Virus record (IMG/VR): IMGVR_UViG_3300021354_000450
Span: 1-64,000 of that record
Length of the DNA: 64,000 nucleotides
Reading direction: 5' to 3' (one strand)
Source: a virus
Position 1 is the first letter of the stretch, and every line of letters begins with the position of its first letter. The notes under the pieces were generated by a model. That model was not told the DNA's origin and ran no database searches. It saw only the letters and a list, made by a program, of their open reading frames with translations. Of this stretch, positions 1 to 64,000 are shown one piece after another. Made by a program: the position numbers and the translations under genes.

Positions 1-254
1 AAGTTAAAAAAGATCTTGAAGAATTAAAAGATGAATTAACTGAAACTGAAATCAGTGACATTGAAAAAGTTATTGCAGATATTGAAGAAATTGTTAAAGG
101 TGAAGATATCGATGCAATTAAAGCCGAAGTTGAAAAATTAATACCTTTTATGACAACTCTGTATCAAAAGAAAAATAAAACAGAAGAAAGTGAAACATCA
201 ACATCTTCTTCAGAAGACAATGTAGTAGATGCAGAATTTACAGAAGCAGTTTAA
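1..254 (+). CDS. dnaK: DnaK/Hsp70, C-terminal end (partial)
   Basis: Frame 3 translates to ...KGEDIDAIKAEVEKL...EDNVVDAEFTEAV*, a typical DnaK tail, directly before groEL. Confidence 0.85.
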   Translation, partial: VKKDLEELKDELTETEISDIEKVIADIEEIVKGEDIDAIKAEVEKLIPFMTTLYQKKNKTEESETSTSSSEDNVVDAEFTEAV

Positions 255-259
255 CTTAA

Positions 260-1925
<1,666 letters not shown>

Positions 1926-1927
1926 AT

Positions 1928-1989
1928 TTGAAAGGTAGTGCTCAATTGAGGCTACCTTTCAATCTTGCTTATTAAGGAGAAAAATAATG
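1928..1989 (+). promoter_or_regulatory. ROSE-like RNA thermometer in the hsp20 5' UTR
   Basis: Hairpin TTGAAAGGTAG...CTACCTTTCAA, then TCTTGCTT-att-AAGGAGA placing the UUGCU motif opposite the Shine-Dalgarno. Confidence 0.7.
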
Positions 1990-2412
1990 GCACAACTTGT
2001 TAGATTTGATACAGCAGCCTTGAATAAGGCGCTTGTTGGTTACGATCAACTGTTTTTAGATTTTGAAGGACGTTTTGCTAGTCAAGTGCAAAACAACTAT
2101 CCTCCGCATAATATTCTTAAATATGATGATGAACGTTATGAAATTCAAGTAGCAGTTGCAGGATTTCGTAAAGATGAAATTGAAGTAACAACAGAAAATA
2201 ATATATTAATTGTTAAAGGTGTAAGATTTGAAGAACCTATAAATGCAGAATATATTCATAAAGGTTTAGCTGCTCGTGATTTTGAAAGGTATTTTAAACT
2301 TGAAGGATATCTTGAAGTTTATAATGCAGAAATAAAAGATGGATTGTTAATAATTAAATTAATTAGAAATGTTCCTGAAGAAAAGAAACCTAAAACAATT
2401 AAAATTAAGTAA
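1987..2412 (+). CDS. Small heat shock protein (IbpA/Hsp20 family)
   Basis: NYPPHNI, AVAGF, YIHKGLAARDFER, GLLIIKL...PEEKKP. Confidence 0.95.
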   Translation: MAQLVRFDTAALNKALVGYDQLFLDFEGRFASQVQNNYPPHNILKYDDERYEIQVAVAGFRKDEIEVTTENNILIVKGVRFEEPINAEYIHKGLAARDFERYFKLEGYLEVYNAEIKDGLLIIKLIRNVPEEKKPKTIKIK

Positions 2413-2431
2413 TCATTAAAAAGGAATCACT

Positions 2432-2734
2432 ATGTCAGATACGATAACAAAAACACGAGAAAAAACTAAAACTGTAATCCTAGAACCTGGAAAATACAAA
2501 GTTTTACTTATAAACGATGACAAAACTACTTATGAATTTGTTATGTCATTATTGATGACGGTGTTTCGACATAGTGAAGTTTCAGCTGCCGATATTACAT
2601 TAAAAGTACATAACGAAGGTAGTGGTGTTGCTGGAATTTATAGTCATGAAATTGCTGAACAAAAAGGTGTTGAAGGAACAACACTTGCTCGTAAATTTGG
2701 ATACCCATTAGTAATTAAAGTTGAACCAGAATAA
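2432..2734 (+). CDS. clpS: Clp protease adaptor ClpS
   Basis: YKVLLINDDKTTYEFV, VHNEGSGVAGIY, YPL. Confidence 0.93.
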   Translation: MSDTITKTREKTKTVILEPGKYKVLLINDDKTTYEFVMSLLMTVFRHSEVSAADITLKVHNEGSGVAGIYSHEIAEQKGVEGTTLARKFGYPLVIKVEPE

Positions 2735-2742
2735 GGATAAAA

Positions 2743-3285
2743 ATGAGTTTAAAAGATTTAACAAAAGATAAACATACAGAAGCAGAACATACAGCATTTA
2801 TGAAAGCTGTTTTTAAAAATGCAATGCCATTAAGTGTATGGGCAGATTTTACATATCAAAAATCAAATCTATATGCAAGTATTGAAACAGTTGCACGTGA
2901 CGCAGGGATTACATTAGATTTTTTAGAAATCGAACGTGCATTAAAATTGTATCATGATGCAAAAACAATGACAAACGGTAACTATCCTAAATTAAGAGCT
3001 GTCACAATTGAGTATAGTCGTTATTTGTTAGATTTAGTTGGTCAGACAGATAAAATCTTAGCACACTTATATGTATGGCATATGGGTGATTTACATGGTG
3101 GGCAAATGATTAAGAAAGTAATTGATGCTCCTCATACTAATTTAGACTTTGAAAACATTGAAGAACTTAAAACAAAGATTCGTTTAAAATTAAATGACAA
3201 TCTTGCTGAAGAAGCAAACGTTGCTTTTGATTGGGCAATTCGTATTATGAAAAGCTATGACGAAGAATTTTCAACAAATGAATGA
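2743..3285 (+). CDS. Heme oxygenase (HemO/Ho1-like)
   Basis: LKDLTKDKHTEAE proximal His helix; AHLYVWHMGDLHGGQMI; EEANVAF. Confidence 0.92.
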   Translation: MSLKDLTKDKHTEAEHTAFMKAVFKNAMPLSVWADFTYQKSNLYASIETVARDAGITLDFLEIERALKLYHDAKTMTNGNYPKLRAVTIEYSRYLLDLVGQTDKILAHLYVWHMGDLHGGQMIKKVIDAPHTNLDFENIEELKTKIRLKLNDNLAEEANVAFDWAIRIMKSYDEEFSTNE

Positions 3286-3949
3286 AGTTTGGTCTAAAGT
3301 AATTTCATGTTCAGATGCAATTATTGAAAGGTTAAGCCATACAGGTGTTGAATCAACGGGCATCAATGATGCTCGTTTTCCTTGGAAAGATCGATTATAC
3401 AGCAGTCATATATATCGAAGGGCACACTTAAATATTGTCGATGCACGTGATTCACATAAATTGTGGATGATGCATTGTACAATATTTCCTCATTTACATG
3501 ATTCTAGTCCTATTTTTGGATTAGACATTATTGCTGGACCAACTCGTATCAGTGGTGCATTTCATGATTTCTCTAAAACAGGAAATCCTAACCATTCTAT
3601 GATGCATTGGTTTGATCAACGTGTTGTAGATCTAAATTGGAAGAAAGAACGAGAATTGCCAGACTGGGCAAAACAAATCTTTAGTCCTGCAATGGTTGCA
3701 ATAGGAGCTGTTGATAATTTAGATGAGATTGATCAACTTATTGAAGTTGTATTAACAAACTTAGATTATTATTTAGAAAATGTTGGTTCAACTCAAGATG
3801 ACTTATTTGGATATATAGATGAGCAAAATCGGTATTGCTATTATCAAAAACAGAATCCACATAATCCTCGTGTAATGCAAAGTTTAGGATTAAGTGAAGA
3901 AGATGCTAAATCTTTTGTTGAGGAAATAATGTTTCCAGAAATAAGATAA
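3278..3949 (+). CDS. Ferredoxin-dependent bilin reductase (PcyA/PcyX-like)
   Basis: RRAHL, MMHCTIFP, PIFGLDII, RELPDWAKQIFS, QNRYCYYQKQNPH; coupled to heme oxygenase; ATG 3278 preferred over 3257. Confidence 0.88.
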   Translation: MNEVWSKVISCSDAIIERLSHTGVESTGINDARFPWKDRLYSSHIYRRAHLNIVDARDSHKLWMMHCTIFPHLHDSSPIFGLDIIAGPTRISGAFHDFSKTGNPNHSMMHWFDQRVVDLNWKKERELPDWAKQIFSPAMVAIGAVDNLDEIDQLIEVVLTNLDYYLENVGSTQDDLFGYIDEQNRYCYYQKQNPHNPRVMQSLGLSEEDAKSFVEEIMFPEIR

Positions 3950-3958
3950 ATAGTTTTT

Positions 3959-5317
3959 ATGAAAATACGTGAAGTTTTAAGTGAAGCAAAAGGAACATTT
4001 GGAAGAAAATCTGGTGATATCTATAAAGATGAAACAGGTAAAGAATATAGTTTTGTAAAATTAGAAACATTTCCAACTCAAGGAAAATTTAAATCTCTTG
4101 AAGAATTTCAAAATGCAGTTGAACAGGTTACACAAGAATATAAAGATTTAATTTGGGTTGATAAATCGCCAAGAAGTTTTGGTTCATTTGCGGTTGTTAC
4201 ATTGTCAGCTCAAAATGGAGAATTAAAACATTTTGCAAAAATATTTTCTGAAATTTCAGGAAACATGTTTAATAAATGGAGTAATAGTGGATTACCAGGA
4301 TTAACTTATCAAGGAAAAGGATCAAAAAAATCAGAAGCAGGATTTAAACCTCAACAGTTATTCCCTCAATCTGCTTCTTCATTTAACTCAGGTGAAGAGT
4401 TAGTCCAATCATTAATTTCTTCACCTTCACTTAATAATCATATTAAAGAAGGAATACAACAATTATCAAGTGGACAACTTCCGATATTTAAAGATGAAAA
4501 AGAAAATTTTGAAGCAATAAGAGATTTCTTAGGTGAAACACTTCAAGTAATAGCAATTACAAATAGTCCGCAATTAGTTACTGGTCAATTAGAAGTTGCA
4601 AGATCGAAGATAATGGGAAATATTCAATGGAAAGACTGTTCAATTGAATTTCCAAGAAATCAAAATTATGGATTAGTTGATAGTTTAATAACTGCACCAT
4701 CAGGAGAACAAATTGGAATAAGTTCAAAAGGTGGTTCAGGTGCAAATGCAAGTATTAAAAATATCTATGATTCGTTAACAAAATTATCCAAAGAACTTAA
4801 AGCAGAACTAACTATAAAATATCCTCTTACTACACAAGTTATTTCAGTTATTGCAACAAATTCAGCACTTAATGGACCAATTGAGTTAGGAAAAATTCTT
4901 AATTTAATAGATGATAACAACGGTTTAGAAATTAAGAAACATATTGCATCACACGAAAAAAACATTGACAATATTTCACCTTGGGCAAAAGAATTTATAA
5001 AATTATATAAAATGAAAGAACCACAAGGATGGAATTACGGTTATTGGTTATTAGCAAATCTTGCAAAAGAATGTGCAAAAAATGTAAATCAAGATCCTTT
5101 GTTTAGTGAAGGTTGTTTAGCATTTTTAAATAATACAAGTATTGTTCAAGTGTATACAAATGCTTCAATTTCTGAAAATGATGTAAAATTACAAAACTTT
5201 AAAGCAATTTATCCACCAAAATTTTCAGGAAGAATTTTACTCGATGGTGCAAAAATGTATAATGCAAGAGGAATTATCGGGCGTTTTGGGTTTGGTCCTG
5301 ATAAAAAACACATCTAA
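3959..5317 (+). CDS. Hypothetical late protein, possibly PD-(D/E)XK-like nuclease fold
   Basis: 452 aa after a TAAATA element; FP...NYGLVD...GISSKGG segment resembles a restriction-endonuclease core. Confidence 0.4.
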   Translation: MKIREVLSEAKGTFGRKSGDIYKDETGKEYSFVKLETFPTQGKFKSLEEFQNAVEQVTQEYKDLIWVDKSPRSFGSFAVVTLSAQNGELKHFAKIFSEISGNMFNKWSNSGLPGLTYQGKGSKKSEAGFKPQQLFPQSASSFNSGEELVQSLISSPSLNNHIKEGIQQLSSGQLPIFKDEKENFEAIRDFLGETLQVIAITNSPQLVTGQLEVARSKIMGNIQWKDCSIEFPRNQNYGLVDSLITAPSGEQIGISSKGGSGANASIKNIYDSLTKLSKELKAELTIKYPLTTQVISVIATNSALNGPIELGKILNLIDDNNGLEIKKHIASHEKNIDNISPWAKEFIKLYKMKEPQGWNYGYWLLANLAKECAKNVNQDPLFSEGCLAFLNNTSIVQVYTNASISENDVKLQNFKAIYPPKFSGRILLDGAKMYNARGIIGRFGFGPDKKHI

Positions 5318-5377
5318 TTAAACACCTATAGAACTTAGTCATTCTCCTTTGTAAATATACAACAAAGGAGCATTTTA

Positions 5378-5866
5378 ATGACTAAAGTATTTGGGTTTTT
5401 TTTATTTCTTGCATCTTCACTTTCATTTGCAAATGAACTTCAGTTTCAATTTAATAGTCCTTCATTTAGTGGGATTGGTTATAGTTCTCATATTTTAACT
5501 ATCCAACAATTAGAAAATCAAGCAGTTTCTCAAAATCAAGCAGCCGCACAATCATTAGCAGCACAAGCAGCCGCAGCTTCTGCAAATACTCCACAAGCAC
5601 AATTTGTTTCAAATTTACAATCAAGAATTTATTCACAACTTGCTCAACAAATTACAAATAGTTTATTTGGCGATAATGGTTCATCAAGTTGTACAACTTC
5701 TACTACATGTCCAAGTGGTGAAGTAGATGTTGGCGGAAATACAATTTCTTGGAAATTAGGTGTAACAGGTACACCAGATGCAGGAATAATTATTATTCAT
5801 ATTCAAAGTGATTCTACAGGTCAATATACAAATATGAAAATCCCAGTTGGAACTTTTTATTTTTAA
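5378..5866 (+). CDS. csgF: Curli assembly protein CsgF-like
   Basis: Signal peptide then ELQFQFNSPSFSG; QFVSNLQSRIYSQLA. Confidence 0.85.
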   Translation: MTKVFGFFLFLASSLSFANELQFQFNSPSFSGIGYSSHILTIQQLENQAVSQNQAAAQSLAAQAAAASANTPQAQFVSNLQSRIYSQLAQQITNSLFGDNGSSSCTTSTTCPSGEVDVGGNTISWKLGVTGTPDAGIIIIHIQSDSTGQYTNMKIPVGTFYF

Positions 5867-5868
5867 TT

Positions 5869-6669
5869 ATGAAAATACTTATATTATTAGTTTTATTATT
5901 ACAAGGTTGTGCAACAGGTAGTGCATTGAATAATTTAATAACCGGAAATCAATTTGATGATCCTGTTAACGAAAGTACTAGCAAATATCTTAATAAACAA
6001 GAAAATCATTTAAAACCTCCTGCTAATGGCCCAGTTCCTGTTGCAGTTTATGGATTCTTAGATAAAACAGGACAACGAAAATCAGTAACCGGTATTGCTA
6101 GTCTTAGTTCTGCTGTTACACAAGGTGGTGAAGGTTATTTAATTAAAGCACTTCAAGATGTAGGTGACTCGAGATGGTTTAGAGTTGTTGAACGTGTTGG
6201 TCTTGAAAATTTAGTTAAAGAAAGACAAATGATAAGACAAATGCGTGAACAGTTTCAAGGTAAAGATGCAGTTGCTTTACCACCTATGACATTTGCTGGT
6301 ATTATTGTCGAAGGATCAATAGTTGGATATGATTCAAATACGATTACAGGTGGTGCTGGCGTAAGAATTTTTGGTATTGGTGCTGATACACAATATCAAA
6401 GTGATACAGTTACAATTTGTTTAAGAACTGTTTCTGTTAATAATGGTGAAGTTTTAACAAGTGTGACTATAACAAAAACTGTATTGAGCTATATTGATAG
6501 AGTTGGTCTTTTGAAATTTATTGATGCTGGAACAATGGCAATTGAAGCAGAAGTTGGAGGATCAATAAATGAAAGTATTAATAGAGCAACTAATAAAGCA
6601 ATACAAGCCGCAGTTTTAGAAACAATTAAAGAAGGTGTCCGTAAAGGGTTATGGTCATTTAAAGACTAA
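5869..6669 (+). CDS. csgG: Curli secretion channel CsgG-like lipoprotein
   Basis: Lipobox LQGC; VAVYGFLDKTGQRK, SSAVTQG, WFRVVERVGLENLVKERQMIR, EGSIVGYDSN. Confidence 0.93.
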   Translation: MKILILLVLLLQGCATGSALNNLITGNQFDDPVNESTSKYLNKQENHLKPPANGPVPVAVYGFLDKTGQRKSVTGIASLSSAVTQGGEGYLIKALQDVGDSRWFRVVERVGLENLVKERQMIRQMREQFQGKDAVALPPMTFAGIIVEGSIVGYDSNTITGGAGVRIFGIGADTQYQSDTVTICLRTVSVNNGEVLTSVTITKTVLSYIDRVGLLKFIDAGTMAIEAEVGGSINESINRATNKAIQAAVLETIKEGVRKGLWSFKD

Positions 6670-6684
6670 GGAGCGAAATAAAAA

Positions 6685-7473
6685 ATGAAAAAAATAATGT
6701 TAACTTTGTTGTTTATATCACAATCTGTATTTGCAGGAGATATATTAACAACAGGTCCAAATAATGTATATATTGAACAAATAGGTACATCAAATACAAT
6801 TACAATTGAACAGGTTGGTGGAACTAATAGTGTTGGCGGAATAACTGGAACAACTTCAGTTGATGCAGCTGGTGTAACAACTTTAACTCCGGCAGCCGCT
6901 AGTACATTAAACTATGCAATGATTATTGGTAGCAATAATATTTTTGCAATTACTCAACATGGAAATAACGATTGGGCACAATATAGTATTTTTGGAAATA
7001 ACAATACTTATAATAGCACAGTTACTGGAAGCAATAACCAAACTCAATTAACAATCGGTGATCAGTTAAATTCAAACAATTTACACAATATAATTAATGA
7101 AACATTTTCTGGTGACAGCAACATGTCTTTTCATCACATTATTGGAAATTATATTACAAGTAACTTAACAGTAGCTGGAAATCTTAACCAAGTTACGCAA
7201 AATTTAAATGGTGTTACCGGTACTGCAAGTTTTTCTGATTCAAGTAACATTAATGTTTCTGGTAATAGCAATATTTTAAATACACAACAAACTGATGTCG
7301 GTATTCATTCAGTAACTGAAACCGTTGTTGGAAGTAATAATGCAATTTATACTCAACAACAAGGTGCAAATAATACTAATGTTGATATTAACACACAAGG
7401 AAGTTATAACACAGTTACTATTAGAACAAGTTCTTCTTCAATAGTATCTCCACAATCTGCTATCGCAAGATAA
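6685..7473 (+). CDS. Curlin-repeat (CsgA/CsgB-like) secreted protein
   Basis: Signal peptide; N/Q/G/T-rich repeats such as YIEQIGTSNTITIEQVG and QxGxxN. Confidence 0.75.
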   Translation: MKKIMLTLLFISQSVFAGDILTTGPNNVYIEQIGTSNTITIEQVGGTNSVGGITGTTSVDAAGVTTLTPAAASTLNYAMIIGSNNIFAITQHGNNDWAQYSIFGNNNTYNSTVTGSNNQTQLTIGDQLNSNNLHNIINETFSGDSNMSFHHIIGNYITSNLTVAGNLNQVTQNLNGVTGTASFSDSSNINVSGNSNILNTQQTDVGIHSVTETVVGSNNAIYTQQQGANNTNVDINTQGSYNTVTIRTSSSSIVSPQSAIAR

Positions 7474-8558
7474 TGTTTTGGGTTGTTTTATTCTTAGTAT
7501 CTATTAATGTATATGCTGATATTGGTTCAGTTGTAGATACTAAGGGTAACTCCTGCCAAATAGAACGTAACAAACAAAAACTTTCAGGTGAAAAAGGTTC
7601 AAAAATTGAAAGTATGGACATTTATTCAACAGCCGGCTGTGTTGCAAATATTACCTTTAAAGATGATACTAAAGTAAAGATTAATGAAAATAGTAGACTT
7701 CTTATTGATGATTTTGTTTTTGATCCTAAACAATCAGATGCCAGTAAACTTGCACTTAAGATAGGAATAGGAACTGTTCGGTATGCTTCCGGACAAATTG
7801 CTAAGAATAATCCACAACAAGTAGGAATAAAAACTCCAACTGCTACAATTGCTGTTAGAGGCACAGATTTCTCAATGACTGTTGATGAAACTGGTCAATC
7901 ATTAATAATGCTAGTACCAAGTTGCAAAGATGAAAAAGATGTTAAAAAATATGAATTACAAGAAAACACTTGCAAAGTTGGTCAAATTGATGTTACAACA
8001 CTTAGTGGTACTGTTTCACTTGATAAAGCTTTTGAAGCAACCTTTGTGCAAAGTGCAACAAATAATCCCACTCCACCTATTGTTGTTAATATTGTTGAAA
8101 CAAAAATCAGTAATAATTTAATAATAGTAAAGCCACCTGAAGTTCAAAATGCAATTAAAGAAGCTAAGAAAACGCAAAAAGATAAAGAAAATCAATCAAT
8201 GGAAGATGAAGTTACCCGAAGGTTAGCTACTCAAATTTCTAAAAATTCTGAAAGTTCTGATGCAAGAATATTACAATTAATGGAAGAAGCAAGAAATTCT
8301 AGGTGTAATCCAACAACCGGTATTTGTGTATCTTGGGAACATCCTAGTACAGAAACACAACAAAGTAAAGGTAAAGGTACTGCTTTTAGAATATTAGGTA
8401 CAGAGGATTATGCTGAAGTTAAGACACTTGGATACTCTTCAAATACTTCTGTTACAATAATTCAAAATTTTTCAACAGCAACAATGTTAATCGGAGATGG
8501 TTCGCCGGGCGGAAACAAAATTACTATTTTACAAAATCCTGGAGTTATTAAACCATGA
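7473..8558 (+). CDS. FecR-domain secreted protein
   Basis: ITFKDDTKVKINENSRL, GTVRYASG, IKTPTATIAVRGTDF. Confidence 0.85.
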   Translation: MFWVVLFLVSINVYADIGSVVDTKGNSCQIERNKQKLSGEKGSKIESMDIYSTAGCVANITFKDDTKVKINENSRLLIDDFVFDPKQSDASKLALKIGIGTVRYASGQIAKNNPQQVGIKTPTATIAVRGTDFSMTVDETGQSLIMLVPSCKDEKDVKKYELQENTCKVGQIDVTTLSGTVSLDKAFEATFVQSATNNPTPPIVVNIVETKISNNLIIVKPPEVQNAIKEAKKTQKDKENQSMEDEVTRRLATQISKNSESSDARILQLMEEARNSRCNPTTGICVSWEHPSTETQQSKGKGTAFRILGTEDYAEVKTLGYSSNTSVTIIQNFSTATMLIGDGSPGGNKITILQNPGVIKP

Positions 8559-9682
8559 AATTCTTAATTTTATTTTTTATACTTTGTTCAAATCTTTATG
8601 CTGACGGTATGGCTGGTTTGAATTATACAGTTTATGCAGCAGGCGGTGCTACTCCAACAATGACAACTAATAGAACTGTTCTTGCTACAGGTGTTACAAC
8701 TTCACTCGATTATAATTGGGGTTCTGGTGTTGTTATGAATAGTGGAAGATCAGATGGTGTTATCATTCATTTTACCGGTAATGTATTATGGCCTGGTGTA
8801 AATGGTAGTGGAAACAAATCTATAACATTTTATGATAGAAGTGACGATGGCTTCTATATGACAATCAATAATACGTTAGTAATTAATAATTGGAAAGAAC
8901 AAGGGCCTGCAAATTATAATAGTTCCGGAACTTTAAGTTTAACAGCTGGTCAAGTTTATGCAATAGATATTTGGTATTATGAAAATGGAGGAGGAGCAGT
9001 TGTTCAACTTAATTGGAATATTGGAAATGGAATAGTTGTTATACCAACTGCAAATTTAGGAACATTGCCAACATTCTTTGCCCCTGTTTTATGTTGTGGA
9101 GGTTCATCTGCAAGTTTTGTTGCAAATGCAATTGATGTTGCTAATCTGCAAACATTTATTAATAGATCAACTGCGGATAGTGAAGTATATATTAAACAAA
9201 TTGGCACATCAAATACAATTACTGTTAATCAAACCGGAACTAAAAATAATTACGCAAAGTATATAGGAAATGGTTCTAATAATAATGTAAGTATCAACGA
9301 ATCTGCAACAAATTCAGCTGCATCTAATTATTCAACATTAAATATCGTAGGTAATAATAATTCAACATCTATTATTCAACAAAATTCTGGAACAGGAAGT
9401 AAACAAGTATCTTCTAATATTATCGGTGATAATAGTTCATTAATAATAAACCAATCTGGAACAGGTAGTCAGTATATTGAAACGACGTTAAATGGAAATA
9501 GTAAACATGTTGATATAAGTCAAGTTGGAGCTGGAAATCATATGGCAAATGTTACTTTATCTGGAACACCAGTTGATTTAAGTTTAACACAAAGTGGTAA
9601 TTTACAACAATCATTTTCGATCGATTTTAATAGTACAGCAGTTGGTGGTAGTCCTAAAATCACAGTCCAACAAGGACCTTGA
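8555..9682 (+). CDS. PA14 domain plus curlin-repeat protein
   Basis: PA14 signatures LDYNWGSG, RSDDGF, WYYENGGGA; C-terminal QxGxxN repeats. Confidence 0.8.
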   Translation: MKFLILFFILCSNLYADGMAGLNYTVYAAGGATPTMTTNRTVLATGVTTSLDYNWGSGVVMNSGRSDGVIIHFTGNVLWPGVNGSGNKSITFYDRSDDGFYMTINNTLVINNWKEQGPANYNSSGTLSLTAGQVYAIDIWYYENGGGAVVQLNWNIGNGIVVIPTANLGTLPTFFAPVLCCGGSSASFVANAIDVANLQTFINRSTADSEVYIKQIGTSNTITVNQTGTKNNYAKYIGNGSNNNVSINESATNSAASNYSTLNIVGNNNSTSIIQQNSGTGSKQVSSNIIGDNSSLIINQSGTGSQYIETTLNGNSKHVDISQVGAGNHMANVTLSGTPVDLSLTQSGNLQQSFSIDFNSTAVGGSPKITVQQGP

Positions 9683-9695
9683 CACTAAATATTTG

Positions 9696-9914
9696 ATGCT
9701 TAAGATTTTAATAGTATCAGTAATTTTTTTAACAGGATGTGCAACACAACACATTGCTGAACCTTTAAATGAATTTAAAATAATTCAACCACTTCCACAA
9801 AAACTTCCGTGTGATTATAAAATTGCCGGAAAATGCAAACAATCAACCGCAACAGAAATTTCTGGTGCAACAACATTAGGACATTTGAATGAAGAACCCA
9901 AAATTAATCCTTAG
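9696..9914 (+). CDS. Small lipoprotein
   Basis: MLKILIVSVIFLTGC lipobox; TAAATA just upstream. Confidence 0.6.
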   Translation: MLKILIVSVIFLTGCATQHIAEPLNEFKIIQPLPQKLPCDYKIAGKCKQSTATEISGATTLGHLNEEPKINP

Positions 9915-11961
9915 ACAAATTTTAACAAGTCCATGGACCGCATTAATTACTTTGGCATTAATATTAAGTATTAGAATATCTGACCCTTCATTTGTAGAAT
10001 CAGTTAGATTAAGGTATTTTGATACATTAATTACAAGTAAAGAACAAACTGAAAACAATATTGTTACAGTCAACATTGATGAAGAATCATTAACAAAATA
10101 TGGACAATGGCCTTTCCCTCGCGGAGAATATGCTAAAATTATCGATGACTTATATTCAAAAAATGCAAGTTTAGTTGTTTGGAATATTCTTATGCCAGAT
10201 ACTGATCGTAGCAAGCAAGATGAAAAACTTGCAAAAGCATTTTCAAAATTTCCAGTTGTTTTAGGAAATGTTCCTTCACAACAAACAAAAAATCAACCAG
10301 TTGCACCTGGTAGTGTTGTTATTGGATCTGAATTTCAAAATCGTATTGTACAATATCCTGGACTTATTGCAAATATTCAAACATTAGAACTAAATGCAGC
10401 AGGTATTGGGACAACTAATACACTTCCTGAAATTGATGGAGTTAATAGACGTATTCCGCTTATTGTTTCTGTTAATGACCACATTTATCCGAGTTTGTCA
10501 ATAGAAACTGTTCGTGTTGCTGTAGACGAATCAACAGTTCAAGTAAAGTTAAATGAATTAGGTGTTGAAAAACTTAGAATACCAGCGATTGGTCCGATTG
10601 ATACAGATAACCTAGGACGTATTTGGATTGACTGGAGTCAACAACATCAATCATATAGTTTAGAACATTTACCAGATAGTCTTGAAGGTTCGATTGTTAT
10701 TGTCGGAACAAGTGCAGCTGGTTTAGGCAATCCAGTTCCGACAAGTATCGGAAGTGTTTGGCCTCAAGATATGCAAGCAACTGTTATTGGTACAATGCTT
10801 AATAAAGTAAATATTCAACGTCCTTATTGGGCCGATGCTGCTGAAGAAGGAATATTACTTGTTGCTAGCTTACTTCTTTTATTTTTAACAAGATGGATTT
10901 ATGTCGGATTAGCAAGTACAATCATTCTTACAGTTGGTGCAGTTGTGGGAAGTAAATTTGCATTTACTGAATATTTGTATTTGTTAGATGCAACTGTATT
11001 AGTTGGTGGAATTGTTCTTGTTGCGTTACATGCATATGGTGTTAAATTTGTAAGTGAATTTCTACAAAAACAACAAATTAAGAAACAATTTGGTAGTTAT
11101 GTTAATCCTACAATTGTTGAAAAGTTACAAAAAGATCCTAGCTTAATTAAACTAGGAGGAGAACGTAAAGAACTTTCAATTGTAATGACAGACCTTAGAG
11201 GTTTTACAACACTAGGAGAATCGTTTGGTGATGACGTTGAAGGACTGACTCAAATAATGAACGATTATATGACAGCATTAAGTGTACCTGTTTTAAAAAA
11301 TGATGGAACACTTATTAAATTTATTGGTGATGCAAGTTTACATGTGCATGGAGCTCCTTTAAACGATCCTGATCATGCAATAACCGCTGTTAAAACTGCA
11401 CAACAAATGATTAAAGCAATTGATGAATTTAACGTTGAACTAACAGCAAAAGGTCGTCCGCCAGTTGGTATGGGTGCAGGTGTTAATACAGGTGAAACAC
11501 TAATCGGAAACATTGGTTCAAAAGATAAGTTTGGATATGATGTATTAGGTGATAGTGTAAGTACTGCTGCACGGTTAGAAGGTCAAACTAAATCTTATGG
11601 TGTTTTGTTAATTATAGGTCCTAAAACAAATGAACTTGTTAAAGATAAAATATTTACATTAGAACTTGATAATATTGCTGTTAAAGGTAAGACAATTGGA
11701 TTAAGAATATATACTCCATTATTAACAGAAGATGTTGATTTAGAATCTTATGAAGAAAGCAGAAAATTTCATAATGAAATGTTAGACGCTTATCGTAACC
11801 AACAGTTTGATGAAGCAATCAAAATGTCAAGACTCCTTATGAAACATTTTGATGGTCAAATGGAACATAGCTACGAGCTATGGATCGAAAGATGCGAACA
11901 AATGAAGAAAACAAACCTACCTATGATTTGGGATGGAATTTTTAGAGCCACATCAAAATAA
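9889..11961 (+). CDS. CHASE2-domain membrane class III adenylate cyclase
   Basis: IVTVNIDEESL..YGQWPFPR (CHASE2), TM helices, MTDLRGFT, IKFIGDA, YDVLGDSVSTAARLE. Confidence 0.93.
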   Translation: MKNPKLILRQILTSPWTALITLALILSIRISDPSFVESVRLRYFDTLITSKEQTENNIVTVNIDEESLTKYGQWPFPRGEYAKIIDDLYSKNASLVVWNILMPDTDRSKQDEKLAKAFSKFPVVLGNVPSQQTKNQPVAPGSVVIGSEFQNRIVQYPGLIANIQTLELNAAGIGTTNTLPEIDGVNRRIPLIVSVNDHIYPSLSIETVRVAVDESTVQVKLNELGVEKLRIPAIGPIDTDNLGRIWIDWSQQHQSYSLEHLPDSLEGSIVIVGTSAAGLGNPVPTSIGSVWPQDMQATVIGTMLNKVNIQRPYWADAAEEGILLVASLLLLFLTRWIYVGLASTIILTVGAVVGSKFAFTEYLYLLDATVLVGGIVLVALHAYGVKFVSEFLQKQQIKKQFGSYVNPTIVEKLQKDPSLIKLGGERKELSIVMTDLRGFTTLGESFGDDVEGLTQIMNDYMTALSVPVLKNDGTLIKFIGDASLHVHGAPLNDPDHAITAVKTAQQMIKAIDEFNVELTAKGRPPVGMGAGVNTGETLIGNIGSKDKFGYDVLGDSVSTAARLEGQTKSYGVLLIIGPKTNELVKDKIFTLELDNIAVKGKTIGLRIYTPLLTEDVDLESYEESRKFHNEMLDAYRNQQFDEAIKMSRLLMKHFDGQMEHSYELWIERCEQMKKTNLPMIWDGIFRATSK

Positions 11962-12294
11962 TTAACTTTCACTAGCGGCAGCAGATTTTGTGTCGTCGCT
12001 AGTTTCTGTTTTATTAATTCTAGAATTAATTTCTTTTTCAGCTTCGACTCGTTCGTATTCAATAGTTTTACCACGTAAATGTAATACAGTATTAACTTTT
12101 TGATTTAATCTAATAAGATCATTATCTAACATACGAATACGATCAATTAGTGCAATTAATACAGTATTTGCGTCACTTATAACCGGTTTTACTTCTTTTG
12201 TAGCCCATTCCCATACATATTTGATAATAAAACCCATACCTACTGCCATTACTATAGGAAAGCCGTATTTGTTTACTAATTCTACAATATCCAT
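11962..12294 (-). CDS. Small membrane protein, one TM plus coiled coil
   Basis: YGFPIVMAVGMGFII TM; resembles 12704-12985. Confidence 0.75.
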   Translation of the reverse strand: MDIVELVNKYGFPIVMAVGMGFIIKYVWEWATKEVKPVISDANTVLIALIDRIRMLDNDLIRLNQKVNTVLHLRGKTIEYERVEAEKEINSRINKTETSDDTKSAAASES

Positions 12295-12326
12295 TCTATA
12301 TCCTTGATAAATTCACGTGCTTTCAT

Positions 12327-12560
12327 TTATTGATCCGTTCCCTTTTCTTTGTTACTTGTTTCTGTATGATTAAGAGTTAAAATTTTCTTTGCAATCTCAC
12401 TTCCGCCTACAACGGCCATGTAAACTAAAAGCAATTCCCAACTATTTGCATCATGTGCTGTTGTTAGTACAATATAAGTTGATACACCGTATGCGATATG
12501 TGTCCATAACTTTGAACTACTTGGTTTTCCTGTATGCGAATCGATAAATAAAAATTTCAT
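12327..12560 (-). CDS. Small two-TM membrane protein (holin-like)
   Basis: TGKPSSSKLWTHIAY followed by two hydrophobic helices. Confidence 0.6.
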   Translation of the reverse strand: MKFLFIDSHTGKPSSSKLWTHIAYGVSTYIVLTTAHDANSWELLLVYMAVVGGSEIAKKILTLNHTETSNKEKGTDQ

Positions 12561-12564
12561 ATCG

Positions 12565-12753
12565 TTATCCTCTTACATAAGAAAGAGGTAATTCAATATG
12601 CCATCTTTCATATCCAATTTCTATTCCAAATACAATTCCAACAATTAATCCAAATATAACAGCAATAAAAAGTTCAGGTGTGGACCAAACCCATTTTTTA
12701 TAATTAGTCTCTTCGCGCATCATTCTTCCCGTCAGCACGAGCAATACGATCAA
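12565..12753 (-). CDS. Small membrane protein (start uncertain)
   Basis: Hydrophobic helix LFIAVIFGLIVGIVFG; packed within the operon. Confidence 0.45.
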   Translation of the reverse strand: MIVLLVLTGRMMREETNYKKWVWSTPELFIAVIFGLIVGIVFGIEIGYERWHIELPLSYVRG

Positions 12754-12985
12754 CGTCAGGTTTTAAACCAAGAGCATTTGATACGATTGTATCTATTCTT
12801 ACAACATCATGATTCATCGTTTTAACACGGTTATCTAATGCGGTAATGATTCCAGCCATGCCTTTGATTGATCCTAATACACCTTGTAACAGTAGTTTGA
12901 TAGTTAGATACACAAAGTATCCACCTGCTAATGCTGCTGCTACAGGCATGCCAAGATCGCCTATAATTTTAAAGATATCACCCAT
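12704..12985 (-). CDS. Small membrane protein, one TM plus coiled coil
   Basis: LGMPVAAALAGGYFV TM; LDNRVKTMNHDVVRID. Confidence 0.75.
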   Translation of the reverse strand: MGDIFKIIGDLGMPVAAALAGGYFVYLTIKLLLQGVLGSIKGMAGIITALDNRVKTMNHDVVRIDTIVSNALGLKPDVDRIARADGKNDARRD

Positions 12986-13064
12986 TGTCTACTCCAGAAA
13001 AAGTTTATTGTATTTACTGGGTAGATAACGATTAATATCTATGCACTTAATTGTATTATTTTTC

Positions 13065-14006
13065 TTACCAGATAAAGTTTTGTTTATAATAGTCTACTAT
13101 TTTTGCAAGTTCGATGTTAAAGTTTGCTTCAGTTTTCCATCCTAACGCTTTGAGTTTGCTATCATCAATTGCATAACGAACATCTTGCCCTAATCGATTA
13201 AGTGGTGTGATATAATTTTCAACATCTGTTCTTCCATTATATAATTCTAATATCTTTTTTACAACTGTTAAATTATCAATTTCATAATTTCCGGAAATAT
13301 TATAAATCTCATTAACTTTCCCTGAATTAATAATAGTAATAACAGCATTAGCAGTATCTTCAGCATGTAACCAAGTACGCACAGGAGTACCATTATTATG
13401 TAACTCTATATTCTTACCTACAGTTAGATACTTAACTGACTTTGGAATAAGTTTTTCAACATATTGTCCAATGCCGTAGTTATTAGTAGGACGTACAATA
13501 ACGTACGGTAAGTCAAATGTACGAGCCCAAGCAAGTACTAACATATCTGCCGCGGCCTTTGTAGCAGAGTACGGATTACTAGGTTTAAGCAAATCTGTTT
13601 CAGTATGGAAGCCACTAATAATATCACCGTATACTTCATCTGTTGAAAAATGTAGCAACACTGGCATTTTAATCTTAGGTTTTTGATTAATCAATTTTAG
13701 TATGTGATGAATACCGTCAATGTTCGAATGTACAAAATGATCCGAACGTTCAATTGAGTTATCAACGTGTGTCTCTGCGGCTGTGTTAATAAAGTAATCG
13801 CAATCGTATAACATTTCTAAATCGTTAATGTCGCTTTGAATAAATTTAAAGTTAGTATATTCTTTAAACTTAGATAAGAATTGAATGTTACTAGCATAAG
13901 TTAATTTGTCTACACCGATTACATACCACCCAAGTTCCAAACATTGACGAGTTACGTGTGTTCCTATAAATCCTAAACAACCTGTTACATATACGATTTT
14001 TTTCAT
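13065..14006 (-). CDS. NDP-glucose 4,6-dehydratase (RmlB-like)
   Basis: VTGCLGFIG, AAETHVDNSI, STDEVYG, PYSATK. Confidence 0.93.
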   Translation of the reverse strand: MKKIVYVTGCLGFIGTHVTRQCLELGWYVIGVDKLTYASNIQFLSKFKEYTNFKFIQSDINDLEMLYDCDYFINTAAETHVDNSIERSDHFVHSNIDGIHHILKLINQKPKIKMPVLLHFSTDEVYGDIISGFHTETDLLKPSNPYSATKAAADMLVLAWARTFDLPYVIVRPTNNYGIGQYVEKLIPKSVKYLTVGKNIELHNNGTPVRTWLHAEDTANAVITIINSGKVNEIYNISGNYEIDNLTVVKKILELYNGRTDVENYITPLNRLGQDVRYAIDDSKLKALGWKTEANFNIELAKIVDYYKQNFIW

Positions 14007-14890
14007 ATTACTCCTTTGTAAATAAAATTTTGTAAACTATCTAGATTATCCACAATCCACTTAGGATGTGTTTCCTCTGTAATTTCTACTTTCTGTAATG
14101 CATAATCATGAAACAGTCTTGCTACTGCTTCTTCTTTAGTTGTATGATCAAACTTTGTTTTCATTCCAGAATATACGTCTCTAGAATGTGCCCAACTACG
14201 TTGTTTCTCTAGTACAAGTTCTCCATCAGTTGGATCTAAGAAAGTAAAGTGCCATCCTGCGTTAAGTACAGCAGGGTGTGTACTAATACTTGCTTGACGA
14301 ATAGTTGAAGGCATAATCAACTTAAAGTTGCTGTATTCAGTTAATGTTCCGACCATATGTTGCGTCCAATGCTTGTGCAATAAATTCATTTTATAAGCAT
14401 AGATATAAACTTGCAAAAAGAAAATAGGACGAAGACCGCGATTATCTCTAAAATTCTTATCAGCAAATGCCGGCAAGCAACTTTCAAAAGCAGACTTTCT
14501 TAAAAGTTCATCTAGACACGAAATATAAACAATGTCGTCATCCTGTGCACCTATTTCTGCCAATACCTGTGTTATGTAGTTGTGCTGAAAATGATCTCTT
14601 TTCCAGTCCATAGGATTTGGCGTATGCTGATATGCTTCTAAAGTATGCTGATCGAGTAAATGAGGATACTTAGGCATTTCTGTAGCAAAACTTTCAATAC
14701 ATCTGTATTCAATTTTACTAGCATAGGGTTTAAACCTCTCGTGATCAAACTTAGGTTGTTTTGGTAATCCTGTGTGCGTTTCTGCAGCTTCAACTACAAT
14801 AAACTTGTCAACAAAATCCCAATGAGATTTAAGTCTAATCTCATATAGATCATTTTCATTTAAAAACATACAGCAATCATATACTGCCAT
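14003..14890 (-). CDS. Glycosyltransferase, GT17-like
   Basis: VYDCCMFLNENDLYEIRL, VDKFIVVEAAETHTG.PK, AGWHFTF. Confidence 0.75.
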   Translation of the reverse strand: MAVYDCCMFLNENDLYEIRLKSHWDFVDKFIVVEAAETHTGLPKQPKFDHERFKPYASKIEYRCIESFATEMPKYPHLLDQHTLEAYQHTPNPMDWKRDHFQHNYITQVLAEIGAQDDDIVYISCLDELLRKSAFESCLPAFADKNFRDNRGLRPIFFLQVYIYAYKMNLLHKHWTQHMVGTLTEYSNFKLIMPSTIRQASISTHPAVLNAGWHFTFLDPTDGELVLEKQRSWAHSRDVYSGMKTKFDHTTKEEAVARLFHDYALQKVEITEETHPKWIVDNLDSLQNFIYKGVI

Positions 14891-15697
14891 TCAACCCTCT
14901 GTAAAATATTGTTTGATACTTTCTTTGATGCCAACTAAGGGCAATCCAACGACAGCTAATTTCTCTCCACTTCCGGTATAGTTTATATTGCTAACACTTT
15001 GGATATTTACTGTTGTAGTAACTCCGTGTGCCTGACGGAACATTTCAAGTAGCTCACTAACTGTATTCTTTTTTTGATAAACACAGTTAATGTCCTTCAT
15101 TGGCTCATTGTTACTATTTAAGTAATGTGAAACTACCTGGAGGAAATCTTGGAGACCAAAGTAATCTACTTGTCTATCGATTATGTCAATAGTTTTTTGT
15201 TGTGTAAATCTACTGAATAATCTACGAGGTAATTCCTTAACTCCAAAGCAACTAAACAATCTAAGATTGTAGAAGCCTTCTTTACCTAAACATAGTCTAG
15301 CAATTACATTCTTACTGTATCCGTAACTGTCTTTTGGATTAACTTCTAAGATGCGTTCTTCGGGAGTATTGTCTAAGGAATCTTCTCTGCCAAATTCACT
15401 GCCGCTGGCAATATTAATAAACCGATTGAATAAATGACTGTTATTATAAAAGTTTAAAAACACATTCAAGTTGTTTTGAATGTCTTCATAGCACCGATCT
15501 TCAGCACGGTCATTGCTAGTCATTGTAGCACAGTTGATTACTACATCGGGGCGATTAGTAGTAAGCCATTCAGTGACTTGAAGAAAATTAGTAAGATCTA
15601 CGTCTTTTCTAGTGACAGATATTTTTTCGCAGTTTTTTAAATTACGAACAAGATATCCGCCAATAAAACCACTTCCACCTAAGACTGCTACTCGCAT
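14891..15697 (-). CDS. NAD-dependent epimerase/reductase (extended SDR)
   Basis: LGGSGFIG, YGYSK, LRLFSCFG. Confidence 0.85.
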   Translation of the reverse strand: MRVAVLGGSGFIGGYLVRNLKNCEKISVTRKDVDLTNFLQVTEWLTTNRPDVVINCATMTSNDRAEDRCYEDIQNNLNVFLNFYNNSHLFNRFINIASGSEFGREDSLDNTPEERILEVNPKDSYGYSKNVIARLCLGKEGFYNLRLFSCFGVKELPRRLFSRFTQQKTIDIIDRQVDYFGLQDFLQVVSHYLNSNNEPMKDINCVYQKKNTVSELLEMFRQAHGVTTTVNIQSVSNINYTGSGEKLAVVGLPLVGIKESIKQYFTEG

Positions 15698-16737
15698 TAT
15701 ACCAACGTTAAGTTAGATCCTGCTACATTTTCTTTTGCGGCAGCAAGTTCTTGTGCTACTTCAAAGATTAAACTTTCTTGTCCGGCAACTGCTTTACGCT
15801 TTCCTAGTTCCATAAAAATGTCTCTAGGGTCTACATTGTAATCTTTTGCCGCAGTCGCAACGTGTTTAGCAAAGCCAGAAAATACTCCACTTAATCCACT
15901 AATAATAGACATTGGGCTACTAAACGGCGGAACGGGATTAAACTCTTTGCCAGCAAGATCAGCCGCATCAAGCAACTTGTACAAGTCGATACCTGTATGA
16001 TAACCTAAACGATGTAGCACAGCAATCAATACTTCTAATTGTGTATTACCTGCGCCGGCACCAAACCCACGGATACTGGCATCAAGGATAGAAGCACCGG
16101 CACGGATAGCGGCAACGCTATTAGCAGTACCCATACCTAAATTGTTGTGGCCATGAAACCCAACTGGAATGTCAAGTCCTTCAACGAGTGCTGTAATACG
16201 TGCAGTAACGTCCTCTAGGAAGTATGTTCCTGACGAATCCATAATCACTAATGCTTGAGCACCGTAGTTCTGCATCTTGCGAGCTTCTTCTACAAGTTTG
16301 TCAATACTGGCCATGTGACTCATCATTAGAATACCATATGCTGTTTTATTTGCTTTACGAACATACTCAATATGACGTTGGCAAATGTCTGCTTCAGTGA
16401 CATGTGATGCTACTCGAAATACATCAACCCCTAAATCAATTGCTTTGATTAGATCTCGCTTGATTGTAGCAAAGCCTGGAATAACGTGCATTGACAAGTT
16501 TGCGTTCTTTAAGTTTTCACGAGCAATAGTAATAATTCTTTCATCGCTTACTAATGCTTCGCCAACTAGCATAGAACTTGCGCCAAGCCCGTTTCCGTGT
16601 CCTATTTCTATGTTTGGCACTCCCGCGGCATCTGCTGCAATACAATACTTACGAATGTTGTCTTCGGTTAGTTGATGACGAACTGCGTGATTGCCGTCTC
16701 GTAAAGTAGGATCGTGAATAACAATGTGTTTGTTCAT
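15697..16737 (-). CDS. 4-hydroxy-2-oxovalerate aldolase (DmpG/MhpE family)
   Basis: DPTLRDGNHAVRHQ, EIGHGNGLGASS, FHGHNNLG, GAGAGN. Confidence 0.95.
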   Translation of the reverse strand: MNKHIVIHDPTLRDGNHAVRHQLTEDNIRKYCIAADAAGVPNIEIGHGNGLGASSMLVGEALVSDERIITIARENLKNANLSMHVIPGFATIKRDLIKAIDLGVDVFRVASHVTEADICQRHIEYVRKANKTAYGILMMSHMASIDKLVEEARKMQNYGAQALVIMDSSGTYFLEDVTARITALVEGLDIPVGFHGHNNLGMGTANSVAAIRAGASILDASIRGFGAGAGNTQLEVLIAVLHRLGYHTGIDLYKLLDAADLAGKEFNPVPPFSSPMSIISGLSGVFSGFAKHVATAAKDYNVDPRDIFMELGKRKAVAGQESLIFEVAQELAAAKENVAGSNLTLV

Positions 16738-16738
16738 A

Positions 16739-17623
16739 TTAATGTTTCCTTGCTTGAGCCATTAGCTCTAATACTTTAATTGCTGCACAGTTAATAATAT
16801 CTAAATTACCTGCATACTGTGGCAAGAAGTCTCCTGCGCCAAGAACTTTAACAGTTACAATAACTGTATCGTCTTTAACGATAGGTGGAACTAATAGTTG
16901 ATATCCGGGAACATATTTGCGAATTGTTTCAACCATGTCGTTTACTGATTCTGTAATACGTGCCAAGTCTGGATTTTTAATCTTGGCGTAGATAGTTGTG
17001 TCCATATCAATCGGAGGACTTGCTGGATTAAGGATTAAGATTGCCTTACTACGTTTGGCACCACTGAACTTACGTAATGCTTCTTCTGTGGTGTTTACAT
17101 ACTCATCTAAGTTTTGTCTAGTAGCAGGTCCAGCACTTAATGAAGCAATACTAGATGCGACTTCAACATATTCAATATTTTTGTGAACACGGGCTAGAGC
17201 CGCCGCAATAGGAACAGTAGTTTGGCCGCCGCAGGTAATCATATTGACATTAACAACATTATCATTTCCCCATGTGCCTGTAGCAAGTGCTGGTACACAA
17301 GTTTCCCCTAGTTTAGCAGGAGTCATGTCGATGACTGGTTTGCCTAATTCTTTTAGTACCCGCCAATGTTCGACGTGTGCTTGTGCAGATGTGCAGTCAA
17401 CAACAATATCGCAAATACTAGGATTATTAATAATTGCTTGAATGCCTTGATCTGTAATAGGTACGTTTAGTGACTTAGCACGGAGCATACCTTTCGAGTC
17501 TAATGTACGTCCGGCAAATAAAGTACAAACAAGATTTTCAGATCTTGTAATCTTAATTAAAAGATCTGTACCAATATTGCCTGTACCTATAATTGCTATT
17601 TTAACTTTATCGTGAGTAGTCAT
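16739..17623 (-). CDS. Acetaldehyde dehydrogenase, acylating (DmpF/MhpF family)
   Basis: IGTGNIGTDL, NVNMITCGGQ, SAGPATRQNLDEY, YAGNLDII. Confidence 0.95.
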   Translation of the reverse strand: MTTHDKVKIAIIGTGNIGTDLLIKITRSENLVCTLFAGRTLDSKGMLRAKSLNVPITDQGIQAIINNPSICDIVVDCTSAQAHVEHWRVLKELGKPVIDMTPAKLGETCVPALATGTWGNDNVVNVNMITCGGQTTVPIAAALARVHKNIEYVEVASSIASLSAGPATRQNLDEYVNTTEEALRKFSGAKRSKAILILNPASPPIDMDTTIYAKIKNPDLARITESVNDMVETIRKYVPGYQLLVPPIVKDDTVIVTVKVLGAGDFLPQYAGNLDIINCAAIKVLELMAQARKH

Positions 17624-17624
17624 A

Positions 17625-19442
17625 TTACTCTTTTGATTTTTCGTGAACACCGATGATCATTGCTTTTTCTAACGCATCGCGTGGAATTAGCGGACCAAGG
17701 TCTTCTAATGGACTGGATACTTGAGTACCGTCTTCTTTAATTATCCAACCTAACTTTGGAGTAAATGGTTGCTTAGGATGCATGAATACTTCGCAAATAA
17801 CGGGACCATTATGTGCTTGCACTTTGGCAATAATTTCATCGCAGTTGTCCCACGATCTGATTTGATAAGCTGGAATGTCAAATGCTACTGCTAACTTACT
17901 GTAGTCTGGACATGTTACTCCAGTTGATTTGTCTACACCTGTACGACTATCTTTAAACAATGCGTTCTGTGTGTGTTTGATCATTAAGTATCCATCGTTA
18001 TTAAAGATGAAAAGTTTAATAGGCAACTTGTGATGTACCATTGTCTGTAATTCTTGTAAGTTCATCATCATGCCACCATCGCAGTTTAAACACATAACTT
18101 CGCCACGGTCAGTAGCAAAGCTCGCACCAATTGCGCCAGGAAGTCCATAACCCATTTCGCCTAAACCTGTACTTGTCATTAAGCGTTGGCCTGGTTTAAA
18201 TTTTAATACTTGATGTCCACTTAACAGCGCAGTACCCATATCAGTTACAACAATCTGATCAGATTTAAAATGTTTATTGAGACGTTCCATGAATAAATAC
18301 GAGTTAATAAATCCATCTTTATCTTCGTGTTCTTTATCAACCCAAGGATAGTCTTTACGATATACATTACATTGGTCGATCCATTCTTTTTTGCTAGTCA
18401 TATCAACTGTGGCTATTTTTGCTAATAACATGTCAATAAACACTCCAGCATCGCATACAATACTTTCACGTGTGCGTGGCTTATTTTTAGCCGCTTCAAT
18501 AGCATCAATGTCCACAACGTCAATAGCCGCATCTCGAGCAAGTTCTGACAAGTTGTAACCAATCTGCGGAATTGCTAGTCGTGTGCCAATTGCTAAAACG
18601 TAACTGCTGTTCTGTAGTACAAAATTTGCACATCTCTGTCCATAAACGCCAGCACGACCATATACTAATGGATGATCGCTGTCAACCATGTCAATCCCTG
18701 CCCAACTTACAATTGCAGGAGATCCTAATTTTTCCAACAGCTCTGGAATACGATGTTTCGCACCTGCAAGACGAATGCCATGTCCTAACCAAAGCACAGG
18801 ACGAGGATTACTTATTAGACTTTGAACTACACGATCAATCTGACTTTCTAGTTCTAAGGTCTCGTAGCTCTTGGCAGGCACAGTAGCAAACTCATCGCAC
18901 ATCGCAGGATCTACTATGCTACTTTGTATGTCCATAGGAATTTCGACCCACACTGGTCCTGGACGTTGATCTAAAGAAATATAAGATGCTTTTTGTAATT
19001 CGTATTTTGTTTGCAATGGATCGACAACTCGAGTAGCATACTTGGTAACTTTTTTAACCATGTCGACGCTATCATAACCTTGTACTCCCCACATACGATA
19101 AGGACTGTGTGGTTGTGTGTGTTTTGAGTTTTCATTTCCTGAAATAATCAATCCAGGAATGCTGTCTGCCCAAGCAGAAACTACGCCAGTTACTCCATTA
19201 GTTGATCCAGCACCTGTTGTTAGTAAACAAGCGGCAAGTTTTCCTGTAGTACGATAGTAAGTTTGCATAGCCATTGTTGCGGCTTGCTCATGATGAACAC
19301 AGACAATTTCTGTAAAACCTCGTTTAGCAATGGCCTCAAAAATATGAACATCACCAGCACCAATAATGCCAAATGCGTGTTCGATACCTAGGTTCTCTAG
19401 GCATTCTGCGATAAGGTCTGCGACTTTAACTTTATTTGTCAT
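17625..19442 (-). CDS. ThDP-dependent enzyme (acetolactate synthase-like; YerE-like in this context)
   Basis: HHEQAA, TTGAGSTN, GLGEMGYGLPGA, DGGMMMNLQEL...NNDGY. Confidence 0.9.
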   Translation of the reverse strand: MTNKVKVADLIAECLENLGIEHAFGIIGAGDVHIFEAIAKRGFTEIVCVHHEQAATMAMQTYYRTTGKLAACLLTTGAGSTNGVTGVVSAWADSIPGLIISGNENSKHTQPHSPYRMWGVQGYDSVDMVKKVTKYATRVVDPLQTKYELQKASYISLDQRPGPVWVEIPMDIQSSIVDPAMCDEFATVPAKSYETLELESQIDRVVQSLISNPRPVLWLGHGIRLAGAKHRIPELLEKLGSPAIVSWAGIDMVDSDHPLVYGRAGVYGQRCANFVLQNSSYVLAIGTRLAIPQIGYNLSELARDAAIDVVDIDAIEAAKNKPRTRESIVCDAGVFIDMLLAKIATVDMTSKKEWIDQCNVYRKDYPWVDKEHEDKDGFINSYLFMERLNKHFKSDQIVVTDMGTALLSGHQVLKFKPGQRLMTSTGLGEMGYGLPGAIGASFATDRGEVMCLNCDGGMMMNLQELQTMVHHKLPIKLFIFNNDGYLMIKHTQNALFKDSRTGVDKSTGVTCPDYSKLAVAFDIPAYQIRSWDNCDEIIAKVQAHNGPVICEVFMHPKQPFTPKLGWIIKEDGTQVSSPLEDLGPLIPRDALEKAMIIGVHEKSKE

Positions 19443-19451
19443 GTAAATCCT

Positions 19452-20774
19452 TTATAGATATAAACTCATGAATCTGTCAACCTTCTCTCCAATATAAGCA
19501 ATTTGCTCCGGAGTAATAACTGGACTACACCCATGGAAGTACGTATTCACCATTGTGTGGGTAGCAACTGGGTAATTATCACGTGCATCCGCAGGATTCA
19601 TTAAATGTGAATACGCAGGTTGCAACATAATGTTACCAGCAAAATACGGACGAGTTTGAATTAGATTTTCTTCTAGATAATCAACAATGTCCATACGTGT
19701 AAATGGTGCGCCTTTACGAATTGTTAACGGAAACGCAAACCAACTTACATCTGCTTTGTCTTGAGCACGTGGCAAGTGGAAAAACTCTTCGTACTTTTCA
19801 TAAATTGCAAATAGCAATTCGTAGTTGCGTTGACGTAGTGTATGGATCTCTGGTAACTTCTTAATTTGCTCTAAGCCCATTGCGGCTTGCATTTCAATTG
19901 GCTTTAGATTGTAGCCAATTTCATCGTAGACATATTTGTGATCAAACACAACATCTGGCATTTCTGGAATCCAGTTGCTAAATCGACTCTTGCAAGTTCC
20001 GCACTTTAGTTTATTAGCTTCTGGACCTACGCAATAGCATCCACGACCCCATTCACGAATTGAACGAACAATGACTTCTGTTTGAGGATCGTTCATAGCA
20101 ACAAATCCGCCTTCGCCCATTGTCATGTGATGTGCAGGATAGAAACTACACGATGCCATTTCACCAAATGAGCCTAACGGCTTGCCGTCATAAGTTGTGC
20201 CTAAGCCATCACAGCAGTCTTCAAGCAATACAAGATTGTGCTTGTTGACTAATTCCATAACCTTGTCCATGTTAGGCGGATTGCCTAGCACGTGAGCAAA
20301 TGTTATAATCTTAATGTCTGGATCTGCCGAAAGCAATCGCTCTGCATGATCTAGATCAATGTTAAGTGTGTCAATTTCGATATCGCAGAACACTGGAGTA
20401 AACCCATTCTGAATAGTTGGATTAAGTGTTGTAGGAAAGCCTGCAATAGGCATTAATACTTTAGTACCTTCCGGAAAGTTATGTCCACGCTTGGATTTCA
20501 TTGCTGTCATCATAAGCAGGTTAGCAGAGCTACCTGAGTTAGTTAGAACACCACGTGACTTGCCAAACTCTTTAGGAAACTGGTGTTCAAAGCGTAGGCT
20601 CTTTTTGCCCATTACTAACCAGCCGTTAAGTAATATCTCAGCAGCCGCTACATATTCATCTGATGTAAAATGAGGTCCTGCGTAGTTAACAAAGTCCTTG
20701 CCAGCTACCCAAGTCTTATCAGCGTGTTTAGCGTCGATGTATTGTTTGATATCTTCTAATATTTTTTTCATCAT
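19452..20774 (-). CDS. rfbH: CDP-4-keto-6-deoxyglucose 3-dehydrase (RfbH/DdhC, E1)
   Basis: NSGSSANL, EDCCD, SFYPAHHMTMGEGG, WGRGCYC, DHKYVY..IGYNLK. Confidence 0.92.
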   Translation of the reverse strand: MMKKILEDIKQYIDAKHADKTWVAGKDFVNYAGPHFTSDEYVAAAEILLNGWLVMGKKSLRFEHQFPKEFGKSRGVLTNSGSSANLLMMTAMKSKRGHNFPEGTKVLMPIAGFPTTLNPTIQNGFTPVFCDIEIDTLNIDLDHAERLLSADPDIKIITFAHVLGNPPNMDKVMELVNKHNLVLLEDCCDGLGTTYDGKPLGSFGEMASCSFYPAHHMTMGEGGFVAMNDPQTEVIVRSIREWGRGCYCVGPEANKLKCGTCKSRFSNWIPEMPDVVFDHKYVYDEIGYNLKPIEMQAAMGLEQIKKLPEIHTLRQRNYELLFAIYEKYEEFFHLPRAQDKADVSWFAFPLTIRKGAPFTRMDIVDYLEENLIQTRPYFAGNIMLQPAYSHLMNPADARDNYPVATHTMVNTYFHGCSPVITPEQIAYIGEKVDRFMSLYL

Positions 20775-21478
20775 TCGATTATATACTCTTTATAAAAATT
20801 ATACAACTGTATTCGCATTTCTACAGAAATAGCTGGCCAGTGGATTAACCAATCTCCTAATTGCCAATTGCCGTCCCACCCGAATCGATCGTTGTTGTGA
20901 TCCGAATAATGGTCTCCGTAGAGCTTGTAGTTATAACTATTCATGTAACGTTGTGGAACTAACTTTACAATGTCTTTATACTGATCGCAAATTTCAGTAT
21001 CCTCTGTCCAAGGTTCAGCCGTTGGAGGAATTCCTAGTGCTACTGACATAGCACGTTGTTCTCCATCCCAATGCTTAGAACATTCTTCTTCAATGTCTAG
21101 TAAATGATGGATGTAGCCTCTGCCTTCCGGTGTGTTGCGAACAAGGAAACTGTCTGCGTTAATGCCGTTAATGTCAACGGCAACAATAAAATGATATTGC
21201 GTGTCAATACGATCTTGAATACGTGTACCAAAGTTAGTAATCATTGTATCAGTGCCCGTCCACCAAAACCATTCTACTTCTGGATGAGTTTCTAACAACT
21301 CTTTAACATAGTGAATCTTTTGGTAACCAATTCCTACATTAAGTACAAAGTCTGCGGCATCAGATCGACAGAACGTTTTGTATCCGTGTAACTCTGCGTA
21401 AGGAACTTTATTTTGTTCCCAGGTTAAATTTGCTAATTCTTGATAGTTAGCATCGTGTAGTTCGACTAGTGCGTACAT
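20771..21478 (-). CDS. Glycosyltransferase, GT34-like
   Basis: YAELHGY, EWFWWTGTDTMITN, DINGINADSFLVRN, WQLGDWLIHWP. Confidence 0.75.
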   Translation of the reverse strand: MYALVELHDANYQELANLTWEQNKVPYAELHGYKTFCRSDAADFVLNVGIGYQKIHYVKELLETHPEVEWFWWTGTDTMITNFGTRIQDRIDTQYHFIVAVDINGINADSFLVRNTPEGRGYIHHLLDIEEECSKHWDGEQRAMSVALGIPPTAEPWTEDTEICDQYKDIVKLVPQRYMNSYNYKLYGDHYSDHNNDRFGWDGNWQLGDWLIHWPAISVEMRIQLYNFYKEYIIE

Positions 21479-21484
21479 AAATTC

Positions 21485-22279
21485 CTAGAAATAATTACCG
21501 TTAATACGGGGGAACCAGGTATCACCATATCCACCGTGCGGAGTTTTTGTTGATTCATAATCCTTGCGTACTTCACACCAATATGTTTTACCTAAACCTA
21601 TTGCTATGCTAAGTGCGACTGATTGGTTACCCATAAACTGCTCACATCCTTGTATAACTTGAGCAAGTTCTAATAGATCTTTAGTTTTGTAGTGTTCGAT
21701 CTTACAGAATATTTTTTCAAAATCTGCATGTTCTTCTTCATTACCTACAAATACAGCATAGTTAGCTAAGCCGTTGTCAACCCAGCGGAACCATTCTTCA
21801 CTTGGTTCACCATACAAATACCGTCCTGTTCTGTTCACAACGAAAGGCTTGCCTGGTATAACGATAGGTGTTACAGGAGTAAGCCATGGTTCTAATAAGA
21901 GTTGTTTTTTAATTTCTAAAGAATGAATATCTAACCCTTGAGTTAGCGCATAACATTCAGTTTGATTACCTTTCCATCCGTCGATTAAATGAAATTTCCA
22001 ATGATCACTTAAATCATAATCAAATGTTTCATCTTTCCAAATTGCAACTTCATTTAAATATTGTTGTGCTTTTAACAACGGTTCGATGATTTCATAATCA
22101 CGTTGTGTATATCGTCCACTTCCGAGACCTGCATCTTTCCACCCTAAAACTTCTTGTACAAATTTGTCTAAGGCATCTAACTTAATATACATATTGCCTC
22201 CGCCTAGCATCTTTACTAAACATAAGGAATAAATAGTATCACCAAATGTTCCAATGGTGTAAAAATTGTTTGTTTTCAA
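21485..22279 (-). CDS. Glycosyltransferase, GT9-like
   Basis: GTFGDTIYSL; DLLELAQVIQGCEQFMGNQSVALSIAIGLGK. Confidence 0.6.
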   Translation of the reverse strand: MKTNNFYTIGTFGDTIYSLCLVKMLGGGNMYIKLDALDKFVQEVLGWKDAGLGSGRYTQRDYEIIEPLLKAQQYLNEVAIWKDETFDYDLSDHWKFHLIDGWKGNQTECYALTQGLDIHSLEIKKQLLLEPWLTPVTPIVIPGKPFVVNRTGRYLYGEPSEEWFRWVDNGLANYAVFVGNEEEHADFEKIFCKIEHYKTKDLLELAQVIQGCEQFMGNQSVALSIAIGLGKTYWCEVRKDYESTKTPHGGYGDTWFPRINGNYF

Positions 22280-22305
22280 ATCTTTCTCCTTTTAAAATAA
22301 AACAT

Positions 22306-22334
22306 ATTGTATGATATTTACATTAAAAGAGCAA
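22306..22334 (-). promoter_or_regulatory. Promoter for the minus-strand glycan operon
   Basis: Minus strand TTGCTC-17 bp-TACAAT with TAAATA inside the spacer. Confidence 0.5.
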
Positions 22335-22432
22335 GTGAAATCTTATTATTGATTAGAGAAATATTGAAGTAACAACAAAAGAAATTCCAGCTATTTCTAA
22401 TCCTTATAAATAAAGTATTATATAAATATTTA

Positions 22433-23563
22433 ATGATTATGAATTTACCAAAATTAATTTCAAGACCATCGTGTGTACTAACAGGTAAACCGGACATTCA
22501 ACTAGTACATTCGTTTAAACAATTCCCAATCTACATGGGATGTGTTAACAAAGAAGATTCAAATAATGATATGTTCTGTGACATGGATTGGGGGGTATCT
22601 ACGAGTTCAGGAAGTTTGCAATTAATGAACTTACTTGATCCTTCCTTGTTGTACAAAGAACATCACAACCCTGGTACAATAGGCAAGATTTGGCAACAAC
22701 ATCATAAAAAGTTTCATGACTTCATTAACAAAAGCCCATTTCAAAATGTTTTAGAAATAGGCGGAGCCAGCGGATCTTTAATAAACCTTTTTCTTCCTAA
22801 ATTGCAAAATTTTAATTGGACCATCATAGAACCATCAACTCAAAAATGTACTAATGATCCTAGAGTCAAATTTATTCAAGAATTTTTTGAGGACTATAAT
22901 TTTGATCAAAAGTTTGATGCAGTAGTCCACTCTCATTTATTTGAACATATCTATAACCCAATGACATTTTTAGATAAAGTGTATAACATATTAGAAGATG
23001 GTGGTAATCACTATATTACGATGCCCAATCTTCGACATTGGGTAGAACAAGGGTACCTTAATGCGTTGATGCTCGAGCATACCCTTTATATCGACGAAAC
23101 TGTAATAGAATATATGTTAAACACCGCAGGATTTGAAATTGTTGATAAAATAATTGAACCTCATTCTATATTTGTTCACTGCAAAAAAGTTAATAAAGTT
23201 ACTGTTCCGGTGCCTGACCTTGGCTATATTAAAGAAATGTTTACAAAGTTCACTGATAACTTGAATGCATCTATCAATACTATCAAAACTGCTATCGGTG
23301 ATCATCAGGTATACTTGTTTGGTGGACATGTATTTTCTCAATATTTGTTAAATGCAGGGCTACCTGAATCACAGATAGTAAGCATTTTAGACAACGATCC
23401 TAAAAAACATAACATGCGGTTATACGGAACAAACTTGATAGTAACCTTGCCTTCTTGCTTAATTGATCTTGATCAACCTATTGTAGTACTGCGAGGCGGT
23501 CCTTATACTAATGAAATAAAAGAATCTCTTCTTAAAATTAATCCTACAACAATCTTTGTCTAA
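22433..23563 (+). CDS. Class I SAM methyltransferase (NDP-sugar C-methyltransferase-like)
   Basis: VLEIGGASG, SHLFEHIYNP, ILDNDPKK..RLYGT. Confidence 0.8.
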   Translation: MIMNLPKLISRPSCVLTGKPDIQLVHSFKQFPIYMGCVNKEDSNNDMFCDMDWGVSTSSGSLQLMNLLDPSLLYKEHHNPGTIGKIWQQHHKKFHDFINKSPFQNVLEIGGASGSLINLFLPKLQNFNWTIIEPSTQKCTNDPRVKFIQEFFEDYNFDQKFDAVVHSHLFEHIYNPMTFLDKVYNILEDGGNHYITMPNLRHWVEQGYLNALMLEHTLYIDETVIEYMLNTAGFEIVDKIIEPHSIFVHCKKVNKVTVPVPDLGYIKEMFTKFTDNLNASINTIKTAIGDHQVYLFGGHVFSQYLLNAGLPESQIVSILDNDPKKHNMRLYGTNLIVTLPSCLIDLDQPIVVLRGGPYTNEIKESLLKINPTTIFV

Positions 23564-23564
23564 A

Positions 23565-24284
23565 ATGAATATAATAATCCCAATGGCCGGGTTAGGCTCC
23601 AGATTTTTAACCAAGGGATTTCATCTCCCAAAACCGTTAATAGATGTCAATGGCACTCCGATGATTATCAAAGCAATAACTAGTCTCGGTATACAAGACG
23701 CAAAATACTTGTTTATTATAAAACATGATGCGTTTGCTGAAGAAATTAAAGAAGAGATTTTAAAATTTGTCGATAGCAAATTTATAGAAATTGACTATAT
23801 TACCGAAGGTCCCGCTTGCTCTGCGCTACTGTTTGAAAGTATAATTAACAACGACCAAGAGCTTGTTATTGCAAACTGTGATCAAATTATGGAATGGAAT
23901 AGTGATTCGTTTTTAATGAATGTGCGTCAGTACGACGGTGCTGTAGTTACATATCACGAAACCACCAACAAGAACAGTTACGCTAGACTTGACGATCACG
24001 GATTTGTAACAGAAATAAAAGAAAAACAAGTAATCAGTAATGTATCGTTGAACGGAATACATTATTGGAAAAAGGGTAGTTTTTTTATAGATAGCGCAAA
24101 GGACATGATTGCAGAAGATGACCGTGCTCCAAACGGTGAGTTTTATGTTGGACCTTCATATAATTATATGATTAGAAAAGGACTTAAAGTGGGCATTTAT
24201 CATATACCGAACCAAATGCATCACCCTGTAGGCGTACCTGACGATTTAGAAAAATATATACAACATGAAAACAGCAAAACTTAA
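23565..24284 (+). CDS. Nucleotidyltransferase / GT2-like protein
   Basis: IIIPMAGLGSRF...LPKPLIDV, TEGPACSAL, IANCDQ, NGEFYVGP. Confidence 0.85.
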   Translation: MNIIIPMAGLGSRFLTKGFHLPKPLIDVNGTPMIIKAITSLGIQDAKYLFIIKHDAFAEEIKEEILKFVDSKFIEIDYITEGPACSALLFESIINNDQELVIANCDQIMEWNSDSFLMNVRQYDGAVVTYHETTNKNSYARLDDHGFVTEIKEKQVISNVSLNGIHYWKKGSFFIDSAKDMIAEDDRAPNGEFYVGPSYNYMIRKGLKVGIYHIPNQMHHPVGVPDDLEKYIQHENSKT

Positions 24285-24456
24285 ATATTACAAAAGGAAA
24301 GTTTAATATGCAATATACAGAAATTTTTGATTGGATTGTAAAGTTTGTGTCGTTACAAGTATGAAGTTTAACCGACATAGAAGTGAAACTGATTTAACCA
24401 AGTATCTTATTGCTACTTATCAGATGACAAGCAATTGCAACGTGAGGTCTTATTAA

Positions 24457-25173
24457 ATGAAAATAGCAGTAGTATTTACTGGCCATGCAAGAGGTTACAA
24501 GAAAATATATGAAAACTTTAAAAAACATCTATTAGATGTGCATGATGTAGATTTATATATCAGTACATGGTCCGTCGATAATCCTGGAAGAGCAGCAGGA
24601 CACGCATGGGCTGAAACACCACCAATCGATCTATCTCCAATGATCGAAATGTATAAGCCTAAAAAAATATTCATAGAAGATCATAACAAGTATTACGCAA
24701 ACAGATTTTCTCCGATTGACATTCACTCGTCGCTCCGCCCTGATGATGTATTCAAAGTAGACCCACACGCTATTAACGAAGGCTCCCTATGGGTAGAAAG
24801 AATGCGAGATATGTGGCATATTATTAAACAAGGGTTTGATTTAATTGATAATCCAACCGATTATGATATTTTAATTCGATTAAGATTTGATATAATTCTT
24901 AATTCTTTTGTAATACAAGATACAATAGGTACAAATAATTTAGTGGCAATGTTTGTCAAAGATTTAGAAGTTCATGATCTGTTAATGTATGGTCTGCCTG
25001 CTTCTATGATGGCATACTCTAAACTTTTTGATTACATTGAGCTAATGTATGTTAACAACAATGTGAATATTTCTCATTCGGATTTAATGTTAGGTACGTA
25101 TCTAAAAAAATACTGCAATATAACTACAATTGGAGATCCTAGTATTAGTGTAAGTCATGCTCCTTGGAACTAA
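24457..25173 (+). CDS. Putative glycosyltransferase-like protein
   Basis: MKIAVVFTGHAR, DLYISTW, YDILIRLRFD. Confidence 0.6.
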   Translation: MKIAVVFTGHARGYKKIYENFKKHLLDVHDVDLYISTWSVDNPGRAAGHAWAETPPIDLSPMIEMYKPKKIFIEDHNKYYANRFSPIDIHSSLRPDDVFKVDPHAINEGSLWVERMRDMWHIIKQGFDLIDNPTDYDILIRLRFDIILNSFVIQDTIGTNNLVAMFVKDLEVHDLLMYGLPASMMAYSKLFDYIELMYVNNNVNISHSDLMLGTYLKKYCNITTIGDPSISVSHAPWN

Positions 25174-25218
25174 TAATAAAATGATTTTAATAGCATATCG
25201 TGGACTGATCCAATGGTC

Positions 25219-25282
25219 CTTGATAATTAGCATCGTGTAGTTCTACTAATGCGTACATACGTTCTTAGAAATAATTACCGTT
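25219..25282 (+). repeat. Diverged direct repeat of 21439-21502 (GT9-end/GT34-start junction)
   Basis: 58 of 64 bases identical by manual alignment. Confidence 0.85.
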
Positions 25283-25415
25283 GAAACAAATGCAAAGCAA
25301 GAATTATAAATGTAAAATTTGTAATCGGGGTTGACAAGACTATAAATAGATTATAATATATACACATGTTGTTAGAACTGCTTAAAAAATATTTTTAAAT
25401 TTTTTAAAATAAAGG

Positions 25416-25444
25416 TTGACAACAGGGATAAATAAACGTATAAT
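25416..25444 (+). promoter_or_regulatory. Consensus sigma70 promoter upstream of the leader ORF and tRNA array
   Basis: TTGACA-17 bp-TATAAT with AT-rich upstream tract; a second TTGACA...TATAAT/TAATAT at 25331-25359. Confidence 0.85.
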
Positions 25445-25492
25445 TTACACAACTGCTAGAAATAGCAATAAACATTTTTAAACGAGAAAACA

Positions 25493-25639
25493 ATGCAAAC
25501 TAACTTTAGACAACATTTTAATTTATTAGCGAAACAAGGCGGCTCGATGTCTCCTGTATGGCAAACGATTAATTGTCTAACAAGTGATCGTGCACCGGAG
25601 AGCTATCATAGCTTAGGGTTTTTGAGGATTACTGTGTAA
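25493..25639 (+). CDS. 48-aa attenuator leader peptide containing all 20 amino acids
   Basis: MQTNFRQHFNLLAKQGGSMSPVWQTINCLTSDRAPESYHSLGFLRITV*; 34 distinct codons; overlaps the antiterminator arm. Confidence 0.7.
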   Translation: MQTNFRQHFNLLAKQGGSMSPVWQTINCLTSDRAPESYHSLGFLRITV

Positions 25640-25678
25640 AAGTATAAAATACAACACAGCAAAATTTAAAAACCCTGG
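25613..25678 (+). promoter_or_regulatory. Antiterminator hairpin
   Basis: TTAGGGTTTTTGAG (25613-26) pairs with TTTAAAAACCCTGG (25665-78); CTGTGT (25632-37) pairs with ACACAG (25654-59). Confidence 0.75.
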
Positions 25679-25709
25679 AACTTAAAAAACTCCGGGGTTT
25701 TTTGTTTTT
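25668..25709 (+). terminator. Rho-independent terminator (attenuator)
   Basis: AAAAACCCTGGA-11 nt loop-TCCGGGGTTTTTTGTTTTT. Confidence 0.85.
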
Positions 25710-25723
25710 AGCATGAAAGAAAA

Positions 25724-26254
25724 GTGAAAAATTTTAATATGGGAAAATTAGTAAGAAACAAAATATATAAAAGTAATCTTCAACGTCTTAAAGAAGATGT
25801 ATATAAAAAACCAAAATTAACGAAACATAAAACTAATAAAAAGCTAATAGAAAATTTAAAACAATCTATTGTTAATGAACAAAAAATAGAAATTAAAGAA
25901 ATATCATTACATGATCATTTAAACAGAATAAGACAGACAATTTTAAATGAGAATGTAATAAGTGGAAAACAAACAACTATTACAGAAGGATTTATTTATT
26001 TAATAGTAAATCCGGTTTGGAATGGATGGATTAAAGCAGGAATGACTGTTGATTTTGAAGAAAGATTAACTTCATACAATATATATGATCCGATAGGAAT
26101 GTATTCATATATTGATATAAAATGGACCAATGATAGGAAGCAAGCAGAAAAACAATTATTAGATTTTTTGAATATTCATTCAAAAAAACGAAAAGGTGAA
26201 TGGTTTAAAATAGAACATACCAAAGCACAAATATTAATGACACTAACAGTGTAA
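25724..26254 (+). CDS. GIY-YIG-like (T5orf172-type) endonuclease
   Basis: GFIYLIVNP...WIKAGMT...RL...RKGEWF. Confidence 0.75.
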   Translation: MKNFNMGKLVRNKIYKSNLQRLKEDVYKKPKLTKHKTNKKLIENLKQSIVNEQKIEIKEISLHDHLNRIRQTILNENVISGKQTTITEGFIYLIVNPVWNGWIKAGMTVDFEERLTSYNIYDPIGMYSYIDIKWTNDRKQAEKQLLDFLNIHSKKRKGEWFKIEHTKAQILMTLTV

Positions 26255-26336
26255 GAGATCACTGTATAATAAAAACTGGACCGCGATGAATCAGTCGAGT
26301 ACTCTTCAGACTGCCGAGTGCGATAAAGGGATTGCA

Positions 26337-26486
26337 ATATTAAAATACATTATAGTCGATGGAAGGAATCGATACAAGACGTCTGTCCTTGTGTATGTGT
26401 TTTAATATTAAAGCATACTTAATGCTATATAATAGCTAGGCCAGCAGAGTCTCGGTAATAAAATTCTGTTAAGTGTGTTTTAATAT
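26337..26486 (+). ncRNA. Two tandem structured elements closed by a conserved ATATTAAA..A / TGTGTTTTAATAT stem
   Basis: 26337-50 pairs with 26395-408; 26405-22 pairs with 26469-86. Confidence 0.55.
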
Positions 26487-26548
26487 ACGTTCTCCACCCC
26501 GGCAAAAGGTTAAAATGCATAGCAGGAGAACGTTATAAATGTAGAATT

Positions 26549-26634
26549 GGGTGTTTATACCGTTAAGGAGACGGTTCCGGCTGTAACCCGGACGCTTTAT
26601 CGCTCTGATGGATCGTTACCATCAACACCCACCA
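26549..26634 (+). tRNA. tRNA-Tyr(GTA)
   Basis: GGGTGTT/AACACCC acceptor, loop CTGTAAC, long variable arm, CCA. Confidence 0.9.
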
Positions 26635-26640
26635 ATTTTT

Positions 26641-26715
26641 GCTCCTTAAGCATTGATGGCGATGCGCATGACTTGTAATCATGATAACTCGGTTCGATTC
26701 CGGGCAGGAGCTCCA
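26641..26715 (+). tRNA. tRNA-Thr(TGT)
   Basis: CATGA-CTTGTAA-TCATG, GGTTCGATTCC, CCA. Confidence 0.92.
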
Positions 26716-26799
26716 AACAAAAAGGTTGTTAAAACCTAAAATTGTAGTATAATAGAACTTGTTACTTAGTAACAATACGGCATCGTAAAGTGTCGTGGG

Positions 26800-26988
26800 A
26801 TGGTAAAAGCTGGATACATGTCTTTAACGTGAAATCAATTATGTGTTAATATGAGCCCAATTAAATATCAAGTACACTTGAGGCATGTATTAACAATGAG
26901 ATTGAAAGTAATTAAGAGTGGGGCTATTGGAGTTGATCACCAAAAACCTTGCAAGAAGAATGTTGAAACGCCAGCAACTTTACACCAT
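26800..26988 (+). ncRNA. Unassigned structured RNA
   Basis: ATGGT..GCTGG closes with CCAGC..ACCAT; ATACATGTCT pairs with AGGCATGTAT; promoter-like TTGTTA-16-TATAAT at 26726-26753. Confidence 0.45.
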
Positions 26989-26997
26989 TTTTAAATT

Positions 26998-27112
26998 ATG
27001 AAGTAGTTTGTTGATACCAAAGTGAGACCAACCTGGTGATAAGGTATATATGAGGCAGAAGCCCATAATGTATATACAAACTCCGTAGCGGCGTAAAGGC
27101 GAATTACTTCAT
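26998..27112 (+). ncRNA. Unassigned structured RNA
   Basis: 15-bp closing stem ATGAAGTAGTTTGTT / GGCGAATTACTTCAT; inner GTATATA / TGTATAT pairing. Confidence 0.5.
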
Positions 27113-27125
27113 TTTATATTTTTAT

Positions 27126-27202
27126 GTCCCTATAGTTTACGCTGTTTAGAACACTACCCTTTCACGGTAGTAGACCCGGATAGTCGCCGGGTAGGGACGC
27201 CA
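27126..27202 (+). tRNA. tRNA-Glu(TTC)
   Basis: GTCCCTA/TAGGGAC, CTACC-CTTTCAC-GGTAG, CCA; atypical T-loop. Confidence 0.88.
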
Positions 27203-27298
27203 ATTTTTGTAGTGAAGCCACAGTCGTAACTGTCCGGACAGGAGAAGACAAAATACTTAAATGTGCAGATGGGTTCGCACTGCTACATAATATTTTAA

Positions 27299-27375
27299 CT
27301 CTCATTAGCTCAGTTTGGTAGAGCGATCCGTTTGGGGCGGATAGGTCGGAGGTTCAAATCCTTTATGAGAGACCA
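27299..27375 (+). tRNA. tRNA-Pro(TGG)
   Basis: CTCTCAT/ATGAGAG, ATCCG-TTTGGGG-CGGAT, CCA. Confidence 0.92.
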
Positions 27376-27381
27376 ATTTAT

Positions 27382-27457
27382 AAGTAGGTAGTTTAAGTAG
27401 GCAAAACTTTGGACTCCAAACCCAACATTTCCGGATCGTGGCCGGACCTACTTGCCA
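27382..27457 (+). tRNA. tRNA-Trp(CCA)
   Basis: AAGTAGG/CCTACTT, loop CTCCAAA, G73-CCA; atypical T-loop. Confidence 0.85.
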
Positions 27458-27465
27458 ATTTAAAT

Positions 27466-27540
27466 GGCTCGTTCGTATAAAGGTTATTACGGGGGATTGT
27501 CTATCCCTTTATAAGAGTTCGAATCTCTTACGAGTCGCCA
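27466..27540 (+). tRNA. tRNA-Asp(GTC)
   Basis: GGGGA-TTGTCTA-TCCCT, GTTCGAATC, GCCA. Confidence 0.92.
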
Positions 27541-27554
27541 ATTTTAGGAATAAC

Positions 27555-27788
27555 ATGAAATTTATTATTGAAGGTTATAAAGAAAAAAATGATATTCGTA
27601 AAAAATTATTAACCATGGGACTTACTCCAAATACAGTAATTGAAGTTATTCGAAAAGCACCTTTAGGTGATCCATTAGAAATTAAAGTTCGTGGTTATAG
27701 TTTAACAATTAGACAATCTGAATTTGATTTATTAAAGTTACAACTTATGTGTTGTGGTTGTTCTAATAAAAAACAAAGATGTGGTTAA
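27555..27788 (+). CDS. feoA: Ferrous iron transport protein FeoA
   Basis: RKKLLTMGLTPNT.IEVIRKAPLGDPLEIKVRGYSLTIR; RBS AGGA; Cys-rich tail. Confidence 0.9.
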   Translation: MKFIIEGYKEKNDIRKKLLTMGLTPNTVIEVIRKAPLGDPLEIKVRGYSLTIRQSEFDLLKLQLMCCGCSNKKQRCG

Positions 27789-27811
27789 CTGATCACTAAA
27801 GTTTAAAATAT

Positions 27812-27887
27812 TCCTAAGTAGCTCAGTTGGTAGAGCGTCAAGTTGCCAACCTGAATGTCGGGGGATCGTGACCCTCCTTAGGAGCCA
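27812..27887 (+). tRNA. Chimeric tRNA: Asn-type acceptor with Gly(GCC) anticodon
   Basis: TCCTAAG/CTTAGGA-G73-CCA; central 32 nt identical to tRNA-Gly at 28877. Confidence 0.8.
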
Positions 27888-27894
27888 ATTTATT

Positions 27895-27968
27895 GGGGAT
27901 TTAGTTAAATGGTATAACAACGCCCTTGCACGGCGTTATCAAGAGTTCGATTCTCTTAATCTCCACCA
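27895..27968 (+). tRNA. tRNA-Ala(TGC)
   Basis: G3:U70 pair, ACGCC-CTTGCAC-GGCGT, CCA. Confidence 0.93.
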
Positions 27969-27977
27969 ATTTGTAAT

Positions 27978-28055
27978 GCCTCCTTATCCCAACTTGGTAG
28001 AGGAAACGGGTTTAGATTCCGTAAAGTCTCAGTTCGAATCTGAGAGGAGGTACCA
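27978..28055 (+). tRNA. tRNA-Leu(TAG), short variable arm
   Basis: ACGGG-TTTAGAT-TCCGT, GTTCGAATC, ACCA. Confidence 0.88.
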
Positions 28056-28062
28056 ATAACTT

Positions 28063-28129
28063 GCTTTAAATGGAAAGGCCGTTCGTTTACACCGAGCAGA
28101 CAGAGGTTCGATTCCTTTCTAAAGCACCA
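28063..28129 (+). pseudogene. tRNA-Val(TAC) lacking the 5' strand of the D-stem
   Basis: Anticodon loop TTTACAC, T-arm and CTAAAGC-ACCA intact; only 67 nt. Confidence 0.7.
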
Positions 28130-28187
28130 AAATTTTAATAGGAAAATAAAATGAAACGAAAACAAAAGAAAGAAACTGACAAATTAT

Positions 28188-28266
28188 GGGAGTATAGTGT
28201 TTAACGGTTTAGCACAGCGGTCTTTTAAATCGCCAGGTGTAGGTTCAAATCCTACTACTCCTACCA
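28188..28266 (+). tRNA. tRNA-Lys(TTT)
   Basis: GCGGT-CTTTTAA-ATCGC, GGTTCAAATCC, CCA. Confidence 0.92.
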
Positions 28267-28320
28267 TATATTAAAACACATTAAAAAATAACATAACTTA
28301 TCAAGTGTGTTTTAATATAT
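28266..28320 (+). repeat. Third copy of the ATATTAAAACACA / TGTGTTTTAATAT stem, filling the Lys-CAT spacer
   Basis: Perfect 15-bp inverted repeat. Confidence 0.75.
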
Positions 28321-28395
28321 GGTAATATAGCATAATAGTAGTGCAACGTTTTCATACGGCGTTAGATGTTAGTGCAATTCTAACTATTACCACCA
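28321..28395 (+). tRNA. tRNA with CAT anticodon (elongator Met or Ile2)
   Basis: GGTAATA/TATTACC, loop TTCATAC, CCA. Confidence 0.85.
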
Positions 28396-28401
28396 ATTTA
28401 T

Positions 28402-28476
28402 GCTTTTGTAGTTAAATGGTTATAACCATCGGCTGATAACCGATAATTACAAGTTCGATTCTTGTCAAAAGCACCA
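28402..28476 (+). tRNA. tRNA-Ile(GAT)
   Basis: ATCGG-CTGATAA-CCGAT, GTTCGATTC, CCA. Confidence 0.93.
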
Positions 28477-28567
28477 ATAATGGTTGTAAATACTAATGAA
28501 AGATATTATAATAAATTAAAAATTAAAAGAAAATAAAAGTTCTTACTAAAAAAGATTTAAATTTAAT

Positions 28568-28642
28568 TGGGATTAAATCGAGAGGCTCAGATATCACTCT
28601 TTGAAAGTGAGTAGGATGGATCGTTACCATCAATCCCGGCCA
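28568..28642 (+). tRNA. tRNA-Gln(TTG)
   Basis: TGGGATT/AATCCCG, TCACT-CTTTGAA-AGTGA, GCCA; atypical T-loop. Confidence 0.85.
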
Positions 28643-28686
28643 ATTTAAAACTAGTAAAATCAATTTAACAATAAAGAGGAAATATT

Positions 28687-28869
28687 ATGGCAAATGAAAG
28701 TAAAGCAAACAGACCAAGATCTACTCCATTACTAACAAGAAATGGAAAAACAAAGTTAAAGCCATTAAATTTAAAACAATTAAATGAATTACTTGCGAGG
28801 TCAGGTAGACCAAAAGATAAAGCTAAAGTTCAACGAAGAATTAGACTTGTTGAAAGTAGATTAGCTTAA
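28687..28869 (+). CDS. Small basic hypothetical protein
   Basis: RBS AGAGGA; K/R-rich 60 aa. Confidence 0.7.
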   Translation: MANESKANRPRSTPLLTRNGKTKLKPLNLKQLNELLARSGRPKDKAKVQRRIRLVESRLA

Positions 28870-28876
28870 AGTATAT

Positions 28877-28951
28877 GCGGGTGTAGCTCAGTGGTAGAGC
28901 GTCAAGTTGCCAACCTGAATGTCGAGGGTTCAAACCCCTTCACCCGCTCCA
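28877..28951 (+). tRNA. tRNA-Gly(GCC)
   Basis: GCGGGTG/CACCCGC-T-CCA, loop TTGCCAA. Confidence 0.93.
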
Positions 28952-28957
28952 AAAAAT

Positions 28958-29048
28958 GGAAGGTTATCTAACCGGGGATGTTAGCCTAGTCTTGAAAACT
29001 AGTGGAGCCTGTAAGGGCCAGGGGATCGATACCGCCAACCTTCCGCCA
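28958..29048 (+). tRNA. tRNA-Ser(TGA)
   Basis: CTAGT-CTTGAAA-ACTAG, long variable arm, GCCA. Confidence 0.88.
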
Positions 29049-29176
29049 AACAAATGACATAGAAATATGTCCAATGGTTGTAAGTTACAATGGGTGGTTA
29101 TAGGAACTTTCAAGTATTTCAATGATAAGCGACAGTTTACGCAACTGTAGCATAAATACATTCATAGGAGAACATT

Positions 29177-29620
29177 ATGAATGTAAATGAAAAAGGGGCC
29201 GTAGGTCTGATTGAAGTAATCAGAGACCTAGCCAAAAAAGGATATGAGTGCTTCACTCCTATCCATGACTATAGTAAAGTAGATTTGATAGTGATGGACA
29301 AGTTAGCAAACACCTTCAAGATACAGATTAAGTATAGGACTACTGTACGAGATAAGATTGAAGTAGGGTTTCATTCAGTAGTTAATGGTAAGAAGATTCC
29401 GATGGACTTATCTTCTATTGACGGCTGGGCAGTATACTGTCCTGAAATAGACAAAGTAATTTATGTTCATACAAGTGAAATAAACGCAGAATTATGTGGT
29501 TTTAGTTTTAGACTAGAACCTGGAAAAACAACATTCAATACTAGTGACGGAAGAACTAGATTGAAATTGTTTAACGAATATGGAGACGTGGCCGAGTGGC
29601 CTAAGGCAGCAGGTTGCTAA
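29177..29620 (+). CDS. PD-(D/E)XK homing-type endonuclease (I-Ssp6803I-like)
   Basis: KGAVGL...KKGYECFTP.HDYSKVDLIV...KIQIKYR...IDGWAVYCP; 3' end overlaps tRNA-Ser. Confidence 0.8.
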   Translation: MNVNEKGAVGLIEVIRDLAKKGYECFTPIHDYSKVDLIVMDKLANTFKIQIKYRTTVRDKIEVGFHSVVNGKKIPMDLSSIDGWAVYCPEIDKVIYVHTSEINAELCGFSFRLEPGKTTFNTSDGRTRLKLFNEYGDVAEWPKAAGC

Positions 29621-29673
29621 CCTGTCGTGTCAAGTAATTGGCACCGTGAGTTCGAATCTCACCGTCTCCGCCA
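29582..29673 (+). tRNA. tRNA-Ser(GCT)
   Basis: GGAGACG/CGTCTCC, loop TTGCTAA, long variable arm, GCCA. Confidence 0.95.
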
Positions 29674-29679
29674 AACATA

Positions 29680-29712
29680 TAAGTCTAGGTTCGAATCCTA
29701 TACCTTTCGCCA
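29680..29712 (+). pseudogene. Orphan tRNA 3' fragment (T-arm, acceptor strand, GCCA)
   Basis: TAGGTTCGAATCCTA-TACCTTTC-GCCA with no 5' half. Confidence 0.6.
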
Positions 29713-29717
29713 AATAT

Positions 29718-29795
29718 GCACAGGTGCCAGAGTGATCAAATGGAGCGGTCCGCAAAATCGTAAAGTCGCGGGTTTGAATCCCGCCCTGTGCTCCA
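29718..29795 (+). tRNA. tRNA-Cys(GCA)
   Basis: GCACAGG/CCTGTGC-T-CCA, loop CCGCAAA (C33). Confidence 0.88.
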
Positions 29796-30025
29796 GTATT
29801 GTCTAATTTATAAATATTATTATCCCACATTAGGAGTAATGTATTATGAAAGCAATACCATTAATTATATTAGCAATATTGTTGTTTCTGTATATTAACA
29901 TAGAAATAGCTTCATTAAATCCATGTTCGAACTTTTCACGTGATCCAAGTTCATGTAATTCAGATCATGACTTTGAAGAATAAACTTTAAATAGAAGTTG
30001 ACAAATAGTTTAAAGAGTTTATAAT

Positions 30026-30101
30026 ACGGTTGTAGTCTAACGGATAAGGCAACACTCTTCTAAAGTGTTCTATGTGAGTTCAAATCTCACCAACCGTGCC
30101 A
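30026..30101 (+). tRNA. tRNA-Arg(TCT)
   Basis: ACACT-CTTCTAA-AGTGT, GTTCAAATC, GCCA. Confidence 0.92.
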
Positions 30102-30106
30102 ATAAT

Positions 30107-30181
30107 GCCCTTGTAGTTTAATGGAAAGAATACCTGGCTACGAACTAGATGATGGGAGTTCGATTCTCTCCGAGGGTGCCA
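30107..30181 (+). tRNA. tRNA-Arg(ACG)
   Basis: Loop CTACGAA, GTTCGATTC, GCCA. Confidence 0.92.
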
Positions 30182-30210
30182 TTTTTTAACAACAAAAGGA
30201 AATAAAATAA

Positions 30211-30456
30211 ATGAAATACTTAATAATCTTAGCAACATTGCTTGTAATGTCTGGTTGTGCTTCAACTGGTGATTTAGAAGCATTACAAACTCGTGTTGAT
30301 ACCTTTGAAGCAGGTCATAAAACTTTAGTAGCTGATCATGAAGCAATTAAAGCCGATCATGAAGCAATTAAAGCTGATATTAGTGCGATTAAAACTGAAC
30401 ATTCGCGTTATACAGTTAAATTAGATAATCTTTTTAAAAAAATTCAATTAAAATAA
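30211..30456 (+). CDS. Lpp/OprI-like coiled-coil outer-membrane lipoprotein
   Basis: Lipobox MSGC, heptad repeat ADHEAIK x2, ends KLDNLFKKIQLK. Confidence 0.75.
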   Translation: MKYLIILATLLVMSGCASTGDLEALQTRVDTFEAGHKTLVADHEAIKADHEAIKADISAIKTEHSRYTVKLDNLFKKIQLK

Positions 30457-30513
30457 TCAATTGATTTTTCTACGCTACTTTTCAGTAGCGTAGTTAAAAA
30501 AGATATGTTAGGT

Positions 30514-30587
30514 GTGGACGTGATGGAATTGGTAGACATCTCATACTGTGAATATGAATTTTGCGGGTTCAAGTCCCGTCGTTCACC
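30514..30587 (+). tRNA. tRNA-His(GTG)
   Basis: GTGGACG/CGTTCAC-C73, TCATA-CTGTGAA-TATGA; no encoded G-1 or complete CCA. Confidence 0.85.
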
Positions 30588-30617
30588 CCTAACTTATTTT
30601 AATCAATAAATTTTAAT

Positions 30618-31163
30618 ATGAAAACATATATAACTTCAGATTTACATTTTGGACACAAACGAATTAAAAAATTCTGTCCGGAAGCAAGGGCACGTTTTAA
30701 CACAAATATTGATATCATGAATCAAGAAATGATTGCAGAATGGAATGCAATTGTTGATTCAACTGATTTAGTATATATTTTAGGTGATATTGCATTTTTA
30801 CCTTCTGATCAAACTGTTGACATTTTAAATCAATTAAATGGTACTAAAATTTTAATTGAAGGCAACCATGATCGTAAGTTATTAAAAGATCCTAATTTCT
30901 GTGCATGTTTTTCTGAAATACACAAATACTTTGTTACAGAGTATGACGGAAAATATGTTGTGATGTTTCATTATCCTATTGCAGAATTTGATCAAATGCA
31001 CAGAGGTGCAGTTCATTTTCATGGACATTTACATGGTTCAGAAAGTGGATTAGAACATTATCGTGTTAGAGATATGGGAATGGATGCAACTGGACAAATT
31101 GTAACTTTAATGGAAACTGCAATTTCAAGTGCATTAACTGGAAAAATTAAAGAACATCATTGA
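30618..31163 (+). CDS. Calcineurin-like metallophosphoesterase
   Basis: SDLHFGH, LGD, GNHD, HYP, HGHLH. Confidence 0.92.
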   Translation: MKTYITSDLHFGHKRIKKFCPEARARFNTNIDIMNQEMIAEWNAIVDSTDLVYILGDIAFLPSDQTVDILNQLNGTKILIEGNHDRKLLKDPNFCACFSEIHKYFVTEYDGKYVVMFHYPIAEFDQMHRGAVHFHGHLHGSESGLEHYRVRDMGMDATGQIVTLMETAISSALTGKIKEHH

Positions 31164-31192
31164 TTGACAGGTTGATAAAACCGTGTTATAAT
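31164..31192 (+). promoter_or_regulatory. sigma70-type promoter
   Basis: TTGACA-17-TATAAT with TG extension. Confidence 0.85.
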
Positions 31193-31218
31193 TTATTTTT
31201 ATTTAAGAGCTAAACAAA

Positions 31219-32103
31219 ATGAATAACTTAGAACAATTTATAATTGATAATTCGTCCTTGGTTAAAAAACGAGAATGCAAAAATTATCCAGAATTATTTG
31301 TTTTGAAATATAGCAAGAAAGTATTTTATGATAACTTATGGAATGATCATTTAGAAGAATGTCGTGGTACTATTGTAGATGAAAATTTTAATTTAATATC
31401 ATATCCGTTTACTAAAATTTACAATTATGGTATTGAATCTAAAGCACCAGTTTTAGACTTAGATACTATTGTAGATGCATATCGTAAAGTAAATGGTTTT
31501 ATGGTTGCTGTAACATGGTATGATGGTGATATTTTAGTATCAACTACTGGATCTACTGATTCTGATTATGTAACAATGGCTCGTGAATTAATCGAACCAA
31601 ATTTAGAAAAATATCGTAATACTTGCAAACGTTTGCCAGAATATACTTTTATGTTTGAATGTGTTCACAGAAATGATCCACATATTATTCCTGAAACAGA
31701 AGGAATGTATTTGTTAGGATGTAGAATTAAACTTTTTGGATCAAAAATTGAAAGACCAAATTACAGCGATGCAAATATTGATTTTGGAAGTTTTGACGTT
31801 GATAGTATTACATGTACTATACGTGAATTGTTAGATTTAGTTAAAACTGTAAAGCATGAAGGTTTTGTATTTTATACTCACGATGGCATAAGTTCTAAAA
31901 TCAAAAGTCCATACTACTTAATTTCAAAATGGTTGGCACGTAATCCAAAAACTGATAAATTATTAACAGATGAGTTTAAAAAGAAAATTGATGAAGAATA
32001 TTATCCGTTACTTAACGCAATACGTGAAAACATTGAAGAATATACTTTAATGAATGAACAAGAAAGATTATCTTGGATTCAAAATTATTTTGAAAAAGGT
32101 TAG
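31219..32103 (+). CDS. RNA ligase (Rnl1/RnlA-like)
   Basis: LEECRG, PFTKIYNY, motif I KVNG, STTGS, TFMFE, EGFV, KIKSPYY. Confidence 0.88.
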   Translation: MNNLEQFIIDNSSLVKKRECKNYPELFVLKYSKKVFYDNLWNDHLEECRGTIVDENFNLISYPFTKIYNYGIESKAPVLDLDTIVDAYRKVNGFMVAVTWYDGDILVSTTGSTDSDYVTMARELIEPNLEKYRNTCKRLPEYTFMFECVHRNDPHIIPETEGMYLLGCRIKLFGSKIERPNYSDANIDFGSFDVDSITCTIRELLDLVKTVKHEGFVFYTHDGISSKIKSPYYLISKWLARNPKTDKLLTDEFKKKIDEEYYPLLNAIRENIEEYTLMNEQERLSWIQNYFEKG

Positions 32104-32104
32104 T

Positions 32105-32308
32105 ATGACTGAATTAGAAATAGCAACTGAGAAAGTAAGATTAATATACAAAGCAATTGATTCAGTTAAAGATTGTGCTAAACAAGCTCAACAAATTAGT
32201 CACGATAAACATATTGAAGAACATTATACTACTGCACTTTATCATTTAGATATTTGTCGTACTAGAACAGAAATATTATTAACTAGAATTAAATTGATTG
32301 GAAAGTAA
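32105..32308 (+). CDS. Hypothetical protein
   Basis: ORF in a tightly packed operon. Confidence 0.55.
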   Translation: MTELEIATEKVRLIYKAIDSVKDCAKQAQQISHDKHIEEHYTTALYHLDICRTRTEILLTRIKLIGK

Positions 32309-32309
32309 T

Positions 32310-32690
32310 ATGTCATATGAAGAACAAGAAAAGTTAAATCAAGAAGCACTAGAATCTCCCAAAGCTGGTGATTATTGGCAAGAAATGTTTTGTCCGTATT
32401 TTATTGTTGTTAGAGTTAACGGTGACGAAATAACAGTAATTGATCAAAAATTAAAAGTTGATGAAAACTATTGGACTTGGGATTTATCTGCACATAAGAT
32501 TGTAAGTCGTAGTTGGGTTAAATCACAAGTAAATTATAATCAAGGTAAATCCGATAAATTTGTTGCTGATGTAGTTCGTAATGATAAACATCGACAGTTT
32601 GCTGAAGAATGGCGAGTTCATGAAGTAACACGGTTAAGAAAAGAGTGGGAAGAATTATCAGGTTGGACTTTACTTAAGGAAGAAGCTTAA
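32310..32690 (+). CDS. Hypothetical protein
   Basis: ORF in a tightly packed operon. Confidence 0.7.
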   Translation: MSYEEQEKLNQEALESPKAGDYWQEMFCPYFIVVRVNGDEITVIDQKLKVDENYWTWDLSAHKIVSRSWVKSQVNYNQGKSDKFVADVVRNDKHRQFAEEWRVHEVTRLRKEWEELSGWTLLKEEA

Positions 32691-33154
32691 TGCCAAAAGT
32701 TTATATATTAGTAGGTATTCCCGGAAGTGGAAAATCAACATGGGTGGAAGGACAACAGTGGGCAAAGAAGTGTGCTTATATATCTACAGATAAACATATT
32801 ACAGAATATGCAAAATCTCAAGGAAAAACATATTCGGAAGTATTTGACGAATATATGCCCGAAGCAATTAATTTAATGACTGCAGAAGTTGTTAAAGCAC
32901 GTAAAGCAGGAAAAGATATAATTTGGGATCAAACTAGCACAACTGTAAAAAGTCGTGCTAGAAAATTTAAAATGTTGCCTGATTATTATGCGATTGCAGT
33001 TGTATTTAAAACACCAGATCGAGAAGAATTAAATATTAGATTAAAAAGTCGTCCTGATAAGATTATTCCTCAACGTGTTATTATTCAAATGATAGAAGAT
33101 TGGCAAAATCCAACAACTGAAGAAGGATTTAAAGAAATTTGGTTTGGTTCATGA
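32690..33154 (+). CDS. Polynucleotide kinase-like P-loop kinase (AAA_33)
   Basis: LVGIPGSGKSTW, ISTD, IIWDQT...R. Confidence 0.85.
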   Translation: MPKVYILVGIPGSGKSTWVEGQQWAKKCAYISTDKHITEYAKSQGKTYSEVFDEYMPEAINLMTAEVVKARKAGKDIIWDQTSTTVKSRARKFKMLPDYYAIAVVFKTPDREELNIRLKSRPDKIIPQRVIIQMIEDWQNPTTEEGFKEIWFGS

Positions 33155-33375
33155 TCGAACATTACGATAAATTTAAAAGATTAATTAAAGTAGGTGATTG
33201 TATTGCATTTGCAAATCACAATACAATAGAATGTGGAATAGTTAAAAAACTTACCGCTAAAATGGTAAGATTTAGTTTAATTGGACGAACTTCATTACAT
33301 TATAGATATCCAAATGATATGATAGTAATAGATGGTCCTGAAATTACAATGTATATACTTAAACAAAAAACATGA
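33151..33375 (+). CDS. Hypothetical protein
   Basis: ORF overlapping the kinase stop. Confidence 0.6.
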   Translation: MIEHYDKFKRLIKVGDCIAFANHNTIECGIVKKLTAKMVRFSLIGRTSLHYRYPNDMIVIDGPEITMYILKQKT

Positions 33376-33615
33376 CAAGATTAGATAAAGTAGCAGTAAT
33401 AATTTTTGGGTTAGTAGCAATAACTTTGTTTATTGGAATTGGTGTAGAACAATACATGTTATATTCATGTAAACAAACAGCCATTAAACAACATTTTTCA
33501 ATAATTGCAATACAGGAAATCTGTAAATGAAAAAATATTTAATTATAGCGGCAATCTTATGTATTCTTTTAATATTACCGTTTTGTGCAGTTACTGGTTT
33601 CCCACAATAAAAAGG

Positions 33616-33644
33616 TTGACATAAAATTTTAAAGACTATATAAT
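33616..33644 (+). promoter_or_regulatory. sigma70-type promoter for the tRNA-Gly/fMet unit
   Basis: TTGACA-17-TATAAT. Confidence 0.85.
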
Positions 33645-33674
33645 ATACACTTAAATAGTTAGAAAATAAATTTT

Positions 33675-33749
33675 GCGGATGTAACTCAGTGGTAGAGTTT
33701 TTGACTTCCAATCAAGATGTCGTGGGTTCAAATCCCATCGTCCGCTCCA
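33675..33749 (+). tRNA. tRNA-Gly(TCC)
   Basis: GCGGATG/CGTCCGC-T-CCA, loop CTTCCAA. Confidence 0.93.
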
Positions 33750-33755
33750 AACAAT

Positions 33756-33831
33756 TGCGGGGTATATCAGAGGCAGATGGCCGGGCTCATAACCCGGAGG
33801 TCGTTGGTTCGAGTCCAACCCACCGCTACCA
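33756..33831 (+). tRNA. Initiator tRNA-fMet(CAT)
   Basis: CCGGG-CTCATAA-CCCGG with three G-C pairs; 1:72 mismatch; ACCA. Confidence 0.9.
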
Positions 33832-33834
33832 AAA

Positions 33835-34035
33835 ACCCGCTTACACTTTAGCGTATAAAAAGTGAGGCAAGACTAGGCCAGATTAGTCGGGTGCATGTGA
33901 TCTACCTTTTAGACCTTTTATAAAGGAAACTATAGAAATCATAGGACGGAATTAGAACCGTCCAAAGAAAAATACTAACGGACAGGGCAACACCTCAGTT
34001 TAGGGCTCGTGTGGTGCGTGTAGCTAAACCCTTTA
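33835..34035 (+). ncRNA. Unassigned structured RNA
   Basis: GC-richer non-coding stretch with ACCCG/CGGGT, CACTTT/AAAGTG, GACTAG/TTAGTC, GGACGG/CCGTCC and GTTTAG/CTAAAC stems. Confidence 0.45.
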
Positions 34036-34066
34036 AGGTTTTGAAAACTAGTTTAATCTAGTTTTC

Positions 34067-34293
34067 CAGTAAAGTAACAGAGATGAAAGATAGCTCCAAT
34101 ATAAGATCTTAACAATCTTATGCCATGGCTAATCGTAACTTAGTGCTCTGGGATTAAATGCAGTGAAATGCGATGTCTATTGTCCCCAGTAATAATAAGT
34201 TCTCTGTTTTTTGTTTGTTGAATGCGGCTAATTAAAATAGCCCTGTTGTTTTTTGCATATTGTCCTGCTATCAACTTTCTGTTATTTTTACTG
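34067..34293 (+). ncRNA. Structured RNA / 5' leader of about 225 nt
   Basis: CAGTAAAGTAACAGAGA closes with TTTCTGTTATTTTTACTG; GATAGC/GCTATC; CTGGG/CCCAG. Confidence 0.55.
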
Positions 34294-34323
34294 TTTTTAT
34301 TTTTTTGTTTAGGAGACACACAT

Positions 34324-34890
34324 ATGAAAATTACATTACGAAAAGCAAATGCTTTACAGCAAAACATACAAGACGCAATTCGTCAAATTGATGTTGTAGT
34401 TAAAGTAGATCTTAACGAATTTGAAGATCCAGAAACGCTTTTAATACGAGCAAATGAACAACTCATTAAAAATGATAAACGCAGATTTGAGTTAACACAA
34501 GCATTGTATGATATCCGTACTTTAATTGGGCAAGCAAACGATCAAGTTGGAATTAATGTTCGCTTATCAAAAGCAGCTTTTATTGATAAAAGAATTTCAC
34601 AACTTTCTAATTTAATTCTACCTGTAGCTTTACAAGAAAGTCAAGTTGTTATTACAGGTAAACTTCAAAAGTTAAAAGATCAAGATAATCGAAGTTATGG
34701 ATTTGGTAGTAATTCAGTTACAACTGGTGTTTTAACTCAAGATCAAATTGATAATTTTAAATCTCATCAACTGTCTTTAAAAAAGGATAAACAAAAATTA
34801 AATGATGAAATTCTTGAACTTAATGTTCGAACTGAAATTTCATTAAGTAATGAAATTGAAGAAATTTTATTAGTTGAAAATTTATTATAA
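34324..34890 (+). CDS. Coiled-coil hypothetical protein
   Basis: RBS AGGAG before ATG 34324; MKITLRKANALQ...LNDEILELNVRTEI. Confidence 0.8.
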   Translation: MKITLRKANALQQNIQDAIRQIDVVVKVDLNEFEDPETLLIRANEQLIKNDKRRFELTQALYDIRTLIGQANDQVGINVRLSKAAFIDKRISQLSNLILPVALQESQVVITGKLQKLKDQDNRSYGFGSNSVTTGVLTQDQIDNFKSHQLSLKKDKQKLNDEILELNVRTEISLSNEIEEILLVENLL

Positions 34891-34933
34891 TTCAAAATAA
34901 TTCTTACAGTCATGTAAATATGTAAATAGATAT

Positions 34934-35036
34934 GTGACTGTAAGCAAATCAGGCAAAGCTCTTAACTCAAATGGTTAAGGAACAGGCAACGTTATAAACA
35001 ACGCCTTTGTAGGTTCAACTCCTACCAGTCATACCA
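34934..35036 (+). tRNA. Atypical tRNA-Leu(CAA)-like gene
   Basis: GTGACTG/CAGTCAT-A-CCA, GTAGGTTCAACTCCTAC T-arm, enlarged anticodon loop CTCAAATGG, very long variable arm. Confidence 0.6.
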
Positions 35037-35068
35037 AAAATTCCCCTTATAATTATTTTTAAAATCAA

Positions 35069-35097
35069 TTGACATAGTAATAGATTTATGGTATAAT
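35069..35097 (+). promoter_or_regulatory. sigma70-type promoter
   Basis: TTGACA-17-TATAAT with TG extension. Confidence 0.85.
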
Positions 35098-35253
35098 ACA
35101 TTATGAATACAGATTTTTCTAATACACAAACAGTTGTCATTGTAGAACCAAATTTTGCAATTGAGACCGTTTTAGACGATAAATTAGACTATACAGGTGC
35201 AAAACTGTTATCACATAGTCAAAAAAAGCTCATTTCAACATTAAAGGAAAAAA

Positions 35254-35991
35254 ATGAAAAACAAAGGTAAACTTCAAATTCCAATTCGTACTACACCACC
35301 TCAACCAAAATTAAACATTCCACAACAACCGCAAAGTCAACCAGTTCCTGCTCCTGCAACTGGTAAAACACCAAGTGTTATGATTTTAGTTCCAGCAATG
35401 GAAATGGTAAATGCAGAATTTGCACAACATCTAGCTATGGCGTGTGCGAATTTAGTTGCAAATGGTATTAAAATTAACTGCGCATTTAACATTGGTTCTG
35501 TTATAACTATTGCAAGACGAAATTTAACTGATATTTTTATGAACAGTGATTTTGATTATGCATGGTGGATTGATTCAGATATGAAATTTCCAATTGATAC
35601 TCCGATGAGATTATTACAAAGAGGAGTTCCATTAGTTGGTGCAAATTATCGTAGACGTCGTTTTCCAAATCCAGGATTTACTGGAATGAAGGGACAACCT
35701 GGAAATTTTACAGAATTGGTAACTGATGATAATAGTCCAGCAATGGAAGATGTTGATGTTTTACCACATGGTTGTGTAATGGTACACCGTTCAGTTTATG
35801 AGAAAACTCCTCAACCGCATTACTTACAAGATTTTGTTAAAGATTTAAACCTTGAAATTGGTGAAGATATTTACTTTTGTCGTAAAGCAAGAGATTCGGG
35901 ATTTCAAGTTTGGTGTGATCACGAATTAAGTAGAGAAATATCACACATTGGTATTTTTCATTTTAATTACAATCTTTCTGTTCCTCAGTAA
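35254..35991 (+). CDS. GT-A fold glycosyltransferase-like protein
   Basis: SVITIARRNL, WWIDSDMKF, GEDIYFC, WCDHELS..ISHIG. Confidence 0.75.
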   Translation: MKNKGKLQIPIRTTPPQPKLNIPQQPQSQPVPAPATGKTPSVMILVPAMEMVNAEFAQHLAMACANLVANGIKINCAFNIGSVITIARRNLTDIFMNSDFDYAWWIDSDMKFPIDTPMRLLQRGVPLVGANYRRRRFPNPGFTGMKGQPGNFTELVTDDNSPAMEDVDVLPHGCVMVHRSVYEKTPQPHYLQDFVKDLNLEIGEDIYFCRKARDSGFQVWCDHELSREISHIGIFHFNYNLSVPQ

Positions 35992-36009
35992 TTTAAACAA
36001 GGTATCGTA

Positions 36010-36174
36010 ATGAATTTTGAATCAGTAGAAGTACGCAAAGTTAAAAATGGTGTTGTAGTTGCATTACGCACCGAAGATGAAGATTCAGAGTATGTTTTTG
36101 ATACAAATCGTAAAGCTTTACGATTTGTTAAAGACTTACTTGATGGAAAACATAAAGTTGAAGATTTTGAATAA
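36010..36174 (+). CDS. Small hypothetical protein
   Basis: MNFESVEVRKVKNGVVV... with RBS AAGG; below the ORF-track cutoff. Confidence 0.6.
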   Translation: MNFESVEVRKVKNGVVVALRTEDEDSEYVFDTNRKALRFVKDLLDGKHKVEDFE

Positions 36175-36219
36175 TTAATCTTTTTGTTTATTTTACTGAT
36201 TTAATTTTAGGATTTAAAA

Positions 36220-36459
36220 ATGGCAGATGTAATAACTTATAACGATACATGTAAGATACGAATGAGTCAAAAATCAAGAGAATCGGATGCAGTAGTAACT
36301 GGTTTTAAAGAACATGATTACTTACATGTTATTGTTAATAAGTCTGTTAAAATTAGTTTAAAATGGAATGGCTCAGCATATGAAGGTCGTTCAGCAGGTA
36401 TGGACTTTGAAAGTGATGGTCCAACAATATCAAAAATAGTAACAGGATCGAGAAGATGA
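36220..36459 (+). CDS. Hypothetical protein
   Basis: ORF with RBS. Confidence 0.7.
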   Translation: MADVITYNDTCKIRMSQKSRESDAVVTGFKEHDYLHVIVNKSVKISLKWNGSAYEGRSAGMDFESDGPTISKIVTGSRR

Positions 36460-36695
36460 CAAAGAAGAAAATTGAAATAAAAGTTGAATTCATTCCTGGA
36501 TGTTTTGATGACTTTGAAGGTACTCCGGAAGAATTAGAAAATTTAATTGCTGAAATTAATCGTATGGCTCAAAGCGGTGAACTTCAAAAAAAAGCTCGTC
36601 CTATTGACATGAGAGATCCAGATCAGTTTGATATTGAAGTAATGACTCGTTTGATCAATCATGAACTTCAAGAAACTCAAAAGAAATTTGAGTAA
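36456..36695 (+). CDS. Hypothetical protein
   Basis: Translationally coupled ORF. Confidence 0.7.
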   Translation: MTKKKIEIKVEFIPGCFDDFEGTPEELENLIAEINRMAQSGELQKKARPIDMRDPDQFDIEVMTRLINHELQETQKKFE

Positions 36696-36879
36696 TGCAT
36701 AGTTTAACAGAGCTTAAAAAACTCTTAGAACAAAAGTTTGAAATAATAAAATTTGATGGCATGTATATGTATACAATACATGGAAAATGGAGCATGACAT
36801 TAGATGAATATCGATTAAATGGTTTTGTTATTTCACGTGAAGATATTAAAAAATTACTATAAATTTAATTAGAGGAATA

Positions 36880-37677
36880 ATGGCTTATCACATCAATTAT
36901 TGGTCATGCTCAACGTTTGCAGACTGTCTTAGAGGTACAAAAAAACTTAGTTATGGAACTTCTGAAGAATGGGAAAAATGGAGAATCTCTGCAAAAATTT
37001 CACATCCATTTAGATATTGGATTTCTGAAACAGGATTAGACAAATTACAAGATTTTGTAACATGGCCTGTAAGAACAATTTATGGTATTAAATATTATAT
37101 TATAAATCGTTGGTTTATACAAACTCATAATCTAACTGCAAGTTCAAAACATTTACCACGTGGTAAATGGCGTGATGTCGGTGATCGTTTTCTTCCTTGT
37201 TTGTTTAACGAATTAGTTGATTTTGTTGAAATTGAATTAGCTTCACATGAAATTGCATGGAATAAAAAGTTTAATAAAAAATATAAAGTTTCTTTTTGGT
37301 CAAACAGATGTAAACAGGCAGGATTAGATAGTTTAGAATGGCAACGTAAACTTGTTTGGGATGAAGATAAAGAAACGGGAAAACTTTCACCACAAGCTGT
37401 TGATGCACAAGAAATATTTGATCTTTATACATGGTGGACTGAAAATTATCCACGTCGACCTGATCCTATGGAAGAAAGTGGGTGGAGTGATTACTGTGAT
37501 AAGATGAGAAAAAAATACGGTGAGAATCTTTCATGGTTTAATAAAAATACACCTGAAGAAAAAATTATCTCAGATAATGCAACCAAACTTATGCATATTA
37601 TAGAAGATGATTACAGACAAGAAGATGAAGATATGTTAATTCGATTGATTCGTATTAGAGAAAGACTTTGGACATAA
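36880..37677 (+). CDS. Hypothetical phage protein (Trp-rich)
   Basis: 265 aa with RBS AGAGGA. Confidence 0.8.
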   Translation: MAYHINYWSCSTFADCLRGTKKLSYGTSEEWEKWRISAKISHPFRYWISETGLDKLQDFVTWPVRTIYGIKYYIINRWFIQTHNLTASSKHLPRGKWRDVGDRFLPCLFNELVDFVEIELASHEIAWNKKFNKKYKVSFWSNRCKQAGLDSLEWQRKLVWDEDKETGKLSPQAVDAQEIFDLYTWWTENYPRRPDPMEESGWSDYCDKMRKKYGENLSWFNKNTPEEKIISDNATKLMHIIEDDYRQEDEDMLIRLIRIRERLWT

Positions 37678-37690
37678 CTAGGAAAATAAC

Positions 37691-37876
37691 ATGTTAATAA
37701 AATTATCAAAAGTAAATGATTCTTTTACCATTAATCGATACGATAATGGTTGGATGGTTGAAATCGGCGGGCGAGATAAAAGTGGTGAATGGGCAACTAC
37801 TAAACTATTGTGTAACACAGAAAACGACTTAATTGAAATAATTAAAGAATACAACCAAACACCTATTGATTCGTAA
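37691..37876 (+). CDS. Hypothetical protein
   Basis: ORF with RBS. Confidence 0.65.
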   Translation: MLIKLSKVNDSFTINRYDNGWMVEIGGRDKSGEWATTKLLCNTENDLIEIIKEYNQTPIDS

Positions 37877-37879
37877 ATT

Positions 37880-38407
37880 ATGACAGAAATAAGTAAAAGT
37901 GAAAAAATAAACACCTTCCTTAAAGAATCATTTATTAAACGTGCAGAAGAAGCAGGACAACAACCTGCTAGTGAATATATCGAAATGTGGGATGATTGGG
38001 ATTCACTTCTAAATGAAAAAGAAAATGATCCTAAATGGAAAGAAAATAACTTAGAACATGATCTGCGAAGCACAAATTGGATTTTAGAAAAAGTTCGTGC
38101 TAGTGAAGGTTATGCTCAAAATCTTTATGCGGCAATGTGTAATATGCGTTTTTGCAAATTATCAAAAGACAATACATTTAATATCCTAAAAGATGAATTA
38201 TGGTCTTGCAGTTGGAGAAGTTCAGGCGGTATTATTGCTAATATGCGTCAAGAAGGCGATTATATTGATTGGTATTGTAGCGGAATGGGCGAAAAAACAG
38301 AAGGTGATATGTCAGTTTCAGAAGGAATTATAACTGACGAAATTAAGGAAGATCTTTTAAAACTTGGATGGATGCCAGTTCCTTGGCCGGAAGATAATTT
38401 AATTTAA
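37880..38407 (+). CDS. Hypothetical phage protein
   Basis: YAQNLYAAMCN...WSCSWRSSGGIIA...GDYIDWYCSG. Confidence 0.8.
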   Translation: MTEISKSEKINTFLKESFIKRAEEAGQQPASEYIEMWDDWDSLLNEKENDPKWKENNLEHDLRSTNWILEKVRASEGYAQNLYAAMCNMRFCKLSKDNTFNILKDELWSCSWRSSGGIIANMRQEGDYIDWYCSGMGEKTEGDMSVSEGIITDEIKEDLLKLGWMPVPWPEDNLI

Positions 38408-38409
38408 GG

Positions 38410-38438
38410 TTGACAAAACCATCAAGTGACTGTATAAT
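38410..38438 (+). promoter_or_regulatory. sigma70-type promoter
   Basis: TTGACA-17-TATAAT. Confidence 0.85.
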
Positions 38439-38468
38439 AACTACATACACTAAAAGAAAGGAGTTAAT

Positions 38469-39668
38469 ATGGCAGTTTTAAAAGCAAAAGCAAAAAAATC
38501 CCCTGCAAAACGCATCACAAGTCAAACTATCCGTGAAAACAGAACAAAAGATAACAGTCCAAAATGGGATGATATAGAAAATCTTTCTGAATTTGACTTT
38601 AACAAAAAGTTTCGAGATGCAATGGACTGGTATCGTTTAGACTGTCCTGATAAATCATTAAAACCAAAAGTTATCGAATGGATGGAAAAAGTTGAATACG
38701 AAAAATCAACAATTCAAACATTTAAAGAAACAAAAGACAACCGTTGCAGTCAAACAATTGGTGCTGTTGCGGCATGTTTATTAAAAGGTATGCCAGCACA
38801 ACGTCAAGGATTTAATCAAGGACGAAATTCAGAAGATTGGCTGAAAGAAAAAATTGAAGAAATTATCAAAGACGGAAAAAATGATATTAATGATTCTGAA
38901 GAAGAAACTACAAAAAAGAAAATTGATGCTCCGGTTGTAACAATTCAAGATCGTGTACGTGAATCAGCATGTCAAATGACTGAAGACATTGAAAATGTTA
39001 TCGATCAATGGATCATTGATAAAGAAAAGTTTGATCCAAAAGCATTTAAGATTGCAGGTTTATTACGTGGCAAAAGTGTTAAAGCTGCTCATGCACGTAT
39101 TATTAAAGGGTTTTATGAAACTTCACTTGCGGAATTTACAGAAGTTTTAACTAAAGAATGTGAAGAACAACTTGCTGAAGCATATAATCATGTGAGTAAG
39201 AAAAATCTCAAAAAGATGCATGATTTTTTAATTAGTTTAATGGCAGCTTGTGACCAAATTATTGACGAAGCAAAATTAACTAAAAAGAAAAAAGTTGTTC
39301 CTGCAGATAAACTTGTTGCTAAACTTAAATTTAAAGTAACAGATGATAAGTTAAATGTTGCTTCAGTACCTCCTGTACAACTTATCGGTGCTCAGGCTTG
39401 TGTAGTTTATAACACAAAAACACGAAAGATCGGGTTTTATTACTCGTCAAATATTTCAGGACTTACTGTTAAAGGTTCAAGTATTTCAAACTTTACAGAA
39501 ATGTCAAAACAAAAGACATTACGTAAACCAGAAATACAATTACGCGATTTTAAAGAACAAAATACACAGAAAAAAGCTGAAACATGGATTAAGAATATTA
39601 AATCAACTGAAATTTTACTTACTGGTCGATTAAACGAAGATACTATGATATTAAAGGTGTTTAAATGA
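38469..39668 (+). CDS. Hypothetical phage protein (Lys-rich, 399 aa)
   Basis: RBS GGAG; KQKTLRKPE and GRLNEDTMILKVF near the C-terminus. Confidence 0.85.
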   Translation: MAVLKAKAKKSPAKRITSQTIRENRTKDNSPKWDDIENLSEFDFNKKFRDAMDWYRLDCPDKSLKPKVIEWMEKVEYEKSTIQTFKETKDNRCSQTIGAVAACLLKGMPAQRQGFNQGRNSEDWLKEKIEEIIKDGKNDINDSEEETTKKKIDAPVVTIQDRVRESACQMTEDIENVIDQWIIDKEKFDPKAFKIAGLLRGKSVKAAHARIIKGFYETSLAEFTEVLTKECEEQLAEAYNHVSKKNLKKMHDFLISLMAACDQIIDEAKLTKKKKVVPADKLVAKLKFKVTDDKLNVASVPPVQLIGAQACVVYNTKTRKIGFYYSSNISGLTVKGSSISNFTEMSKQKTLRKPEIQLRDFKEQNTQKKAETWIKNIKSTEILLTGRLNEDTMILKVFK

Positions 39669-39837
39669 GTTTAAAACAACGATGGATTAACTTTAATAAC
39701 TGGTTAGATCCAAGATGTGGTGTTCATATTTTGTGGTTAATGCCTGTGTTTTACATAATTGTAGTTTTTGAGTTTTTTGAAGAAATTGTTTTTAGATTTG
39801 TAAAACGTAAAACACAAGATAATATTGAATGGTAAAA

Positions 39838-40083
39838 ATGAATAAACAGATTAAAGAGCTTGCAAGACAAGCAGGAATGAAACCACAAGCCGATCTTAAT
39901 AATAAATTTGGATTAGATGAAAATTTAAACCCATTTAATGCTCAAGGGTTTATGTTAGAAGAATTTGCAAATTTAATAGTTCGAGAATGTATCGGAACAA
40001 TATCTAAAAGATATTCTGGACCAATTCCAGATGAAGTTAGACAAGCATTACATAACTTACAAGCTCAGTTTGGAGTAAATTAA
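39838..40083 (+). CDS. Hypothetical protein
   Basis: MNKQIKELARQAG...EEFANLIVREC. Confidence 0.65.
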   Translation: MNKQIKELARQAGMKPQADLNNKFGLDENLNPFNAQGFMLEEFANLIVRECIGTISKRYSGPIPDEVRQALHNLQAQFGVN

Positions 40084-40343
40084 TGAAATTATGGTATTTT
40101 ATAAAATGGTGTTTTGTTAATGTCGCATATTCAATACTAAAGTTTAAATTTTGGCAATGGGCAAATATTGTTTCTGGGTTTTGGTTTGGTTGGGCAATTT
40201 TTGGGGATAAAGAAGATACTAAACATTGGTTAATAGCTATGTTGGTATTTTGGGGGTGTGCGGCAATCTTTACCGGAATAAGATATTTTTGGCGTAAATT
40301 TAACGAAGAACAACAATCGATTATTAACACTTTGAAAAAGTAA
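40083..40343 (+). CDS. Small membrane protein
   Basis: Two hydrophobic helices. Confidence 0.65.
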   Translation: MKLWYFIKWCFVNVAYSILKFKFWQWANIVSGFWFGWAIFGDKEDTKHWLIAMLVFWGCAAIFTGIRYFWRKFNEEQQSIINTLKK

Positions 40344-40811
40344 ATGAAAAAAACATATTACGAAAAAATTGGAAGAAAATATGTTCCTATCAGTGAATAT
40401 GACAGCGATTTTATGAATAGTTTTCCAGATGGATCTCATCTTGTTATAGTTAGACCCGGATGTACTTCACGCAAATATAAAATCGATCCTGACTATGCTT
40501 CTTTAGTTGCTGCCGGAGTTGTTGCAGAGGATGCTATTTGTAAAGCACTTATTAATGGAAGTAGTATCCGAAGAAAGAATTCAAATACTCCACTTACTGA
40601 TGAACAGAAAGAAGCTTGGGAAAGATTAATTGACCTATTTGGAGATGAAGCAAAATCATTAGAATGGCCAAGTGCAAAAGATATTGCTGAAACAGCAATT
40701 TTTTCAATGATTAAAGAATCTGAAAAATTGTACGCAAATCCTATTGTTAAAAAAGCATACGACCATTTTTTATTAATGTGTAAACTAACTAAAGAAGAAT
40801 CACTTGATTAA
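40344..40811 (+). CDS. Hypothetical protein
   Basis: 155 aa in operon. Confidence 0.75.
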   Translation: MKKTYYEKIGRKYVPISEYDSDFMNSFPDGSHLVIVRPGCTSRKYKIDPDYASLVAAGVVAEDAICKALINGSSIRRKNSNTPLTDEQKEAWERLIDLFGDEAKSLEWPSAKDIAETAIFSMIKESEKLYANPIVKKAYDHFLLMCKLTKEESLD

Positions 40812-40974
40812 ATATCGCACAATTATAATAATGTTATTTACTTACTTGATAAGTGTATATTTTGGATTTTATTATTTTTTTCAAACGCATCATTTGGATT
40901 TAATGTCGATTGTATTTGGCATTGTTTCTATGTTATACTTACTTTCAGTTGTACTTTTTTAATAGGAAAATAAA

Positions 40975-41259
40975 GTGTTTTGGAACAAAGACAAAGATAA
41001 AGAAAAAGTTAAAAAAGAAGATAATGTTATTCCTTTTAAACCTAAACTTGTTAAATTACCTAAACCTACTGATAATTTTAAAGAAGATATTAAACAAGAT
41101 CCTCCAGTTTACCAAATTGGTAAAACAGAAGATGGACGAACATCATTTGTGATTGGTAATCCTTATTATAATGCAACACTTTACTTAACAGATTATGGTG
41201 TTAGAAGTCTTATACGGTTATTAGAAGCATCAATTGATCCTAATGAGGATGATGAATGA
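40975..41259 (+). CDS. Hypothetical protein
   Basis: RBS AGGA, GTG start. Confidence 0.65.
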   Translation: MFWNKDKDKEKVKKEDNVIPFKPKLVKLPKPTDNFKEDIKQDPPVYQIGKTEDGRTSFVIGNPYYNATLYLTDYGVRSLIRLLEASIDPNEDDE

Positions 41260-41477
41260 TAACAGCTAAAGATCTCGAAGAAATGGAACAAGATCTTATT
41301 GAAATTGATCGTGATAATTTAATTGAACTTTTTCAACTTAGAGATGAACTTAATCAAATTAACGAAGGAACACGTATTGTTTTACCAAAAAGTAGTGATC
41401 ATGCTAAGTTTATGCTACTTGTTGCAATGAATTATCTAGGACTTAGCACATCAAATGAACCAGTTACTTATCATTAA
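41256..41477 (+). CDS. Hypothetical protein
   Basis: Coupled ORF. Confidence 0.6.
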   Translation: MITAKDLEEMEQDLIEIDRDNLIELFQLRDELNQINEGTRIVLPKSSDHAKFMLLVAMNYLGLSTSNEPVTYH

Positions 41478-41488
41478 AAGAGGAAATT

Positions 41489-41674
41489 ATGTCATTAAAA
41501 GTTAGTAATAAAAATAGAAAGAAAAAAGTTAAGTATGATACTATTTTAAATCCTGTTCAATCAAACGTAACCTTTGACTTTAGTGAAAAACCAAAATATC
41601 CGCCACTTCTTTCTTTTCAAGTTATTTTACCATTAATTGGTTTTTTATTCGTTTTAAGTTTGTTTTTTGTTTAA
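41489..41674 (+). CDS. Small membrane-anchored protein
   Basis: RBS AGAGGA; C-terminal TM. Confidence 0.6.
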   Translation: MSLKVSNKNRKKKVKYDTILNPVQSNVTFDFSEKPKYPPLLSFQVILPLIGFLFVLSLFFV

Positions 41675-41676
41675 AT

Positions 41677-41859
41677 ATGAGTGGACGTGGGATAATTGCA
41701 ACAGAACCAGAGCAGTTTTGTGAAGTTTGTGGTATTCTTGCAGAATGTCGTCCGTATGGGCCAAACGATGAACAAATTTGCTTTGACTGTGCAATGAAAG
41801 ACGAAGAAACAACTCATCGTAAAATGGTCAAATATATTTTTGGAGATAACGATGATTGA
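41677..41859 (+). CDS. Small zinc-ribbon protein
   Basis: CEVCG...CFDC. Confidence 0.65.
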   Translation: MSGRGIIATEPEQFCEVCGILAECRPYGPNDEQICFDCAMKDEETTHRKMVKYIFGDNDD

Positions 41860-42091
41860 AAGTATTATAGGGTTAATGTTTGTTTTTTTTGTACCTACAA
41901 TGGTAATGTTGTTTTTTGTTTATGAAAATTACATTGTTTATAAACATAATAAGCATTATAAAGAAATTGATGAAAAACGTAAAAAAGAACGAGATGAATG
42001 GTTTGATCACATTCAAGATCATGTTGAACAAAGAATTATCAATTTTGAACGTTTGAAAGAAATGTCAACTCACACTTCGGTAACAAAATAG
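41852..42091 (+). CDS. Small membrane-anchored protein
   Basis: N-terminal TM. Confidence 0.55.
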   Translation: MIESIIGLMFVFFVPTMVMLFFVYENYIVYKHNKHYKEIDEKRKKERDEWFDHIQDHVEQRIINFERLKEMSTHTSVTK

Positions 42092-42120
42092 TTGCACTAT
42101 TCCTTATATAGTGTTATAAT
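42092..42120 (+). promoter_or_regulatory. sigma70-type promoter
   Basis: TTGCAC-17-TATAAT with TG extension. Confidence 0.7.
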
Positions 42121-42146
42121 ATTAATTTTACAACAATTGAAACAAT

Positions 42147-42551
42147 ATGAAAATAGGTTTATCATATTCACGATGCGTTAGAGACATTGTTTTAGGTGTA
42201 GTTGATATTAAAGATGTTTTGGTTATTATAGGCCGCACTAATTTTAATCCAAAAATTTTAGAAGAATGGGAAGATATTTGGACTTATTATACCTCAAGAC
42301 ATATCGAATGGGGTGATCTTTTAATTTATAAAGACGATGTTAGACAAGTTAGTATTGCATTGTGGGAACAAGGTAAATTTCACCAACCTCGTAAATATGG
42401 TTCACATTCTCATCGCCGACCTGAAATTTGGCTAGAAACGGTATTGCCAAATAGTGAACTGGAAAATAATACAGCCGCTAAGAAAGCATGGGATGATTTT
42501 CAAATAATTGCTGGACTTACCAGTGTAACCCTCGATAAGGAGTACCAATGA
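42147..42551 (+). CDS. Hypothetical phage protein
   Basis: MKIGLSYSRCVRDI...GKFHQPR. Confidence 0.75.
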   Translation: MKIGLSYSRCVRDIVLGVVDIKDVLVIIGRTNFNPKILEEWEDIWTYYTSRHIEWGDLLIYKDDVRQVSIALWEQGKFHQPRKYGSHSHRRPEIWLETVLPNSELENNTAAKKAWDDFQIIAGLTSVTLDKEYQ

Positions 42552-43060
42552 TTAGTTTAAAAGAATGGATGGAACTTGTTGACTTTCGTATTACTGACGG
42601 TAGTGACTTTTGTTGGCATTGTTTTGGCGATGATGCTTATACATTAGATAGCTGGAATGGTGATAATGAAACAGGACATAGTTTAAGCATCTGTTTTGAT
42701 ACCAAAACACAAGAAGTTTATCAAGTTGATATCAATGATTATAAAAATCAACGTGCATATCGTTTAATAAATCCAAAATATGTTTCAAAATATCAACAAG
42801 AAGCTACTAATCGTAATATCCGAGTGAATGGAGCTTGGGATGATATTGACTATGTTGATCTTGAAATCGATGCTGATTTAATTGAAAAAGGTAAAGCAGT
42901 TATTGCTGGAAAAGAGTATGATACAAATGTGCAAATTCAAATTGAATTTACAGATGAAGAGTTATTAACATATATGAAAATGGCACATTCAATGAACATT
43001 ACTTTTAATAATTTTGTTGAAAATGCATTACAACACGCAATAAAAGAAGGAAAAATTTAA
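42548..43060 (+). CDS. Hypothetical protein, possible C-terminal ribbon-helix-helix
   Basis: [19 protein letters not shown] tail. Confidence 0.7.
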
Positions 43061-43659
43061 TGCTAGTACCTATGGTGGTTGAAAAAACAAGTGGTGGAGA
43101 ACGTGCTTATGACATATATTCAAGATTACTTAAAGAACGAATTGTATTTTTAAATGGACCGGTTGATGATAACTCTGCAAATTTAATTGTAGCACAATTA
43201 TTATTTTTAGAATCAGAAGATTCTGACAAGGATATTAACTTTTATATAAACAGTCCTGGCGGTGTTATTACATCTGGTATGAGCATTTATGATGTAATGC
43301 AGTTTGTTAAATGTGATGTTGCAACTTATGTTATGGGACAGGCTTGTAGTATGGGGAGTTTCTTAGCACAAGCAGGTACTCCAGGAAAACGCTTTATGCT
43401 TCCATATGCACGTCATATGATTCATCAACCTAGTGGCGGTGCTGGTGGTAAACAAAGCGATATTGAGATTCAATATAAAGAAATTACTAAAATGAAAACA
43501 ATGCTTACTGAATTGTATGTTCATCACAACACCGCAGGCAAAACATATGAAGACTTTGCCCGAGATATGGATCGTGATACTTTTATGAGTGCTCAAGAGG
43601 CACTTGAATATGGTTTAGTTGATATTATAGTTGATAAACGCCCAACAGAACTATTGTAG
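43060..43659 (+). CDS. clpP: ATP-dependent Clp protease proteolytic subunit
   Basis: [36 protein letters not shown]. Confidence 0.97.
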
Positions 43660-43730
43660 TATAGCTTAATTTGTACCTTTGAGGTGATAATTACATATGT
43701 TGTTGCTTAATCAACATCTCAAAGGTTCCA

Positions 43731-44060
43731 ATGAATTCGAATAAATTAAAAATACATATTGAAAAATTAAATGAGATAAGCAATCAAAGGAAAGGATGGT
43801 TATTCTTTAGTTTTTTTGTATCTATTTCAATAATAGGAATTATTTTTGGTTGGAATTTAATTCACGAAAATCAATTTTTTTGGATTCTTACTTGTTTAGG
43901 TTTATTAATTTCAATGATTTGGTGGTATTGGACTATAAAGGTACTTCGTCATTTACTTGAACACAAGAAAATGGAATCTGAGATCTTAGGAGAAATAATT
44001 GAAGAAATCCGTAAGATTAAAGATGATGTTAGAAAACCTCCTTATATAAAACTTGACTAA
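43731..44060 (+). CDS. Two-TM membrane protein
   Basis: Two hydrophobic helices and a coiled-coil tail. Confidence 0.65.
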   Translation: MNSNKLKIHIEKLNEISNQRKGWLFFSFFVSISIIGIIFGWNLIHENQFFWILTCLGLLISMIWWYWTIKVLRHLLEHKKMESEILGEIIEEIRKIKDDVRKPPYIKLD

Positions 44061-44122
44061 ATGAATAATCCCTGCTATACTATTCGTTTAGTATTTCTTT
44101 TTTAAATTTATAGGTAAACAAA

Positions 44123-44674
44123 ATGACTTGGATCATTGACAAAACTTTTGAATTTTGTTATGGACACAGAGTTCATACACAGACGCTTAATGGTGAATAT
44201 GCTGACGATTTAAAATGTGCATGTCGTCATCTTCACGGGCACGAAGGAAAAATGCAGGTGTTTTTATCTGCACCTATTTTAGACAATACAGGAATGGTTA
44301 CTGACTTTAGACATTTAGAATGGCTAAAGCAATGGATTAACAAATATATTGATCATCAATTCGTAATTGACAAAAATGATCCGTTATATCCTCAATTAAT
44401 TGGTAATAGAAATTTAATTCCTGTACTTGTACCAGGTACTGAGCATGTTGCAGGTTATCACTTAGATTTGAGCGATCTGCAAGAAAAGACTCCTGAATAC
44501 GAATATTTTGAAGGATTTTTAATTGTTGATTTTGTTCCAACAAGTGAACAATTATCAAAATGGATGGCTGAACTTGTGCAAGTAAAAATGTCTAAGTTAG
44601 GCGTAACTGTTCAACGAATTGAATGGTGGGAAACTCCAAAATCAAGAGCTGTTTATTACAGAAATGGTTTATAA
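44123..44674 (+). CDS. queD: 6-carboxytetrahydropterin synthase (QueD family)
   Basis: FCYGHRV, CRHLHGH, GMVTDF, DH, PTSE, WETP. Confidence 0.88.
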   Translation: MTWIIDKTFEFCYGHRVHTQTLNGEYADDLKCACRHLHGHEGKMQVFLSAPILDNTGMVTDFRHLEWLKQWINKYIDHQFVIDKNDPLYPQLIGNRNLIPVLVPGTEHVAGYHLDLSDLQEKTPEYEYFEGFLIVDFVPTSEQLSKWMAELVQVKMSKLGVTVQRIEWWETPKSRAVYYRNGL

Positions 44675-44722
44675 ATTACAAATTGTAGTTGTAAATTTTT
44701 ACCAGTAGTGTTATAATATCTT

Positions 44723-44890
44723 ATGAAAACATATACTTCAACGTTAGAAACAGATCCTAATACAGGTGAATTAATGTTGCCTATTCCATCTGAACTTTTA
44801 GAAAATTTAGGATGGAATGAAGGTGATACAATAATTTTTTCTTTTTTAGATAACGAAACTATAACACTACGTAAAAAAACTAATGAATAA
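44723..44890 (+). CDS. AbrB/MazE/SpoVT-like small DNA-binding protein
   Basis: GELMLPIPSELLENLGWNEGDTI; own promoter TTGTAA-17-TATAAT. Confidence 0.7.
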   Translation: MKTYTSTLETDPNTGELMLPIPSELLENLGWNEGDTIIFSFLDNETITLRKKTNE

Positions 44891-45917
44891 TATTAAACGC
44901 CTCGGATTTGCATGTAAATGGATTGATGGACCAAGTCAAATTAACGGAATAAAACAAACTGATACTGCAAAAAAATACAATACCGGTACTACAACTGTTG
45001 CATGGCTTAAACGTCAATCTAAAGATGTTGCAGAACAAAAGCTTTGGGATTTAATAACTGATAATGTTGAAGCAACTCGTAAATTAATTGAAAAAGTTGG
45101 TAAATTAGATGATCATCTCCGTATGGTTCGCATTAGTAGCGACATTCTTCCTGTTTACACTCATAATGATTGGTCTTATTTTTATCGTAAGACAGATGTG
45201 TTGGCATTACTTCAACAAAAATTCAACACTGTTGGAGATATTGCTCGCAATAGTAACGTCCGTTTGTCTTTTCACCCTGGTCAATTTTGTGTATTGGCAA
45301 GTGATCGCCCTGAAGTAGTTGAACGTTCGATTGAAGAATTTGAATATCATGTTGATATGGCCCGCTGGATGGGATATGGAAAAACTTTTCAAGATATGAA
45401 AATAAATGTGCATATTGCCGGAAAAGCTGGTCCTCAAGGTTTTCTTAATACTTTAAAAAGACTATCTCCAGAAGCAAGAAATACAATTACTATCGAAAAT
45501 GAAGAAATGAAACACGGTTTAGATGATTGCCTAAGCATCGCTGATCATATACCAGTTGTACTTGATATTCATCATCATTGGATAAGAGAAGGAGAATATA
45601 TTTCTCCAGAAGATGATCGTGTTAAACGTGTTATAGAAAGTTGGCGTGGTGTTAGACCTACATGCCATTTTAGTGTTTCACGTGAAGACATTCTTGTTGG
45701 GCATGATCCTTATACTGCACCAAATCATTCGCAACTGTTGTTAGACGGATATAAAAAAGGAAAACTTAGAGCACATTCAAATTTTTACTGGAATAAACCA
45801 GTTAATAAATGGGCACTAAGTTTTCTTAAAACACATGATATTATGTGTGAGTCAAAAGCAAAAAATCTTGCTAGTTTTGCTCTTGCTGAACAAGCAAAAG
45901 TTCTTACTTTGCTTTAG
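44883..45917 (+). CDS. uvsE: UV damage endonuclease UvsE
   Basis: RLGFACK, RISSDILP, RLSFHPGQF, IENEE, LDIHHH, RAHS, MCESKAK. Confidence 0.93.
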   Translation: MNNIKRLGFACKWIDGPSQINGIKQTDTAKKYNTGTTTVAWLKRQSKDVAEQKLWDLITDNVEATRKLIEKVGKLDDHLRMVRISSDILPVYTHNDWSYFYRKTDVLALLQQKFNTVGDIARNSNVRLSFHPGQFCVLASDRPEVVERSIEEFEYHVDMARWMGYGKTFQDMKINVHIAGKAGPQGFLNTLKRLSPEARNTITIENEEMKHGLDDCLSIADHIPVVLDIHHHWIREGEYISPEDDRVKRVIESWRGVRPTCHFSVSREDILVGHDPYTAPNHSQLLLDGYKKGKLRAHSNFYWNKPVNKWALSFLKTHDIMCESKAKNLASFALAEQAKVLTLL

Positions 45918-46200
45918 GTTTTCTTCCGCGAGTTTTTTTAACAACAGGTTCAGCTGTTTCTTTTAAAACTTCTAATTTAACAGCTTCTTTTTTAACACTT
46001 GGTTTTCTACCACGTGGTTTACTTGAAGGTTTTTCAGTTTGAACAGCTTCTTCAATTGTTTCAATAATTGCAGGCTCTACAATTGAAATAACTTCTTTAA
46101 TAATTGTTTCAACAACAGGGATAACATCATCAACCTTAGGAGTTTCTACCACAGGCTTAGATGATTTAATTCTAAATAATTTCTTTAAAAACTTAATCAT
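45904..46200 (-). CDS. Hypothetical protein with basic AT-hook-like tail
   Basis: MIKFLKKLF; KPRGRKP and KTRGRKPK. Confidence 0.65.
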   Translation of the reverse strand: MIKFLKKLFRIKSSKPVVETPKVDDVIPVVETIIKEVISIVEPAIIETIEEAVQTEKPSSKPRGRKPSVKKEAVKLEVLKETAEPVVKKTRGRKPKAK

Positions 46201-46302
46201 GATTTTTTCCTTTTAAAAGTATGCAGACTATTTAAGCCAATAAATACTACGAGATACAAAAAAAGAATTGATTTATTTAAACAAATGTAGTATACTTTAT
46301 AT

Positions 46303-47019
46303 ATGATAAAACTTAAAAAAATAACAGCAGTATCAGAAATACAACCATTAATTAAAAATATTAATTTAGAAATTAATCCTGGAGAAATACATGCTGTTAT
46401 GGGGGCAAAACACAGTGGAAAATCTGCATTGGCCCATATTATTGCAGGACATCCGAGTATTCAACTTACTGAAGGAATAATTCGGTGGAACAATAAGAAA
46501 TTTCCATCTGAAGCTGAACAAAGAGCTAAATTAGGAATTTTTGTAAGTTTTCAATATCCGCCTGAATTTGAATCAATTACAAATTTTGATTTAATAAAAG
46601 AGTGTTTAGGAACACAAGAAAAAGATATTGCTGAACTTTTTTTTAAATATAATGAATACTGTGAATTATTAGATCTTTCTCCGTATCATGGAGATTGTAC
46701 TCCAAGTTTAGGCTCGATGAATATGAGCCAGGCAAAACGCAATGAACTTTTATATATGTTTTTGTCAAATCCAAAACTAATTATTTTAGATGAAATTGAT
46801 ACAGGTTTATCAGAAGAAGAAGTTGTATTAGTTGGTTCATTATTAAAAGATTTCTTAACCACTAAAAAAGGTTGTCTTGTTATTACACATAATAAAACAT
46901 TATTATCAATTCTAAACCCAACACATGTACACGTAATGGTAGATGGAGAAATAAAACTGTCGGGCGAAACAGAACTTTACACAAGGATCATTGAAGATGG
47001 GTATTCAGAGTTTTCTTAA
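46303..47019 (+). CDS. SufC-like ABC ATPase (divergent)
   Basis: GEIHAVMG..SGKS, FVSFQYPPE, ILDEIDTGL, ITH, HVHVMVDGEI. Confidence 0.85.
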   Translation: MIKLKKITAVSEIQPLIKNINLEINPGEIHAVMGAKHSGKSALAHIIAGHPSIQLTEGIIRWNNKKFPSEAEQRAKLGIFVSFQYPPEFESITNFDLIKECLGTQEKDIAELFFKYNEYCELLDLSPYHGDCTPSLGSMNMSQAKRNELLYMFLSNPKLIILDEIDTGLSEEEVVLVGSLLKDFLTTKKGCLVITHNKTLLSILNPTHVHVMVDGEIKLSGETELYTRIIEDGYSEFS

Positions 47020-47821
47020 AGCACAAAAAGGTGATCCTGATTGGGCATTTACACCAGAAGAGTATTTTGACAAAGAATTTAAAATTATTGATGCGAGTTT
47101 AATTGAATTAGGTCAAGGAAAAACAGATAGTGTTATTCTTCGTCAAACTCCAACAGAAAAAGAAATGTTGGCTAAACATCTACATATAGATGTTCGTGAG
47201 AATGCTATTTTAGATTTAGCAATTATAAATGAAGCGACTGATAAACTTCGACAGGTTTTTATATATGATATCCGTGTAAGAGACGGTGCCCATATAAATA
47301 TGGGTGTGTTTATCAAAGGCGGTAAGTTAAATAAGCATATTATTCAAGTTACACTTGACGAAGGTGCTAATTTTAATGCATATGGTCATGCAATAAACAC
47401 TGTCGGTGGGGATTGCGAAATTGTTACAAAAGTTGATCATCAAGGTGCTTATAGTATAAGCAATCAATTCTTTACATGCGAAGCTGGAAAAAATAGTCAA
47501 ACAGTATTTCAAGGTATGGCAAATGTTTCTGCTGAATCAATTTATTCGCAAGTTGGTATTGAAAATATAAATTTAGTAACAAGCATTAGCGGTATTTGCT
47601 ATAGTATGCCTGAAGTGTTTAATCAGGTCGGATCTGTAAGAGTAAACACCGGTTCGACTACTGAAATGTTAGATTTAGAAAGAATTTATTACTTGCAAAC
47701 TAGAGGACTAACTGAATCCGCTGCTGAAGCATTATTAATTACAAATCACAGGGAACAGGTACTGGATATAATTCATAGTCCTGAGATTAAAGAAGAAATT
47801 GAACAAATTTTACTCGGTTAA
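46997..47821 (+). CDS. SufD/SufB-family beta-helix protein (short)
   Basis: VFQGMANV, YYLQTRGL.ES.AE.LL; coupled to the sufC-like gene. Confidence 0.8.
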   Translation: MGIQSFLKAQKGDPDWAFTPEEYFDKEFKIIDASLIELGQGKTDSVILRQTPTEKEMLAKHLHIDVRENAILDLAIINEATDKLRQVFIYDIRVRDGAHINMGVFIKGGKLNKHIIQVTLDEGANFNAYGHAINTVGGDCEIVTKVDHQGAYSISNQFFTCEAGKNSQTVFQGMANVSAESIYSQVGIENINLVTSISGICYSMPEVFNQVGSVRVNTGSTTEMLDLERIYYLQTRGLTESAAEALLITNHREQVLDIIHSPEIKEEIEQILLG

Positions 47822-48108
47822 AGTTTGCTAATATCATCATTACTAGAAGCAGGGCGATCCCATATTGTCCTGCGTTCTACGCCTTTACGTTGAGCAAAAC
47901 GTTTTTGATCACATTTATTACAAACGTGAAAATAATTGTTACTTAGTCGATTTGGTGACATTTGTTCTTTTGCACGTTCGAATACCTCCCCACAATTATC
48001 ACATCTTAATATTGCAATAGTTTTTACCCTTGTATACTCATGTACGTTTCCTAACTTACTTTGTCTCGAAAAACAAGTTAAAATATTTTTAATAGTTATT
48101 AGCATCAA
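47818..48108 (-). CDS. Zinc-binding hypothetical protein
   Basis: CDNCG...HVCNKC; TAAATA upstream on the minus strand. Confidence 0.7.
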   Translation of the reverse strand: MMLITIKNILTCFSRQSKLGNVHEYTRVKTIAILRCDNCGEVFERAKEQMSPNRLSNNYFHVCNKCDQKRFAQRKGVERRTIWDRPASSNDDISKL

Positions 48109-48175
48109 GTATTTACATTAAGGTTACAAAATAATTTGGTAAATACTCCAAACAGCAGCCTGTTCAGGAGATACT

Positions 48176-51100
48176 ATGGCAAATAAACAAAATATTAATA
48201 TCGGAATTCAATCAAACGACGGAACTGGAGATAGTATCCGCGATGCTTTTAGAAAAACTAATGAAAACTTTGATGCATTATTTGATGCATTAGTAAGTCC
48301 TCAAGGATTTAGATTTTTCGGAACATTAGAAGACACACCACAATCAGCATTACCAAAGAAAATGCTTGTCACAGATGCACTTGGTCAACGTGTAACACAA
48401 GTTGCATTAACAAGTGGAACTGGAATTTCTATAGATTTTAATTATGGATCAAGTGAATGGGTTATTAATAATAGTGCAAGTTCGTTATTAACAGATCCAA
48501 ACCCAACTTTAGGTGCAGATTTAATTGGTTCTTCAGGAACAAGTTCATGGAGAGCAAAAGAATTTGCAAATCCTATAGCAGATCAAGATTTAGTAACTAG
48601 AAAATTTCTATATGATAACTTTTTAAATCGAGATGGTGTAACAAAATATGGAAACGAATTAAACACTACAACTAATATTGCTGGAAGTGTTTTTAGAGAA
48701 AATGTTAGTATTATTCCAAATGGTATTTTTACAGCAACTGTAACTAATAATTCTGGAAAGTATATTACTGTTCGCAATGCAAATGGGTCAACTAGCACTA
48801 TTGACTTGACTTTACAAGCAACAGAAAGCAGTCATATTACACGTAAAGATTATGTTGATTCTAAAATAAGTTTACAAGGGGTTGATACAATTGATCCTGC
48901 GACAGGCGAAATAAATTCCGGATTCGGTAAAATGACCGGTCCGTTAATACTTTCTCGTAATCCTGTAACACAAGATGATTACGATTTTAACGGTTTTATT
49001 GCAGCAACAAAACAATATGTTGATAAAAATGACTTTTATAGCGACAATAACTTGTTTATTACAAAAAAAGGTCGAGATTATCAACCAGATATTCCGCCAG
49101 ATCGACGAGGAAGAAGTCCTGCTTATGCATTTGCAAGTCTTAACAAAGCTGCACAATATGCTGAAAAACTTCAAGCTGCTGCACAAATCGAAGTAGGTGA
49201 TTATGCTAGGCTTATTACTCATACAAATGGAATTTCAGCTACTGTTATTGATTCCACTAAAAATCAGTATGGAAATAATATTTCACGTTTGCGTTTATCA
49301 GTTGGATCATATGGGTCGGATCAATTTGGAGCCGCAGCAATTGGAAAATTTACAATTTTTCCAGGACAATATGTTCAAGGGGTATCAAGTGGTGCAATTG
49401 CATTAATTGAAAACATTGAAAAAGGAACAAATAGCGGCGATCCTGAAATTTACAAAATTTCATACGTTGATTATGGTGATGATTTTAATACAAGTATCAA
49501 AACTTCAACTCCTGATTTTTCAAAACCAAATCAAATTAAAATGAGTTTTGCAAGTGAGCCTCAGCAAATTGCTCCTGTTCCAAAATTTTGGGTTGGATAT
49601 AAATTTTATACAGATACTGGAATACCAAATGGTACAATTCTTAGTGTCGGGTACGATGTTGATAACAACGGAATATATCATAATTATTTTATAGTTGAAT
49701 TTGAATCATTAAAACCTGGTAATGACATAACATTTACAGAAAAACAATGGCATGTTTATTCTGGAGATTTTTCACCTGGCGAAACTATTGTTTATAATAC
49801 AAATGTAAGTGCATTACAAATAACTTTTGTAATCGAATCAGGCGAATATTTTGAACAATATCCAATAAAACTTAGTGCAAATACATCAATTCGTGGTGAT
49901 GAATTTAGACGTGTTATTATTCGTCCTGCTCCTGGAGTATCATCAAGTAAATGGGCAAATATCTACTTCCGAAGAGATGCACAAGTTGATGGTTTACAAA
50001 CAACTGAATTAGATTATAGCACTGATTATGCTCACGGTGGAACTTTAAATAATTCAAATGCACAACCGAGTGGGTTGTCAGGATTAATTTCTGTTTCTAT
50101 TAATACCGGAAAAGTTCCGAGTGAAATCAAAGGTTATATGTTTGTCGGAAACGGCGGACAAGGTATAATTGAAACAGTTGCTTTAGATGGTAGTGGTTTT
50201 ACAGTTAATGTCGGAACTACGTTAACTTCATCTTCTCCGATTCCTTATGGAAGCTGGCATGTTTATAAACCAATCACATTTGGATACCATTATTTAAGAA
50301 ATCCTAAAAAACCAATGAACTTATTGGTAACTGAAAATAATCCAGGTGGACTGGAAAATGCAGCAACCTTATTAAAATTAAACCGAAATTTCATCAAAAG
50401 TGAAGTTATTCAATATTTAGATAATAACTATGTTATAGGACAAACATTTACATACAATACAAGTACATGTTCACGTGATGTTGGATTATTTGTTGATAGT
50501 TTTGCACATGATTTAATTTATGGTGGTTCAGAGAGATCAATATATGCCGGTGATATTTATAAAAATATTCCATTAGTACAAACAAGTGAATCAACACAAA
50601 CCGCTGCCGCAGTAACTTATTTAGGAAGTATCGCACAACAAATTATTTTAAATACGACTGTAACCTCATTAACAAGTGCTGAACAAATTTTTGATATTTC
50701 GTTAGTTGCAGAACCGACTGCTGGTATAATTTTAGCAGATTTAGTACAAGCAACTACTAGAATTATTTCAAATGATCTTGATTTTAATCCTCCAAAAGAA
50801 AATAATGAGTTAGATGTTTTCTTAATGAATGATGCAAATGTTATCCGGTATGTAAGTTGTCAAAATCATGGCGGGTTCATGCAAGTGTTGGATCCTGAAG
50901 GACAGATTAAAAATAAATCACCTTACACACAAACTGCATCATCATTTTCACAAAGTATAAGTAAACACGCTTTCCGTGGTGGTATGTTAGTTGACGGGTT
51001 TTCTGGGAATGTCCAAGCAACTACTAATAATTGGAATATTACTAATCCGTTAGAATTAGATATCACTGGATTATTAAGAAGACCACAAGTACCAACATTT

Positions 51101-54100
51101 TTTACAAATAATGGTATTAGATATGAAGTTGATTTTTTTACTAATTTTACACAAGATGGTGTTAATGAAAATAATGTTCCGTTATATTCTGCAACATTGA
51201 ACTTAAATCCGTTAAGTCCTGGTGGTATTTTAAACGAAATTTTATCTGAGGATCGTGCTTCAAATGGAAATTTTAAAGCAAACTTAACAAATATTCCAAT
51301 AACACTAGATCAACCTCAAGGAATTGGTGGAATTCCTGCAACAGGTCATGCAATATCAGATGGAACTGGTCATATCACTGGAATTGTTATTGATTTTCCA
51401 GGAATAGGTTACACCACGACTCCAAATATCAGTGTTGGAGGGGCTTTTTTAAATAATTTAAACATTGTAGATGGTAAAATAACAAGTGCGTCGATTGTTT
51501 ATGGCGGGTTAGGTTATACTAATATTACTTTAATAAAAATCATTGCAATAGGTGCATTCGGAGTTGAAACTGCACAAGGTCAAGTAACTCAAGTTGATGA
51601 AAACGGTTCAATTACTGCAATTTCGATCACAAATCAAGGAGCAAATTGGACTTCAAATACTATGTATAGAGTCGAATTTGGAAATTTATCGATTACTGTA
51701 CCGCCTCCTCAAGCAGGTTTTATTGATGTTCCTCCAACTAATATCGAACTTGTAACTGCTGGTAACCGTTCAATGTTAGCAAACGATTTTACACAGGTAA
51801 ATGACTTAGGATATGGAATTTTTGTAACAAATGGCGGTTTTATGGAAAACGTTTCTATGTTTACATATTATTGTTATCGTTCATACTTTTCGTTAAATGG
51901 TTCACAGGTTCGTTCAACTACAGGGTCATCTGCTTATGGTGAATGGGGATTAATTGCTGATGGTGTTGATCCAACTGAAGTTCCACTATCAATTACAACA
52001 GTATTTCCAATGATTCAAATTGCAACAGCATATGTTGCTAATCCATTGTTTCCTGCACAGGCAAATCAATCGTTCATTTATGTAACAATAGATCCTGATA
52101 ACGGCGGATTTCCTCCTCTTAATGCAAGCACTATTGAACTAAATCACGGAGGCATTCGTCGACAATATTCAATCGGAACAGCAAGTCCTGCTGTTAATTC
52201 AAATAATGAAATAATTCCAAATAGATATTTGCTTTCATTTAATTCAGGAAGTGTTTCTGCAAGTTCAAACGGAATTGGATTACTTGTTGAAGTAAACAAT
52301 GGTGATCCGGTTATTATTCGAACCGGAAGTTTGTTTAAAATTAAAGGGTTTGATCCTGCATCAATTTCAAGACCAATTACTTCATTAACTTGGAATGATG
52401 ATCCAACAACTGTTTATCATATAACTGATTTTTCATCCGTTCAACCAGATGGTGCTGTATTTGGTTATTCATCGGAAGAATATAATTATATTTCTTTTCG
52501 TTCAGCAGAACAAGGTCTTACACAACCAGCAATGGTTTTAGATCAAAATGGTAGTAATTATACAACTGCAACTATTGTTATTGGAACAGCAACAAATGTT
52601 ATTACTAATAATATTTTACAAACTGTATCTGGTACACAAGGAAACGGAACAATTGGAATACAAACTATCTCATTAAATAATATTTCAAATATTATTGTAG
52701 GTCATAAAGTATCAACAAGTACATATATTATCGATAATACATTTGTTACATATGTTAATACAACAACAAAACAAATCTGTATTAGTAATCCAACTGTTGG
52801 TGAAATTCTTAATGGAACAACATTAACGTTTAATGCAGTTTATCCAACGGCACATGCAAACATCTCAAGTGGCACTATTGCAAGCATTACTGTTGATAAC
52901 GGTGGGGCTGGGTGGAAATCAAGTTCTACTACTATTACAATTTCAGGTGACGGAATTAACGCGCGCGTTGAATCGCCATTAAAAATTGCAGGTATTATAG
53001 GTTCAAAAGTTGTTAAAATTTCAACATTAAATTTAATTGATCAAAATAGAATACAACAAGGATTAATATTAAATCCTCAACGTTTATATCAATTTGCTCA
53101 TGGAAACTCAATTTATAAGATAACTGGATATCGTGCACCTATTGACGAACATTCGTTGGCCGAAATTGATATCGATAAACCGTTAGTTGAAGCTATATCT
53201 TTAGGAACCTCGTTTAATGCAGGTCTTCCTGTTTATTCATATGGTGCATTAACAACAAGAATTTCAATTTTACGTGCATCAGGTCATGATTTTGTTGATA
53301 TAGGTACAGGTGGTTATGCAACAACACGTATTCCAAATGACTTATATGGACCGCCAATTCAACAACCAAATTCGAGTCATGAAGTTCTTGAACAAAATCG
53401 AGGTCGTGTTTTTTATGTATCAACTGACCAAGATGGAAATTTCCGTGTTGGAACTGCATTTGCTGTTAACCAAGCACAAGGTTCTGTAACAATATCAGCA
53501 CCAGTTGATCTTAGTAATTTAACTTCGATAGGATTACGTCGTGATTTAGGTCCGTCGATTAATGAATTTTCAATCGACAGTATGATGAATTCAGAAGCTG
53601 ATTATAAAGTTCCAACTGAACAAGCAGTTGTTAACTATATAAATCGTCGGTTAGGTATCGATCGAAATGGAAATATTTACCCTGGATCACCATTAGGTCC
53701 TCAGTTCTTATCACTTGATGGCCAATTATCAATGAAGGCTGATTTAGATATGTCCGATGATATTAATGGACCTCATCGTATTATAAATTTAAAAAATCCA
53801 ATAAATTCATCAGATGCATCAACTAAAGGTTATACTGATTCAAAATTATCAACCGATGGAACACGAGCACTTGATGCTAATGGAATAACAATTCAACCTG
53901 AATGGGGCAATATGAATGGTCCGTTGCAACTATTTGATGATCCTAAAACAAAAATTGCAACAGTTGCTAATCTTGCAGCACAGGGAGCAAATCATATTGA
54001 ATTTACAGTTGAAACAGTACAAACTTCAGAAGTGCAAGCCGGTGATTTCTTTTCAAATCAAGTTATCGGTCAAGGAATTAAAACTGGCACTATTGTAACA

Positions 54101-56815
54101 TCAATTAGTTCTTCAACATATGGATATGATTTTATTCTAAGTGATACACTTGATTCTGCAATTTCTTCTGGTACTCCGATTACTTTTGAACCGGTAAGAC
54201 AAGCAGTTACAAAAGGTTATGTTGATTTCCATGACAAATATATTACTGCAACAACTTTAACAGTTAGTGGTCAATCGATATTACATGCATTAACTGCGAC
54301 TGATGTTACTGCAACAACTTTAACAGTTAGTGGTCAATCGATATTACATGCATTAACTGCGACTGATGTTACTGCTACTACTTTAAAAGTTAGTGGTCAA
54401 TCGATATTACATGCATTAACTGCGACTGATGTTACTGCTACTACTTTAAAAGTTAGTGGTCAATCAATATTAGCAACACTTAAACTTGATTCAACTGAAA
54501 TTGCACTTGGTAAAAATGCTGGACTAACATCTCAAGGTACCAATGCAGTTGCAATCGGTGCAAGTGCTGGAAATGATACTCAAGGTACCAATGCAGTTGC
54601 AATCGGTGTATATGCTGGATATACTACTCAAAGTGATTATGCAGTTGCAATCGGTCAAAATGCTGGAGCAACAGATCAAGGTAGTAGTGCAGTTGCAATC
54701 GGTCAAAGTGCTGGACTAACAACTCAAAGTAATTATGCAGTTGCAATCGGTCAAAATGCTGGACTAACAACTCAAGGAGCAAACGCAGTTGCAATCGGTG
54801 CAAATGCTGGAGCAACAAATCAAACAGCAAATTCGATCATAATAAATGCAACTGGTGCTGCATTAAATTCATCAAATGCCGGAACATATATTGCTCCAAT
54901 ACGTGCAGATAGTTCAAATGCGGCAACTGATTGGGCTGTTCATTATAATCCAACAACTAGCGAATTAACTACTGCTACAGCAATGCATTTAACAGGTACT
55001 GCAAATGAAGTTACAGTTAGTGGTTCAACTGGTAGAGTTACTATCGGATTACCTGATTATGTTACTGTAACTAATTTAACGGTAAAAAATGAAATTAGAG
55101 GTGAAAAATATAGCTATCAACTTGCAAATGCAACTGATGGTGGTCAATATAATGCAATTGATCAAGGTTCTAATTTAGCGTATTACAACGCAATGTTTAG
55201 AAATGACGGTGACAATGTATATTTGTTAAGTTCATCTTCAGCAACTTCTCAACTTAATGCACTTAATGCAGGATGGAATTATTATAGACCATTTGCATGG
55301 AATCTTGAATCAGGAAATGTATCGATTGCAAATAATTCTAACGGAGTAGACACTAACGTTTTAATCGGTGGAGCTACAACTTTTTCTAAACAAGTTACTG
55401 CTAATACTACACTTACTGCTGCAATTTTAAGAACAACAGATACTGAAATTGCACTTGGTGATCAAGCTGGATATACTTCTCAAGGTACAAGTGCAGTTGC
55501 TATCGGAAATTCAGCTGGTACTAATTCTCAAGGTACAAGTGCAGTTGCAATCGGTTTAAGTGCTGGACTAACTTCTCAAGGTAGTAGTGCAGTTGCTATC
55601 GGAACTTCAGCTGGTACTACTTCTCAAGGTCAACAATCAGTTGCAATCGGTTATAATGCTGGATATACTACTCAAGGTATGCAAGCCGTTGCAATCGGAA
55701 ATTCAGCTGGACAAAATACTCAAAGTAATTATGCAGTTGCAATCGGTCAAAATGCTGGAGCAACAGATCAAGGTCGTAGTGCAGTTGCTATCGGAAATTC
55801 AGCTGGACAAAATACTCAAAGTAATTATGCAGTTGCAATCGGTGTAGATGCTGGATATACTTCTCAAGGCCGTAGTGCAGTTGCTATCGGAACTTCAGCT
55901 GGTACTAATTCTCAAGGTACAAGTGCAGTTGCTATCGGTTTAAGTGCTGGACTAACTTCTCAAGGTCAACAATCAGTTGCAATCGGAGCAAGTGCAGGGT
56001 ATAGCAATCAAGGAGATGACGCAGTAGCGATTGGTAATCAAGCTGGAGCAACAAATCAAACAGCAAATTCAATCATAATAAATGCAACTGGTGCTGAATT
56101 AAATTCATCAAATGCTGGAACATATATTGCTCCAATACGTGCAGATAGTTCATCTGCGGCAACTGATTGGGCTGTTCATTATAATCCAGATACAAGTGAA
56201 TTAACTACTGCTACAGCAATGCATTTATCAGGTACTACAAATGAAGTTACAGTTAGTGGTTCAACTGGTAGCGTTACTATCGGATTACCAAACTATGTTT
56301 CAATTCAATATTTAAATGTAATAACAAAATCAACAGCAACAGATTTAACTGTTAATAATTCATTGCGTTCAGATTCAAGTGGTACAATAGTATATGGAAC
56401 TTGGACATTAGCAACAGGTGCAACATTCCAAGCAACATATGCTGACTTAGCTGAATGGTATTCATCAGATGTTGAATATGAACCAGGAACTGTTCTTGTA
56501 TTTGGTGGTTCTGCTGAAGTTACAACAACAACAGAACTTGATGATATAAGAGTTGCTGGACCAGTAACTTCACATCCTGCATATGTATTAAATCAAGGAT
56601 TAACAGGAACAAGATCATGCATTGCATTAATTGGTCGTGTGCCGGTTAAAGTTAGTGGATTTGTTAAAAAAGGTGATTTATTAACAACTTCAAATACTCC
56701 AGGTTATGCTAAAAAAGCAACTTTTCCAATTTTAGGTTCGATAATTGGTAAAGCATTAGAGGATAAAACAGATCCAGGACAAGGTATAATCGAAGTAGCA
56801 GTAGGTAGACTGTAA
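48176..56815 (+). CDS. Giant virion structural protein (baseplate/tail fibre) with YadA-like repeats and a C-terminal chaperone-like domain
   Basis: NIGIQSNDGTGDSIRDAF N-terminus, ATKQYVD motifs, AVAIGxxAG repeats, ADLAEWY...GRVPVKV...IIGKAL C-terminus; late TAAATA promoter. Confidence 0.88.
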   Translation: MANKQNINIGIQSNDGTGDSIRDAFRKTNENFDALFDALVSPQGFRFFGTLEDTPQSALPKKMLVTDALGQRVTQVALTSGTGISIDFNYGSSEWVINNSASSLLTDPNPTLGADLIGSSGTSSWRAKEFANPIADQDLVTRKFLYDNFLNRDGVTKYGNELNTTTNIAGSVFRENVSIIPNGIFTATVTNNSGKYITVRNANGSTSTIDLTLQATESSHITRKDYVDSKISLQGVDTIDPATGEINSGFGKMTGPLILSRNPVTQDDYDFNGFIAATKQYVDKNDFYSDNNLFITKKGRDYQPDIPPDRRGRSPAYAFASLNKAAQYAEKLQAAAQIEVGDYARLITHTNGISATVIDSTKNQYGNNISRLRLSVGSYGSDQFGAAAIGKFTIFPGQYVQGVSSGAIALIENIEKGTNSGDPEIYKISYVDYGDDFNTSIKTSTPDFSKPNQIKMSFASEPQQIAPVPKFWVGYKFYTDTGIPNGTILSVGYDVDNNGIYHNYFIVEFESLKPGNDITFTEKQWHVYSGDFSPGETIVYNTNVSALQITFVIESGEYFEQYPIKLSANTSIRGDEFRRVIIRPAPGVSSSKWANIYFRRDAQVDGLQTTELDYSTDYAHGGTLNNSNAQPSGLSGLISVSINTGKVPSEIKGYMFVGNGGQGIIETVALDGSGFTVNVGTTLTSSSPIPYGSWHVYKPITFGYHYLRNPKKPMNLLVTENNPGGLENAATLLKLNRNFIKSEVIQYLDNNYVIGQTFTYNTSTCSRDVGLFVDSFAHDLIYGGSERSIYAGDIYKNIPLVQTSESTQTAAAVTYLGSIAQQIILNTTVTSLTSAEQIFDISLVAEPTAGIILADLVQATTRIISNDLDFNPPKENNELDVFLMNDANVIRYVSCQNHGGFMQVLDPEGQIKNKSPYTQTASSFSQSISKHAFRGGMLVDGFSGNVQATTNNWNITNPLELDITGLLRRPQVPTFFTNNGIRYEVDFFTNFTQDGVNENNVPLYSATLNLNPLSPGGILNEILSEDRASNGNFKANLTNIPITLDQPQGIGGIPATGHAISDGTGHITGIVIDFPGIGYTTTPNISVGGAFLNNLNIVDGKITSASIVYGGLGYTNITLIKIIAIGAFGVETAQGQVTQVDENGSITAISITNQGANWTSNTMYRVEFGNLSITVPPPQAGFIDVPPTNIELVTAGNRSMLANDFTQVNDLGYGIFVTNGGFMENVSMFTYYCYRSYFSLNGSQVRSTTGSSAYGEWGLIADGVDPTEVPLSITTVFPMIQIATAYVANPLFPAQANQSFIYVTIDPDNGGFPPLNASTIELNHGGIRRQYSIGTASPAVNSNNEIIPNRYLLSFNSGSVSASSNGIGLLVEVNNGDPVIIRTGSLFKIKGFDPASISRPITSLTWNDDPTTVYHITDFSSVQPDGAVFGYSSEEYNYISFRSAEQGLTQPAMVLDQNGSNYTTATIVIGTATNVITNNILQTVSGTQGNGTIGIQTISLNNISNIIVGHKVSTSTYIIDNTFVTYVNTTTKQICISNPTVGEILNGTTLTFNAVYPTAHANISSGTIASITVDNGGAGWKSSSTTITISGDGINARVESPLKIAGIIGSKVVKISTLNLIDQNRIQQGLILNPQRLYQFAHGNSIYKITGYRAPIDEHSLAEIDIDKPLVEAISLGTSFNAGLPVYSYGALTTRISILRASGHDFVDIGTGGYATTRIPNDLYGPPIQQPNSSHEVLEQNRGRVFYVSTDQDGNFRVGTAFAVNQAQGSVTISAPVDLSNLTSIGLRRDLGPSINEFSIDSMMNSEADYKVPTEQAVVNYINRRLGIDRNGNIYPGSPLGPQFLSLDGQLSMKADLDMSDDINGPHRIINLKNPINSSDASTKGYTDSKLSTDGTRALDANGITIQPEWGNMNGPLQLFDDPKTKIATVANLAAQGANHIEFTVETVQTSEVQAGDFFSNQVIGQGIKTGTIVTSISSSTYGYDFILSDTLDSAISSGTPITFEPVRQAVTKGYVDFHDKYITATTLTVSGQSILHALTATDVTATTLTVSGQSILHALTATDVTATTLKVSGQSILHALTATDVTATTLKVSGQSILATLKLDSTEIALGKNAGLTSQGTNAVAIGASAGNDTQGTNAVAIGVYAGYTTQSDYAVAIGQNAGATDQGSSAVAIGQSAGLTTQSNYAVAIGQNAGLTTQGANAVAIGANAGATNQTANSIIINATGAALNSSNAGTYIAPIRADSSNAATDWAVHYNPTTSELTTATAMHLTGTANEVTVSGSTGRVTIGLPDYVTVTNLTVKNEIRGEKYSYQLANATDGGQYNAIDQGSNLAYYNAMFRNDGDNVYLLSSSSATSQLNALNAGWNYYRPFAWNLESGNVSIANNSNGVDTNVLIGGATTFSKQVTANTTLTAAILRTTDTEIALGDQAGYTSQGTSAVAIGNSAGTNSQGTSAVAIGLSAGLTSQGSSAVAIGTSAGTTSQGQQSVAIGYNAGYTTQGMQAVAIGNSAGQNTQSNYAVAIGQNAGATDQGRSAVAIGNSAGQNTQSNYAVAIGVDAGYTSQGRSAVAIGTSAGTNSQGTSAVAIGLSAGLTSQGQQSVAIGASAGYSNQGDDAVAIGNQAGATNQTANSIIINATGAELNSSNAGTYIAPIRADSSSAATDWAVHYNPDTSELTTATAMHLSGTTNEVTVSGSTGSVTIGLPNYVSIQYLNVITKSTATDLTVNNSLRSDSSGTIVYGTWTLATGATFQATYADLAEWYSSDVEYEPGTVLVFGGSAEVTTTTELDDIRVAGPVTSHPAYVLNQGLTGTRSCIALIGRVPVKVSGFVKKGDLLTTSNTPGYAKKATFPILGSIIGKALEDKTDPGQGIIEVAVGRL
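54242..54470 (+). repeat. 63-bp coding tandem repeat, about 3.6 copies (VTATTLxVSGQSILHALTATD)
   Basis: Near-identical DNA units. Confidence 0.9.
54500..54810 (+). repeat. 45-bp (15-aa) AVAIGxxAG repeat block 1
   Basis: GCAGTTGCAATCGGT recurs every 45 bp. Confidence 0.9.
55450..56050 (+). repeat. 45-bp (15-aa) AVAIGxxAG repeat block 2
   Basis: About 13 units, followed by a copy of the ~250-bp segment that follows block 1. Confidence 0.9.
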
Positions 56816-59778
56816 TGACAAAACCTATATGGCAAACAACATCAGGGTTCTTAGGAACCCTGTCTGAAAGAATAACAATGTCTATTAATTTAACTGCAAC
56901 AAATGCTAGTTCATATTCAATAATTAGTGGACAATTACCAACTGGACTTTATCTTAACAACTCTACAGGTGTTATTTTAGGAACACCATGTTCTGTTCCA
57001 GTAGATATAGAATCAACTTTTGTTATAAGAGCAACAAATACACAAGGTGTAAGTGATAGAACTTTTAGTTTTGATGTAACCGGTCCAAGTAATCCAGTTT
57101 GGATTACTTCAAGTGGGCTACTGCCTGTTGGTCTAAATGGTGAGTTTTATTCAATTAATAAAGAATATGTTGATTATCAACTTAGAGCAGAAACTGATAT
57201 TTTAAGTAAGGGTAATACTCTTAAATATTATATAGGTGATAATGAAGGAAATTTACCCCCAAATTTAAAATTATCAACTGATGGACGAATTACAGGATAT
57301 ATTAACGATAGTTTAAAAATAGATAAAACAGTTACATTAAATGGAGGTTATGATACAGAATATTATGATGCATTTCCATATGAACACAGCTCAATTAACC
57401 AATCATTAGCTAATTCTTCAACTTATATTAAATCTTATCAAATAAATTATGTTGCAAAAGAACGTCCGGCACGTGTGATCCTTACCGAGTCACACGACAT
57501 AAAAGATAAAGATCAAATTTTTATTCAAAACATTAAAGGTATGACAACTCTTAATGGAAATTTTTATTATTGTAAAGTTATTGATATAAGAAGTATTAGT
57601 CTTTATACTAACGAAGCTCTTTCAACTCCTGTTGATGCTTTAGGATTTACTTCGTATATTTCAGATGGAAAAGTATATTGGGGAAGTACTCAACAACTTC
57701 AACCAGAGGTTATTAACCGAATTTATCAATTTTATGTAACAGTAACTGATGGAATTCAAAGTTCACGTAGATTATTTGACATTAAAGTACTCGATCACGA
57801 AAGTTTAAGAGTTGACACAACATATATGAGTGTTGATGATGCAGATCTTAATGCAAGTGCTGGTTATATATTGGCACCGATATGGCAAAGTAAATATGGT
57901 GAAAAACTTCCAAAAGTACAAAATCTCGGAACAGTTCGTGCAGGAAAACCTCAAATTTTTAGTATATATGACTACGATCCTTACCCGTTAGATGGTCCTG
58001 TACTGTATGATTGGAACACAGTTGGAGTAAATCCAGATATTAAATTGTATGTTGATAGTCAAATTAACCTTGCGCATTTACCAACAAAAAATTTAAAAGG
58101 TCAAAATGCTGTTTATTATAAAAATGCAGAAATTTTACCTGTTAAAGGGATGAAAATTCAATTTAATGAATTTATTCCTAATACAGATTCGACCATTTAC
58201 ACAATAACTGGTGTTATTAAATTAACTGAAACCACAGGTATCCTTAATATTGACCAACCATTATCTCAGCAATTGCCTGATTCGAGAATTTTTTATGTCG
58301 GAACGGTGAATCAACACCCTCCAGGTCTAACCTTAGATCCAATGAATGGTAATTTATATGGTCAATTAATGTATCAACCAGCATTTGCGTTAGGATATCG
58401 ATTTACTGTTAAAGTTATAAAAATTGATCAAGCAACAGGAGATGATACTTTATATAATGCTGTCGGTAGTAACAATGCAAGGATTGTAGGTAAAGTTTAT
58501 ACAGAAACAAACAATTCATTTCCAAGTAATGTTCTTAATGCAGAAACTTATACCGGATCAATTGGAGATATTGTGTTAGTTAGTATGACTCCAGCAGTAA
58601 ATGCTGATTTACTTCTCCCTTTAATGGACGGAACCGTACGAGCTTACGTTTTCACCGGCAATAGTTGGGTTTATCTTGGTGAAACAGTGGCATCAAATCA
58701 AATTTATCTGTTAAATGTGTTAGGTGATGTACAAAGTTCGATTCAATTTGTTAGTACAAGTTCATTAGGAACACTAATTCCAGGTGAAATTAGTGAAATT
58801 GCAATTAAGGCTATAAATCTAAATACAAATTATGCAATTGAATATGAAATAATACAAGGTCAATTACCACAAGGATTGATATTAAATCAAGATGGTACCA
58901 TTCAAGGTAAAATTGTAAACACCGGACAAACTTATTTTGATTTTACTTCAACTTCACATTCATTTGGCTCGTTATCAATCGATGGAGGACAAACTTCAGT
59001 TGATAAAAATTTAAAATTTACTGTACGTGCAAGTGATGTATATAGATTAAGTTCAATTGATAAAGAATTCTTTATTACTGTAAACACTGACACACTAACC
59101 GATTACACAAGAATATATGTGAAACCATTTTTATCAAAAGAACAACGTTTTTCATATTCAACGTTTGTTACTGATCCGATAATTTTTGATCCTGTGTTAA
59201 TATATAGACCAAACGATCCGGAATTTGGTATTCAAAAACAAATTAAAATGTTATTAGAAACCGGTATTGAACAAGTTGATATAAATTTATATGCCGAAGC
59301 AATGCAAGAATATTTTCATCGTAAAAGTTTTTATTTTGGTGAAGTTAAAAGTGTGTTGGCGCAAGATCAACACGGAAATGATATTTACGAAATAATTTAT
59401 GTTGACATTATTGATAATCAAATGATTGGAAATATTGCATCTCCACTATATGCAACATCTGTTGAAAATATGCGATATGCAATTGAATCGATTCAAATAA
59501 CTCCAAATTCAATCATTAGTGTAGATGAAAGATTATATCCAAAATATATGACAACAGTACAACAAGACACTGGTGTTCCGTTAGGGTTCATTAAAGCGGT
59601 TCCTCTTTGTTATACAATTCCTGGCGGGTCAATTAAGATACTTTCAAGAATAAAAAATGCATTAGATACTAACGCATTTGATTTTAAACAATATCATTTT
59701 GATACTGATCGTATTATTATTGAAAATGTTAAAGATACAGAAAAACCTGGGTGGTTAATGAATCCAACCGACCGCTAA
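56815..59778 (+). CDS. Baseplate/structural protein with Ig-like domains
   Basis: PIWQTTSGFLG, SGQLPTGLYL, FVIRAT, DRTFS repeats. Confidence 0.8.
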   Translation: MTKPIWQTTSGFLGTLSERITMSINLTATNASSYSIISGQLPTGLYLNNSTGVILGTPCSVPVDIESTFVIRATNTQGVSDRTFSFDVTGPSNPVWITSSGLLPVGLNGEFYSINKEYVDYQLRAETDILSKGNTLKYYIGDNEGNLPPNLKLSTDGRITGYINDSLKIDKTVTLNGGYDTEYYDAFPYEHSSINQSLANSSTYIKSYQINYVAKERPARVILTESHDIKDKDQIFIQNIKGMTTLNGNFYYCKVIDIRSISLYTNEALSTPVDALGFTSYISDGKVYWGSTQQLQPEVINRIYQFYVTVTDGIQSSRRLFDIKVLDHESLRVDTTYMSVDDADLNASAGYILAPIWQSKYGEKLPKVQNLGTVRAGKPQIFSIYDYDPYPLDGPVLYDWNTVGVNPDIKLYVDSQINLAHLPTKNLKGQNAVYYKNAEILPVKGMKIQFNEFIPNTDSTIYTITGVIKLTETTGILNIDQPLSQQLPDSRIFYVGTVNQHPPGLTLDPMNGNLYGQLMYQPAFALGYRFTVKVIKIDQATGDDTLYNAVGSNNARIVGKVYTETNNSFPSNVLNAETYTGSIGDIVLVSMTPAVNADLLLPLMDGTVRAYVFTGNSWVYLGETVASNQIYLLNVLGDVQSSIQFVSTSSLGTLIPGEISEIAIKAINLNTNYAIEYEIIQGQLPQGLILNQDGTIQGKIVNTGQTYFDFTSTSHSFGSLSIDGGQTSVDKNLKFTVRASDVYRLSSIDKEFFITVNTDTLTDYTRIYVKPFLSKEQRFSYSTFVTDPIIFDPVLIYRPNDPEFGIQKQIKMLLETGIEQVDINLYAEAMQEYFHRKSFYFGEVKSVLAQDQHGNDIYEIIYVDIIDNQMIGNIASPLYATSVENMRYAIESIQITPNSIISVDERLYPKYMTTVQQDTGVPLGFIKAVPLCYTIPGGSIKILSRIKNALDTNAFDFKQYHFDTDRIIIENVKDTEKPGWLMNPTDR

Positions 59779-59807
59779 TAAATATAAGTTTAAGGACAGA
59801 AAAAATT

Positions 59808-61184
59808 ATGGCAAGTAACGTAACTAACTATTCACAAAATATAGACACAAATTTTCCCGTTCAAGGTCAAGATAATCCTAGTCAAGGATTTCGAGATAAT
59901 TTTGCACAAATAAGATTAGCACTTAATACCGCGGCAGAAGAAATTTCAACGGTACAAACACTTCATTCATCATCAAATTATACGTTACTTCCTGCAACAA
60001 ATACAATACTCGGTGGTGTTATTCCTGATAATGCTACAACTTTTGTTGATTCAAATGGAAGGATACGTGCTCAAACATCTTATGTTTTACCTGTAGCAAG
60101 TCCTATAATTTTAGGTGGTGTTAAAATTGGCAGTAACATAACATATAGCTTAGATGGAACAATTAGTGTAGCAAATTTATCAACTGCTACAACAAATATT
60201 CTCGGTGGAGTTAAAATTGGTACAGGTATTTCGATTACTAGTGATGGAACTATTAGTGCAACAACTGCTTCACAATTTACATTAACAACTGCAACAGCAA
60301 GTCAATTAGGTGGGGTAAAGATTGGTACAGGTGTTTCTATTTCACAAGATGGAACTATTAGTGTAACAACTGCTTCACAATTTACATTAACAACTGCAAC
60401 AGCAAGTCAATTAGGTGGGGTAAAGATTGGTACAGGTGTTTCTATTTCACAAGATGGAACTATTTCGGTCACAACAGGAAGTTTTGCTTTACAAACTGCA
60501 ACATCGGTAATATTAGGTGGTGTTAAAATTGGTACAGGTATTTCAATTACTAGTGATGGAACTATTAGTGCAACAACTGCTTCACAATTTACATTAACAA
60601 CTGCAACAATAAATTCACTCGGCGGAGTTAAAATTGGATCAGGTGTTTCTATTTCACAAGATGGAACTATTTCAGTCACAACAGGAAGTTTTACTTTACA
60701 AACTGCAACATCAGTAATATTAGGCGGAGTTAAAATTGGATCAGGTATTTCAATTACTGGTGATGGAACTATTAGTGCATCAGTTAGTAGTTCGTTACCA
60801 TCTCGTGTACAAGTAATCGGAACATCATCATCTATTGCTAGCGGAGCAACTGGAAATTTAACAATTGTCGGATATAAAGGATATGTTTTATATAATGTAG
60901 GAGTTGTATCAGCAGTCGGCGGAGCTTGGGTAAGAATATATAGTGATACTGCTTCAAGAACAGCAGATAGCAGTCGTAGTATGTTAGTTGATCCAACTAC
61001 AACTGGAATTATTGCTGAAATAGTTACTACTAGTAGTAGCACTACAGTACCAGTTACACCAGGTGTAATAGGATTTAATAATGAATCTCCCCCAACTTCA
61101 AATATCGAGTTAGCAATTACAAATAATAATGGTTCAGCTGGTACATTTGCAATAACATTAACTTTATTACCATTGGAATCTTAA
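59808..61184 (+). CDS. Fibre protein with LGGVKIG repeats
   Basis: IDTNFPVQGQDNPSQGFRDNF N-terminus; repeated ATxxxLGGVKIGxGxSIxxDGTIS. Confidence 0.8.
   Translation: MASNVTNYSQNIDTNFPVQGQDNPSQGFRDNFAQIRLALNTAAEEISTVQTLHSSSNYTLLPATNTILGGVIPDNATTFVDSNGRIRAQTSYVLPVASPIILGGVKIGSNITYSLDGTISVANLSTATTNILGGVKIGTGISITSDGTISATTASQFTLTTATASQLGGVKIGTGVSISQDGTISVTTASQFTLTTATASQLGGVKIGTGVSISQDGTISVTTGSFALQTATSVILGGVKIGTGISITSDGTISATTASQFTLTTATINSLGGVKIGSGVSISQDGTISVTTGSFTLQTATSVILGGVKIGSGISITGDGTISASVSSSLPSRVQVIGTSSSIASGATGNLTIVGYKGYVLYNVGVVSAVGGAWVRIYSDTASRTADSSRSMLVDPTTTGIIAEIVTTSSSTTVPVTPGVIGFNNESPPTSNIELAITNNNGSAGTFAITLTLLPLES
60190..60780 (+). repeat. ~117-bp (39-aa) coding tandem repeats
   Basis: Recurring GGTGGAGTTAAAATTGG / GATGGAACTATT units. 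Confidence 0.85.
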
Positions 61185-61185
61185 T

Positions 61186-62856
61186 ATGTCAACTATCGCA
61201 GAATATATCGTTACATTAAAATCTTTTGATGACCTTGATCAATTTTATATTGATATGGAAACAGTTGGAGGAACAACTGAAATTCCAGAACGAGCTGTTT
61301 CAGTTTATCGTCGAAGACCGATTAGCCGAAACACGCATTATTGTTTAACGATCGACGAAGCAAATCGACTGATGCAAGATCCAAGAGTTGAAGGTGTGGA
61401 ATTAGCAGAGTTATTATTAAACTCAATAACTCCATTATGGACACAGACTGGAAATTTTGAGAAATATGCACTAAGCAGCACGGGTAAAAACTGGGGATTG
61501 TATAGATGTATCAATGGACAACAAGTACCAAATTGGGGATGGGAAGGTGTTACCGCAATTAATAATAGTGTAACTTCGGGCCTGAGCGGTAAGAATGTTG
61601 ATGTTTTAATTGTTGATGGTCATTTTGATCCAGCACATCCAGAATTTAGTGTTAACCCAGACGGCACTGGTGGATCTCGTGTGGTACAGTTAGATTGGTA
61701 TACATTAAACTCAGTTGCTGCATCAGTTGATGATGATAATGCAACATTGTTATCAGGTACATATTTGTACACTCCTTATCATTACGGCATCGGAGAAGTA
61801 GCAGATGAAAATAATCACGGTTGCCATGTTGCCGGAATAACTGCAGGTAACTCAAACGGATGGGCAAGAAGTGCAACTATTTACAATATTAACCCATATC
61901 AAAATATTCAACGTACAATGTCAGTATTAACAATGTGGGATTATATTAGAGCATTTCATCGAACAAAATCTAAAAATCCTGCGACAGGAACACGTAATCC
62001 TACAATTTGTAATTGTAGTTATGGATCATCGATTACATTTCCAACTACAGGCCAATCTGGATCTATTACTAAAACAAATTATAGAGGAACAATCCTCGGA
62101 GATGGCACAACTCCGTTGAACGCTGGACAATTACATGCAAGCGGTATATACAGTGGAGTAGTGCCTTACTTTTCAACTTCGATAGCTGCAGATATCCAAC
62201 AAGCAATTGATGATGGTATTATTGTAGTAGCAGCAGCAGGAAATGAATCTTCATTAATTGATACAGTTGGCGGGTTAGATTATAATAATACATTTGAAGC
62301 AACTTATTTCGGAATACCTAGTACATGGTATAGTAATAGAGGAACTACTCCGAGTGCAGCATCTAATGTAATATGCGTAGGATCAATAAATAATTCTGTA
62401 ATCGAACAGAAAGCAAGTTATAGTAACACAGGTCCTCGAATTTCAATTTTTGCACCTGGAACTAAGATTACAAGTTCAATAAATAATTCTTATACGACTT
62501 GGGGGGCCATTAATGATAGAAGAAATAACACATATTTTATAACGTCAATTTCAGGTACTTCAATGGCATCTCCACAAGTGTGCGGGATATTAGCATGTGT
62601 TTTAGAATTATATCCAAGAATGACGCAAGCTGATGCATTAGCATACATTCAAAAATATGCAAAACAAGGACAGATAACATCGACTTCAGGTGGAGTAGGA
62701 GATGTAACTGATATTCTTAATGCAGGTAATCGATATTTGTATTTTAATCAAGAAAGAGGTTCAATAAACACAGTATTTCCAAAAGTTAATAATTTTTTAA
62801 GACCATCTTCTGGTCTTTTGTTTCCAAGAACTTCACGTAATATTAGATTCAAATAA
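61186..62856 (+). CDS. S8 subtilisin-like serine protease
   Basis: VLIVDG, HGCHVAG, AAAGNE, ISGTSMASPQV. Confidence 0.93.
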   Translation: MSTIAEYIVTLKSFDDLDQFYIDMETVGGTTEIPERAVSVYRRRPISRNTHYCLTIDEANRLMQDPRVEGVELAELLLNSITPLWTQTGNFEKYALSSTGKNWGLYRCINGQQVPNWGWEGVTAINNSVTSGLSGKNVDVLIVDGHFDPAHPEFSVNPDGTGGSRVVQLDWYTLNSVAASVDDDNATLLSGTYLYTPYHYGIGEVADENNHGCHVAGITAGNSNGWARSATIYNINPYQNIQRTMSVLTMWDYIRAFHRTKSKNPATGTRNPTICNCSYGSSITFPTTGQSGSITKTNYRGTILGDGTTPLNAGQLHASGIYSGVVPYFSTSIAADIQQAIDDGIIVVAAAGNESSLIDTVGGLDYNNTFEATYFGIPSTWYSNRGTTPSAASNVICVGSINNSVIEQKASYSNTGPRISIFAPGTKITSSINNSYTTWGAINDRRNNTYFITSISGTSMASPQVCGILACVLELYPRMTQADALAYIQKYAKQGQITSTSGGVGDVTDILNAGNRYLYFNQERGSINTVFPKVNNFLRPSSGLLFPRTSRNIRFK

Positions 62857-62897
62857 TAAATCACAATTAAATAATTTTATAAAATAGGTAAATTAAA

Positions 62898-63224
62898 ATG
62901 ACAAGTTCAATAACAAATTATAGTTCAACTATAGATGTGCAATTTCCAGTTCCTGGAGTAGATAATGATACTCAAGGTTTTAGAGATAATTTTGGTAATA
63001 TTAAAAATGCATTAGATGCTGCTTCATCAGAAATATCTGATCTGCAAATCATTCAATCCGCATTAGTTTCATTAGTTTCAACTGAACCTTTATATTCATA
63101 CGGACAACCTGGTGATTTACAAGGTCAGATTTATGCAACAACACAAACTGTTTACATTTGTACCCAATCATATGTAAATACTTCAACAAAAATTTGGGCA
63201 AAAATTAATTGTATTAATTGGTAA
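62898..63224 (+). CDS. Structural protein sharing its N-terminal domain with 59808-61184
   Basis: IDVQFPVPGVDNDTQGFRDNF. Confidence 0.75.
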   Translation: MTSSITNYSSTIDVQFPVPGVDNDTQGFRDNFGNIKNALDAASSEISDLQIIQSALVSLVSTEPLYSYGQPGDLQGQIYATTQTVYICTQSYVNTSTKIWAKINCINW

Positions 63225-63230
63225 CAATAT

Positions 63231-63473
63231 ATGTTTAATCCTTTGATAGAAGATTTTACGCATCTAAAAGATAATGAACTTGATGCTAAAATTACAGATT
63301 TAAATAAAAAATATAGTATTTCTTTAAGAACAGGAAATAGTGCCCTTGCAATGCAAATAGCCATCATCCTCGAATCATTGAAAGAAGAAATTCAAAGACG
63401 TCAATACGAAGCTTCTAAGAAACTCATGCAAAAACAAAATAAAGACCTTGATGGTCTAATCAATGTCGGTTGA
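63231..63473 (+). CDS. Hypothetical protein
   Basis: MFNPLIEDF... coiled coil. Confidence 0.7.
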   Translation: MFNPLIEDFTHLKDNELDAKITDLNKKYSISLRTGNSALAMQIAIILESLKEEIQRRQYEASKKLMQKQNKDLDGLINVG

Positions 63474-63504
63474 TCTTTCTTAAAAAATATGCTATACTTA
63501 GACA

Positions 63505-64000
63505 ATGAAATCAACAGAATTTGGCGAAATTATTTTATCAGAACAGGATATAGTCCAAGGCCTATATTCTGGTAAAATTACAGATTTAAACAATCTAAAT
63601 ATTGACAATCTGAAATTAATTGAACAATTTAATTTTGCACGTAAACAAAATGCAGATGTATTTCAAGATTTAAAAAGTTTTCAAAATTTATATACTTCAG
63701 TTAAATTGTTTGATAAATCAAACCAATCAAATTGGTTCATGCCAGAAGATTATTGTACAAATTTAGTAGAATTTTTATACGATCAATGTACGACCAAAGA
63801 ACAACAAACAAGAGTAGACCAAGAATTAACTTTGTTTATTCAACATAACATGTTTGATCTATTATTTTATCTTAAATACCTAGTTGACACAATGCGAGAA
63901 CATAATGTTGTTTGGGGTGTTGGTCGAGGAAGTAGTGTTGCAAGTTATGTATTATACTTAATCGGAATACATAAAGTTGACAGCATTAAGTATGATTTAG
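63505..64000 (+). CDS. DNA polymerase III alpha (DnaE)-like piece, runs off the window
   Basis: RVDQEL...YLVDTMREHNVVWGVGRGSSVASYVLYLIGIHKVDSIKYDL; no PHP domain upstream. Confidence 0.85.
   Translation, partial: MKSTEFGEIILSEQDIVQGLYSGKITDLNNLNIDNLKLIEQFNFARKQNADVFQDLKSFQNLYTSVKLFDKSNQSNWFMPEDYCTNLVEFLYDQCTTKEQQTRVDQELTLFIQHNMFDLLFYLKYLVDTMREHNVVWGVGRGSSVASYVLYLIGIHKVDSIKYDL

Follow-up and report, generated by a model that had tools for sequence, protein, structure and literature searches.

The closest described system is the uORF attenuator of whiB7 (wblC) in mycobacteria and other Actinobacteria, in which stalling during translation of a uORF in the 5' leader favors an antiterminator and read-through, and loss of the start codon gives constitutive expression (Poulton et al., PMC10274678). 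Which starvations are sensed depends on which amino acids the uORF encodes. Indeed, the M. smegmatis uORF contains 19 of 20 amino acids, and removing its single Trp or its His residues abolishes the matching response. The content of this uORF varies and is enriched in Ala, the M. tuberculosis uORF lacks several amino acids, and the regulated gene encodes a transcription factor for antibiotic and alanine stress. The classical leader-peptide attenuators of amino-acid operons (trpL, hisL, pheL, leuL and the multivalent thrL and ilvL) typically place a short translated leader behind a promoter, followed by an antiterminator and terminator that share a strand, with the stop codon located such that a terminating ribosome blocks the antiterminator. 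Their leaders generally carry runs of one to three regulatory amino acids, they have a 1:2 anti-antiterminator that gives super-attenuation without translation, and they control biosynthetic enzymes. In T-box riboswitches, a leader RNA likewise decides between terminator and antiterminator according to the state of tRNA, but it binds one specific uncharged tRNA directly and needs no ORF. Finally, the terminated leader of an attenuator may act in trans, as does the sRNA rnTrpL of Sinorhizobium (PMC6614838). How phages regulate their tRNA arrays is essentially unknown, and in cells tRNA genes are thought to be controlled at promoters (growth rate, ppGpp) and not by attenuation.

Here, we analyzed a leader found ahead of the tRNA region of an uncultured freshwater lake phage, within a window comprising the first 64,000 nucleotides of a 141,321-bp contig (IMG/VR record IMGVR_UViG_3300021354_000450). 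The contig encodes GroEL, a curli-like module and a CHASE2 cyclase that is about 40% identical to that of Methylophilales phage Melnitz and Pelagibacter phage HTVC008M. It is therefore a T4-like myophage of ordinary large size and not a jumbo phage, as the initial annotation had assumed. The features of the locus are as follows.

25331..25359 (+), upstream tandem promoter (TTGACA, -10 TAATAT/TATAAT), scoring 10/12
25416..25444 (+), main sigma70-type (T4-early-like) promoter, TTGACA-17-TATAAT, scoring 12/12
25454..25467 (+), 5' hairpin directly after the start site (5 bp, GAAA loop)
25484..25487 (+), SD-like GAGA, 5 nt before the ATG
25493..25639 (+), leader ORF of 48 codons with all 20 amino acids, complete by codon 38
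25559..25597 (+), hairpin P1 inside the ORF (UGG...CCG closing ACGAUU/GAUCGU), a possible pause hairpin
25600..25614 (+), small hairpin P2 inside the ORF (6 bp, loop UCA)
25615..25676 (+), antiterminator hairpin A, whose 5' arm is made of codons 41-48 plus the stop codon and whose base AGGG:CCCU takes 4 nt of the terminator's 5' arm
25669..25709 (+), intrinsic terminator, (AAAA)CCCUGGA, an 11-nt A-rich loop, UCCGGGG(UUUU) and the U-tract U6GU5
25739..26254 (+), T5orf172-domain ORF between the switch and the tRNAs (Pfam PF10544, E = 6e-7)
26549..33827 (+), tRNA array (20 tRNAs by ARAGORN) interspersed with small genes, including an Rnl1-type RNA ligase at 31219-32103

The sequence features described in the initial annotation, namely the promoter, the ORF with its 34 distinct codons, its scarce GC-ending codons, the hairpin and the terminator, were all confirmed. 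In hairpin A, 25615-25626 pairs with 25665-25676 (12 bp) and 25632-25637 pairs with 25654-25659 (6 bp); the 14 bp originally proposed for the longer helix requires two extra U-G pairs that compete with P2. In the terminator, CCCUGGA at 25673-25679 pairs with UCCGGGG at 25691-25697, such that the two structures compete for CCCU 25673-25676. The transcript folds far better than shuffles (z = -5.07). The RBS, which the initial annotation had considered weak, is ordinary for this phage, with a pairing energy of -3.0 kcal/mol compared with a median of -4.0 for the phage's genes. No Rfam family, including the T-box (RF00230), matched 25400-25720 at E <= 1, and none matched the leaders of four relatives at E <= 0.1.

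Taken alone, the presence of all 20 amino acids in the leader peptide is unusual but not overwhelming. It occurs in 1.5% of 48-aa windows of the long ORFs of this phage, in 5.2% of open shuffles with the leader's own base composition, and in 1 of 135 small ATG ORFs of the genome, which is this ORF. Synonymous codon choice is also odd, with GC-ending codons over-used (GC3 of 35% compared with 16% for the genome; P about 0.001), though most of these codons lie in the helices. However, the use of 34 distinct codons is not significant given the peptide (P = 0.08), and the leader's codons are no better matched to those the phage's 20 tRNAs can read than are the codons of the genome (56% compared with 58%). 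Hence, the initial proposal of a pan-codon leader is not supported, and the selected trait is one codon for each amino acid rather than codon diversity.

Searches of cultured-phage records with the DNA and the peptide identified nothing similar, and the family is known only from metagenomes. Exact searches of viral contigs for the window's own terminator variant and for back-translated peptide patterns also found nothing, and two loci found through neighboring genes proved to be unrelated contexts without tRNAs. In metagenomic protein collections, however, we found two 48-aa copies at 88% identity, one of which (locus L003) is followed by the same T5orf172 gene and a 22-tRNA array. A profile of the three peptides then found ten more distant small proteins of 46-62 aa. 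Every contig with enough downstream DNA carries a tRNA array just behind the small ORF, though the upstream genes differ (sugar genes, AhpC/CMD, QueC or Thy1). All these loci show the same parts, namely tandem consensus promoters, a 5' hairpin (which differs in sequence among the 12 aligned relatives), AGAGAA-N5-7-ATG, the ORF, a long hairpin holding the stop codon and a nearly identical terminator. Among three close copies dN/dS is 0.16-0.35, and there are no indels in the ORF, while the UTR and the loops have them.

Because these relatives were found through their peptides, which could bias the ORF result, we next searched viral contigs for a 24-nt piece of the family terminator alone. The motif occurs in 104 loci. 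Strikingly, of 97 loci with enough upstream DNA, about 95 have an ATG ORF of 42-55 codons (a few have 35-36) that stops 30-38 nt before the motif and is homologous to the leader, whereas shuffles of the same composition stay open only 3-6% of the time. A covariance model built from 12 sequences hits exactly once, full length, in each of 100 loci tested. In 81 of 81 loci with at least 1.5 kb of downstream DNA, a same-strand tRNA follows within 230-1024 nt (median 501). A promoter matching at least 11/12 lies upstream of the leader in 75 of 78 loci, and 57 of these 78 loci carry two near-consensus promoters within 260 nt; the tandem promoter of the window is conserved in L003 and in a further locus, L004. 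In contrast, 55 of 78 loci have no such promoter between the terminator and the first tRNA.

These data reveal selection for completeness of the amino-acid set. Of 91 distinct leader peptides, 72 contain all 20 amino acids and 16 contain 19. Shuffling residues within alignment columns, which keeps column composition, gives 15.5 +/- 3.2 complete peptides, with a maximum of 25 in 2000 shuffles. Notably, Cys occupies 23 different columns, yet 76 peptides have exactly one Cys and 83 have at least one, where the null is 58.7 +/- 2.9. For example, in the L004 copy, C28D and R33H re-register hairpin P1, and Cys reappears at position 31. Relatedness does not explain this finding, as among 17 clusters below 40% identity 11 have all 20 amino acids and 5 have 19, and 15 have Cys, spread over 11 columns. 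In addition, the set is complete before the codon that begins the 5' arm of hairpin A in 86 of 91 leaders, where within-peptide shuffling predicts 26. The last amino acids to appear (D and E of DRTPE) lie only 2-4 codons before the arm, however, and stalls there may mask it. The wandering Cys is an unusually clean case of selection on the composition of a peptide rather than on its sequence.

Comparative analysis also supports the competing helices. The CCC of the terminator's 5' arm pairs with an upstream GGG in the nascent minimum-energy fold of 110 of 110 loci. That GGG lies mostly 20-27 nt before the stop codon, and the stop codon itself lies inside hairpin A, 25-36 nt before CCC. On the model-based alignment of 87 distinct sequences, 88.8% of cells are paired, compared with 15-57% when partners are slid, and 19 pairs have changes on both sides, which 0 of 500 shuffles reach. 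The P1 helices are paired in 89-97% of cells; in P2, which is absent in many family members, all 5 pairs show changes on both sides; and the terminator stem, which covaries with the family form CCCUAGG/CCUGGGG, is paired in 99.8% of cells. Importantly, the fourth base of the terminator's 5' arm (column 430) covaries with the base before GGG (column 338), reading AU 43, GC 35, GU 5 and other 4, with the next pairs CG/UA 66/18 and 76/8. An anchor-based count gives the same result, with P < 0.0002 by permutation. In the terminator, that same base faces an invariant G (UG 48, CG 37). The U/C variation is therefore tracked by the antiterminator strand, which indicates that hairpin A reaches into the terminator arm and that the two structures are alternatives.

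In an energy model, the leader of this window forms hairpin A with no ribosome or with one stalled 20 codons upstream, and the terminator with a ribosome at the stop codon. Across the family, hairpin A wins in 72 of 92 sequences without a ribosome and in 84 of 92 with an upstream stall, and the terminator wins in 92 of 92 when the whole arm is masked. With a strict 28-nt footprint at the stop codon, however, only 50 of 92 sequences flip to the terminator. Collectively, these data make it likely, in the absence of any experiment, that the leader is a ribosome-mediated transcription attenuator that senses decoding of every amino acid. In this model, two strong early promoters drive a roughly 260-nt leader. 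A ribosome that translates the ORF without delay and sits on the last codons or the stop codon would hold the 5' arm of hairpin A (25615-25637), such that the terminator forms and transcription ends at about 25705-25709. A ribosome that is missing, or stalled at any of the upstream codons, would allow hairpin A to form and lock up CCCU, and polymerase would read on into the T5orf172 gene and the tRNA region. Because each amino acid is encoded before the arm, shortage of any charged tRNA should be sensed. Ribosome occupancy, the direction of the switch and its physiological trigger (candidates are decay of the host tRNA pool, starvation or tRNA-cleaving defense) are inferred. Consistent with expression of the leader, though the evidence is thin, one 189-nt contig in a metatranscriptome of the source lake sample equals 25488-25676. 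Apart from two contigs, the 6.8-kb stretch had no cover in the two metatranscriptome runs; as these are contigs at depth 2-6, neither the missing cover on the flanking genes nor the contig end at 25676 bears on termination.

The inferred logic resembles that of whiB7, in which the principle is experimentally established, but the proposed target here is a phage tRNA region and completeness of the amino-acid set is itself selected. Compared with the amino-acid operon leaders, the distance from stop codon to termination point (about 60-70 nt) is similar to trpL, but there are no runs of regulatory codons, as each of the 20 amino acids occurs about 1-5 times. Moreover, no anti-antiterminator was seen in the predicted folds and the alignment, in which P2 abuts hairpin A without overlapping it. 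In four full-text searches, we found no publication describing a leader or attenuator ahead of phage tRNA genes, and the Melnitz paper describes a tmRNA and a glutamine riboswitch but no such leader. Somewhat more likely than not, large aquatic phages carry a dedicated translation-health sensor, which converts a shortage of any usable aminoacyl-tRNA into transcription of the phage's own tRNA and RNA-repair region. This would be demand-driven control of tRNA genes by attenuation, which has not been described for any tRNA operon, and such a leader would also be a compact natural biosensor for general translation stress.

Among the alternatives, the one that survives best, though it is unlikely, is that the leader is a trans-acting or otherwise functional structured RNA, possibly on top of attenuation, with the terminated RNA of about 250 nt serving as an sRNA like rnTrpL or as a binding platform for a protein or for tRNA. 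Synonymous sites of the ORF core (GCG, ATT, AAT, AGT, CTA, GAT, CGY, ACA, CCA, GAG) and loop sequences of P1 are nearly fixed across the family, which points to an RNA-level constraint, such as pausing, a bound factor or a trans function, that the simple attenuator model does not explain. The terminator's loop and stem are also identical over 24 nt in 104 contigs, and the strong fold, the tandem promoters and the RNA-library contig covering just this RNA would fit such a product. However, this reading does not explain why the frame stays open, why all 20 amino acids are kept while Cys changes column, or why the set is complete before the arm. In addition, no Rfam family matches and no target or partner is known.

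It is also possible, though doubtful, that the switch senses translation but that its output is not tRNA transcription. It might time early transcription into the next gene, control RNA processing or stability, or work with the opposite polarity, where translation promotes read-through. Indeed, in this phage the gene directly behind the terminator is the T5orf172 ORF, a clade-specific insertion shared only with the closest relative (L003) and absent from most relatives, whose gap is 230-600 nt. The first tRNA lies 840 nt beyond the terminator. Weighing also against the attenuator model, promoter-like sites at 26243 and 26726 (10/12) and at 29998, 31164 and 33616 (12/12) could feed most tRNAs independently, and 23 of 78 relatives have a near-consensus promoter in the gap. 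In many relatives a structured RNA lies behind the terminator, with 44 of 83 gaps carrying the A[AC]GGGCGG element. Yet tRNAs are the only constant downstream content and most gaps lack a promoter, while the apparent lack of an anti-antiterminator suggests that an untranslated leader should read through, as in whiB7 start-codon mutants. Least likely, the ORF is an ordinary small early gene (T4-like phages appear to carry many with their own promoters) with a plain, somewhat leaky terminator and an mRNA-stabilizing hairpin, a view that fits a dN/dS below 1 and a conserved peptide core (W.AIN.L..DRTPE) but not the equal conservation of synonymous sites, the absence of a detected fold or Pfam family, the single Cys at shifting positions and full amino-acid set, the covariation of a helix that competes with the terminator, or the universal linkage to tRNA arrays.

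The relation between leader composition and the tRNAs of each array is less regular. This phage has no tRNA for Phe, Asn, Gln, Val or Leu-UUR, which together make up 15 of the leader's codons, and for those amino acids the feedback cannot be closed by its own array. A strict match between amino acids missing from the leader and tRNAs missing from the array does not hold, as five leaders lack an amino acid whose tRNA is present. Interestingly, however, two relatives with complete but tiny arrays have incomplete leaders enriched in just the amino acids their arrays serve. While a third such relative, L024, shows no significant enrichment, enrichment was observed for L005, with tRNAs for N, T and W (P = 0.017), and for L014, with tRNAs for C, E, L, P and Y (P = 0.002).

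The A-rich loop of the leader terminator (25669-25709), AUUAAAAAC, is conserved in the family terminators and is complementary to the U-tract. Full-length folds therefore prefer hairpin A, the antiterminator hairpin, plus an AAAAACC:GGUUUUU hairpin over the terminator, an arrangement that may stabilize the released or read-through RNA.

A T5orf172/MUG113-domain ORF (25739-26254) is located exactly between the attenuator and the conserved pre-tRNA region. This ORF is shared with L003, a close relative, but is absent from other family members, and thus it looks like a mobile nuclease-type insertion. The stretch just before the first tRNA (26337-26548) is conserved with the nearest relatives, the corresponding segments being 5330-5470 in locus L005 and 600-697 in locus L014, and includes repeated ...TGTGTTTTAATAT... 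arms and a TATAAT-containing segment. In addition, in the family loci L007, L008, L010, L011, L013, L016, and L019, the gap between the leader terminator and the first tRNA contains a second conserved, GC-richer RNA element harboring A[AC]GGGCGG. This element, which has no Rfam match, is present in 44 of 83 family gaps but is absent from the window.

Within the tRNA array, RNA-library contigs from two metatranscriptome runs of the source sample match a stretch between tRNA-Thr (26715) and tRNA-Glu (27126) exactly, one at 26778-26972 and the other at 26787-26974. The stretch, 26778-26972, lies just after a promoter-like site (26726-26753) that scores 10/12, and the 410-nt spacer folds with z = -2.66. 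It may be a stable noncoding RNA inside the tRNA array, and it has no Rfam match. A further promoter-like site, scoring 12/12, is found at 29998-30025 and ends one base before tRNA-Arg (30026). A start site about 7 nt downstream would fall inside the tRNA, and so either the site is not a promoter or the 5′ end of the tRNA is unusual.

Comparison of the array (26549-33827) with that of L003 (1260-8161) shows that, while the array in the window has no tRNA for Asn, Val, Gln, Leu(UAA), or Phe, the close relative keeps those for Asn, Val, Gln, and Leu(UAA). Rfam shows weak tRNA-like remnants in the window at 28063-28126 and 28958-29044. Finally, in the relative L013, ARAGORN calls a permuted (two-piece) tmRNA at 3192-3724, about 1.3 kb upstream of the leader of that relative.
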